The position numbers and the translations under genes are program-made. Below, in pieces: positions 1 to 64,000 of a stretch of DNA of 64,000 nucleotides. How positions within the stretch are numbered: the stretch's first letter is position 1; each line of letters begins with the position of its first letter. The notes below the pieces were generated by a model, which was not told where the DNA came from, searched no databases, and saw nothing but the letters and a program-made list of their open reading frames with translations. Source of the DNA: an uncultured Gammaproteobacteria bacterium (GTDB taxonomy: Bacteria > Pseudomonadota > Gammaproteobacteria > UBA9214); NCBI GenBank assembly GCA_963773065.1, contig CAVYZN010000009.1, positions 179,578 to 243,577 on the forward strand, in the 5' to 3' direction.

Positions 1-80
1 CTCATGCCCGAGCGGGTTTTCTCACTTCTCACTTTTTACTTGTTACTTTTTTCTGTGGGTTCAGTGGATTCCGTGGCCAT
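1..80. repeat. Right half of the composite intergenic repeat cassette (CTCACTT heptamers plus TTCCGTGG triple motif), cut by the window edge
   Basis: catgcccgagcgggttttctcacttctcac...gtggattccgtggccat matches the right ends of the copies at 4300-4397 and 6815-6901. Confidence 0.8.
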
Positions 81-147
81 AATCCGTGACCATAAAAAGT
101 GGGGACACCTTTTACCTTTCCTATAGTGAAAGAGTAGACTAGCCGCC

Positions 148-948
148 GTGTATACCTTCTGCCCGACATGCTCGACGATTTTTGCCATTAAGGCCGAGCA
201 TCTGCTTGCGGCCGCTGGACGGGTGCGCTGCGGGGAGTGTGGCCAGGTCTTTCGCGCCTTTGATTATGTGTATGAGGATCTGGCGACGGTTCAGGCGGCG
301 CTTGCCGAGTACCATGCCCCGCAAGCGAATCAACACGTGTATGAACGGCCGGTTGGGTCTGGTGATGCCGGCGGAGAGGTCGAGGCGGATGACGGGTATG
401 ATGTCTTCGCTGACAACAGCGCCGCCGGCATCCTGATGCAGCCGGAGTTTTCCGGCGCCATGTCAGGAAGCACTCTTACCTGGCGGAATCTCGCTAAAGG
501 GGTCATCATCGGCGCGCTGTCGTTGCTGCTGGGCGGGCAATGGCTGTTCTTCAACCGCACCGAATTGGCGGCGGAGAGCGTCTGGCGCCCCAAACTGGAA
601 AGTCTCTGTTCCTTCCTGCATTGTGAGCTGCCCCTGCGGGTCGACCTGTCCCGCATCGAACTGGTCAGCCGCGATGTGCGCAAGCATCCGCAGGTCGCGG
701 GTGCGTTGCAAATCAACGCCACCCTCGTCAACCGCGCCGGTTTTACCCAGCCTTACCCGGTCCTTGCCATCACCTTCTCGAATCCCTCCGGTACACCCGT
801 CGCGGCGCGCCGTTTCAAACCCGCCGAATACCTCGGCGAGCAGACCGATATCGAGGCGGGTATGGCGACGGATACGCCGCTGCAGGTGATGCTGGAGATC
901 GAAGATCCGGGCGAGGACGCGGTTTCCTTCCAGTTCGAATTTCTCTGA
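148..948 (+). CDS. Zinc-ribbon (MJ0042-type) plus DUF3426 membrane protein
   Basis: N-terminal CPTC...GRVRCGEC finger, single TM helix, C-terminal DUF3426-like domain; usual position upstream of dusB-fis. Confidence 0.85.
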   Translation: MYTFCPTCSTIFAIKAEHLLAAAGRVRCGECGQVFRAFDYVYEDLATVQAALAEYHAPQANQHVYERPVGSGDAGGEVEADDGYDVFADNSAAGILMQPEFSGAMSGSTLTWRNLAKGVIIGALSLLLGGQWLFFNRTELAAESVWRPKLESLCSFLHCELPLRVDLSRIELVSRDVRKHPQVAGALQINATLVNRAGFTQPYPVLAITFSNPSGTPVAARRFKPAEYLGEQTDIEAGMATDTPLQVMLEIEDPGEDAVSFQFEFL

Positions 949-1057
949 TTTTCAGGCCCTTCCGTACGGCGCTTTGCGCCACTTTATCCTGACCGTGGAT
1001 GCGAGTATCATTCTGCGTCCTTCACCCCCGGAATCCCCAAGAAAAGACACAAATCCG

Positions 1058-2044
1058 GTGCGAATAGGACCTTACACACTACCGAACAACGTGATACTCG
1101 CACCCATGGCGGGCGTTACCGACCGGCCGTTTCGGCTGCTATGCCGTTCGCTCGGCGCCGGTCTGGCCGTGTCCGAGATGGTTTCCTCAAACGCGCTCGT
1201 GTGGGGCAGCGAAAAGACCCGGCGTCGAATTGACCATGCCGGTGAAACCGAACCGGTTTGTGTGCAAATCGCCGGGGCCGATCCGGACATGATGGCGAAT
1301 GCCGCCCGCTACAACGTCGCGCAGGGAGCCCAGATCATCGACATCAACATGGGGTGCCCGGCGAAGAAGGTCTGCAACGTCATGGCGGGCTCCGCCCTGT
1401 TGCAGGACGAGGCGCTGGTTGGCCGCATTCTCGATGCCGTGGTTGCGGCCGTCGATGTCCCGGTTACCCTGAAGATCCGCACCGGCTGGGACCCCGCACA
1501 CCGCAACGCCCCGCGCATCGCCGCCATCGCCGAACAGGCCGGTATCCAGGCCCTGGCCGTGCACGGGCGCACCCGCGCCTGCGGTTACCGGGGCGAGGCC
1601 GAGCATGACACGGTGCGCGCCATCAAGGCCGCGGTGTCGATACCCGTCATCGCCAACGGCGATATCGCCTCGCCGCGAAAGGCCGCCGAGGTCCTGCGCT
1701 TCACGCAGGCCGATGCCGTCATGATCGGGCGCGCCGCGCAGGGCCGGCCGTGGATATTCCGCGAGATCACCCATTTCATGGCCACCGGCGAGCCGCTGCC
1801 GCCGCCGGCGCCCGAGGAGATCGGCCGCATCCTCGCGGGGCACCTCGACAAGCTCTACGAGTTTTACGGCGAGTACACCGGCGTGCGCGTCGCGCGCAAG
1901 CACATCGCCTGGTACAGCAAGGGCCAGCCGGACGGCAACCGCTTCCGCCAGCATATCAACCAGGCGGAATCGGCTGATGAACAGTTGAATCAGGTCAGGG
2001 ATTATTTCGCCCTGCTGACCGAACAGGAAGCATTGGCCGCATGA
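1058..2044 (+). CDS. dusB: tRNA-dihydrouridine synthase B
   Basis: LAPMAGVTDRPFR, DINMGCPAKKV and HGRTR motifs; directly upstream of fis; start taken at GTG 1058. Confidence 0.95.
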   Translation: MRIGPYTLPNNVILAPMAGVTDRPFRLLCRSLGAGLAVSEMVSSNALVWGSEKTRRRIDHAGETEPVCVQIAGADPDMMANAARYNVAQGAQIIDINMGCPAKKVCNVMAGSALLQDEALVGRILDAVVAAVDVPVTLKIRTGWDPAHRNAPRIAAIAEQAGIQALAVHGRTRACGYRGEAEHDTVRAIKAAVSIPVIANGDIASPRKAAEVLRFTQADAVMIGRAAQGRPWIFREITHFMATGEPLPPPAPEEIGRILAGHLDKLYEFYGEYTGVRVARKHIAWYSKGQPDGNRFRQHINQAESADEQLNQVRDYFALLTEQEALAA

Positions 2045-2304
2045 TGACGTCGACGGTAAGACGCGAGCGACGCAAACAGCCGATCCGGCGCAGCGTGCAG
2101 TCGGCGCTCGAACTCTACCTGGATGACCTGAACGGCCACCAGGTGAATGACCTGTATCACATGGTACTGGGCGAGGTGGAACCGGCGTTGCTGAATGTCG
2201 TCATGCAGCATGTGGACGGCAACCAGTCCCAGGCCGCGGAAATGCTGGGGATCACCCGCGCGACCCTGCGCAAGAAACTCAAGCAGTACGGGCTGGAGCA
2301 GTAG
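2041..2304 (+). CDS. fis: DNA-binding protein Fis
   Basis: GNQSQAAEMLGITRATLRKKLKQY helix-turn-helix; dusB-fis operon. Confidence 0.93.
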   Translation: MMTSTVRRERRKQPIRRSVQSALELYLDDLNGHQVNDLYHMVLGEVEPALLNVVMQHVDGNQSQAAEMLGITRATLRKKLKQYGLEQ

Positions 2305-2343
2305 CTTCGCCGGTTCTTGATCGGCGCGAATTCCACAATCGAT

Positions 2344-2503
2344 GTAGGGTGGGTTAGGCACGTCAGTTTGTGCCGTAACCCACCGGATGTGCCGCCAGGC
2401 ACTCACTAAAAAATGCGTTGTGTTGCTGCGCAACGCTTGGTGGGTTACGCAAAAAACGCTAACCCACCCTACTTTCTATTGTAGGAGCGGGCTTGCCCGC
2501 GAA
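2344..2503. repeat. GTAG-type REP elements: an inverted doublet (2344-2472) plus a second REP class (2481-2503)
   Basis: GTAGGGTGGGTTAG...CTAACCCACCCTAC inverted pair with internal hairpins, followed by GTAGGAGCGGGCTTGCCCGCGAA. Confidence 0.8.
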
Positions 2504-2517
2504 CCTGAGATGCCCCT

Positions 2518-4083
2518 ATGAACAAAATACAAAGAGCGCTGATCAGCGTATCCGACAAGACCGGTATTGCCGAATTCGCGCGGGGGTTGAGCGCGTTGGG
2601 CATCGAGATCCTGTCCACCGGCGGGACCGCGCGCCTGCTCGCGGAAGCCGGCGTTCCCGTGGTCGAGGTGTCCGACTACACCGGGTTTCCGGAGATGATG
2701 GACGGGCGCGTCAAGACCCTGCATCCGAAGGTGCATGGCGGCATCCTCGCCCGGCGTGGCATCGACGAGGCGGTCATGGCGGAAAACGGGATCGCGCCCA
2801 TCGACCTGGTCGTGGTCAATCTCTATCCGTTTGAACGGACCGTGGCGCGCGCGGACTGCGACCTGGCGACGGCGATCGAGACGATCGATATCGGCGGGCC
2901 CACCCTGCTGCGCGCCGCGGCCAAGAACCACGCGGCCGTCACCGTGATCGTCGACGGCGCCGATTACGCGCCGGTGCTCTCGGAACTGCGGCAGCATGGC
3001 GCCATCGCGGATGCCACCCGCTACGCGCTGGCGGTCAAGACCTTCGAACACACGGCCCGTTATGACGGGGCCATCGCGAATTACCTGGGCGGCATCACCC
3101 CCGATGGTGAGCGTGAGCTGTTTCCGCGCACCATCAATTTCCAGTTTCGCCGGGTGCAGGCGATGCGCTACGGGGAAAATCCGCATCAGCGCGCCGCCTT
3201 TTATGTCGAGCATGAGCCCACCGCGGCCTCGGTTGCGACCGCGCGGCAGTTGCAGGGCAAGGAACTGTCCTATAACAATGTGGCGGACACCGATGCGGCG
3301 CTGGAGTGCGTGAAGTCTTTCACCGAGGGGCCGGCCTGCGTGATCGTGAAGCACGCCAACCCCTGCGGCGTGGCGCTCGGCGCCACCCTGCATGAAGCCT
3401 ATGAGCGTGCCTTCAGGACGGATCCTACCTCGGCGTTTGGCGGCATCATCGCCTTCAACCGGCCGCTGGATGCGGGCACGGCCCAAGCCATCATCGAGCG
3501 CCAGTTCGTCGAGGTCATCATCGCCCCGGCGGTCGAGGCGGCGGCACTGCCGGTACTGGCCGCCAAGAAGAATGTGCGCGTGCTGGAATGCGGCGCCTTT
3601 GGTGACGAGCCGGCTGCGGGGCTGGATTTCAAGCGCGTCAACGGCGGCCTGCTGGTGCAGGACCGCGATCTCGGCCGGGTGAGTGAACGCGATCTCAAGG
3701 TCGTGACCCGGCGCGCACCCACGCCGGCGGAAACGCAGGACCTGCTGTTTGCCTGGCGGGTCGGCAAATTCGTCAAATCCAATGCCATCGTCTACTGCAA
3801 GGACGGCATGACCATCGGCGTCGGCGCCGGCCAGATGAGCCGGGTCTACAGCGCCAGGATTGCCGCGCTCAAGGCGGCGGATGAAGGCTTGGAAGTGCGC
3901 GGGTCGGTGATGGCCTCGGATGCCTTCTTCCCGTTCCGCGACGGCATCGACCAGGCGGCCGCGGCCGGCATCGTCGCCGTCATCCAGCCGGGTGGCTCCA
4001 TGCGCGATGACGAGGTCATCGCCGCCGCCGACGAACACGGCATGGCGATGGTGTTCACCGGCATGCGCCATTTCCGGCATTAA
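2518..4083 (+). CDS. purH: Bifunctional AICAR transformylase / IMP cyclohydrolase
   Basis: [28 protein letters not shown] and C-terminal GMRHFRH. Confidence 0.98.
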
Positions 4084-4088
4084 AGAAA

Positions 4089-4397
4089 AAGTGGGAATGA
4101 GAAGTAGACGGAAGTACAAGTGAGAAGTAAGAAGTGAGAAGTGAGAAGAAAAACCCTGATAGCCACAGAATCCACCGAAGAACACGGAAAGTAAAAAGTG
4201 AGAACTGAAAGGTGAAAAGTGAAAATTTCCGCTCGTGCGTCGTGCGTACCAGAGATACTGCATTTCAATCCTCTGCAATCGCCACTGAAGTTCCTCGCTA
4301 TCCATGCACCAGCGCCCAACGGTCTTTCTCACCTCTTCTCACTTCTTACTTTTCACTTAATCATTTTTCCATGTTCTTCCGTGGATTCCGTGGCTAT
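4089..4397. repeat. Composite palindromic intergenic cassette: outer AAGTGAG array plus an element with long inverted ends (4159-4397)
   Basis: atagccacagaatccaccgaagaacacggaaa followed by heptamers, mirrored by ctcactt heptamers and tttccatgttcttccgtggattccgtggctat. Confidence 0.85.
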
Positions 4398-4408
4398 AAG
4401 ATAGAGCG

Positions 4409-5695
4409 ATGAACATTCTGATTATCGGCGGCGGCGGCCGTGAACATGCCCTGGCGTGGAAGGTGGCGCAGTCTCCGCAGGCGGAGACGGTGTTCGTGGC
4501 GCCGGGAAATGCCGGAACCGCCCACGAATCCGGTGTCCGGAATATCGCGATTGAGGCCAATGACATCGATGCGCTGGTGGCCTTTGCCAGGGAACACACG
4601 GTCGGGTTGACCATCGTCGGGCCCGAGATCCCGCTGGTCGCCGGAGTGGTGGATCGTTTCAACGCGGCGGGCCTGCGCTGCTTCGGGCCGACAAAGGCCG
4701 CCGCGCAACTGGAAGGTTCCAAGACCTTCAGCAAGGATTTCCTCGCGCGTCACGGTATCCCTACCGCGCGCTATGCGGCGTTCACCAGCGTACCCGAGGC
4801 GCTCGACTATATCCATGAATGCGGCGCGCCCATCGTGGTCAAGGCCGACGGCCTGGCGGCCGGGAAGGGGGTGATCCTGGCGCGGACCGAGGCGGAAGCC
4901 ATCGCGGCGGTTAATGATATGTTGAGCGGCAACGTGTTCGGGAAAGCCGGTCACCGGGTCGTCATCGAGGAGTTCCTGGAAGGGGAAGAAGCCAGTTTCA
5001 TCGTCATGGTGGATGGCGCGCAGGCGCTGCCGCTCGCGACCTCGCAGGATCACAAGGCGCGCGATGACGGCGATACCGGGCCCAATACCGGCGGCATGGG
5101 CGCCTATTCACCGGCGCCGGTGGTCACCTCCGAGATACATCGGCGCGTCATGAACGAGGTGATCCGCCCGACGGTGCGCGGCATGGCCGAGGAAGGCCAT
5201 GCCTACACCGGGTTCCTCTATGCCGGGTTGATGATCGCCGCGGACGGCACCCCGAAGGTGCTTGAATTCAATGTGCGCTTTGGCGACCCGGAAACCCAGC
5301 CGATCATGCTGCGCCTCAAGTCCGACCTGGTGGGGCTGTGCCTGGCGGCGCTTGCAGGCAGGCTCGATGACGTGGACGCAGTATGGGATGAGCGCGCCGC
5401 GCTCGGGGTGGTGCTGGCCGCCGGCGGCTACCCGGGTGATTACCGCAAGGGCGATGTCATCGAAGGGATACATGCGGCTGACGACGAGAACTGCAAGGTC
5501 TTTCATGCCGGCACGCAGGAAAAGGACGGGCGTGTCGTGACCGCCGGCGGACGCGTGCTGTGTGTCTGCGCGCTGGGCGTAACGGTCGCCGAGGCGCGGC
5601 AAAAAGCCTACCGGTGCATCGACAGGATCAAATGGCCGGACATGTATTACCGCACGGACATCGGTTACCGGGCGATAGCGCGTGAGAAAAAGTGA
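4409..5695 (+). CDS. purD: Phosphoribosylamine-glycine ligase
   Basis: GGGGREHALAW, KADGLAAGKGV, NTGGMGAYSP and RFGDPETQ motifs. Confidence 0.98.
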   Translation: MNILIIGGGGREHALAWKVAQSPQAETVFVAPGNAGTAHESGVRNIAIEANDIDALVAFAREHTVGLTIVGPEIPLVAGVVDRFNAAGLRCFGPTKAAAQLEGSKTFSKDFLARHGIPTARYAAFTSVPEALDYIHECGAPIVVKADGLAAGKGVILARTEAEAIAAVNDMLSGNVFGKAGHRVVIEEFLEGEEASFIVMVDGAQALPLATSQDHKARDDGDTGPNTGGMGAYSPAPVVTSEIHRRVMNEVIRPTVRGMAEEGHAYTGFLYAGLMIAADGTPKVLEFNVRFGDPETQPIMLRLKSDLVGLCLAALAGRLDDVDAVWDERAALGVVLAAGGYPGDYRKGDVIEGIHAADDENCKVFHAGTQEKDGRVVTAGGRVLCVCALGVTVAEARQKAYRCIDRIKWPDMYYRTDIGYRAIAREKK

Positions 5696-6021
5696 GAAGT
5701 GAGAAGTGAGAAGTGAGAAGAGAACCCTGATGGCCACAGGTGCTCCCGGCTTCCTCGGCAATTGCTCCTGCATTGCCTACTCCGCACCCTGCAGACGTGC
5801 CCCACGCGACATTGTTCACCCTGAACATCGGCACACGGAAATCCGGAAGGAATTCAAATCTCCACGCAGGATACACATGGCGCACCCTGCGAGTTATGCG
5901 TGATGTACTTTGTAAACTGCTGTGGATCCTTGACTATTACTGTCTATCCATGCACGCGGCCAAGTGGTTTTTTCACTTCTCACTTCTCACTTTTTACTTT
6001 CCGGTGTTCTTCCGTGGCCAT
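5690..6021. repeat. Composite intergenic cassette with a nested hairpin insertion
   Basis: (AAGTGAG)4 overlapping the purD stop; atggccac...gcacacggaa interrupted by about 90 bp; right end ctcacttctcac...ttccgtggccat. Confidence 0.8.
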
Positions 6022-6048
6022 AACCCGGTGCTATAAAGGAGAGCAAGA

Positions 6049-6606
6049 ATGGAAATATTCGGATGGGTGTTGGTGGCGATCATCATAGGAGTCCCCCTGC
6101 TGGGGATCGTGTTCTACAATCGCCTGGTCGGCCTCAATAACCAGGTTAAGAATGCCTGGCGGCAGATCGATGTGCAACTCAAGCGCCGTCACGACCTGAT
6201 TCCCAATCTGGTCGAGGTCGTCAAGGACTACATGTCCTACGAGCAGGAGACGCTGCAGAAAGTGATCCAGGCGCGCAACCAGGCCGTCGGTGCGCACAGC
6301 CCGGAAGAGGCGATAGCCGCCGAGGGGGTGCTGGGCGGCGCGCTGGGCAAGCTGTTTGCCCTGATGGAAAACTACCCGGATCTCAAGGCCAACGAGAATG
6401 TCGCGCGCCTGATGGAGGAACTGAGCGCGACCGAGAACAAGATTTCCTTCTCGCGCCAGTTTTACAACGACAGCGTCATGGCGCTCAACAATGGCGTGCA
6501 GTCCTTTCCATCCAATTTCGTGGCCGGCCTGTTCGGCTTCCGTGAGGCGACCTATTTCGAGACGCCGGAGGCGGAAACCGCGACGCCCAGGGTCGATCTG
6601 CGCTGA
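6049..6606 (+). CDS. lemA: LemA family protein
   Basis: N-terminal TM helix, AWRQIDVQLKRRHDLIPNLVE, ENYPDLKAN, RQFYN; AAGGAG RBS. Confidence 0.93.
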   Translation: MEIFGWVLVAIIIGVPLLGIVFYNRLVGLNNQVKNAWRQIDVQLKRRHDLIPNLVEVVKDYMSYEQETLQKVIQARNQAVGAHSPEEAIAAEGVLGGALGKLFALMENYPDLKANENVARLMEELSATENKISFSRQFYNDSVMALNNGVQSFPSNFVAGLFGFREATYFETPEAETATPRVDLR

Positions 6607-6614
6607 CAAGGCAG

Positions 6615-6901
6615 GTGAAAAGTGAAAAGTAAAAAACGTGAGAAGTGAGAAGTGAGAAGTGAGAAGTGAGAATCGTGAATAGCCACGGAATCACACGGAA
6701 AACACGGACGGAGTTCATAAAAATCACACGCAGGATGCGCTCGGTGCACACTGCGAGTGACGTATAATGTTCTTCCCTGAGCTATCAGTGGACCCCGTGG
6801 TCATCACCGCCTATCCATGCCCCAGCGCCCGAGCGGATTTTTTCACTTCTCACTTCTTACTTCATTACTTTTCGGTGTTCTTCCGTGGATTTCGTGGCCA
6901 T
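6615..6901. repeat. Composite intergenic cassette
   Basis: AAGTGAG array at 6615-6672; atagccacggaatcacacggaaaacacgga at 6679; inverted end ttccgtggatttcgtggccat at 6901. Confidence 0.85.
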
Positions 6902-6957
6902 CAGAATTCAATGTTTCACTTTGCACCTTTAACGTCTCGAGTTTTCAAAGCCATTTG

Positions 6958-8055
6958 ATGGAATCCTCACCCACCAAACCATGCCCGGAGTGCGGTACCG
7001 CCAACCGCCCGCACGCCAGGACCTGTCGGCAGTGCGGTGCGCCGCTGATCAGTGACTGGCAGGAAAAACCCCTGCTGCGCAACAAGGTCCTGCGACGGAC
7101 CGACTTCATGGCGGCGGCGCGCGCCAATCAGCGGGCGACGCGGCGACTGGTGCTGGTGCTGCTGCTGGTCCTGGTCGTGCTGGGCTACCTGCTGGGCTGG
7201 AGTCTGCAGGCCATGACGGGAAATATCCCGGTGGAAAACGAAACCATCTGGTTTGCCAGCCGATGGGGAGGATGGACGGCTCTTGTCCTGTGTTTCATCG
7301 GCGCCGTCTGGTCATGGATCTCTTTTCGCGCCGGAGACCGGATCATTCTGCGCATGACCGGGGCCGATCCTGTCAGCGTTGATGAGGAACCGCAACTGCA
7401 CAACGTGGTCGAGGAAATGGCCATAGCGGCCGGCATACGCAAACCGCGCGTCTGCGTGATCGAGACGGATGCGCTCAATGCCTTCGCCACCGGCATGCAC
7501 CCCGCGCGCGCCTCGATCGGGGTGACGCGCGGCTTGTTGGATGCGCTCAATCGTGAGGAACTGCAGGGCGTCATCGGGCACGAGATGGGGCATATCGTGA
7601 ACTGGGATATTCGTTATGCCACCGCGGTCGGTGTCATAGTCGGGCTGATTGCGCTGGTCTGTGACGGCGCGCTGCGCTCACTGCGTTTCTCCGGCCGTTC
7701 GCGGCAATCAGGCGGCCGCGCGGGCGGCGGCGCGGTCGTGATTGTGCTGTTTCTACTGGTCTTTGCCGCACTCGCGCCGTTGTTTTCCCGTCTGGTGCAA
7801 ATGGCGGTGTCGCGGCAGCGGGAGTTTCTCGCCGACGCCACCAGCGTGCGCCTGACGCGCCACCCGGAAGGTCTGATTTCCGCGCTGGAAAAACTCGAGC
7901 TCAGCGCAAAACCCTTCACGGGCGCCAACCGCGCGACACAGCACATGTTCATCGTGAATCCATTCAGGAATTTCTCCGAACAGGCCAGCAGCTTGATGGC
8001 TACCCATCCGCCGCTTGAGCTGCGCATACGGCGGCTGCGGAACTTGGGAGAGTAG
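6958..8055 (+). CDS. M48 family zinc metalloprotease (HtpX-like) with N-terminal zinc ribbon
   Basis: CPEC...CRQC, NAFATG, HEMGH, SRQREFLADA and ATHPPLELRI; start at ATG 6958 (upstream ORF extension is repeat DNA). Confidence 0.9.
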   Translation: MESSPTKPCPECGTANRPHARTCRQCGAPLISDWQEKPLLRNKVLRRTDFMAAARANQRATRRLVLVLLLVLVVLGYLLGWSLQAMTGNIPVENETIWFASRWGGWTALVLCFIGAVWSWISFRAGDRIILRMTGADPVSVDEEPQLHNVVEEMAIAAGIRKPRVCVIETDALNAFATGMHPARASIGVTRGLLDALNREELQGVIGHEMGHIVNWDIRYATAVGVIVGLIALVCDGALRSLRFSGRSRQSGGRAGGGAVVIVLFLLVFAALAPLFSRLVQMAVSRQREFLADATSVRLTRHPEGLISALEKLELSAKPFTGANRATQHMFIVNPFRNFSEQASSLMATHPPLELRIRRLRNLGE

Positions 8056-8056
8056 G

Positions 8057-8391
8057 AAGTGAAAGTGAAAAGTGAGAAGTGAGAAGTAAGAAGTAAGAAG
8101 TGAGAAGTGAAACGTGATATGTGAAGGGTTAAAAAGATCGTAATGGCCACGGGTCGCTTCCGGCTTCCAGCCTCACGCGACACTCGTACATCCCTGTACA
8201 TCGAAGCACACGGAGGAAGTAACTAGAAATCGTTAAACGCTGATCTTGGTGGAGTCGGTGCGCACGGCGCACCCTACAAAAGCCGGGCCTGAATGATCTG
8301 GGGTGATTGAACTGTTTCCGTTTGCTCCAGTGGCTATTATTTTCTCACTTCTCACTTCTCTACTTCTCACTTCTTACTTCTTACTTCTCAC
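8057..8391. repeat. Composite intergenic cassette between convergent genes, with heptamer arrays on both sides and a REP at 8257-8277
   Basis: AAGTGAG/AAGTAAG array at 8057-8110, inverted array at 8341-8391, inner atggccac...gtggctat (8143-8337), GGTGCGCACGGCGCACCCTAC. Confidence 0.85.
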
Positions 8392-9653
8392 TATCCCTGC
8401 CGTTTCATCGATTCGAAGAACTGGGCATTGCTCTTGGTGGCCTTCAGCTTGTCGAGCATGAATTCCATGGCGGCCAGTTCGTCCATGGGGTGCAGAAGCT
8501 TGCGCAGGATCCACATCTTCTGCAGTTCGGCCGGGTCGGTCAGCAGTTCCTCGCGGCGGGTGCCGGAGCGGTTGATGTTGATCGACGGGTAGACGCGTTT
8601 CTCGGAGATCTTGCGGTCAAGATGGATCTCCTGGTTGCCGGTGCCCTTGAATTCCTCGTAGATGACATCGTCCATGCGAGAGCCGGTGTCGATGAGGGCG
8701 GTGGCGAGTATGGTCAGGCTGCCGCCTTCCTCGATGTTGCGGGCCGCGCCGAAGAAACGTTTGGGACGCTGCAGGGCGTTGGCATCCACGCCACCGGTGA
8801 GTACCTTGCCGGAGGAGGGCACCACCGTATTGTAGGCGCGCGCGAGGCGGGTGATGGAATCGAGCAGGATGACCACGTCGCGCTTGTGCTCAACCAGGCG
8901 ACGCGCCTTTTCGATGACCATCTCGGCAACCTGCACATGGCGGCTGGCCGGTTCGTCGAAGGTGCTGGAGACGACCTCGCCCTGGACCGATCGCACCATC
9001 TCGGTGACTTCCTCGGGGCGTTCATCGATGAGCAGGACAATCAGGTAGCACTCCGGGTGGTTGGAGGTGATCGACTGCGCCACGTTCTGCAGCAGCATGG
9101 TCTTGCCGGCCTTGGGCGGTGATACGATCAGGCCGCGCTGACCCTTGCCGAGCGGCGCCACCATGTCGATGACGCGCGCCGTGATGTCTTCGGTGCTGCC
9201 ATTGCCGCGTTCCAGGGTCATCCGTTCATTGGGGTGGAGCGGCGTCAGGTTTTCAAAGGCGACCTTGTTCTTCGCATTTTCCGGTTTTTCGTAGTTGATT
9301 TCACTCACCTTGAGCAGAGCGAAGTAGCGTTCGCTGTCCTTGGGCGGGCGGATCTTGCCATCCACGGTGTCCCCGGTGCGCAGGCTGAAGCGGCGTATCT
9401 GGCTGGGTGAAACATAAATGTCATCCGGGCCGGCGAGATAGGAACTGTCCGCCGAACGCAGGAAGCCAAATCCGTCCTGGAGTATTTCCAGCACCCCGTT
9501 GCCGAAGATGTCCTCGCCCTTTTTGGCGTGGGATTTGAGTATGGCGAAAATGATGTCTTGCTTGCGGGACCGCGCCATTCCCTCGATACCCATTTCCTGG
9601 GCTATGGTGATGAGTTCGCTGGCGGGTTTCAGCTTGAGTTCGGAGAGATTCAT
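8391..9653 (-). CDS. rho: Transcription termination factor Rho
   Basis: [33 protein letters not shown]; 420 aa. Confidence 0.99.
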
Positions 9654-9828
9654 AGGGTGTCTTGGATGCGTATTTTTTGAATGAATGGATACGGCCGTGG
9701 CCGGGGAACATGAAAATGGAAACTGGGAAATGCCGTTCCGAGCGCGTGCGGGATCCGGAACGAAGGTGATTTTAAATTTTGCGTTACGCTAGCATGTGCC
9801 GCATTAAACGTCTACCCCCGTCAGTGAT

Positions 9829-10155
9829 TCAGATATTGCTGTCGATGAATGCGGTCAGTTGCGACTTGGAGAGCGCGCCCACCTTGGTTGCTTCGACGTT
9901 GCCGTTCTTGAACAGCATCAGCGTGGGTATGCCGCGTATGCCGTACTTGGGTGGAGTCTGCGGGTTGTCATCGATATTGAGTTTGGCTACCTTGATTTTG
10001 CCGGTGTATTCGCTGGCAATTTCATCGAGTATCGGCGCAATCATCTTGCAGGGGCCACACCATTCCGCCCAGTAGTCGACCAGCACGGGAGCAGAAGCGT
10101 TGAGGACTTCGGTTTCAAAGTTATCATCTGTCACGTAAATGATGTTGCCACTCAC
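9829..10155 (-). CDS. trxA: Thioredoxin 1
   Basis: WAEWCGPCK active site; trxA-rho synteny. Confidence 0.97.
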
Positions 10156-10420
10156 AGTTCGATGTCTCCTGCCTGATTACATGCAACCTGATAATTCACC
10201 ACCATGCCGCGTGCATTGCCACGCCCGTAATGTTCTTATCAATTTGGAATGTAGCCGGTTAGGCATGGCGAGGCGCCGTCCGCTAGAACAGCTTGACCGG
10301 CCTGGTGACGGGTGTGTGCCTGTATCAATTGCGTCACATGTCAACTAATAGCGCATTTGAGCTTAATTCGAATCATTTTACAAGCCCGAAAAACAATAAA
10401 TTACGGTATCCTAGACGGCC

Positions 10421-11713
10421 ATGAGTGAAACCCATTTAACGGATATATCCTTCTCCGATCTCGATATACCTGCCGTGCTGATGCAAGGTATTGATGAAGC
10501 GGGGTTTTCAAAATGCACGCCGATACAGGCGGAAACCTTGCCGCTGGCCTTGCAGGGCAGGGATGTTGCCGGACAGGCGCAGACGGGTACCGGGAAGACG
10601 GCCGCGTTCCTGATCGCGGTTTACAAACGCTTGTTGACCCATCCGGCCGATGGGAAACGCAAACCTTCACAGCCGCGGGCGCTGGTGGTGGCGCCGACAC
10701 GCGAACTGGCCATCCAGATTCATTCGGACGCCGTGGTGTTGGGTCGCCATACGGGTCTGAAGCCGGGCCTCGCCTATGGCGGGACCGGTTATGACACCCA
10801 GCGCGAGACCATCGAGGCCGGCGTGGACATCCTGATCGGCACACCGGGCCGGCTGATCGATTACCACAAGCAGCATGTTTACGATCTGAAGAAAATTACC
10901 GCGATCGTGCTGGATGAAGCGGACCGGATGTTCGATCTGGGTTTCATCAAGGATATACGTTATCTGCTGCGCCGCTGTCCGCCGCCGGAACAGCGGCTCG
11001 GTCTGTTGTTTTCGGCGACACTCTCGCACCGGGTAACCGAGCTTGCCTATGAGCACATGAACAATCCGGTGCAGGTCGATATCGAACCGGAGCGGGTGAC
11101 GGCTGCACGCGTGCGGCAGGTCCTTTACCACATCTCGAATGATGAAAAGATCCCCCTGCTGGTCAGCATACTCAAGCACGTAGACCCCAACCGCAGCATC
11201 GTATTCGCCAATACCAAGCGCGGCGCCGAGCAAATCTGGGCCTATCTGGAAGGCAACGGGTTCAAGAGCGCCGTCTTATCGGGCGATGTGCCGCAGAAGA
11301 AGCGGCAACACCTGCTGCGGGAGTTTCAGCAAGGCGATCTGCCGATACTGATCGCCACCGATGTCGCCGCGCGCGGCCTGCACATCCCCGATGTCAGCCA
11401 TGTTTTCAATTATGACCTGCCGCAAGATGCCGAGGACTATGTCCATCGCATCGGCCGCACCGCGCGGGTCGGCAAGGATGGCGATGCCGTCAGTTTTGCC
11501 TGTGAAGAGTTTGTCTATTCACTGCCGGACATAGAGGAGTATATTGGACAAAAGATCAGGGTGGAGCCGGTGCCCGAGGGATACATCCAGGAACTCGACC
11601 CGCCGGTCAAGATAAGGCGCGAGGGTGGGCAGGGCCGCCGGGGAAAAGCACAGCACAAGCCGGGAAACAAGGGTTCCGGGCCAAAACATAAGCGACGCTC
11701 CAGGCACGGATAA
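10421..11713 (+). CDS. rhlB: ATP-dependent RNA helicase RhlB
   Basis: [22 protein letters not shown] and HRIGRT motifs; divergent from trxA. Confidence 0.93.
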
Positions 11714-11753
11714 CCAGCAACCGGGTGAAGCACGCGGCAAAGACCTCTTGAGA

Positions 11754-12665
11754 ATGAAGGCGCTAACACTACAGTCAACCGACCTGCTGCGCTTGATGCA
11801 GAGCGACTGGGCACGGCATGCCATCAGGCTTCTCAACCTGCTGCTGGTCGTGTGGATCGCCTGGCTGCTGGCGGCGACGACCTGGAGTATCTTCAACAAG
11901 ACGCAACCGGTTGAGACCGCGCCGCCTGAAGCCGTACCGGTCACGCCGCAGGTCAATCAACAGGAAGAACTGGTACGCCAACTGCCGAACTGGCATCTCT
12001 TTGGCGAGGCCGCGCAAGAGGCGGAACCCGTCAAGCAGGCCGTGCCTGTCGATGCGCCGGATACCCGTCTCAAACTGATATTGCACGGCACTTTTTCCTC
12101 TGCCGATCCCGAGCTTGCCCGCGCCATCATCGCCGATGAACGCGGCAATGAGGAAATGTATGCGAAAGGGGATATCCTGCCCGGCGATGCCGAACTCAGT
12201 GAGATCCAGTCAGACAAGGTGATCCTGCTGCGTGGCGGGCGTTACGAGACACTGCGTCTGCCGCGTGAAGAGACAGCGGGTGGCGGTACGATCATCAGTG
12301 TCGCAACCGAGAGCACGTACAGCCCGGAAACCGTGGACAACGATACCTCGGAACGTCTGCAATCGTTGCGACAGAACCTGAAGCGGAATCCGAACTCACT
12401 TTTCGGTCTGGTGCGAACCATCCCGAAAAAGGATGATCACGGCAAGATGATCGGCTATACACTGCAGCCAGGCAGGGAACCGGAGCTGTTCGAGCAGATG
12501 GGACTCAAGCCCGGTGATATAGTCACCCGGCTAAATGATATCAGCCTGGATAATCTGGCCAGTGGCATGCAGGCCCTGAAAAGTGCCCAGAGCGGCGACA
12601 CTGTCAGCATGACGGTGCTGCGGGGTAATCAGCAGCAAACCCTGACCTTCAGAATGCCTGATTAG
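11754..12665 (+). CDS. gspC: Type II secretion protein C (HR plus PDZ domains)
   Basis: TM helix, WHLFG, APDTRLKLILHG, RGGRYETLRL, C-terminal PDZ; start uncertain (ATG 11754 or later). Confidence 0.88.
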   Translation: MKALTLQSTDLLRLMQSDWARHAIRLLNLLLVVWIAWLLAATTWSIFNKTQPVETAPPEAVPVTPQVNQQEELVRQLPNWHLFGEAAQEAEPVKQAVPVDAPDTRLKLILHGTFSSADPELARAIIADERGNEEMYAKGDILPGDAELSEIQSDKVILLRGGRYETLRLPREETAGGGTIISVATESTYSPETVDNDTSERLQSLRQNLKRNPNSLFGLVRTIPKKDDHGKMIGYTLQPGREPELFEQMGLKPGDIVTRLNDISLDNLASGMQALKSAQSGDTVSMTVLRGNQQQTLTFRMPD

Positions 12666-12756
12666 CTGGTGTTTTGCTCGGTAATGCAGTATAAGCAACC
12701 GTTATATATGAGAATTTACGGGTTCTGAAGGCTCAGCGGATGTTGCAATACCAACT

Positions 12757-14811
12757 ATGAAAACTACCAGATACCTCGTGCTGATCGTGATGGCATGGTT
12801 TGTCCACGTGCCTCCGCTTTCAGCCGAAACGGTCACCCTCAACTTGAAGGATGCCGACATTGGCGCCTTGATCAGTACGGTCGCAGAGGTTACGAACAGG
12901 AATTTCATTGTAGACCCGAGGGTTAAGGGGAAGGTTACGGTTATCTCATCACGACCGATGGACAGCGAAGAGGTCTACCAGGTTTTCCTCTCCATACTCA
13001 AGGTGCACGGATTTGCCGCAGTCCCCAGTGGCGCGGTCATCAAGATCGTCCCGGATGTCAATGCCAAGCAGGAGGACATTCCGACCGTCACTGACAGGGA
13101 AACTGGCCAAGGTGATGAAATGGTGACTCGTGTCGTGGAGGTCAACAATGTGGCGGCGGCTCAACTGGTGCCGATACTGCGCCCGCTGGTGCCGCAGCAG
13201 GGCCATCTCGCGGCCTACCCAACAACCAATGTGCTGATAATCTCCGACCACGCGGCCAATGTGGAACGCCTGGTCAGTATCATCCGCCGTATCGACCAGG
13301 TCAGCGACAGCGAAATCGAGGTTATCCCGCTGCAACACGCCTCCGCGGCGGAAGTGGTGCGCGTCCTGACCAGCCTGCAGGCCGCACCGGGGGGTGCCGG
13401 CAAGGCACCGGGTGGTGGCGGCGAGGGTGGTGGTCCGGTATTGGTCGCCGATGAACGCACCAACAGTGTATTGCTGGGCGGCGGTCATGCCGACCGGCTC
13501 CGGTTGCGCGCCCTCATTTCACATCTGGATACACCGCTTGATACCGGTGGCAATACGGATGTGGTGTATCTCAATTACGCCGTAGCCAAGGATTTGGTGG
13601 CGGTGCTGACGGGGGTTGGCAAGGGTGGTGGGGAAGCGGCACAGCAGGGCAAGGCCAACGCGCCGAAGGGTGAGTTCGATATCCAGGCCGACGAGGCCAT
13701 GAATGCATTGGTCATTACCGCGCCACCGGATGTCATGCGTACCCTCAAGCGGATCATCAGCCAGCTCGACGTGCGCCGCGCCGAGGTGCTGGTCGATGCG
13801 GTCATCGCCGAGGTCTCCATGGATACGGCCCGTGAACTGGGCGTCCAATGGGTGTTCAGCGGTTTAAACAGCGGTAATGGCGTGAGTCCGGTCGGACTCA
13901 TCAATTTCACCAACACCGGCAACAATATCGCGGATGTCATCAACTCGGCCGTCGACGTGGTGAATGGCGGGACCGTCCCGACGCCCAAAGGCAACGTGCT
14001 ACTCGGCGGCGGCAAGATACAGAAGGACAGCAATTTCAACTACCTTGCCGTCATCAATATGCTGGCATCCGACAGCAATACCAACATCCTTTCGACTCCC
14101 ACGCTGGTGACCCTCGACAACGAGGAGGCCGAAATCATCATCGGCCAGAATGTGCCGTTTGTTACCGGTTCCTTCTCCAGTACCGGTACGGGCGGCACGA
14201 CCGGCGCCGCCACGGCGGTGAACCCGTTCCAGACCATCCAGCGTCAAGATGTTGGATTGACGCTCAAGATCAAGCCCCAGATCAACGAGGGTGACGCGCT
14301 GAAACTCGATATCGAACAGGAAGTCTCGAGCATTGCGCCAAGCATCGCCGGAGCCTCGGACATCATCACCAATAAACGATCCATCAAGACGGCGGTGATG
14401 GTGGGGGACGGCAATGTGGTGGTGCTGGGCGGTCTCATCCAGAAGCAGACCGACGAATCCGTACAGAAAGTCCCGCTACTCGGAGACTTGCCCGGCATCG
14501 GCGCCCTGTTCAGATCCAAGGCGGGGAAGGTGACCAAGACCAACCTGATGGTCTTCATCCATCCGGTGATACTCCGCGACTCGGCTGTTTCCGAATCGAA
14601 CACCAGCAGCAAGTACGATTACTTCCGGGCACTGCAGCTCAAGGAGGGCAAGGATGGCGTCAACCTCCTGCCGGGAGAGCAAGCCCCGTTATTGCCGCAG
14701 TGGGGCGACACCAAGGCGCTTGGCCAGCCGCCGCTGGAGCCGCCACCGCCACCGCCACCGAAAAAGGACACGCAGCAGGGTTCATCGAGCCCTCACTGGT
14801 CCATGGAATGA
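12757..14811 (+). CDS. gspD: Type II secretion secretin D
   Basis: Signal peptide, LNLKDADI, FIVDPRVKGKVTV, TLDNEEAEI and KVPLLGDLP. Confidence 0.96.
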   Translation: MKTTRYLVLIVMAWFVHVPPLSAETVTLNLKDADIGALISTVAEVTNRNFIVDPRVKGKVTVISSRPMDSEEVYQVFLSILKVHGFAAVPSGAVIKIVPDVNAKQEDIPTVTDRETGQGDEMVTRVVEVNNVAAAQLVPILRPLVPQQGHLAAYPTTNVLIISDHAANVERLVSIIRRIDQVSDSEIEVIPLQHASAAEVVRVLTSLQAAPGGAGKAPGGGGEGGGPVLVADERTNSVLLGGGHADRLRLRALISHLDTPLDTGGNTDVVYLNYAVAKDLVAVLTGVGKGGGEAAQQGKANAPKGEFDIQADEAMNALVITAPPDVMRTLKRIISQLDVRRAEVLVDAVIAEVSMDTARELGVQWVFSGLNSGNGVSPVGLINFTNTGNNIADVINSAVDVVNGGTVPTPKGNVLLGGGKIQKDSNFNYLAVINMLASDSNTNILSTPTLVTLDNEEAEIIIGQNVPFVTGSFSSTGTGGTTGAATAVNPFQTIQRQDVGLTLKIKPQINEGDALKLDIEQEVSSIAPSIAGASDIITNKRSIKTAVMVGDGNVVVLGGLIQKQTDESVQKVPLLGDLPGIGALFRSKAGKVTKTNLMVFIHPVILRDSAVSESNTSSKYDYFRALQLKEGKDGVNLLPGEQAPLLPQWGDTKALGQPPLEPPPPPPPKKDTQQGSSSPHWSME

Positions 14812-14833
14812 GTATGACTGAGGCTGATCGCTG

Positions 14834-16339
14834 GTGGAAGAGGATGCGCCGTCGGCTGGTGGCGAGATGGCCCTTCGACGTCCGCCTTTTTTGTTTGCGA
14901 AACGTCATGGGGTGCTGGTTGCCGGCAAGCAAGACGGCAGGGTCATCGTAATGCACCGGGCTGACACGGATGCGCTGGCGTTGGTGGAATTGCGCCGTTT
15001 CATGCAACACCCCCTCACCCTGCAGCTCATCGATGACGAGCACTTCAAGAACATGCTGGCAGGCGCCTATGAGCAGGACTCCAGCGAGGCCATGCAGATG
15101 ATGGGAGACCTCGGCGAGGGCATGGACCTGTTCAGCATCGCCCAGCAACTGCCGGAACCGGAAGATCTGATGGAAAGCGAGGATGATGCGCCGATTATCC
15201 GCCTCATCAACGCCCTGCTGACCGAGGCCGTGAAGGAAAATGCCTCGGATATCCATATCGAACCCTTTGAAAATCGTCTGGTCGTGCGGTTTCGCGTTGA
15301 TGGCGTTCTGCGTGAGGTGATCGAGCCACAGCGCGTGCTGGCACCCCTGCTGGTGTCGCGCATCAAGGTTATGGCGCGTCTCGATATCGCGGAAAAACGT
15401 CTGCCGCAGGATGGCCGGATATCGCTGAGGGTCGCCGGTCGCGCCGTCGACGTGCGTGTCTCGACCTTACCCTCGGGCAATGGCGAACGCGTGGTGTTGC
15501 GCCTGCTCGACAAGCGGGCCGGGCATCTGGACCTCGAGCATCTCGGGATGGCGTCCCCTACCAGGGATGTGATAGACGGCATGATCAACAAGCCTCACGG
15601 GATTATCCTGGTGACCGGTCCGACCGGTTCCGGCAAGACCACAACCCTGTATGCGGCGCTGGAACGGTTGAACAACAAGCGCCGTAACATCATGACGGTC
15701 GAAGACCCCATTGAATATTATTTGGATGGCATTGGCCAGACCCAGGTAAACACCAAGGTTGAGCTCACTTTCGCACGTGGGCTGCGCGCCATCCTGCGCC
15801 AGGACCCCGATGTGGTCATGGTCGGCGAGATCCGTGACTTGGAGACGGCGGAAATCGCCGTACAGGCAAGCCTGACAGGACACCTGGTATTTTCAACGCT
15901 GCATACCAACAGCGCCGTCGGCGCGATGACGCGCCTGCGTGACATGGGCGTCGAACCCTTTCTGTTGTCATCCAGTATGATTGGCGTACTGGCCCAGCGA
16001 CTGGTGCGGGTGCTGTGCGATGACTGCAAGCAACCCTATACCGCCGGCCACGCGGATTGTGATGCCCTGGGTGTCTCCACGGATAACCCGCCAACGCTGT
16101 ATCGTCCGGCGGGTTGCAGTCTCTGCAACCAGTTGGGTTACCGGGGAAGAACCGGCATCTATGAGCTGGTAAAAATCGATGATCCCATGCGCGCCATGAT
16201 TCATGATGGGCTCGGCGAGCATGAACTTGAACGCAAGGCGCGCGAGGACTCTCCCGGGATTCGTCAGGATGGCTGGGACAAGGTTCTGAACGGCGTCACC
16301 TCGATCGAAGAGGTACTGCGCGTGACCCGGGGCGACTGA
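14834..16339 (+). CDS. gspE: Type II secretion ATPase E
   Basis: [24 protein letters not shown], tetracysteine motif; true start may be ATG 14808 if a base is missing. Confidence 0.96.
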
Positions 16340-16435
16340 TTTCCCGATTTCCTGCAAGCCATTGATTACCCCCTCAATCAGAAACTCAGGCCGTCTGTAA
16401 CCTCGGTCATGATCAAGCCAACTCGGCGTTGAACC

Positions 16436-17653
16436 ATGGGTGCATTCGAATATACGGCGCTGGATGCCCGCGGACGTGAGAAACGGGGCGTCCTCGAGGG
16501 CGATGCGGCACGGCAGATCCGTCAGCAGTTGCGTGAGCAGGGCTGGGTCCCGCTCACCGTGGAAGAGGTCGCCCAGCGCGAGGCGAAGGAGCGTAAACGT
16601 TACGCGTTCCTGCGGCGTGGCATAAGCGCCACGGAACTCGCCCTCATCACGCGCCAGCTCGCCACATTGGTGCGCGCCGGCCTGCCGCTGGAGGAATGTC
16701 TGCGGGCCGTGTCGCAGCAGGCGGACAAGGGACGTTTGAAGAGTATGCTGCTCGCGGTGCGCGCGCGCGTGATGGAAGGCCATTCCCTGGCGGTAGGCCT
16801 GTCAGACTTCCCCTATGTCTATCCTGAGTTGTACCGGACGACGGTTGAGGCCGGTGAACAGTCCGGTCACCTGGAGCGGGTGCTTGAGCGGCTGGCCGAT
16901 TACACGGAGAGCCGCCAGCAGATGCGTCAGAAAATCCAACTGGCGGTGTTTTATCCGGCGTTGCTGACCGTGGTTGCCATCCTGGTCGTGGGCGGTCTGA
17001 TGACCTACGTGGTACCCCAGGTGGTGCAGGTATTCGAGAACATCGGCCAGGAACTGCCGCCCCTGACGCGGGGGCTGATCGCCATCAGCGCTTTTCTGCG
17101 CAATTACGGATTGGTGATGCTCGTGCTGCTGGTGCTGGCGGTTATCGGCTTCGGTTACTTGCTGCGCAATGAAGCCGTGCGGCGCCGTTTTCACAAGATC
17201 CTGCTGGTCATTCCCCTCGTTTCACGGCTGGAACGCGGTCTTAACACGGGGCGCTTCGCGCGTACCTTCAGCATTCTTACAGCCAGCGGCGTGCCGGTGC
17301 TCGATTCGATGCGCATATCGGCACAGGTGATGTCAAATATTCCCATGCGGGAGGCGGTTGCAGAGGCTTCCGAGCGGGTACGTGAAGGTGCAGGGATTGC
17401 CGCGGCGCTGGAAAGGAGCGGCTATTTTCCGCCCATGATGGTGCAACTGATAGCCAGCGGTGAAGCCAGCGGCAAGCTGGATGAAATGCTGGAGCGTGCG
17501 GCAATCAACCAGGAACGCGAGATCGAGGCCCTGGTTGCCGCGTTACTAGGCTTGTTCGAACCGCTGCTGATACTTTTCATGGGCAGCGTCGTGCTGATCA
17601 TCGTTCTGGCCATACTGCTGCCAATTTTCGATCTGAACCAGTTGATTCAGTAA
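16436..17653 (+). CDS. gspF: Type II secretion inner-membrane protein F
   Basis: MGAFEYTALD, TRQLATLVRAGLPLEE, AGEQSGHL, LLPIFDLNQL. Confidence 0.96.
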   Translation: MGAFEYTALDARGREKRGVLEGDAARQIRQQLREQGWVPLTVEEVAQREAKERKRYAFLRRGISATELALITRQLATLVRAGLPLEECLRAVSQQADKGRLKSMLLAVRARVMEGHSLAVGLSDFPYVYPELYRTTVEAGEQSGHLERVLERLADYTESRQQMRQKIQLAVFYPALLTVVAILVVGGLMTYVVPQVVQVFENIGQELPPLTRGLIAISAFLRNYGLVMLVLLVLAVIGFGYLLRNEAVRRRFHKILLVIPLVSRLERGLNTGRFARTFSILTASGVPVLDSMRISAQVMSNIPMREAVAEASERVREGAGIAAALERSGYFPPMMVQLIASGEASGKLDEMLERAAINQEREIEALVAALLGLFEPLLILFMGSVVLIIVLAILLPIFDLNQLIQ

Positions 17654-17884
17654 ACCTGGCCTGTTCCTTCATGGCCTCGGGATTCTTTGAAAGCATCGAT
17701 GGTGGGCGTGAAGCGTGCGACATGAGACGGAAATATTGATTTCTGAACAAGGTTGGTGAGAATCCTTCTTTTCACTCCTCACCTTTCACGAATCCCTTCA
17801 CGATTGGCGTATGCGAGCGGTAAAAGTTTCTTGCGGCGGAAACCGTTCCTGCGGCTGATCTATTACGTGGCGATCGACTGTTTG

Positions 17885-18724
17885 TTAATAGCCGGCTGAG
17901 GCGAAGTCAACGGCGTCGGGAATCTTGGCCAGGCGTTCCACGCCGGTCTCGATGCCCCCATCTTCTAACAGCGACAACCACCGGTAACCGGGTGCCGCCT
18001 CGTCGACAGCGAACGCTGCGCTCATCGGCAGAAACTGAATACAGGTGGATGGTGAGGCCATCAGTCTGACATGCTTGCGCATGCGATCGAATCGCTGATG
18101 GACATGCCCCCAGAGTATTCCGCGCACCTGCGGGTGCCGGTCGATGATGGTGAAAAAGTCATTGGCATTGTCTACCGCCATGCTGTCAAGCCAGCGGCTT
18201 CCCATCATGACAGGCTGGTGATGCAGGCAGACCAGCGTGTGCGTTTCCGGCGCCGACTGTAGATGTGTTTCCAGCGCATGTAATGCGGCGGCGTTCAGAT
18301 GCCCGCCTTCACTGCCCGGCATGGTCGAATCCAGGAAGATGAAATGCCAGTTCCCATGGTAGGCGTGCTCGACATAATGAAGCAGGCCTTTATTCATGGT
18401 GTTCCGCAGTGTTACGGCTTCATCATGATTGCCCGGCAGACAGTAGACCGGGATGCCAAGACTCTTCAGGTGGGAATAAATTCGCTGGTAGGCGGCCGGT
18501 GCGCCATCATGCGCCAGGTCTCCTGTTGCCAGGACGAGATCTGCCGGCATATGCAGAGCACGGACGCTGGCAATGACCGATTTCAGCGACTGTTCCGTGT
18601 TAAGTCCCAGCAAACATCCACGGCTGTCCGCATAGAGGTGGGTATCGGTAATCTGTATTACCTTGAGTGCCCGCCTGGATTTCGGGTGAGCGGTGATGTT
18701 GGCCATTCCTGTATGTTCTCGCAT
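17885..18724 (-). CDS. cpdA: 3',5'-cyclic-AMP phosphodiesterase (class III metallophosphoesterase)
   Basis: DTH, TGD, PGNHD, HH, GHVHQ and SPSTCIQF motifs; start uncertain. Confidence 0.9.
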   Translation of the reverse strand: MREHTGMANITAHPKSRRALKVIQITDTHLYADSRGCLLGLNTEQSLKSVIASVRALHMPADLVLATGDLAHDGAPAAYQRIYSHLKSLGIPVYCLPGNHDEAVTLRNTMNKGLLHYVEHAYHGNWHFIFLDSTMPGSEGGHLNAAALHALETHLQSAPETHTLVCLHHQPVMMGSRWLDSMAVDNANDFFTIIDRHPQVRGILWGHVHQRFDRMRKHVRLMASPSTCIQFLPMSAAFAVDEAAPGYRWLSLLEDGGIETGVERLAKIPDAVDFASAGY

Positions 18725-18863
18725 TCGATGTCTATACTGTACACGGCATATAAACAGGGAATGTGACGTTGGTACAGGTTTTCACGGCATGTTCCAGTGT
18801 GAAGCAATACTACCTGCGATGCTATCGCGGAAATGTCCGAAATTCACGGAAAAAGTACCCACC

Positions 18864-19526
18864 ATGTCAAACAAAACGCTGCCTCTCGACGATGCACTCT
18901 ATGAGTATTTACTATCGGTTTCCCTGCATGAATCTGAAGTTCTGGCGCGTTTGCGGGAGGAGACGGCACGGGATCCGATGCGGCGCATGCAGATAGCACC
19001 GGAACAGGGGCAGTTCATGGCGTTGCTGGTGCGGATGATCGACGCGAGGAAATGCCTGGAAATTGGCGTTTATACCGGTTACAGCGCGCTCTGTGTGGCA
19101 CAGGCATTGCCGGTTGACGGCAGGCTGCTGGCCTGTGATGTCAGCAAGGAATGGACGGCCATCGCCCGGCGCTACTGGGCCGAGGCGGGAGTCCTCGACA
19201 AGATCAATTTGCGGCTGGCCCCGGCGTTGCAGACACTGGACGGCTTGATAGATGCGGGCGAGGAGGGCAGCTTTGATTTCGCCTTTATCGATGCTGACAA
19301 GGAAAATTACCGTAACTACTACGAACGTACCCTGCGCTTATTGCGCCCCGGGGGGCTGGTTGCCATCGATAATACCCTCTGGTCTGGTGATGTCGCGGAC
19401 CCCGGCAAGCAAGACCTGGAGACGCAGGCGATCCGCGAACTGAACGAAGGTATTTACCGGGACAGCCGAGTTGATATGAGCTTGCTGCCGCTTGCGGACG
19501 GTCTGACGCTGGCTCTTAAGAGATAA
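18864..19526 (+). CDS. Class I SAM-dependent O-methyltransferase (caffeoyl-CoA OMT-like)
   Basis: MQIAPEQGQF, LEIGVYTGYS, FIDADKENY, DNTLWSG. Confidence 0.9.
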   Translation: MSNKTLPLDDALYEYLLSVSLHESEVLARLREETARDPMRRMQIAPEQGQFMALLVRMIDARKCLEIGVYTGYSALCVAQALPVDGRLLACDVSKEWTAIARRYWAEAGVLDKINLRLAPALQTLDGLIDAGEEGSFDFAFIDADKENYRNYYERTLRLLRPGGLVAIDNTLWSGDVADPGKQDLETQAIRELNEGIYRDSRVDMSLLPLADGLTLALKR

Positions 19527-19558
19527 TCCGGAGTTCCCGCCGGCAGTCTGATTCCCGG

Positions 19559-20902
19559 TTACCGGCTGTCGCGTGTGTTTTGGAGCGTCTTTATGTACAC
19601 GCGGGACTTGCGCTGGTAGTTATAGAGACTCTGTTTGCGCGCCGGCAACTGCGAGGTGTCGCCAGGCAAGAAACCGCGTTCACGAAACCAGTGTGCGGTC
19701 CGTGTGGTCAGCACAAACAACCTGTCGATCCCGCTGCGCACCGCCCTGTCCTCAATGGCCTTCAACAGGGCGTCTCCCCGGCCATGATTGCGGTAATCCT
19801 CGTGCACCGCGAGACAGGCGAGTTCCGCGAGCCTGTCATCCTCGGCCGGATAAAGCGCCGCGCAGGCGATGATGGTCCCGTCGCGTTCTATGAGGTGAAA
19901 ATGGCTGATTTCGATTTCCAGCAGCTCCCTGGAACGCTTCACCAGGATGCCCTCGTCTTCCAGCGGCTTGATGAGCTCAAGAATACCGCCGACATCCTCG
20001 ATGGTTGCCGTGCGCAACCCCTCATAGGTCTCCGCCGTGATCAGCGTACCGCTGCCGTCGCGCGTGAACAATTCAAGCAACAAGGCACCCTCCTTGCGGC
20101 GGCTGACGAGATGGACACGGCTGACGCCATGGCGACAGGCGCGCAAGGCATGCTCGAGATGCCTGAGCGTATCCTCGCCTAGCCGCCTCCTGGAATTCAG
20201 GAGTGCCGTTGCATCGGTGAGGGTGAGCTGGGATATCGGGTGGCGGCGGCTGTCTCTCAGTTCGGGACCCTCGGTCATCAGGATCAGCTTGTCGGCGTGC
20301 AACTCGGATGCCGCCGCGGTGGCAACTTCTTCCGCACTGAGGTTAAATACCTCGCCTGTCGGTGAGTAGCCCAGCGGAGACAGGAGGACTATCCTCTGGT
20401 CATCGAGGTGCTGCCGTATGGCGGCCCCATCGACCCGGCGTACTTCGCCGGTATGGCAGTAGTCGATACCATCACGGATGCCTAGCGGCCGCGCCGTAAC
20501 GAAATTTCCCGAGCTTGCGCGCAGGCGCGCCCCTGACATGGGGGTATTGGCAAGGCCCATGGAAAGGAGCGCCTCTATCTCGACACGCACGCTGCCCACC
20601 GCTTCCTTGACACAGGCCAGGGCGGCATCGTCGGTAATCCTCAGGCCATTGGCATATTCCAGCTTCGCGCGACGGGCTTTGAGTCTTGATTCAATCTGGG
20701 GACGTGCGCCATGCACCAGCACCAGATGTATACCCAGGCCGTGCAACAGCGCGATGTCATGCACCAGGCCGGAAAAGCGCGCATCCGCAACCGCTTCGCC
20801 GCCAAAGGCCAGCACGAAGGTTCGCCCGCGATGTGCATGAATATACGGCGCCGATTGGCGGAAGCCCTCAATGAAGCAGATTTGCCGATCTTTTTCAGTC
20901 AT
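19559..20902 (-). CDS. argA: Amino-acid N-acetyltransferase (N-acetylglutamate synthase)
   Basis: FRQSAPYIHAHRGRTFV kinase-like domain plus C-terminal GNAT (LTTRTAHWFRERGF). Confidence 0.95.
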   Translation of the reverse strand: MTEKDRQICFIEGFRQSAPYIHAHRGRTFVLAFGGEAVADARFSGLVHDIALLHGLGIHLVLVHGARPQIESRLKARRAKLEYANGLRITDDAALACVKEAVGSVRVEIEALLSMGLANTPMSGARLRASSGNFVTARPLGIRDGIDYCHTGEVRRVDGAAIRQHLDDQRIVLLSPLGYSPTGEVFNLSAEEVATAAASELHADKLILMTEGPELRDSRRHPISQLTLTDATALLNSRRRLGEDTLRHLEHALRACRHGVSRVHLVSRRKEGALLLELFTRDGSGTLITAETYEGLRTATIEDVGGILELIKPLEDEGILVKRSRELLEIEISHFHLIERDGTIIACAALYPAEDDRLAELACLAVHEDYRNHGRGDALLKAIEDRAVRSGIDRLFVLTTRTAHWFRERGFLPGDTSQLPARKQSLYNYQRKSRVYIKTLQNTRDSR

Positions 20903-21169
20903 GACCCGATGTTCCTTAGCCTGTGTTTATAGCAAGCCAACACGCCAGGCACAATTGATTTTATCTGCCCATGGGGCGGCTTGATCGTTTGCCGTGACGG
21001 CAATGGTTCCCGGGTGCACGCCAGTATCCTTGGTGAAGTGACGGCATCACCCGCCTCTATTCTGGAGGGACCGCGATCACTCACGGCGCTGGTGGTGCGC
21101 AGACATTAAAACCCATTAAGGGTTGCCGGAAGCGAATTTACCTGCCAGTCCTGCGGTAACCTGGTGATA

Positions 21170-22726
21170 TCAGGCTATTGCCTGTCGGCTGGTTTCGGAG
21201 GGGACGACCACGAGGTGTGGGCCCATGATATGTGCAAAGTCATCGATCGACTGAGGCTGGGAGTAGACGTACCCTTGAACGTAATCGATGCCCATATTCT
21301 TCAGTTCATCGACGACATCCAGGGTTTCCACGTATTTGGCTATCGTCTCCTTGCCCAGCAGATGCCCCAGTTCGTTGATCGCCTTGACCATGGTGCGATC
21401 AACGGGGTCGAACAGGATGTCACGTACGAACGCACCGTCGATCTTCAGGTAATCAACCGGTATTTTCTTCATGTAGGCGAAGGAAGCCAGGCCGCTGCCG
21501 AAGTCATCCAGCGAAAACTTGAAGCCGCAGCCGCGCAGAGTCAACATGAAACTCGTGGCGGCGGTTAGGTTGGCGATGACCGCCGTTTCCGTGATTTCGA
21601 AGCACACCTGTTTCGGTTCGATGCCGCTCAAGCCGGCCTGATCGATTATGTATTTCACCATGGACTGATTGAGTATCGACTGGGCCGACAGGTTGATGGT
21701 GATACGGATCGGCCAGTGGCTGGATGCGGATACCTTGGCAAGCCAAGCCATGGCATGCTCAATGACCCAGCGGTCCAGATTTGAAGCCAGGTTGTATTTT
21801 TCGGCTACGGCAAGAAATATGCCCGGTGCGATAATCGATCCATCGTCATCTATCATGCGCAACAGGATTTCCACATGCTTCTCATGGCGCGCCGTACTGG
21901 CGCAGGGGACAATCGGTTGGAAATAGAGAGTGAATCGGTTTTCTACAAATGCATTGGTCAGGCGGGTCAACCATTGCATCTGTCCATGGCGCGCCTGCAG
22001 GCGCTGGTTACCCAGATGGGCAATCTGGATCTTGCTGTGATCGGATTGCTTCACGAGGGAACAGGCAGAGTCCGCCGCGCTCATTGCGGCTGCGCTATCC
22101 GTGGTATCCCGGTCTATCGGTACCACGCCGATGCTGATTCCCTGTTTGAAACTCTTGTCAGCCCGGGTGAAATGGAATGACCCAATCGCTTCGAGTAGGC
22201 TCTGTGCAATCTGAACGGCCTTGTCCAATGGACAGATCTCGAGCAGCATCCCGAATTCATCTCCACCGAGACGGCTGAGTGTGTCACGCTTGCGGACGGA
22301 GGTGAGCAGCAACTGACCGAGTTCCTGCAGGAGTTGGTCGCCTGTGGAGTGGCCATAGCTGTCGTTTACGGATTTAAACCGGTCAACATCTATGTGCAGC
22401 AATGCATGGGTGACCGACTGTGTCTGGGCATGCCTGATTGCCCTCTCAACCCTGGTCTCAAATTCACTGCGATTGATGAGCCCGGTGAGCGTGTCATGCG
22501 ATGACCGGTAGTTGAGCTGCCTGTTTTTTGCGGATACATGCTGAATCATTGTCCTCGCCAGCAACAGACAAAACACCACGGCAATGCAGGCGAGGGTTGA
22601 TTGCAACAGCAGAGCAAGCTCGGTACCGGTTTGCGCCTGGCGCAGTGATGCATACACCAGGACAAACATCAGGGCGAGTACCGACAGAAAACCAAGTTTG
22701 ATGAGCAAACGGTGCTTGTCTTTCAT
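21170..22726 (-). CDS. Two-TM GGDEF-EAL protein
   Basis: HDTLTGL, RLGGDEF, EILLR and DDFGSG; start taken at ATG 22726. Confidence 0.9.
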   Translation of the reverse strand: MKDKHRLLIKLGFLSVLALMFVLVYASLRQAQTGTELALLLQSTLACIAVVFCLLLARTMIQHVSAKNRQLNYRSSHDTLTGLINRSEFETRVERAIRHAQTQSVTHALLHIDVDRFKSVNDSYGHSTGDQLLQELGQLLLTSVRKRDTLSRLGGDEFGMLLEICPLDKAVQIAQSLLEAIGSFHFTRADKSFKQGISIGVVPIDRDTTDSAAAMSAADSACSLVKQSDHSKIQIAHLGNQRLQARHGQMQWLTRLTNAFVENRFTLYFQPIVPCASTARHEKHVEILLRMIDDDGSIIAPGIFLAVAEKYNLASNLDRWVIEHAMAWLAKVSASSHWPIRITINLSAQSILNQSMVKYIIDQAGLSGIEPKQVCFEITETAVIANLTAATSFMLTLRGCGFKFSLDDFGSGLASFAYMKKIPVDYLKIDGAFVRDILFDPVDRTMVKAINELGHLLGKETIAKYVETLDVVDELKNMGIDYVQGYVYSQPQSIDDFAHIMGPHLVVVPSETSRQAIA

Positions 22727-23246
22727 GACGGGTGTCGATCCAGGTAGTTTCAGGCTGCGACGTCGCGTGTCCCCGTGCCGCACGGCGCTGACGATATGAC
22801 ATCAGACACGATCGGCATCATCGGGAAAAACTTGATGGAATGAGGGGTTGGACCGCGTCAGGCCGCTTCGTTTATCTGAAGATCCCGGACATGGCACCAG
22901 CCAAGATAAGTGGTATGGGGAACCATATCCGGACATGTCAATCAGCACGGTTTCGCGGCAGGCGGTATCCCGGAGCAGAAAAAAATCAATCCAATCTTTG
23001 GGGCTTGCCGACAGGGGATATATGTTCCTACTTTTGAAAAATATAGAATTAATAACAAGCATGATCGACAAGAAACTGGCGCGTAAATTTCCCCCGCATT
23101 TTTCCTTGCTGATCACTGCTGATGCTCATTACTCTCACATACCCGCTACTGGCCGAAGTCACGGGCGCATGGCGTGTGTTTCTGCCAAGGCCGGGTGATC
23201 TGTACAATGGCCGACTGCAGGACCCGGTCGTTAACTGGAGAAAACC

Positions 23247-24926
23247 ATGGCACACAGGCTCAACCGCTACAGTTCCCGTATTACCGAGCCCAAATCACAG
23301 GGCGCCTCTCAGGCCATGCTGCATGGCACCGGGCTCACCAATGCGGATATGGCCAAGGCGCAGATCGGCATCTCAAGCGTCTGGTATGAGGGCAATACCT
23401 GCAACATGCACCTCAATGATCTCGCGGAGCGGGTGCGCGCCGGCGTACAGGCCGCCGGGCTGATCGGCATGCGCTTCAATACCATCGGAGTCAGTGATGG
23501 TATTTCGATGGGTACGGAAGGCATGAGCTATTCTCTGCAGTCACGTGACCTGATCGCGGACTCCATTGAAACCGTGATGAGCGCCCAATGGTATGACGCC
23601 AATATCTCCATTCCGGGTTGCGACAAGAACATGCCCGGCTGCCTGATTGCCATGGGACGACTGAACCGCCCCTCACTCATGGTCTACGGTGGGACCATCA
23701 AGCCCGGTCATTACAGGGGCATGACCCTGGATATCGTCTCCGCATTCCAGAGTTACGGGGAATATCTCGCCGGCAAGATCACCGAAGAGACACGGCAGGA
23801 AATCGTGCATCACGCCTGTCCCGGGGCCGGGGCCTGCGGCGGCATGTATACCGCCAACACCATGGCCTCGGCCATCGAGGCCATGGGCATGTCGCTGCCC
23901 TACAGCTCTTCCACCCCGGCGGTTGATCCCCGGAAACTCGATGAGTGTTTCAGTGCGGGTGCCGCCATCCGCAAGCTCCTGGAAAATGACATCAAGCCGC
24001 GTGACATCATGACGCGCGATGCATTTGAGAACGCCATGGTGCTGGTCATCGCGCTGGGTGGTTCGACCAATGCCGTGCTGCATCTGCTGGCCATGGCGCG
24101 CGCCGTGGATGTCCCGTTAGACATCGATGATTTCCAGCAGGTCAGCGACCGGGTGCCGTTTCTGGCAGACCTCAAACCAAGCGGCCGGTATGTCATGGAG
24201 GATTTGCATCGGGCAGGCGGTACCCCGGCGGTCATGAAATACCTGCTGGCGCACGGCCTGATCAAGGGTGAGTGCATGACCGTAACCGGCCATACGGTGG
24301 CCGAGAACCTCAGGGATCTGCCGGGTCTGGCCCAGGGGCAGGAGGTTTTTCATGCACTGGATAAGCCGATCAAGAAAACCGGCCACATCCAGATCCTGAA
24401 GGGGAATCTGGCGCCCGGCGGTGCGGTGGCCAAGATCACCGGCAAGGAAGGCATGCGCTTCAGCGGGCCGGCGCGGGTGTTCGATAGCGAGGAGGACATG
24501 TTGCGGTCGCTGGAGGAGCGGCGCATACAGAAAGGGGAGGTGGTGGTCATACGCTACGAAGGCCCGAAAGGCGGGCCGGGCATGCCGGAGATGCTGACAC
24601 CGACCTCGGCGATCATGGGCGCCGGGCTTGGCAATGACGTGGCGCTGCTGACGGATGGCCGTTTTTCCGGGGGGTCACACGGCTTCATCATCGGTCATAT
24701 CGTCCCCGAGGCCCAGGAGGGCGGACCGATTGCGCTCATCCGGGACGGTGACATTATCACCATTGAAGCCGAGAACCGCACTCTCTCGGTCGATATCAGT
24801 GATGCGGAAATGCAACGGCGCCGCAGGGAGTGGACGATGCCGCCCTACAAGGCGACGCGCGGCACGCTGTACAAGTACATCCGGCTGGTGAAGGATGCCT
24901 CGAAGGGCTGTGTCACGGACGAGTGA
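23247..24926 (+). CDS. ilvD: Dihydroxy-acid dehydratase
   Basis: [24 protein letters not shown] and TDGRFSGG; GGAG RBS. Confidence 0.96.
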
Positions 24927-24964
24927 CTTGCCGGCATGTGCGCGGTAAGAATCTCTTAGCCAGT

Positions 24965-25636
24965 CTAGAACGTATCCCAACTGGATTTCTTGCGCCAGCG
25001 AATGCGCGGGATGATGAGGCCCGCGATGATGCCTAGCAGGACGACGCCGGCGCCGACCATGAACCAGTCGCGCGCGGTGCGGTCCTTGAGGTTTTCATTC
25101 TCCTGCTGCAATGTCTGCAGGTTGCGCTCCAGCGCCACCAGGCGGCTCTTGAGATCCTTGTTCTCGCTGTCGATGGCCAGGGCACTGGAGGCGGTGCGCT
25201 TGATCTCGGCTAGTTCCTGACTGGCTTTCCGGTAGTCAGAGTCCATGGTGCTGCGATCCTTCTCGATGTTGCCTTTTTCCGCGTTGATTGCCTGCATCGT
25301 TGTTGCCATCTTGCGGTTCTCAAGCTCCAGTTCCGCGAGTTTTTTCTCGGCCTCGGTCAACTGGTCCCGGGCAACCGGTCCTTTCATCAGGTAGCGGGTG
25401 AGCACCCAGCCTTCCTTGCCTTGGGCGCGGATCAGGCTGTAGCCGGATTCCTTATCCTGCTCCACCACTTCAACCGGGGTGCCGCTGCGCAGCATGCGCA
25501 CGATGCTGTGACTGGTGCTTTTGCCGGTGCGCAGGGTGACCTCGAGCTGATCACTGACGTAATTCGTCTCGGCCAGGACATTACCTGTGACAAGGAAGGT
25601 CGAACACACAAGGGTCAGCAGTTTAATCGCACGCAT
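24965..25636 (-). CDS. SH3-domain protein (TIGR04211/YgiM-like)
   Basis: Signal peptide, YVSDQLEVTLRTG SH3 domain, coiled coil, WFMVGAGV C-terminal TM; start uncertain. Confidence 0.85.
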   Translation of the reverse strand: MRAIKLLTLVCSTFLVTGNVLAETNYVSDQLEVTLRTGKSTSHSIVRMLRSGTPVEVVEQDKESGYSLIRAQGKEGWVLTRYLMKGPVARDQLTEAEKKLAELELENRKMATTMQAINAEKGNIEKDRSTMDSDYRKASQELAEIKRTASSALAIDSENKDLKSRLVALERNLQTLQQENENLKDRTARDWFMVGAGVVLLGIIAGLIIPRIRWRKKSSWDTF

Positions 25637-25781
25637 TGCTTTTCCATTTACCGGGTAAATTGACATGGTCGGCTATTGTAGCCGAACATGCCGTATCACG
25701 GGTAATATCATCCCGGTGCCTGAAATCCGCTATTTCTCCTTGCAGCCAGATCATGCCGTCCCTGGCTATAGCCCCTGCGCA

Positions 25782-26126
25782 ATGGATACTATCGCGATAC
25801 TGGACCAGTTTGATTTTCATGACCGGATTGGGCGAACGCATGGCCCGGCGTTGGTGCTGTTCCATACGCCGGGATGCGCATCGTGCCGGTACTGGAAGCA
25901 GTTGCTTTCCAACTACGCGAGAATGCATGGCGAGCTAACCCTCTATCAGGTCGATGTCCAGCGGGACATGGCCCTGGTGCATGAATTCGGGTTTTACCAC
26001 TTGCCGGCCCTGTACCTTTTTCTGGATGGGCGGTTTCATTGCGAGTTGCAATCCGAAGCCCGTATGGAGCATTTTCATAGGGCACTGAACGATGCGCTCC
26101 ATGCGCCTGCGCAGGAGGCCCCATGA
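25782..26126 (+). CDS. Thioredoxin-family protein
   Basis: CASC motif in a thioredoxin-like fold; stop overlaps the ampD start (ATGA). Confidence 0.75.
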   Translation: MDTIAILDQFDFHDRIGRTHGPALVLFHTPGCASCRYWKQLLSNYARMHGELTLYQVDVQRDMALVHEFGFYHLPALYLFLDGRFHCELQSEARMEHFHRALNDALHAPAQEAP

Positions 26127-26683
26127 AGATCGATGCGAGCGGAAACTGGCTGCTTGACGCCCGGCATGTGCCTACTCCCAATTGTGATGAGCGGCCCGAC
26201 GGCGACGATATTTCCCTGATAGTCATTCATGGTATCAGCCTGCCTCCGGGGGAGTACGGCGGGGAGTGGATCGATGACCTGTTCACCAATCGGCTGGATC
26301 CAACTGCGCACCCATATTTTGCCGGGATCGCGCATTTGCGGGTCTCCAGTCACCTGCTGATCAGGCGTAATGGCGAAGTGGTGCAATATGTCCCCTTCCG
26401 GAAACGCGCCTGGCATGCGGGCGAATCCTGCTATCAAGGGCGCAACTGCTGTAATGACTATTCCATCGGGATCGAGTTGGAAGGACAGGATGACGTACCC
26501 TATACGACGGAACAATATGACCAGCTCGCCGGGATCATCCAGGCACTCGTGCGGGCATTCCCCGGCGTGACGATCGACCGTATCAGCGGGCATAGCGATA
26601 TCGCGCCCGACCGCAAGACCGACCCGGGCGCGGCGTTTGACTGGCGGGCCCTGAATGCGCGACTCGCGGCGACGCCAACCTGA
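26123..26683 (+). CDS. ampD: 1,6-anhydro-N-acetylmuramyl-L-alanine amidase
   Basis: VIHGISLPPG, RAWHAG, CNDYSIGIELEG, HSDIAPDRKTDPG. Confidence 0.95.
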   Translation: MKIDASGNWLLDARHVPTPNCDERPDGDDISLIVIHGISLPPGEYGGEWIDDLFTNRLDPTAHPYFAGIAHLRVSSHLLIRRNGEVVQYVPFRKRAWHAGESCYQGRNCCNDYSIGIELEGQDDVPYTTEQYDQLAGIIQALVRAFPGVTIDRISGHSDIAPDRKTDPGAAFDWRALNARLAATPT

Positions 26684-26686
26684 AGG

Positions 26687-27301
26687 GTGGATGCGTTGAG
26701 CACAGGGCTGAGCCGAGAAACACAGATCGACCTGCTGCGCCATGGCGAGCCGGTTGGCGGACCGCGTTACCGCGGCCAGATCGATGATGCCCTGAGCGAG
26801 AAAGGCTGGCAGCAGATGTGGCGGACGGTGGAAGGCAGATCGGAGTGGCAGCAGATCGTGACCTCGCCGCTGCGCCGCTGCAGCACTTTCGCCGCGGCGC
26901 TCGGCGAACGCCTGCGGCTGCCCGTGCATGAGGAACCGCGCTTCAGGGAGGTCGGTTTTGGTGTATGGGAAGGCCGGAGCCGCACCGAGCTGGAACGGCT
27001 CATCCCGGGACAGGTCGCCCGGTTTCTCCAGGACCCGGTCAACAGCCGCCCTCCGGGGGCGGAACCGCTGGCTGAATTCACCGGCCGGGTCCAGGCCGGT
27101 TTCGTCGACCTGCTGAGCAGGTTTGCCGGGCAATCCGTGCTGGTCGTGGCCCATGCGGGTGTGATCCGCGCCATCATGGTCTATGTACTGGAAGTGCCGC
27201 CGGCAAGGATGTATCGCATCCATGTCGCCAATGCCGGTCTGAGCCGGATACGTACCGACAGGGACCGTCAATTCTACCTGGTCGATCATGGCCTGGTGTG
27301 A
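26687..27301 (+). CDS. Histidine phosphatase (alpha-ribazole phosphatase/CobC-like)
   Basis: LLRHGE, SPLRRC, FGVWEG, AHAGVIR; near cobalamin genes. Confidence 0.8.
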   Translation: MDALSTGLSRETQIDLLRHGEPVGGPRYRGQIDDALSEKGWQQMWRTVEGRSEWQQIVTSPLRRCSTFAAALGERLRLPVHEEPRFREVGFGVWEGRSRTELERLIPGQVARFLQDPVNSRPPGAEPLAEFTGRVQAGFVDLLSRFAGQSVLVVAHAGVIRAIMVYVLEVPPARMYRIHVANAGLSRIRTDRDRQFYLVDHGLV

Positions 27302-27306
27302 GGAGC

Positions 27307-28212
27307 ATGCGTATCGGGATCGACCTTGGCGGGACAAAGATAGCAGGCATCCTCCTCGCGGCCGATGGCCGTGAACTGACCCGCCAGCGCGTACCTACCC
27401 CGGGCGGCGATTACCGGGAGACGCTGTTCGCGGTGCGTGACCTTGTGGTCCAGCTCGAGTCCCGGGCGGGTGAGCCGTGTTCGGTTGGCATCGGCATGCC
27501 GGGGTCCGTATCGCGCGCCACCGGACTGGTCAAGAACTCCAATTCCACCTGTCTGAACAAGCAGCCGTTGCACCGCGATCTCAAGGCCATGCTGGGACGT
27601 TCGCTGCGCTTTGCCAATGACGCCGATTGCTTTGCCCTGTCGGAGGCCAGGGATGGCGCCGCCGCGGGTGCCTCGGTGGTGTTCGGTGTGATCGTCGGTA
27701 CCGGTACGGGGGGTGGCATCGTCGTCAACGGGCGATTGCTGACCGGGCCGAACGGCATCGCCGGTGAATGGGGACATAACCCCTTGCCCTGGCCGCGGCC
27801 CGATGAACTGCCCGGTCCCGCGTGTTATTGCGGCCTCAGTGGTTGTATCGAGACCTGGCTGTCAGGTCCGGGACTGGCGCGTGATCATCGGCAGATCTGC
27901 GGTGAGACACTCGAGACCGTTGAAATCAGCCGGCGCGCGCACGCCGGCAACGGTTCCGCTCGGCAGACACTGGATCGCTACCACGACCGGATGGCGCGGG
28001 CCTTGGCCAGCGTGATCAACATTATCGACCCGGAGGTGATCGTGCTCGGTGGCGGGGTCTCCAATATGGCCTCGCTGTATGACGAAGTGCCACAACGCTG
28101 GGGGCGCTATGTCTTTTCGGATCGTGTGGACACGAAACTGGTGCGCGCCGTGCACGGCGATTCCAGCGGGGTACGCGGCGCGGCGTGGTTATGGCCGGAC
28201 GGGTGGGGCTGA
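27307..28212 (+). CDS. ROK family sugar kinase (Mak/fructokinase-like)
   Basis: GIDLGGTK, NDADCFALSE, GEWGH, CYCG..GCIE, DSSGVRGAAWL. Confidence 0.9.
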   Translation: MRIGIDLGGTKIAGILLAADGRELTRQRVPTPGGDYRETLFAVRDLVVQLESRAGEPCSVGIGMPGSVSRATGLVKNSNSTCLNKQPLHRDLKAMLGRSLRFANDADCFALSEARDGAAAGASVVFGVIVGTGTGGGIVVNGRLLTGPNGIAGEWGHNPLPWPRPDELPGPACYCGLSGCIETWLSGPGLARDHRQICGETLETVEISRRAHAGNGSARQTLDRYHDRMARALASVINIIDPEVIVLGGGVSNMASLYDEVPQRWGRYVFSDRVDTKLVRAVHGDSSGVRGAAWLWPDGWG

Positions 28213-28346
28213 ATTTGATCCATTGCGCCCGGTATCGATGCCGGTACTCTTGTCGCTAGCCCGGGTGTTCCATCTGTTGATCATCGAGTGATGGGTAAGC
28301 AGCGATAATCAGCCGCCGTATCGGCTTGGTCAGGGTGCCAGTGTAT

Positions 28347-29264
28347 ATGGGTTTATTCTATGGAAGGTTTTTGCAATTAACCGGCGCTATCCTGGCGTGG
28401 ATGCTGCTGCACGAGCCGGCGTGGCCGGCCATCCATGTCACCGATGATGCCGGTCAGCGGGTCACCCTGGTCAGCCCCGCGCGGCGGATAGTCAGTCTGG
28501 CGCCGCATATCACCGAACTCCTGTTTGCCGTGGGCGCGGGCGAAACGCTGGTCGGGGCGTCCGAGTTCAGTGATTATCCCGAAGCGGCCCGCGCGATTCC
28601 GCGTGTCGGCGGCGGCAGCGGTCTGGATCTCGAGGCTATCCTCGCGTTGCAGCCGGACCTGGTGATTGCCTGGGAGAGTGGCAATCCGGCCGGCCAGGTG
28701 AGGCGCCTGCAGCAACTCGGCCTGCCGGTGTTCTTCTCGGAGCCGCGCCGCCTGCAGGATATCAGCTCCAGCCTGGAGAGGTTCGGGCGGCTGACAGGCC
28801 GGCTGGAAGCGGCGCGTGTCCAGGTCCGCGCCTTCGCGCACCGTTTGGAAGATCTGCGCTTGCGCTATTCCGGAGGGGATGAAGTCACGGTGTTCTACCA
28901 GATCTGGGAGCGCCCGCTCATGACGGTGAACGGGCGGCATCTCGTCAGTGACGTGATTCGCCTGTGTGGTGGCCGCAACGTATTTGCCGAGCTGCCGACG
29001 CTCGCGCCGCAAATCGATATCGAAGCGGTGCTGACGGCCAATCCGGATGTGGTCGTGGTGGGGGATGCCGCCGGAGAACCCGCCGCATCGCTTGCGGCAT
29101 GGCGACGCTGGCCCGAGTTGAATGCCGTGAAGCAACAGCACCTGTATTCGATTCAGCGCGAACTGCTGGTACGTCCTACTCCACGCCTACTGGACGGCGC
29201 CGAGCAACTTTGCCGGCTGCTGGAGGGCGTACGCGAGACACGCACGCAGCCCGGTAATCGGTGA
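28347..29264 (+). CDS. btuF: Cobalamin ABC transporter periplasmic binding protein (BtuF-like)
   Basis: RIVSLAPHITELLFAVGAG, SDYP, CGGRNVF, RPTPRL; start uncertain. Confidence 0.82.
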   Translation: MGLFYGRFLQLTGAILAWMLLHEPAWPAIHVTDDAGQRVTLVSPARRIVSLAPHITELLFAVGAGETLVGASEFSDYPEAARAIPRVGGGSGLDLEAILALQPDLVIAWESGNPAGQVRRLQQLGLPVFFSEPRRLQDISSSLERFGRLTGRLEAARVQVRAFAHRLEDLRLRYSGGDEVTVFYQIWERPLMTVNGRHLVSDVIRLCGGRNVFAELPTLAPQIDIEAVLTANPDVVVVGDAAGEPAASLAAWRRWPELNAVKQQHLYSIQRELLVRPTPRLLDGAEQLCRLLEGVRETRTQPGNR

Positions 29265-29309
29265 TGGTGCGCTCATGCAATGATTCCCGTGTGCTGGATT
29301 CCTCAGTAG

Positions 29310-29554
29310 ATCGCCACGGAAACCACGGAAGAACACGGAAAAATGACAAAGTAATAAGTAATAAGTGAGAAGTTAGAAGTGATAAACCCGCTCAGGCGCT
29401 GGTGCATGTCTGGATAGTAGCACCTTGAAGGGCATAAACGGCCTTAGCCTGGATTGCGAGGTATTGAAATGCAATATTCATTCGCGAACGAATTCGCGCC
29501 TACAGGTGTTCTAAATCAATAAATTTCTCTGCGTCCTTTGCGTCTCTGCGGTGA
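29310..29554. repeat. Inverted copy of the composite cassette, plus a REP (29480-29503) and a CTCTGCG triple motif (29527-29554)
   Basis: atcgccacggaaaccacggaagaacacggaaa with heptamers; the core is the reverse complement of 4255-4397 (ctatcc..catgcaccagcgcc; tgcatttcaat..gcaatc). Confidence 0.8.
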
Positions 29555-29560
29555 TTCCCA

Positions 29561-30118
29561 TTATTTCCGTTCGTGCCGCCAGAACACGTCCGTCTTGCCC
29601 GCCTGCTTGTTCAGTTGGCGTGCCATGACGAACAGCAGGTCGGACAGCCGGTTGAGATACATGATACCCGCCGGGTTGACGTCATCGGCTCTGGCCAGGC
29701 TGACCAGCCGGCGTTCGGCACGGCGACAGATGGCGCGCGCGAGATGACAGGCCGAGGCAGCCGGACTGCCGCCGGGCAGGATGAACTCCCTGAGCGCAGG
29801 CAGATCCACGTTCAGCTCATCGAGTGCGGCTTCGAGTTCCCCGGCCCGCTCGGCGCGGACCAAGTAGGGTTTTGTGTGTCCCGGCAAGCAGAGTTCGCCG
29901 CCGAGATCAAACAGCGTATGCTGCACCCCGGCCAGCCGTTTTCCCATGTCACCGGACAGCTCGTGGCTGAGCACCAGGCCCAGTGCGCTGTTGAGTTCGT
30001 CGATGGCGCCGATGGCCTCGATGCGCGGGTCATCCTTGTCGATACGTGAGCCATCGCCCAGGCCGGTGGTGCCCTTGTCACCCGTGCGTGTATAAATCTT
30101 CGTCAGTCGGTTTCCCAT
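29561..30118 (-). CDS. ATP:cob(I)alamin adenosyltransferase (PduO type)
   Basis: KIYTRTGDKGTT, FILPGG, RAICRRAER, YLNRLSDLLF. Confidence 0.93.
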   Translation of the reverse strand: MGNRLTKIYTRTGDKGTTGLGDGSRIDKDDPRIEAIGAIDELNSALGLVLSHELSGDMGKRLAGVQHTLFDLGGELCLPGHTKPYLVRAERAGELEAALDELNVDLPALREFILPGGSPAASACHLARAICRRAERRLVSLARADDVNPAGIMYLNRLSDLLFVMARQLNKQAGKTDVFWRHERK

Positions 30119-30803
30119 TCAGCCCCCTATCAGACGGTATTCCACCGGGATGATGATATCGATAGCCCGTCCCTTCATCCATTGTTCGGCATCCGGCACG
30201 CTGGCGAGTTGCAAGGATTGCAGCGCCGCCCGGTCGAGCACCGGGTAACCGGATGTCTCCTCGACGCGCAGCCTGGAGATCCGTCCATCCGACTCGATAT
30301 GCACTTCCAGTTTGACGATACCCTGCCAGCCCTTGTGGCGCGCCAGGACGGGATAGTCGAGGCGGCCGGTGACCAGTTCCAGAATGCGTTTCCTGAGATG
30401 TTGCTCGGCGGTCTGCTGTAGTGTGTCCGTGCTGCCGGATGCTGGCGCGGCTTGCCCAGGGTCTTCCGCAACTCCCGGATGCGGTGCATCAACAGTCTGC
30501 CCCTCGCCGGATCCCGGCGGCTGCCTGTCCAAAAGCCGCATGAGCGGTTTTCCGGCGGGCTTGGCGGGTGTTGGCTGGTCAGTCCTGCGCGGCGGTTCCC
30601 GCTGCGCGCGGGAAATACCGGCGGGCCTGGCAACAGGGGATGCAGCGCCGGTTTCGACCGCGCGCTGCGTCATGGAAACCTGCAGTATCTCTCCTGCGGG
30701 ACCGAGGCTGGGTCACCGCTCGATTGCCCACCAGCAGGGCGGCGGCATGGATAGCCACGGACAGGGCGAAGAACCACGCGATGCGGTTATCCTGCGCGCT
30801 CAT
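30119..30803 (-). CDS. TonB family energy transducer, frameshifted near 30710
   Basis: N-terminal TM with SxxxH (ORF 30579-30803) and TonB C-terminal domain YPVLARHKGWQG...SSG-like LDRAAL (ORF 30119-30673) in different frames. Confidence 0.8.
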
Positions 30804-32860
30804 GGGCCGAATTCTTTTGAAACCGTGAAGAGCAGGGTGCGCTCCGGCAGCGGGTAGGCATTGTACACACCGGGCGTGGTGGTGCTGCTGGCGCCGTAGT
30901 CATAGGCCTTTTCCGCAAACAGGTTGCCGACCTTCGCGGCAAACCGGTAGCTTTGGTACAGATGGCTCGCCTGCAGGTCCACGGTGGCATAAGAAGGTAT
31001 CTTCCTGCCGAAGTCATTGGCCTGGTCGTTGTCGAAATACTTGTCCCCGGTATAACTGATGGAGGCCGTGTAACGTGTCGCCGGTGACCATTTCCACGTC
31101 GCCGTCGCACTTGCCGTGTTGCGGGGCACCAGCGGTACCGTGTTGCCTTGATACGGGCCGTCACGGAATTCCGAGCGCATATAGCAGTAACTCGCCTGGA
31201 GCTCGAACGGCTCGCGCACCGCCAGACGAGTACTCAATTCGATCCCGTAGCGTTGCGTCGGGTCCAGGTTGATGTTGGAAAACGTCGCGGGATCGAAGTG
31301 GATCTCGTTCTTAAGGCGCAGGTAATAGGCGTTGGCCTGCCATGACAGACTGCCCTGGTCGTAGCGGGTGCCGATATCGACGCCGTTGCCGGTCTGCGGA
31401 TCGAGCGCCGAGAAAACCTGCAGGAAGGTCGTCGGGTCGACCTGGAACAGCTCATCCACCGTGGCGACACGGGCACTGCGCGTGGCCTTGATATAGACCG
31501 CCGTTTGCGGATTGAGCTGTTTTTCCACCCCGGCCTCCAGCATTTCGACCCGCTCGGTCTGGTCAAAATCCGGCGCCTCGCTGGCAAAACCGCCGCCGGG
31601 GGCGGTCGTATCCACCCGGTCGCTAGCCTCGACCCTGACCCACTGCAGGCGAGCACCCAGATTCACGCTGGTATCCTCGGTGGGCGACAGCGTGGTGTCG
31701 AGATACAGACCGCCGGATTTTTGTTCAATGCCGATGCGGTGTATCGGCTGGTTGCGGGTGTCCGGGTTGAGCGAACGGTCGGAGTCATAACGGCTGTCGT
31801 AGTAATCGATGCCGGTGGTGGTCCGGGCCCGGGCGGTGAACAGTTCATGGGGTATGACGAGACGCGGCGTGAAGGACCACGTTTTCAGCTCGGAGTCGAG
31901 ATAGTTCGCGAAAGCGCCGCCGAAGTCATAGTCGTCGAAGAACGCCTTCTGGTTCTTCTCGCGGTAGCCGGCATCGACGACGGCCTCCGCGCCGTTCTCC
32001 CACAAGTGGGTAAAACCCAGTGTGGTGTTATAGCCCCGCTGGTCCGCGTAATCATTCGGGGTATTGGTGCCCTTGCGGTCGTCACGGAGCTGATCCACGC
32101 CGGTGGTCGGATCCACGCGGCGTGTGCCGGGCAGTCCGAGGTCCTGGTCGTCCCAGTAGAATCTCAGGTAGGCCTCGCCGTCCTCGCGCGCATAACGGAG
32201 GTCCGATTGCAGATTGCGCTGGTCGAGATTGTTGTTGTCGCGATAGCCGTCACTGCTGATGCCGTGGGCATCGAGCAAGACCGCCACCGGGCCTGCGTTG
32301 TGATTGAGATGTGCATCCAGTTGCCGGGTATCCAGGTTGCCGCCGCCGGCCTCGATGGAGGCGGAACTGCCGCTCGTGTCCGGCTGCCGGGTGATGATGT
32401 TGATGGTCCCGCCCACGGCGCCATCGCCATAGAGCACGGACCCGCCGTTGCGCAGGATCTCGATGCGTTCGATGCTCTTTAGCGGGATGGCGCCGTAATC
32501 AACCGCGGAAAGGTCGATGTCATTGAGGCGCCGGCCATCGAGCAGTATCAGCGTGTTCTGGGTGGACGCCGCGCCGAAGCCGCGGATGTCGATGGTCGCG
32601 CGGGCGGCGTTGTTGCCGTAGAGGCTGCGGGTGAGGATGCCGGCTTCCCTCCCCAGCAGTTCGGGGAGCGTCCGAGCCGTGCTGTTCTCGATGTCCGCGG
32701 CGCTGATGACCGTGACATGTCCGAGCGCCTTGCTGTCTTCGCTGTCCAGGCGCGTGGCCGTCACCAGGATGTTTTCGGACTGTGCGGTAATGGGTGTCTG
32801 GCCGCATACCGGCATGACGGCCAGCAGGATCGGCATTAGGACAGCGTGGCGGGGTTTCAT
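30800..32860 (-). CDS. TonB-dependent outer-membrane receptor, probably for cobalamin (BtuB-like)
   Basis: Signal peptide, ILVTATR TonB box, IERIEILR..GSVLYG plug; downstream of a cobalamin riboswitch. Confidence 0.88.
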   Translation of the reverse strand: MKPRHAVLMPILLAVMPVCGQTPITAQSENILVTATRLDSEDSKALGHVTVISAADIENSTARTLPELLGREAGILTRSLYGNNAARATIDIRGFGAASTQNTLILLDGRRLNDIDLSAVDYGAIPLKSIERIEILRNGGSVLYGDGAVGGTINIITRQPDTSGSSASIEAGGGNLDTRQLDAHLNHNAGPVAVLLDAHGISSDGYRDNNNLDQRNLQSDLRYAREDGEAYLRFYWDDQDLGLPGTRRVDPTTGVDQLRDDRKGTNTPNDYADQRGYNTTLGFTHLWENGAEAVVDAGYREKNQKAFFDDYDFGGAFANYLDSELKTWSFTPRLVIPHELFTARARTTTGIDYYDSRYDSDRSLNPDTRNQPIHRIGIEQKSGGLYLDTTLSPTEDTSVNLGARLQWVRVEASDRVDTTAPGGGFASEAPDFDQTERVEMLEAGVEKQLNPQTAVYIKATRSARVATVDELFQVDPTTFLQVFSALDPQTGNGVDIGTRYDQGSLSWQANAYYLRLKNEIHFDPATFSNINLDPTQRYGIELSTRLAVREPFELQASYCYMRSEFRDGPYQGNTVPLVPRNTASATATWKWSPATRYTASISYTGDKYFDNDQANDFGRKIPSYATVDLQASHLYQSYRFAAKVGNLFAEKAYDYGASSTTTPGVYNAYPLPERTLLFTVSKEFGP

Positions 32861-32974
32861 TCCATTCTCCCGGTACGCGACACACACCCGTGCCGCCGGC
32901 TTGTGTTGCAAAGGGAGAATGACAGTGAGCAAGGGGTCGCGCTGTCAGTATTGCCCTCCGCAATACACCTGCAA

Positions 32975-33172
32975 GGCATCAGGCCGGTCTCCGGGCTTGC
33001 GAGCGGGTCGATAAACCCGGGTGAATCACCTTCCCGCGCCGTGCGCAGTGGTGTGTTGATTCACCTTGTCTCGCTTACCGTTGCGGGGGCAGCGCCGGCT
33101 TAGTCAGAACTGGCTGACGCACCGGCTTCCCGTTTCATCCCTCGGACGAATGTCCTCGGGACACCTGAAGCT
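32975..33172 (-). ncRNA. Cobalamin (B12) riboswitch
   Basis: Minus strand reads caggtg...aaacgggaagccggtg...gccggcgctgcccccgcaacggtaa...cactg...gggaagg...aagcccggagaccggcctga, including the B12 box. Confidence 0.93.
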
Positions 33173-33292
33173 AAGTGGCAGTGACTTTAATGTCAGTCCT
33201 GCGGGGTGTCAAGGCGGAAGCGGTTCCGGTCATTCGCCGCACCCGCGCGGCCCTTCAACAAATATACGCACGACTATCCCCCAGGCTAATGT

Positions 33293-34060
33293 CTAGCGTG
33301 GCAGCCAGACGGTGCCGCGGGGGCTTTGAAGGGCCTGCAGCGGGTGACCGTACAGGCGTTCCAGGTTCGACTGTGTCAGCACCCGTGCGGCTGTGCCCTG
33401 CAAGGTTACCCCTGCGCCGAACAGCAGCAGGAAATGATCGCAGTAGCGCGATGCAAGGTTGGGGTCATGCAGGACGAGGAGCATTGACTTCTGCCCGGCC
33501 TGTGCCCGCTGCCGCAGCAGATCCAGGATGTGAATCTGGTGATGGACATCCATATGGTTGGTCGGTTCATCCAGCAGGAGCAGTTCCGGGTCCTGTGCCA
33601 GGAGCGTGGCGATGCCCAGTCGTCGCCGTTCACCCCCGGAGAGTGTGGCCACGCTGCGGGTCTCCATGCGCTCCAGACCCACGGCGCGCAGGGCGTCTCG
33701 GGCCGCGGCAAAGTCCGGTGCGCCTTCCCATTGCAAGGGACCGAGATAGGGGTGGCGGCCGATCAGCACGGTTTCCATGACGCTGGCCGGGAACGCATCC
33801 TGATGCTCCTGCGGCAGCACGCCGATATGCCGGGCAATCCGGCGCCGGGTGAGGTTGTCCAGTGGGTTTCCCTCCAGCTTCACCGTGCCCGTCTCGGGAC
33901 GGCGCAAGCCCGCCAGCGTGTGCAGCAGGGTGGTCTTGCCGGCGCCGTTGCGCCCGAGTATGCCCCAGTTCTCCCCGGCGTCGATGCGCAGATCGAGGTC
34001 GAGGCAGACCTCGACCCCGGCGATGCGGATACCCAGTTGTTCTGTCTCAAGGCGGAGCAT
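33293..34060 (-). CDS. Cobalamin/iron-chelate ABC transporter ATP-binding protein (BtuD-like)
   Basis: GRNGAGKTT, LSGGE, LLLDEPTNH, VLHD. Confidence 0.9.
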   Translation of the reverse strand: MLRLETEQLGIRIAGVEVCLDLDLRIDAGENWGILGRNGAGKTTLLHTLAGLRRPETGTVKLEGNPLDNLTRRRIARHIGVLPQEHQDAFPASVMETVLIGRHPYLGPLQWEGAPDFAAARDALRAVGLERMETRSVATLSGGERRRLGIATLLAQDPELLLLDEPTNHMDVHHQIHILDLLRQRAQAGQKSMLLVLHDPNLASRYCDHFLLLFGAGVTLQGTAARVLTQSNLERLYGHPLQALQSPRGTVWLPR

Positions 34061-34066
34061 GCGGGC

Positions 34067-35053
34067 TCAACCGTCCCTGCCGTAGCGTTCACGGCTGTGA
34101 TAGAGCAGGTAAAGAAAGACCGGTACTCCGATCAGCGCCGTCAGTGTGCCCACGGGTAACTGGCGCGGGGCGAGGAGGGTGCGAGCCAGGGTATCGGCGA
34201 TGACCAGCAGGCAGCCTCCCAGCAGCGCCGCCGCGGGCAACAGCACCCGGTGATCCCGCACGCCCTGCAAACGCAGCATATGCGGGACAATCAGGCCGAC
34301 GAAACCGATGCTGCCCCCCATGGTGACGGCCGCCGCGGTGAGCAGCGATGCCATTACATAGATCAGGCGCCTCAGTGGCTGGATCGTGACGCCCAGTGTG
34401 GCGGCCACCACCTCACCATGCGCCAGCAGATTGAGCGAACGGCCGCTCGCAACCGCCACCAGCAGACCGGCCAGCAGAACGGCAAAACCTTCCACCGGGG
34501 TTGTGGCATAGGACAGGTCACCCATCAGCCAGAACAGCATGCCGCGCAGGTCCCGCTCGGGACTGAGCGCGAGCAGAAAGCCGATGGCGGCGCCCCAGCC
34601 GGCGGCGACGACAACCCCGGTCAGGAGCAGCCGGCTGATGGACCAACCGCCATGTCCATGCGACAGCCCGAAGACGAGCAGCATGGACAGGAGGGCGCCG
34701 GTGAACGCGGCGCCCTGCAGCCAGATGCCGCCGATTCCCAGCAGCAGCGTCAGCAGCGCCGCCACCGCCGCGCCGCCCGAAATGCCAAGCACATAGGGGT
34801 CCGCCAGGGGGTTGCGCAGCAGCACCTGCATCAACCCGCCGGCCAGAGCCAGTAAGGCGCCGGTGACATAGGCCGCGGCGGTGCGCGGCCAACGCAGGTC
34901 GAGGATCACCCGGGTGGCAAACCCCTCTCCATTGCCGTGAATGGCGGAAAGCAGTTCCGCCCACCCGATATCCATGCTGCCGTTTGCCATACTGAACAGG
35001 ACGCTGATACCGCTTAATAGCAGAAGTGACGTAAACAGCACGGGTGGGCGCAT
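34067..35053 (-). CDS. FecCD/BtuC family ABC permease
   Basis: LRWPR, RNPLADPYVLGISGGA, GSIGFVGLIVPH. Confidence 0.92.
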   Translation of the reverse strand: MRPPVLFTSLLLLSGISVLFSMANGSMDIGWAELLSAIHGNGEGFATRVILDLRWPRTAAAYVTGALLALAGGLMQVLLRNPLADPYVLGISGGAAVAALLTLLLGIGGIWLQGAAFTGALLSMLLVFGLSHGHGGWSISRLLLTGVVVAAGWGAAIGFLLALSPERDLRGMLFWLMGDLSYATTPVEGFAVLLAGLLVAVASGRSLNLLAHGEVVAATLGVTIQPLRRLIYVMASLLTAAAVTMGGSIGFVGLIVPHMLRLQGVRDHRVLLPAAALLGGCLLVIADTLARTLLAPRQLPVGTLTALIGVPVFLYLLYHSRERYGRDG

Positions 35054-35097
35054 GGAGACGGGTCGGATATCAAACGCCTAAAAGTGGTCCGCTGGCG

Positions 35098-35273
35098 TTA
35101 CTAAGACCATCACAAGTCATGCCACGCGCTCCGCTGCGGTGAGGGGCGTCGAAACATGTCGTGAATACGTCCCTGTAGGCCCGTGTGCCACCGACCTGGC
35201 GGTATACGGTCCTGGCAAGACCATCCCGGAGCATGCTCCTGCAAAGTGGCTCTACTAACGAAGGTTTTAGTAA
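35098..35273. repeat. MITE/REP-like intergenic element
   Basis: Inverted ends ttactaagacc / ggttttagtaa (10 of 11 match); shares acgtccctgta and gcatgctcctgca sub-motifs with the insertions at 5745-5830 and 8155-8203. Confidence 0.5.
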
Positions 35274-35315
35274 TAATCGCATGCGCGAGAACCGGATGAT
35301 CGTTGCGGCAGCAGA

Positions 35316-35973
35316 CTAGCCTCTCAGGCTGATGACGGGCCAACCCTGTTTTCCGGCATGCCGGCGCAGGATCTCATCGGGATCGACGGCCACCGGATGG
35401 GTCACTTCTTTCAGCAGCGCCAAGTCGTTGTGGGAATCGCTGTAGAACCAGCTGTGCTCGAGTGTTTGGCGGTTTCTCTCCAGCCAGCCCGCCAGCCTTT
35501 GAACCTTGCCCTCCTGAAAACAGGGAATATCGGTGATGCCGCCCGTATAACGGCCATCGACCACTTCAGGTTCCGTGGCCAGCAAGCTGGTCAACTCCGT
35601 AGAGTCCGGCAATCGGGCCGGTGATGAAGCGATTGGTAGCCGTGATGATCACGGGCAGATCACCCTTGCGGCGGTGCTCCTCAATCAGTGCCCGCGCCTT
35701 TGGCAGCAGTATCGGCATGATTTTCTCTTCGATATACCGATCGCGCCAATGCTTGAGCGTGTCCATGTCATGTTCGGCCAGGGGTCGTAGCTGGAAGCGC
35801 AGGAATTCATGGATGTCCAGTTCGCCCACCTGGTACTGGTCGTAAAAGCGCTGGTTTTCCTGCTCGTAGTACTCCCGGTCGACGACGCCCTGTTCGGCGA
35901 GAAAACAGCCCCACAAGTAGTCGCTGTCACCGCCAAGCAGGGTGTTGTCCAGGTCAAACAGCGCAATACTCAC
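35316..35973 (-). CDS. HAD-IB family hydrolase, frameshifted near 35587
   Basis: FDLDNTL motif I in one frame, LLATEPE...FYSDSHND in another; divergent from rppH as in other Gammaproteobacteria. Confidence 0.85.
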
Positions 35974-36128
35974 CGGCGTTCCCCTTCGTGCAAAAAACGT
36001 CGCCAAGCATAGGGCGTGGAAGAGGAAAGGTAAAACAGCCATGCCTTGTGGCGGAACCCGGCAATTGCTCAGGATGTGCGGCTATGGGAGAATAAGGCAT
36101 ACGAAAATCCGCAGGATGGATTTATCAA

Positions 36129-36644
36129 GTGATTGATTTTGATGGATTCAGGCCGAATGTCGGCATCATACTGTCCAATCGCGAAGGCCGTGTGTTATGG
36201 GCGCGCCGCGTCGGTCAGGATGCCTGGCAGTTCCCGCAGGGCGGCATCCACACGGACGAAACGCCATGTGAGGCCATGTACCGGGAGCTGGCCGAGGAAG
36301 TGGGTCTGCTGCCTGAGCATGTCGAGCTGATGGGGGCGACGCGCGGCTGGTTGCGTTACCGCCTGCCACGCCAGTATATTCGCCGCACCTGTCGTCCTGT
36401 ATGCATAGGCCAGAAACAGGTCTGGTTCATGTTGCGTCTGCTGGGTGATGACGCCGTGGTCTGCCTGCATACTTCCGATAAGCCAGAATTCGATCTCTGG
36501 TGCTGGGTTGACTACTGGCATCCGCTGAACGAGGTTGTGGCCTTCAAGCGTAATGTCTATAAAAAAGCGCTGAAAGAACTCGCGCCGTTACTGTTTCCTG
36601 AAGGGGTTCCCGGCTTACCCGGTAATAACTGGTTGTCAAAGTAG
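36129..36644 (+). CDS. rppH: RNA pyrophosphohydrolase
   Basis: [25 protein letters not shown] Nudix box; upstream of ptsP. Confidence 0.96.
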
Positions 36645-36723
36645 CACGCATGAGGCATAAGGTCTTCCTGGCTGTCGAAGACACGGTTGCTGGCGACTAA
36701 TCCCTTTTAACGGAGCGCTGCTT

Positions 36724-38991
36724 ATGCTGGATATCCTCCGGCGCATCATCCAGGAAGTCAATGCGGCTCCCGACCTGCAGAAGGCGCTCGATATCATTGT
36801 CCAGCGCGTCCGCGTGAACGTGGGCGTGGATGTCGCCTCGGTCTACTTGCTTGATGTCGAGCATGACCAGTATGTCTTGATGGCCACCGAGGGATTCCGC
36901 AAGGATGCCATTGGCAAGGTGCGCATCGACAAGGGCAAGGGTCTTATCAGCATGGTGGCTGACCGCGAGGAGCCGGTTAACCTGGAGGACGCCCCCAGCC
37001 ATCCCCAGTATCTTTTCATCGTTGAGACGGGCGAGAAGCCCTACCATGGTTTTCTCGGGGTGCCCATCATCCAGCATCGCAAGGTGCTCGGGGTCCTGGT
37101 GGTCCGCCAGCGGGAATACCGCAAATTCGGTGAAGAGGAGGAGGCCTTCCTGGTCACCCTGGCGGCACAGCTTGCTGGTGCCATCACCCATGCGGGCGCC
37201 AGCGGTGAAATTTCCAGACTGCTGGACACCAGGGACGAGGTTTCGATCACGCTGCGGGGTCTGCCGGGGGCGCCGGGCATGGCGATCGGTCAGGCCATGG
37301 TGGTGTACCCGCCGGAGAATCTCGATGCCATCCCGGATCGCAAGCCCGTGGACATTGAGGTCGAGGTCGAGAGTTTTTATAAAGCCGCGGCCGCCGTGCA
37401 GGATGATCTGCGGGATTATTCCAACCGAATGTCCGGATCGCTGCCGGCGGAAGATCTGGCGTTGTTTGATGCCCTGCTGCTCATGCTGGACAGTGACAGT
37501 CTGGTTGCCAAGACCGTGGAACGCATTCGTGGCGGTAACTGGGCGCCGGGTGCTTTGCGCCAGACGATCGCGGAGCACGTGCAGGTGTTTGAAACCATGG
37601 AGGATGCCTACCTGCGCGAGCGCGCCAGCGATATCCGGGACCTGGGGCGCAGGATAGTGACCCATATCCAGAGCGACCGGCCGGCGCCCCGGCCGGTCTA
37701 TACCTCCACGGTGCTGGTTGGCAAGGAGATCAGTGTCGGACAACTGGCCGAGATACCGGTAGAACATCTCGCAGGCATCGTCTCTACCAGTGGCTCCAGT
37801 TCTTCGCACGTTGCCATCCTGGCGCAGGCCCTCGGTATTCCCGCCGTGATGGGTGTCGAGGATCTGCCAGTGGCCCGTCTGGAGGGGCAGACACTGATCG
37901 CGGATGGTTATCGTGGCGAAGTGTTCGTCCGTCCGTCAGAAGTGCTTCGCGGTGAATTTCTGCGTTTGCAGGCCGAGGAATCCGCGCTGATACGGGGCCT
38001 GAACGAAATGGCCGACCAACCGTCCGTTACGCCGGACGGCGTATCCGTGCCGCTCTATCTGAATACCGGTCTGGTGTTTTCGGATATCGAGTCGTCCATG
38101 CACAGTGAATGTGACGGCGTCGGCCTGTACCGTACCGAGATTCCATTTCTGATGCGTACGCAGTTTCCCGGCGAAGAGGAGCAGATGCGGATCTACCGCA
38201 AGGCGCTGGAAGCCTTTGCTCCGCGACCGGTGACGCTGCGCACGCTCGATGTCGGCGGTGACAAGATGCTGCCTTACTTCCCGGTCAAGGAAGATAACCC
38301 GTTCCTCGGCTGGCGCGGAATTCGCATTTCACTCGATCACCCGGAGATATTTCTGACCCAATTGCGCGCCATGCTGCGTGCCAGCGTCGGCCTGGACAAT
38401 CTCACTATCTTGTTGCCCATGGTGTCGACGGTTACCGAAGTCGATATCGCGCTGACGTTCATTTCACAGGCGATGGGTGAACTGATCGAGGAAGGCGAGG
38501 AGGTGCATCGCCCGCCCGTTGGCGTCATGATCGAGGTGCCGTCGGCGGTCTACCAGGTGGCGGCCATGGCACGGCGCGTGGATTTCTTCTCCATTGGCAC
38601 TAATGACCTTACTCAGTACCTGCTGGCGGTGGATCGTAACAATACCCGCGTTGCCAGGCTCTATCAGTCATTGCACCCGGCAGTACTGGGCGCAATCAAA
38701 CAGGTAGTGGATGCGGCGCACCTGCTGGGCAAGCCGGTCAGTGTGTGTGGTGAGATGGCCGGTGATCCGGCGGCCGCGCTTGCCCTGTTGGGTCTGGGTG
38801 TTGACAGCCTGAGCATGTCGGTCAGCAGTCTGCCGCGCATTAAATGGGTGGTCCGGAGCTTCACCCGTGCCGAGGCGCAGGACCTGCTCGCCCAAGCCTG
38901 GGCGATGGAGGACCCGCGTGAGATCAGGACACTTTACAACAGCGTGCTTGAACAGGGTGGGTTGGGGGGACTGGTGCGTCCTGGTAATTAA
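36724..38991 (+). CDS. ptsP: Phosphoenolpyruvate-protein phosphotransferase EI(Ntr)
   Basis: N-terminal GAF, SHVAILA, GLYRTE, SIGTNDLTQY, CGEMAG. Confidence 0.96.
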   Translation: MLDILRRIIQEVNAAPDLQKALDIIVQRVRVNVGVDVASVYLLDVEHDQYVLMATEGFRKDAIGKVRIDKGKGLISMVADREEPVNLEDAPSHPQYLFIVETGEKPYHGFLGVPIIQHRKVLGVLVVRQREYRKFGEEEEAFLVTLAAQLAGAITHAGASGEISRLLDTRDEVSITLRGLPGAPGMAIGQAMVVYPPENLDAIPDRKPVDIEVEVESFYKAAAAVQDDLRDYSNRMSGSLPAEDLALFDALLLMLDSDSLVAKTVERIRGGNWAPGALRQTIAEHVQVFETMEDAYLRERASDIRDLGRRIVTHIQSDRPAPRPVYTSTVLVGKEISVGQLAEIPVEHLAGIVSTSGSSSSHVAILAQALGIPAVMGVEDLPVARLEGQTLIADGYRGEVFVRPSEVLRGEFLRLQAEESALIRGLNEMADQPSVTPDGVSVPLYLNTGLVFSDIESSMHSECDGVGLYRTEIPFLMRTQFPGEEEQMRIYRKALEAFAPRPVTLRTLDVGGDKMLPYFPVKEDNPFLGWRGIRISLDHPEIFLTQLRAMLRASVGLDNLTILLPMVSTVTEVDIALTFISQAMGELIEEGEEVHRPPVGVMIEVPSAVYQVAAMARRVDFFSIGTNDLTQYLLAVDRNNTRVARLYQSLHPAVLGAIKQVVDAAHLLGKPVSVCGEMAGDPAAALALLGLGVDSLSMSVSSLPRIKWVVRSFTRAEAQDLLAQAWAMEDPREIRTLYNSVLEQGGLGGLVRPGN

Positions 38992-39042
38992 CCCGCAATT
39001 CTTACCGGACGGCCGTAAGACTACCTATCCAACACCAGTGTA

Positions 39043-39849
39043 TCAAGCGCCTGTATGCTGTTGCTTGTTTCTTCGGTGCTCCATTGCATTGACCTGGTGC
39101 TTGCCCCAGAGCCAGACGCCGCTGCTCGCCAGCAACAGGAACAACAGGGCCGCCGCATCCACGAAATAAACGCCCTTACTGCCGAGGATACGTCCGCTAT
39201 GAATGTCGAGCAGAACCCGTTCCAGAGACAGCCCCGTCCCGCGATAGGCCTGTTGCAATGCCGCCCGCAGTTCCGGGGAAGGGGCTGCGGGTACTGCCCA
39301 AGTGATCGTCGCTTCGTCCGATGTTTCATGCCATTTCAGAACGTCTCTGTCTGTCTGGTAGATACCCAGTGGGGTTTTCAGGACGAGATCGCCGGCGGCG
39401 TTGCGTCCCAAAGCCTGCATGCCGGCTGGGACGCCAGCCGCGCTGTCCAGCCGTTCGATCAGTTCGCCGTTGGGGGTGAACAGGATAAGTTGCCCCTCGA
39501 TGCCAATAATAACCTGGCCGTGAGCTTCAACAATGCCCAGAAGTGGTGACGACGCTTGTGGTATGGGCGTTGTGTTCCAGTAGATTTGCGTGCCCACTTC
39601 CGTAATGGTGCTGGATCCGGCCGTATAGGTTGGCATCGCTTCCGGCGCCTTGACTCCATACCAGTCCAGCAGGATGGCGGACTGTACGTGGCGTGAGTCC
39701 AGGGCAAGATCTTCCGTGTGATTGAGCAGCAGGCCGGTGAGTGTGAGCAGGATGACGAACAGCGCCGAGGTAAGGCCAATATTGCGGTGCCAGATAAACA
39801 GCGACCGCAGCAGTTTGGCGCGCGCCGGTTTTCTTTTATGGCGAGTCAT
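39043..39849 (-). CDS. PepSY-associated TM helix protein
   Basis: IWHRNIG...TGLLLNH and LDIHSGR histidine motifs in the TM segments. Confidence 0.8.
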   Translation of the reverse strand: MTRHKRKPARAKLLRSLFIWHRNIGLTSALFVILLTLTGLLLNHTEDLALDSRHVQSAILLDWYGVKAPEAMPTYTAGSSTITEVGTQIYWNTTPIPQASSPLLGIVEAHGQVIIGIEGQLILFTPNGELIERLDSAAGVPAGMQALGRNAAGDLVLKTPLGIYQTDRDVLKWHETSDEATITWAVPAAPSPELRAALQQAYRGTGLSLERVLLDIHSGRILGSKGVYFVDAAALLFLLLASSGVWLWGKHQVNAMEHRRNKQQHTGA

Positions 39850-40400
39850 TGGCCATGGGTGTTTGGTTATTCAGGAACAGTGCCAGGCGGGCCAGTTTTT
39901 TCAGCGCCCGTACTGACAGCGTGGCGCCCGAAATGCCGTCAATCGATTTATCCAGTTCATTCTCCACCGTCAGTCTGGTGCCTTTGAACTGATCGGTAAA
40001 GAACGGATAGCGCACTTCCCAGCCACGGCTTTCACGAAAGGCCAGTACCTTGACTGTTTCCATGCGACCATTCTCGACTACAAGGCCCACCGTGATCGGG
40101 CGCTCCTTGCCGATCTCTTCCAGTATCCATGCCGTGCGATGCCTTACACCCCAGTAGCGTACTCGCAGAGCATCCGGGGCGTGTCCCAATATCTCCGTGA
40201 TCGGCGCACGCAGCTCCCGGGTTATCCAGAGCACTTCGGGTGCTGGCGGTTTCCCGTCAAAAACCTCACTGATGAATGCCTCGGGTTCCTGATCGACCTC
40301 TTCCGCCAATGCGCTTGCCGCGGGGGCAAGCAACAGGCTAAGCGCAAAGAGCGCGAAGAAGATAATATACCGTGAACGGGTGCGGGGCACAGCATCCTGT
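39836..40400 (-). CDS. Exported FMN-binding domain protein
   Basis: Signal-like hydrophobic stretch, FRESRGWEV, IDGISGATLS flavinylation motif; start codon uncertain. Confidence 0.8.
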
Positions 40401-40445
40401 GCCCCGCAGGATCGGCGACGCTGACGACCGGATGGATGCCCGGTA

Positions 40446-41724
40446 TCAAAACTGGTAGCCGATGCCGAGATTAAAGCCATTATCATTCTCTGCGCTGTCG
40501 TTATCCTGGGCCTGGACGTCGAATTTGAATACGACATCCGGTATCGGCCAGTAGTTGAGCCCCGAATTAATCTGCTTCATCACGCTATCGTCGGATGAAC
40601 CGGCATTGTTGTCCCAGACATTGTAGCGGACAAACAAGCCCCACTCGCCGGGGATTTCACCCAGCCGGGTCTTGTAGGACGGTTCGACATACCAGCCCTC
40701 CTGCTCGTCACGGCCGATCGCGTCAGGATCGGACGCATCGATGACATTGTGCTTGTCGAGGTCCCAGCGGGCGTAGAGGGCGCGGAATCCGAAGGGCCCC
40801 TGCTGGATGTCACCATGCGCTTCCAACAGCGTCGCGCCTACGCCGAGTGCACTCTGGGTGATATCTTTCTGCCATTGGCCGGTCAGTCCCAGTTCTACTC
40901 CCGGCAGGCCGGTCCATTTGAGGCGGCCGGTAACGGCGCCGTCGTTGGCCTTGGCTTCGGAAACCTCCTGGCGTCCTTCGCGGATCAGGAAGGCATCGCT
41001 GCCCGTAGTTTCTACGTCAAGCCCCGAGGTGCCTGCCAGACTGTAACTGAAACCTCTTCCCAGCTCGCCGTTAAAATCGGCGCCGGCTTCCCGCCAGGTG
41101 GTGGGAATGATATCGGTTTCGACGGGGTTGCGCTCCACCCCATAGAAGGTGGGGGGTTCGTGCGTCTCATTCAGGATGCCGACGGGCACGAGGAAGACAC
41201 CGGTCTTGGCCGTGTGTCGATTGTTCAGATCGAATTCCAGGTATGCCTGCTCGAGTTCGACCTCGCCGTTCGTATCGGAGGCCACGACCGCATGTTCGAT
41301 CTCGACTTCAGAGAACAGGCGGATGCTGTCGGTGAATTCATGCTCCAGGCTCAGAACAAAACGGCTGAAGTCGACTTCTTTTTTACTGTCAAGGTTGTTG
41401 TAATGCAATTCACCATAGCCGCCGAGTTTCGTCTTGTCGGCCCAACTGCCAGCGCCCGTGGTCTTAGCCGACGGATTCCTCGACGGCGACCACGGCAGCC
41501 TCGGCTTTTTTATCGGCGGTCACCGCTTTTTCACCCGCTGCCTCGACCCTTTGGTCCGTGCTTTGCTGTTGGCGTTTGAGGGCCTCAATCTCGGCTTGCT
41601 GGCTCTGAATAATTTTCCAGAGTTCTTCAACGCTGGGGGTTCTGGGTTCCGCGACGGCTGTGAGCGTAGTTACCACTAGCACAAGCGAGGTGAGAGAATA
41701 CAGGAACAGAAAGGGATGTTTCAT
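40446..41724 (-). CDS. Outer-membrane porin with N-terminal coiled coil, frameshifted near 41467
   Basis: Signal peptide and coiled coil (ORF 41464-41754) continue in another frame as SWADKTKLGGYGELHYNN...SEVEIEH...GIGYQF (terminal Phe). Confidence 0.8.
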
Positions 41725-41789
41725 GAAACTGGTACTCCTTGGTGATGGTGACAATCAGAAACGCCATCAGTGTATTCATTTTTAACACA

Positions 41790-41808
41790 AATGCAAATCA
41801 TTAGCATT
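41790..41808. promoter_or_regulatory. Putative Fur box
   Basis: AATGCAAATCATTAGCATT, a 9-1-9 inverted repeat with 3 mismatches to AATGATAATCATTATCATT, about 65 bp upstream of the porin start. Confidence 0.7.
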
Positions 41809-42024
41809 AGTGTTTGTTAAAATCTATTGATTATTGTATGGAAAGAACGGGTAATTATATCTATGTTGTTGTTATTAATAGTTAATGTTGTGATAATGGC
41901 AAGCAATGGCAGTCTGATCCTCAAGTGCTGTATCACGTATTGGCTGGTACCCGGAACAAACACAGTTTATATTGCATCTAATCTGTTGGAATTTTCCTCA
42001 AACGTATTGATCAAGAGGTTTGAC

Positions 42025-42429
42025 ATGACACAAGCAGCTACCCAAGCAACTACCCAATCAGAAATGACGCTGACCGCAACTGACCTTAGCCTTACCCTGG
42101 CGGCGCGGGAGAAGATGGTCGAATTGTTCAGCCAGGTTGATGATGCTGATTTACAGGCCATTCGTGTCTTTGTATCGGGTGGCGGTTGCGGGGGCATGGG
42201 TTATGGCATGACCTTCACCGATACACGCAGTGAATTCGACTATATACGCAAGGAAAACGGCTTCAGTGTCTATGTCGATGCCGTGGCGCTCAACTACCTG
42301 CGTGGCGTGGAAATCGATTATGTCGAACGTCCAACCGGCGCCAGTTTTGTCTTTAACAACGCCTTCTCCCTGACGGGTGGTTCGGGCACCTGTGGCGCGT
42401 GTGGTGCCGCAGGCGGAGGTTGTGCCTGA
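42025..42429 (+). CDS. HesB/IscA family (A-type carrier-like) protein with an atypical Cys-rich tail
   Basis: IRVFVSGGGCGGMGYGM, YLRGVEIDY, FVFNN, tail TCGACGAAGGGCA; GAGG RBS. Confidence 0.82.
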   Translation: MTQAATQATTQSEMTLTATDLSLTLAAREKMVELFSQVDDADLQAIRVFVSGGGCGGMGYGMTFTDTRSEFDYIRKENGFSVYVDAVALNYLRGVEIDYVERPTGASFVFNNAFSLTGGSGTCGACGAAGGGCA

Positions 42430-43699
42430 GAACTCCGATCCGAAGGAGACGGCACGCCTCCTTCTGATTACTCCACCAAACAGTTACCGGACTGTTCCCT
42501 TTCTTCAGGCTGCCCGGCGCCAGGGTATTACTGCCCTGGTCGCCTCTGAGGGCAGGTTTTCCCTGGTCAGCGAGATTGCTGACGGCCTGCATATCGATCT
42601 CGAAGATCCTGCGGCGCTCGAGCGGTTGCTGGCAGCCAATGACATACATCCCTTCATCGGCGTGGTGGCCACCGACGATGCCAGTGTGGAACTCGGCAGT
42701 CGTATCGCCCAAGCGTTGAATCTACCGCACAACCCACCCCAAGCAGCCCGGTTTACGCGGCGCAAGGACCTCTCACGACAGGCGCTCGCCGCTGCGGGTG
42801 TGTCCGTACCCGAATTCCGGATCATCGATTTACAACAGCCGATAGCATCACAGCTTGGCCGACTGAAATTTCCATGTGTGATCAAGCCACTGTCACTCTC
42901 TGCCAGTCGCGGTGTTATCAGAGTGGATGATGCCGATGCACTGTGTGCAGCCTGCATCCGTGTGCAGCGGATCCTTGCCGGCGAAACAACACGTGATGCC
43001 TTTGCGGCCACACACCTGCTGATTGAAGCGTTCATATCCGGCCCCGAAGTCGCCCTGGAGGGTTTATTGTGCAGGGGGCAGTTGAGCGTGTTGGCGATAT
43101 TCGACAAGCCGGACCCGCTGGAAGGACCGTTCTTCGAGGAGACCTATTACATCACCCCGGCGCGTCATGACGAGGCCATCAAGGCACGGATCACCCGGCG
43201 TGTAGAGGATGCCTGTGAGGCGCTTGGTTTGCGCGAAGGCCCGGTACATGCCGAGGTGCGTATCAGTCAGGGGGATGGTGTCATCATGGAGGTCGCCTCG
43301 AGGACTATCGGGGGTGATTGCGCCCGCCTGCTGCGCTTCGGCACCGGCCAAGGACTGGAGGATCTGGTGATCTCGCATGCGGTGGGTAATCCGCTGCCGG
43401 TGAAGTCATGGGAAGGTGGCGCCGGTGTGCTGATGATTCCCATTCCAGAGGCCGGTATCCTGCGGCGCATCGAGGGTATAGCCAGGGCGCGCGCCGTGCC
43501 CTGGATTGAGGATATCCTGATCGGTATCCGCGAAGGCTATGAAATCGTGCCGTTACCGGAAGGCGCGAGTTATCTGGGCTTTATCTTTGCCCATGCCCCT
43601 ACACCAGCAGCGGCGGAGGCGGCATTGCGGGAGGCACATGCGAAACTGAAGATCGTTGTTGCACCCAAGATAGTGCTGGAGGACAGGCGTCAGTCGTAA
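42422..43699 (+). CDS. ATP-grasp domain protein (L-amino-acid-ligase-like)
   Basis: FPCVIKP..SASRGV, IEAFISGPEVALEG, HAEVR, EVASR.IGG, YLGFIFA; overlaps the HesB stop. Confidence 0.85.
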   Translation: MPENSDPKETARLLLITPPNSYRTVPFLQAARRQGITALVASEGRFSLVSEIADGLHIDLEDPAALERLLAANDIHPFIGVVATDDASVELGSRIAQALNLPHNPPQAARFTRRKDLSRQALAAAGVSVPEFRIIDLQQPIASQLGRLKFPCVIKPLSLSASRGVIRVDDADALCAACIRVQRILAGETTRDAFAATHLLIEAFISGPEVALEGLLCRGQLSVLAIFDKPDPLEGPFFEETYYITPARHDEAIKARITRRVEDACEALGLREGPVHAEVRISQGDGVIMEVASRTIGGDCARLLRFGTGQGLEDLVISHAVGNPLPVKSWEGGAGVLMIPIPEAGILRRIEGIARARAVPWIEDILIGIREGYEIVPLPEGASYLGFIFAHAPTPAAAEAALREAHAKLKIVVAPKIVLEDRRQS

Positions 43700-43776
43700 C
43701 ACGTAAACATGAAAAGCGAAAGACAGGGAATGTACGTCCTGTCTTTATCGCGTTTCACGTTTTATTTTTCACGTGT
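43699..43776. terminator. Imperfect hairpin between convergent genes, with CGTGAAA-type heptamer remnants
   Basis: aaagacagg...cctgtcttt stem flanked by acacgt...acgtgt. Confidence 0.5.
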
Positions 43777-43779
43777 AGA

Positions 43780-44064
43780 TTACTTCTTGGCCCCGGGTGG
43801 ACGAAATCCCGTGGGTGCCGAACCGTAATCACCCTCGCCAAACAAAAAACCCACCATGTGTTTCTCGATCAATTCAATGCTGCCCTTGTCGGCGGTATTC
43901 AAGCCATTTTCGTTAATGATCATGGTCAGGCGTTCCAGCCACTTTTTCCAGCCTTCCTTGGAAACATTCTCGTAAATACGCATACCCAGGGGTCCGGGAT
44001 GCGGGGGTGTATCCAGGCCTTCAGCTTCGCATTTCAGTACGACACAATTGACGATGTGACTCAT
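43780..44064 (-). CDS. Fe(II)-trafficking / oxidative damage protection protein (YggX family)
   Basis: VNCVVLKCEAEGLD.PP.PG.LG.RIYENVSKEGW..W....TM.INE. Confidence 0.9.
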   Translation of the reverse strand: MSHIVNCVVLKCEAEGLDTPPHPGPLGMRIYENVSKEGWKKWLERLTMIINENGLNTADKGSIELIEKHMVGFLFGEGDYGSAPTGFRPPGAKK

Positions 44065-44595
44065 GTCTATACACCTCTGACTAATCTCGGCTTATACGAA
44101 TATTCTACCTGATTTCTGTCTGGCGGCCCCGTTTCCCTGTTTCGATAAGGGTTTAACGATGGTCGGGAGAACAATGACAACAAGCTGCTATGAGATAACC
44201 TCGTTGTACCATCGGTAGTATACGTGAGTGTGTCGGAGCTTGGTTATCAGCCATTCCTATGTTGTTATACAAACTAGGCATAGCCGGCCAGCACCCAAAA
44301 TGCCGAATACGGCTCTCAATAGGGGTATCGATCGTCATAATGGAAACAGATTGCGTACCAACACCAGAAAGCGGGCATACCCGGTGTCATACTTACAGTC
44401 TGCGTGGTATATAAAATGGAACGGCAGATAAGATGGGTCGGAAAACTAGGTCACCTTGAAAAGGATATGCCGCGCCTAGCAGCCTGTCGGACTTTCCCTG
44501 ACTCCCAAGGTAAAATAGCGCAACCGTGACCGAGATGGCAGCTATTCAAAGATAAAAATCCGCTCGAAAGCGGGGTTTTGCAACTACCTCAAAGG

Positions 44596-45138
44596 TTATG
44601 AATTACCATCGGCGGTTATGGGTCGAGAGTCCGGTGCTGGCTTCAGCATGGTCAGAATCTCGTTTCGTACTTTGTTCATATCCATAGTCCCGTTCTTCTG
44701 GTAAACAATCCTGCCGTCCGGTGCAATCAGGAATGTGGTTGGCGTGAGACCCACGTCCCCGAAGGCGCGCGAGGCCTGGGCATCGATGTCAAACGCGATT
44801 GTATAGGGGATACTGCGCGACTTTTGCATAGTCAGAACTCGGTTGGGCGGGTCGTAGAAGATGGCAATGCCGATAACATTCAGTCCTCGTGGAGACAATT
44901 CGTGGTAGAGATCGATGAGATGCGGCATCTCCTCGAGACAGGTAGAGCAGGTCGTCGCCCAGAATGTCACCAGCAGCGGTCCACCGTGCATATCTGCCAG
45001 GGCGAGTTTCTCGCCAGTGGTGGTTACAAGCGTTATGTCCGGTACCTGCTTTAGTCCGGAATACTCAAGCCAGAGGTACCCTGCCAAGGTTACCAGTGTC
45101 AGGGCACAAATACCGAACAGGACTCTCCTTGATTTCAT
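44596..45138 (-). CDS. TlpA/ResA family thiol-disulfide oxidoreductase
   Basis: TM anchor, FWATTCSTCLEEMP, TPTTFLI. Confidence 0.88.
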   Translation of the reverse strand: MKSRRVLFGICALTLVTLAGYLWLEYSGLKQVPDITLVTTTGEKLALADMHGGPLLVTFWATTCSTCLEEMPHLIDLYHELSPRGLNVIGIAIFYDPPNRVLTMQKSRSIPYTIAFDIDAQASRAFGDVGLTPTTFLIAPDGRIVYQKNGTMDMNKVRNEILTMLKPAPDSRPITADGNS

Positions 45139-45150
45139 TTCCGGATATCG

Positions 45151-45780
45151 CTATCTAGTGGACACGCTATTGTCTTTTCCGGAACTTGAGATGCCCGCTA
45201 ACTGGCCAAGAAATGCCAAGACTTTTCTGACACCACGCCAGATCCTGGGCAACAACCAGATCATGAGCATGATAAACACTGCCAGCAATAACAGGAATAG
45301 TAACGGATGATGCAGCGCCGTCCACAGTCCGGCGATAACGGCGACATCCTCACCGACCGAGGCAAGCCAGTTGGTGAAGGGTTCCGGAGAGGTGTTGATC
45401 AGGACACGGCTACCGGCTTTGGTAAGATGACTTCCCGCAGCCAGAGAGCCCCCGGCGATGGCGGCTGCAAGTTGAGCTGCGCTGCCGACGTCACCCACTG
45501 CTCCTGCCGCGAGTACCGCCCCTGCCGGTATGCGAATAAATGTTTGGATCACATCCCACCCGGTGTCAACCCCGGGCACCTTGTCCGCGAAGAACTCAAT
45601 GCAGTACATGACACCTGCGGCGAGCATTACCACGGGGTTGGTGAGTATCTGCAACTCGGGCGGCAGATCCATATTACCGGTTGAACCCAGGTAACCCAGC
45701 ATGAGGATGGCCGCGTAGAGATTGATGCCACTGGCCCATGCCACACCCATGGTGAGGGCGATGGTCTGAGTGATATCCAT
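45151..45780 (-). CDS. DUF4126 family membrane protein
   Basis: WASGINLYA, EFFADKVPGVD, NTSPEPFTN. Confidence 0.85.
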   Translation of the reverse strand: MDITQTIALTMGVAWASGINLYAAILMLGYLGSTGNMDLPPELQILTNPVVMLAAGVMYCIEFFADKVPGVDTGWDVIQTFIRIPAGAVLAAGAVGDVGSAAQLAAAIAGGSLAAGSHLTKAGSRVLINTSPEPFTNWLASVGEDVAVIAGLWTALHHPLLFLLLLAVFIMLMIWLLPRIWRGVRKVLAFLGQLAGISSSGKDNSVSTR

Positions 45781-45912
45781 GATCCGGGAATTCCTGTCTG
45801 GCACAAAAACGATTTACACTGCGGCCATTCTACCAAGCTCGGCAGTTATTATTAAATAATGGAGTATCCTTGGTCAAAAAATAGAAGCATTTTAAGCCAA
45901 TTAATTATAAAT

Positions 45913-46008
45913 ATGAATGGCTTAAAAAAATTCATGGTGCGTTCCTTCGGCAGTTCACTGGGCCGTCAGATCGTGCGCAGCATACTCGGGTCCATACTTA
46001 AAGGCTGA
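45913..46008 (+). pseudogene. 31-aa ORF resembling the extreme C-terminus of DUF853/YjgR (HerA-like ATPase)
   Basis: MVRSFGSSLGRQIVRSILGSILKG* resembles the RQIVRGxLGSL tail of YjgR; the rest of the gene is absent. Confidence 0.45.
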
Positions 46009-46497
46009 AACCGGTTCCGGCATCAGGATTTTCGTTATCGTTGCAGTCGACATGCGAGTGCCTGCGCCGCCGTATTATCTGAGCCGTGCCCTGTTGACGC
46101 TGTTGTTATTACCTCGGCTGTTCGACTTCCGTTACTGCAATGACATCCTGCCTGCCGGTATCAGGGCGTCATGGGATAGATCATCGCGCAGCGTTGCGGC
46201 GTATGAATCAGTTTTGTGTTGACGGTAATCGATCCGTCATGGCATTGATCCCTATACACCTTAATGACGAACGAGGCTGGATACAGCCTGATGCAAATGC
46301 CCGCCAGGCCATACGCCCTGCTGATCTATCCGGCTGCAATTATCAAGCAACGGCGCATAGACAGATGCAAGGGTCATGGGATCGGCATGGCACAGCATGA
46401 AACCCACTCACGCCACAATGGTTACTTCGTGCTGGCTGAGGCAGGGCGAATCATGTTGTGTATACTGAGCGCGGTATTGCAATTTGACGGGGGTATT

Positions 46498-47052
46498 ATG
46501 ACTGCAGATCTAAGCCGTATGTTTGAGGAGATCATCAGGGGAGTCGGAGAAGACCCGTCGAGGGACGGGTTGGTTGAAACACCGGGGCGTGCGGCAAGAG
46601 CATTCCAGTTCCTGACACGGGGATATAACCAGAGATTGGAAGAAGTGGTCAATAACGCCATTTTCGAGTCAGACAACGACGAGATGATCCTGGTGAAAGA
46701 TATCGAACTGTACTCGCTCTGTGAGCACCATCTGTTGCCGTTTATCGGTAAATGCCACGTTGCCTATATCCCTACCGGAAGAGTGATTGGATTATCCAAG
46801 ATCGCACGTATAGTTGATATGTACGCGAGACGGTTGCAGATACAGGAAAAACTCACTAAGCAGATAGCCGATACCCTGATGGGCGCCATCAACCCTGCCG
46901 GTGTGGGCGTCATCATCGAGGCCCAGCACCTGTGCATGATGATGCGGGGGGTGGAGAAACAGAATTCAATGTTGACAACCTCCATGATGCTGGGTTCATT
47001 CCGTGATCATGATCGAACGCGTTCCGAGTTTCTCCAGTTGGTCAGGCCATAG
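46498..47052 (+). CDS. folE: GTP cyclohydrolase I
   Basis: [37 protein letters not shown]. Confidence 0.96.
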
Positions 47053-47194
47053 TCGTGCAATTTCAGGTCATCTGGCACAGGGCCGCTGTTACACTGATAA
47101 AAAGAGAGGACCCGAAGCACCGAATAGCGTTGCTTGACAGCCCGGGTTGTCGATTACTTCGCTTAAAATGGTCGATTGATGTAAAAAATCGTTT

Positions 47195-48229
47195 ATGACA
47201 TTGAAAACAGGCATTGTAGGTGGCACCGGGTATACCGGCGTCGAGTTACTGAGGCTGCTTGCCAGACATCCGGAGGCTGAATTGTCCGTGATCACCTCCC
47301 GTTCCGAAGCGGGCCGGGAGGTAACGGAACTGTTTCCGAATCTGCGCGGCCATCTCAATCTCCGGTTTACAGAGCTGGATATCGAGGCGCTGGCTAACTG
47401 TGATGTGGTGTTTTTCGCGACACCCAACGGAACGGCCATGACCATGGTGCCGCAATTGATCGAGGCCGGCGCCCGTATCATCGATCTGGCCGCTGATTTC
47501 CGTTTAAAGCGCGCGGCCGATTGGGAAGAGTGGTATGGCATGCCACATGCCTGTCCTGAATATTTGGGGCGGGCCGTTTATGGCCTGACCGAAGTCAACC
47601 GGGATGCCATTCGTGAGGCGCGGCTGGTGGCGAATCCGGGTTGTTATCCGACTGCAGTACAACTCGGTTTTCTCCCGCTGATCGAACAAGGGCTAATCGA
47701 CATCGACCATCTGATTGCGGATGCGAAGTCCGGCGTCAGTGGGGCCGGAAGGAAATCGACCACGGGTAGCTTGTTTTGCGAGGCGAGCGAAAATTTCAAG
47801 GCCTATGCCGTACCGGGCCACCGCCACCTACCCGAAATTCGTCAGGGGCTCGATGTGGCAGCCGGCCAACCAGTGGGGCTGACATTTGTGCCGCACCTCA
47901 CGCCAATGATCCGCGGAATTCATGCCACACTCTATGCGCAACTGCGTGATCCTGATCGGGACCTGCAGGCACTGTATGAGGCGCGCTACGGCGATGAGCC
48001 TTTCATTGATGTGATGCCACCCGGCGCCCACCCGGAAACACGCAGTGTCCGGGGCGCTAATCAGTGCCGTATCGCCGTACACCATCCGCGCAAGGGCGGG
48101 GTGGTCGTGATCCTCTCGGTGATCGACAATCTGGTCAAGGGCGCTGCTGGTCAGGCCGTGCAGAATATGAACGTCATGTTCGGTCTCGACGAGAAATCCG
48201 GATTGTCTGGTATCGCTCTGTTGCCGTAA
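47195..48229 (+). CDS. argC: N-acetyl-gamma-glutamyl-phosphate reductase
   Basis: [32 protein letters not shown]. Confidence 0.97.
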
Positions 48230-48321
48230 TGCACACGTATTTCTTTTTTTGTGATCTGTGACCACCTCCGGGCGTGAACGGCATGCCATAGTTCCCTTAG
48301 CCGTTTAGTGGTAGACAGAGT

Positions 48322-49017
48322 ATGTGGCGTATGAACCTGAGGCACGTTGTTATGTTGTCCCTGGTTGGCTTAGCTGGCTATGTGGGATGGCAGTTGTATG
48401 ATTTCGGCAAGGTGAGAGGTGTCGAAGAGCTGAAATCATTGCGGATGGAGCATGCCGAGCTGCGCAAGCAGCATCGGGACCTTATCCGGGAAAGTGATGC
48501 CTTGCATGAACGCAACGCCATTCTGGAGCGTTCCAGTCAGATTGACCAGCAGGCGGCGCGGGATATCCAGGAAGAACTGGCTTCACTACAGGAAGAACTG
48601 CAGGCGGCGCGCGAGGAGGTCGAATTCTACCGCGGGATTGTCGCGCCCGGTGACGTGACTCCGGGTTTACGCATCCACCGGTTTGAGCTGAATGCCGGAC
48701 TGCGTTCGGGGGAATACCATTACGACCTTGTGCTGACGCAGATGAAGCGTAATGATCTTATAGTAACCGGTCTGGTAGAGTGGCAAATCATCGGCAAAAA
48801 TGGGAATGAAACACAGGAGTTGAATCTGACCGCTGTTACGCAACCGGAAACCGGGCATCTTGATTTCCGGTTTCGCTATTTTCAACACCTGACGGGCATT
48901 ATTATCCTGCCTGTGGGATTTCTGGCGCAGCAGGTCGTATTGTCAATCAGAACCACGGGGAAGAATGCGCTTGAGCCAATCAAGCAAAGTTTCGAATGGC
49001 CGAAATCGGGTTCCTGA
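48322..49017 (+). CDS. Conserved TM/coiled-coil protein (DUF6776-like)
   Basis: TM helix, coiled coil, FYRGIVAP, FRFRYFQ; between argC and bactofilin. Confidence 0.75.
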   Translation: MWRMNLRHVVMLSLVGLAGYVGWQLYDFGKVRGVEELKSLRMEHAELRKQHRDLIRESDALHERNAILERSSQIDQQAARDIQEELASLQEELQAAREEVEFYRGIVAPGDVTPGLRIHRFELNAGLRSGEYHYDLVLTQMKRNDLIVTGLVEWQIIGKNGNETQELNLTAVTQPETGHLDFRFRYFQHLTGIIILPVGFLAQQVVLSIRTTGKNALEPIKQSFEWPKSGS

Positions 49018-49034
49018 ATAAGGGGGGTATACAG

Positions 49035-49472
49035 ATGTTGGGGCATGGAAAAAAAGGTAAATCGGCGAGTGCCAAGGTTGATACCATCATCGGGCAACAG
49101 ACGCAGATCAATGGTGACCTGCATTTCTCCGGCGGCCTTCATGTCGATGGGTACATAAAAGGCAATGTCATTGCCAATGAGGGCACAACATCGGTGTTGA
49201 CGGTCAGTGAACATGGGCGGATCGAAGGTGATGTATTGGTTCCCAATGTGATACTGAACGGGTCCGTAACCGGCGATGTGCACTGTGTAGAACGTATTGA
49301 ACTGGCAGCCAAGGCGAAAGTGAACGGCGATGTTCATTACAACCTGATTGAGATGGCGATGGGTGCTGAGGTCAATGGCAGCTTATTGCATCAAACAGAG
49401 ACGTCTTCCTCGGTTGTAAGTCTCGATCGTGAACATGTTGGGAAGGCAAAAGGTGGAGATGGTAATACTTGA
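49035..49472 (+). CDS. Bactofilin (polymer-forming cytoskeletal protein)
   Basis: DTIIG, GDLHFSGGLHVDG.IKG beta-helix repeats, EMAMGAEVNG. Confidence 0.9.
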   Translation: MLGHGKKGKSASAKVDTIIGQQTQINGDLHFSGGLHVDGYIKGNVIANEGTTSVLTVSEHGRIEGDVLVPNVILNGSVTGDVHCVERIELAAKAKVNGDVHYNLIEMAMGAEVNGSLLHQTETSSSVVSLDREHVGKAKGGDGNT

Positions 49473-49497
49473 CCAAAACGCTCGGGAAAAGCATAAT
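49465..49497 (+). promoter_or_regulatory. erpA sigma70 promoter overlapped by a putative IscR type-1 site
   Basis: ATACTTGACCAAAACGCTCGGGAAA (49465-49489); TTGACC-17bp-CATAAT. Confidence 0.7.
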
Positions 49498-49537
49498 TTC
49501 TAACGAGCGATACTACTGACAGGAAGAGGCAGTACCC

Positions 49538-49891
49538 ATGATTCAAATAGCTACAACAATTGCCCCCAATATGATTATCACCGATGCCGCCGCAGGCAAG
49601 GTTAAGCGATTGATTGATGAGGAGAAAAATAAAAATCTGAAACTGCGCATCTATGTAACCGGTGGTGGCTGTTCGGGATTTCAATACGGGTTTTCCTTTG
49701 ATGAAATGGTCAATGAAGGTGACATTGTTATCGATTACGCTGGTGTTTCTCTGGTTATAGATCCCATGAGTTATCAATATCTAATCGGTGCCGAGGTTGA
49801 TTACATGGAAGGGCTCGAAGGCGCCCAGTTCGTGATTCGTAACCCGAACGCAACAACTACTTGCGGGTGTGGTTCTTCTTTCTCTATCTGA
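49538..49891 (+). CDS. erpA: Iron-sulfur cluster insertion protein ErpA
   Basis: [33 protein letters not shown]. Confidence 0.95.
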
Positions 49892-50069
49892 GCCAATCGG
49901 GATTATCTGATACGAGACACGCTGTTTCTGCTCAAATTTTTTCCACCAAGATATTCAACTGCTGCGTTATTCCGAGTTTGAAATAGATTGTCGGAGTAGT
50001 AGCAATCTTCTATAACGCCTAATATCACGCGGATGCGTAAGACCAAGATCTGAACATGATACGACATCA

Positions 50070-50360
50070 CGTGAACCTTCCACAGAAACCGGACCACGGC
50101 AGTGATCCGGCCATGCTTTGGGAGTACTACATCCAGCTCACGGAAATCGAGCAGGCCTTTAAGGTACTCAAAAATGACCTGGCTATCCGACCGATCTATC
50201 ATCAAACGGATGAACGCGTCGAGGCACATATCTTTGTCGCCTTCGTCGCGTACTGCTTGCAGGTCACGCTCAAACAACGCACACGCGCGCTGGCGCCGGG
50301 ATTGCGATGAGTTGCGGCTGTGACGAGGAAAGATGGACAAGTGAGGCATTGATGCCGTCC
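50070..50360 (+). pseudogene. IS1634-family transposase C-terminal fragment
   Basis: LWEYYIQLTEIEQAFKVLKNDLAIRPIYHQ..ERVEAHIFVAF; similar to, but not identical with, 58420-58620. Confidence 0.8.
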
Positions 50361-50549
50361 ATGCTCGTACCGGACATAATACCTATGAACAGATCTGGTA
50401 CGGAATTAACTGTTGCTGGTAATCTGATGTATTAAAATTGAGCCCGACTATGATCGTAATCAGGAGTCAAGACTAGCAAATTATAGAAAAATGTTCGCAG
50501 TAGAGTTGCGCCGCCTCTATGTTTAATGATAGTAACAGCCTGCTGGCAA

Positions 50550-64000: not shown

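Follow-up and report, generated by a model that had tools for sequence, protein, structure and literature searches.

The stretch of DNA that we analysed (the window, 64,000 nt in length; G000:C9:179578-243577) comes from a draft genome (G000) of 3.84 Mb with a G+C content of 60%, a completeness of 91% and a contamination of about 6% (6.3%). The genes around the elements described here are, in order, a gene with an MJ0042-type zinc finger, dusB, fis, purH, purD, a LemA-like gene and htpX, followed by rho, which is convergent to htpX. The names purH, purD, htpX and rho given in the original prediction were confirmed; the name lemA, also used below, corresponds to a below-cut-off match to the MamQ model only. 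Four consecutive gaps are filled by the elements, i.e. those between purH and purD (325 bp), purD and lemA (353 bp), lemA and htpX (351 bp, measured to the conserved htpX start at 6958) and htpX and rho (335 bp), and no gene is broken by them, as predicted. The longest htpX ORF opens at 6817, within the element of its upstream gap (E21 below), and the relatives align from the ATG at 6958, from where an N-terminal extension of zinc-ribbon-like type (CxxC..CxxC) precedes the HtpX domain.

Rfam searches of the window at the gathering threshold returned rRNA, tRNA and a cobalamin riboswitch (32965-33183, minus strand, 109.7 bits) only, with no match at the elements. The rRNA operon, which includes two tRNAs, begins at 59506, and the part of its 23S rRNA that falls within the window matches model positions 1-2447 over 2408 nt, without an insert. 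The fis-purH gap (2341-2500) contains other palindromic repeats, namely a long inverted pair based on GTAGGGTGGGTTAG...CTAACCCACCCTAC and a REP-like hairpin of the TGTAGGAGCGGGCTTGCCCGCGA type; tandemly multiplied GTAGGGTGCG...GCACCCTAC units that are similar to these repeats were found in the purH-purD gap of another genome (G017, locus L011).

In the following, the letters A and a denote (AAGTGAG)n and (CTCACTT)n, respectively; B denotes ATGGCCAC together with the roughly three CACGGAA units that come after it at a spacing of 9-10 nt, b the complement of B, x the spacer between A and B, and x^ a module of about 30 nt (CTATCCATGC..GCGCCC..CGG..TTTT). The architecture was predicted to recur at six places and its described parts were indeed present at all of them; AAGTGAGAAGTGAG with at most one mismatch occurs 24 times in the window, always at these six places, against 0.01 expected (100 shuffles). 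The focal copy (E19, 4084-4400, plus strand; MFE -94.3, z -5.1) fills the purH-purD gap and starts directly after the purH stop codon (4081-4083). On the same strand it consists of degenerate units (4084-4117), a left heptamer array of four AAGTGAG/AAGTAAG units (4118-4145), spacer x (4146-4158), an internal B arm (ATAGCCAC.., 4159-4189) with three CACGGAA-like units, a second, weak A array (4190-4227) followed by the core, the x^ module (CTATCCATGC..GCGCCC..CGG..TTT, 4298-4327), which is conserved among the copies, a right heptamer array of the CTCACTT type (4328-4358) that pairs with the left array, and a terminal b arm (TTCCGTG..TTCCGTGGCTAT, 4366-4397) of TTCC(A/G)TG units ending in GTGGCTAT.

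The purD-lemA gap is filled by E20 (5688-6024, plus strand, z -7.9), with an A array at 5690-5717, an a array at about 5970-6000 and a b arm at about 5999-6021; the purD stop codon TGA (5693-5695) falls within its first heptamer. In the lemA-htpX gap lies E21 (6610-6903, plus strand, z -5.2), with an A array (about 6615-6672), a B arm (about 6680-6715), x^ (6811-6842), an a array (6843-6873) and a b arm (6876-6901). Between the convergent genes htpX and rho we found E22 (8056-8392, plus strand, z -7.7), with both stop codons abutting the arrays. E22 departs from the general description in that it has only A...a arms (8056-8125 and 8342-8392), a different core that starts with a ATGGCCACGGG module, no CTATCCATGC module and no TTCCGTGGCCAT end. 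Two further copies turned out to be larger than predicted. The one placed at 1-80 is the right part (1-83, plus strand; x^ module, CTCACTT array and TTCCGTG..GTGGCCAT arm) of a full element, E18 (G000:C9:179435-179660), that is cut by the window start, and the inverted one placed at 29310-29480 occupies 29306-29545 on the minus strand, with a B arm (29311-29341), a heptamer array (29349-29385), an x^-type module up to 29416, a core and an arm of a third type (CGCAAAG/CTTTGCG, 29519-29545) that forms its end (CTTTGCG..GCGGTGA).

The order in the window copies is A-x-B-core-x^-a-b, in which A and a form one pair, extended by x/x^, and the terminal b is the partner of the internal B, which comes after x in each A-x-B copy. 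Because of this interleaved order the window ends are not complementary to each other, and the earlier description of the two ends as reverse complements was imprecise. In E1 (G000:C5) and in the purH-purD gap of a congener (L001) the order is B-A-x-B-core-x^-a-b, from which the window order could derive if the outer-left B were lost; the order in E2 and E9, B-A-core-a-b, is that of a plain nested palindrome. Long hairpins were predicted for 16 of 16 elements, on both strands (z -3.8 to -14 relative to 40 dinucleotide shuffles), so that the folding anticipated for each copy was found for all tested copies, with A and a forming the long stem of the minimum-energy structure. The composite copies have diverged (58% mean column identity). 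A scan with a profile of the right-end module (nhmmer), as had been proposed, yielded six full copies in the 3.84-Mb genome, five of which were already described and one of which lies at G000:C6:31213-31302. The focal copy had no match in the plasmid collection, and in viral contigs the commonest 18-nt variant of the B arm occurred in only four stretches.

Using a regular expression we identified 28 heptamer-array clusters on nine contigs of the genome. Both arrays are present in 18 of them, and in all 18 the order is A (AAGTGAG) then a (CTCACTT). The arrays have 2 to 24 units, often unequal between the two arms (e.g. 20 versus 4 and 3 versus 24). Since (AAGTGAG)n carries TGA in all three frames, the constant A...a order means that stop codons face translation entering from either side. 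B arms also stand alone, in at least 15 simple hairpins of 60-85 bp, and a third arm type C (TCACCGCAAAG.. / ..CTTTGCGGTGA) makes up 42 hairpins in the genome, about two dozen of which are near-identical copies of 67-78 nt scattered over many contigs. In type-C hairpins of about 76 nt (e.g. C26:5986-6061 and C16:142584-142659) the bases outside the arms are conserved on both sides, and the copied unit is therefore longer than the hairpin itself. Two of the clusters, E15 (G000:C9:132557-132700; an A array plus a ATGGCCACGGGTCGCTCCCGG.. module) and E17 (G000:C9:178440-178543; an a array plus the complementary module), resemble the two halves of a single palindromic element that lie 46 kb apart, and may be the trace of an inversion or of recombination between elements.

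The original prediction linked such heptamer arrays to genes encoding four-helix-bundle proteins (TIGR02436), and this link holds both here and in two sister genomes. The only TIGR02436 protein of the genome is encoded in the core of E8 (G000:C6:32256-32784), between heptamer arms (105.9 bits versus a cut-off of 24; 114.7 bits for PF05635; closest solved structure 2gsc). The statement that no mobilising gene is present is thus correct for the window; the genome does have this one heptamer-armed gene, for which a mobilising role is conjectural. TIGR02436 genes were found in five of the 54 genomes of the family. In the sister genomes G028 and G030 the gene is bracketed by AAGTGAG-type arms, in G023 it is broken at a contig end, and in G009 it lies within the 23S rRNA, about 1.2-1.3 kb from the 5' end and between inverted CTGATAC-type heptamers, i.e. 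as a classical intervening sequence (IVS). At this last locus (L020, G009:C62:1-2474) the gene spans about 590-1060 and positions 1-2007 of the 23S model are spread over 2342 nt; the TGA-bearing array of this IVS is on the 3' side, opposite to the mRNA-borne copies. Hits to AAGTGAG triplets, counted in 61 genomes as overlapping windows and not as numbers of elements, were highest (115, 97 and 86) in the three genomes where a heptamer-armed gene is intact. Nine loci were found to encode close relatives of the E8 protein, in two gammaproteobacterial MAGs, four Mucilaginibacter and one each of Chlorobium, Carboxylicivirga and Bacteroidales, and inverted heptamer-type arrays are present at eight of the nine, the exception having a cut flank; the two MAG loci and the loci L017 and L018 may be non-independent.

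A similar association was found for the CACGGAA arms. GxxExxY matches are present in 24 of the 54 family genomes, and 30 loci were fetched, one of which was excluded for its short flank. Inverted tandem-array arms occur at 27 of the 29 analysable loci (16 of type C, six of type B (CACGGAA) and five of a CACAGAG type), and the remaining two hold a broken gene and a gene at a contig end, respectively. The link between CACGGAA-triplet arms and GxxExxY genes, also part of the original prediction, thus applies to six of the 29 loci; the GxxExxY PD-(D/E)XK nuclease genes at these loci form one clade (SH-aLRT support 99) and lie between (CACGGAAnn)3 arms that end in ATGGCCAC. On a tree of 27 proteins the arm type changes twice, which is the minimum possible, against a mean of 9.9 after shuffling (0 of 200 shuffles as low). 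As some of the rows of the tree are orthologues, this match shows joint inheritance of arms and gene as a unit, and recognition of the arms by the protein is not proved by it. The genome studied here has many B arms and no B-clade GxxExxY gene; its one intact and one broken GxxExxY gene are both C-armed and both lie between ribF and ileS. The two ribF-[GxxExxY cassette]-ileS loci (G000:C9:44774-45241 and G000:C10:14600-15130, the broken copy having a TGA stop and a shifted frame) may stem from a duplication or from a mixture of strains in the bin, the contamination of which is 6.3%. B arms were detected in 50 of the 54 family genomes (1-274 hits; reversed control 0), many of which have no detected B-clade gene. 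The median number of hits was about 50 in genomes with such a gene (n=6) versus about 30 in those without (n=48), with up to 198 where no gene was found, and a dependence of B arms on a resident gene is therefore unsupported by the counts.

After removal of the weak clusters E23 and E28, and based on crude GC3-based gene calls, 26 of 28 sites touch the 3' end of a gene, and the element usually starts between -20 and +10 nt from the stop codon. For instance, the stop codons of dsbD and purD fall inside the arrays. Twenty sites were called co-directional, six convergent and two 'divergent', at least three of these calls being wrong on manual reading (E2, E5 and E21). The next start codon is 10-64 nt away from the element and its ribosome-binding site is left free. 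The cargo genes are co-oriented with the upstream host gene at 23 of 26 callable loci (25 of 26 after hand correction of L017 and L018), a pattern consistent with reliance on read-through transcription from the host.

Across the family, the genes from the zinc-finger gene to rho keep their order, and in 15 relatives the gaps range from 34 to 944 bp (purH-purD), 23 to 527 bp (purD-lemA), 42 to 647 bp (lemA-htpX) and 65 to 804 bp (htpX-rho). What fills them varies by genus (ACGTGAG heptamers, C arms, B arms or unrelated palindromes), and in one gap of a congener a complete element sits in the loop of another. The composite right-end module is present at orthologous gaps in all three congeners that were examined. 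Together with the divergence of the copies (58% mean column identity), this points to an old, vertically inherited occupancy and not to current movement.

A second cluster (G000:C6:13.5-33.4 kb) was compared with five genomes, and filled, empty and cargo-swapped alleles were found at orthologous sites. At the E2 site, G002 and G003 are empty and have two convergent genes with overlapping stop codons, and in the filled alleles, B[A-core-a]b in G000 and B[type-C half...]b in G001, the outer B arms are common, the inner elements differ and new stop codons end both genes. No target duplication was readable at this filled/empty pair, the single pair compared, in which the genomes and flanks are about 15% diverged. 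At the E5 site, between dsbD and a gene for a sigma-54 regulator, G028 and G030 have a TIGR02436 cassette, G000 has an A(20)...a(4) element without a gene and G001 has an element of the form B...b. At the E8 site, between two co-directional minus-strand genes that were read by eye, without a family search, as gmd and fcl, G000 has the TIGR02436 gene with heptamer arms, G001 a GxxExxY gene (130 bits) with B arms and G030 a B element without a gene. At the DNA level, the E8 gene of G000 is 71-72% identical to the E5-site gene of G028 and G030. The idea of empty landing sites of a cassette system fits these alleles loosely: since the arms travel with the cargo clade, the thing that is reused is the place or a resident hairpin and not a universal attachment site. 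No remnants of cargo were found in the gene-less cores in a tblastn comparison of 28 cargo proteins with 23 gene-less elements (best E-value 0.019, on arrays).

On balance, these observations make it fairly probable that the copies in the window belong, as gene-less and layered members, to two related families of small insertion cassettes and are selfish insertions, similar to IVSs and MITEs, that reside behind stop codons. They join heptamer arms and CACGGAA arms around non-coding cores, and their arms are of the same type as the inverted arrays that bracket cargo genes in the same genome or family. The original suggestion of non-autonomous mobile or regulatory modules is borne out in so far as the copies are gene-less relatives of the TIGR02436 and GxxExxY cassettes, and not as regards a regulatory role. 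The elements would have originated as insertions, some of them into the loops of hairpins already present, and would persist as selfish or near-neutral DNA, with arrays that presumably lengthen and shorten by slippage. They would be transcribed within the host operons, where the long stem might be cut by RNase III, by analogy with rRNA intervening sequences, and the cargo proteins may recognise the repeats of their own arms and spread gene-less copies in trans; we infer both the RNase III processing and the trans-mobilisation. Some observations count against insertion. The interleaved A-x-B...a-b order does not arise by simple nesting, and the lack of a readable target duplication, the lack of cargo remnants in the cores and the abundance of B arms without a gene likewise speak against the insertion and cargo reading.

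A different role, as RNA modules selected by the host, in which the hairpins between operon genes would control how the mRNA is processed, how stable it is or whether it is partly terminated, in the way suggested for REP/BIME elements, and so tune the purH-purD-lemA-htpX and rho transcripts, seems unlikely to us. The occupancy of the four gaps in most of the 15 relatives, the high stability of the hairpins, the sparing of the downstream ribosome-binding sites and the persistence of the right-end module at orthologous gaps across the genus would all be expected of such modules, but the heptamer, arm family and core of the fillers vary by genus, and relatives with the same gene order have gaps of only 23-65 bp. 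Moreover, the identity of the window elements to those of congeners (0.51-0.74, calculated over the longer sequence) is no higher than that at four-fold degenerate sites (0.69-0.74), the arrays are wildly unequal in length (20 versus 4, 3 versus 24), the same arms bracket selfish-looking genes elsewhere, and a scan of positions 3900-8600 gave no promoter-like and four terminator-like sites, no excess over shuffled sequences. The predicted regulatory modules hence found no support in either conservation or signals. We also considered and rejected a CRISPR and a phase-variation reading, as there are no spacers and the arrays lie at the 3' ends of genes.

It is improbable that the elements are REP/BIME-type repeats (REPINs) moved by a REP-associated tyrosine transposase (RAYT) of the genome. 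REPINs are described in excerpts of PMC3116915 as non-autonomous, hairpin-forming inverted doublets, and the genome has ten Y1_Tnp (PF01797) matches, including a RAYT-like gene about 150 bp from an A-x-B left end; yet none of the ten has a pair of A, B or C arms on its two sides within 800 bp, this neighbouring gene has a different inverted repeat of its own, the arms consist of 7- or 9-10-nt units in tandem instead of a single short palindrome, and the arm type co-varies with the GxxExxY clade and not with RAYTs. The gene in question (G000:C17:85690-86560) has an inverted repeat of the GGTCAGTACCC type and adjoins an A-x-B left end that is without a matching right end; a short motif similar to this repeat also follows the b arm in the window (93-135). 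About as improbable is an explanation without any mobility, in which the arrays would be microsatellites that grew where they stand in AT-rich spacers, and template switching at each site would have produced the inverted pairs as local palindromes. Array copy numbers of 2 to 24 that differ between arms are in line with slippage, the window copies are old and orthologous within the genus, and no target duplication was readable at the one filled/empty pair. Against this, a non-repetitive right-end module of 100 bp and spacer x recur at unlinked sites, and the same arms surround homologous genes at different sites in different genomes, as in the case of the E8 gene and its 71-72% identical counterpart at the E5 site of G028 and G030. 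In addition, the filled and empty alleles differ by the presence of a whole element between overlapping stop codons, and about two dozen near-identical hairpins of 67-78 nt of the third arm type are dispersed over many contigs.

To our knowledge, neither of the two cargo families (TIGR02436/PF05635 and GxxExxY) is a known transposase. A more far-reaching version of the cassette reading, which we put forward only tentatively and consider rather doubtful, is that the arms are recognition arrays for their own cargo, the heptamers for the pentameric four-helix-bundle protein and the 9-10-nt repeats for the small PD-(D/E)XK nuclease. Together these would be transposase-free mobile hairpin cassettes that insert behind stop codons and into the loops of resident hairpins, swap cargo and leave gene-less, REPIN-like progeny; in this view the rRNA IVS would be one particular form of them, and their debris would make up much of the excess of intergenic heptamer repeats in bacteria.

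Four things that are usually treated separately, i.e. ORF-bearing rRNA IVSs, the uncharacterised PF05635 and GxxExxY (PF13366) families, intergenic heptamer microsatellites and MITE/REPIN-like hairpins, here seem to belong, within one bacterial family, to one kind of element. The filled, empty, gene-bearing and nested alleles at the same sites are substrates for testing cassette movement and hairpin processing in operons. Should the cargo proteins act on the arms that surround them, DNA would be moved by a new mechanism; otherwise the elements would still be a clear case of near-neutral junk that became harmless in evolution through stop codons in every frame. They also illustrate how DNA of this kind becomes established and is turned over immediately after stop codons. 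In full-text searches of the literature we found no description of tandem-array arms around TIGR02436 or GxxExxY genes outside rRNA, or of gene-less copies. PF13366 is listed as of unknown function in excerpts of PMC3424549, and PF05635 is termed uncharacterised in rRNA inserts of CPR bacteria in excerpts of PMC11270868.

Several known systems share features with the elements. In excerpts of PMC3116915, REPINs are hairpin-forming doublets of REP sequences that are linked to RAYTs. Like REPINs and BIMEs as described there, the elements are dispersed, non-autonomous, hairpin-forming inverted doublets in extragenic space, with a single-copy protein gene bracketed by the same repeats, several repeat families per genome and mosaic or nested clusters. 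Unlike in the REPIN/RAYT system of these excerpts, the genes encode four-helix-bundle and PD-(D/E)XK GxxExxY proteins instead of an HUH Y1 transposase (none of the ten PF01797 genes is flanked by the repeats, as a cognate RAYT gene would be), the arms of the window type are tandem arrays, and copy number does not clearly track the presence of the gene. Bacterial MITEs are similarly short, non-coding, intergenic and multi-copy, with terminal inverted repeats and longer gene-bearing relatives that share their ends; the elements differ in that their ends are repeat arrays of variable length. No target-site duplication was readable at the one filled/empty pair, which is about 15% diverged. The counterpart of an autonomous MITE partner would be the gene-bearing cassettes with the same arms, the proteins of which are not known transposases. 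The TAACTGA heptamer repeats of Beggiatoaceae, Cyanobacteria and Bacteroidetes (MacGregor 2015, PMC4679880) are, according to excerpts of that paper, also intergenic heptamer arrays with stops in all three forward frames that can overlap the stop codon of the upstream gene. They are direct repeats, with a single inverted set among 170, and mostly precede start codons by 1 nt, whereas the arrays described here are inverted pairs flush with stop codons that bracket a core or a gene.

The closest similarities are those with the rRNA IVSs. For the 23S IVS of Coxiella burnetii (helix 45), excerpts of PMC4990558 report a terminal stem of 28 bp, excision by RNase III, an S23p ORF and variable tandem heptamers upstream of S23p; they also cite the idea that the IVS ORF might serve mobility, and mention, by citation, ORF-bearing 23S IVSs in Leptospira, Xanthomonas and Brucella. 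rRNA IVSs have terminal inverted repeats that form a long stem, the equivalent of which are the A-a stems predicted for 16 of 16 elements, and the variable number of tandem heptamers beside the ORF in Coxiella, as given in these excerpts, is a further likeness. There are also differences: rRNA IVSs are inserted in a helix of the 23S rRNA (25 or 45) and carry a PF05635/TIGR02436 ORF, whereas the window copies lie in spacers of protein-coding operons, have no ORF and have long arrays plus a second arm type. Both features are nevertheless found among the relatives of the window copies, the rRNA location at L020 and the ORF in the sister copy at G000:C6:32256-32784. The cargo family of rRNA IVSs (S23p/PF05635/TIGR02436) also occurs in this genome, between heptamer arms of the same type as in the window, and a sister genus carries a true IVS of the helix-45 region with inverted heptamer arms.
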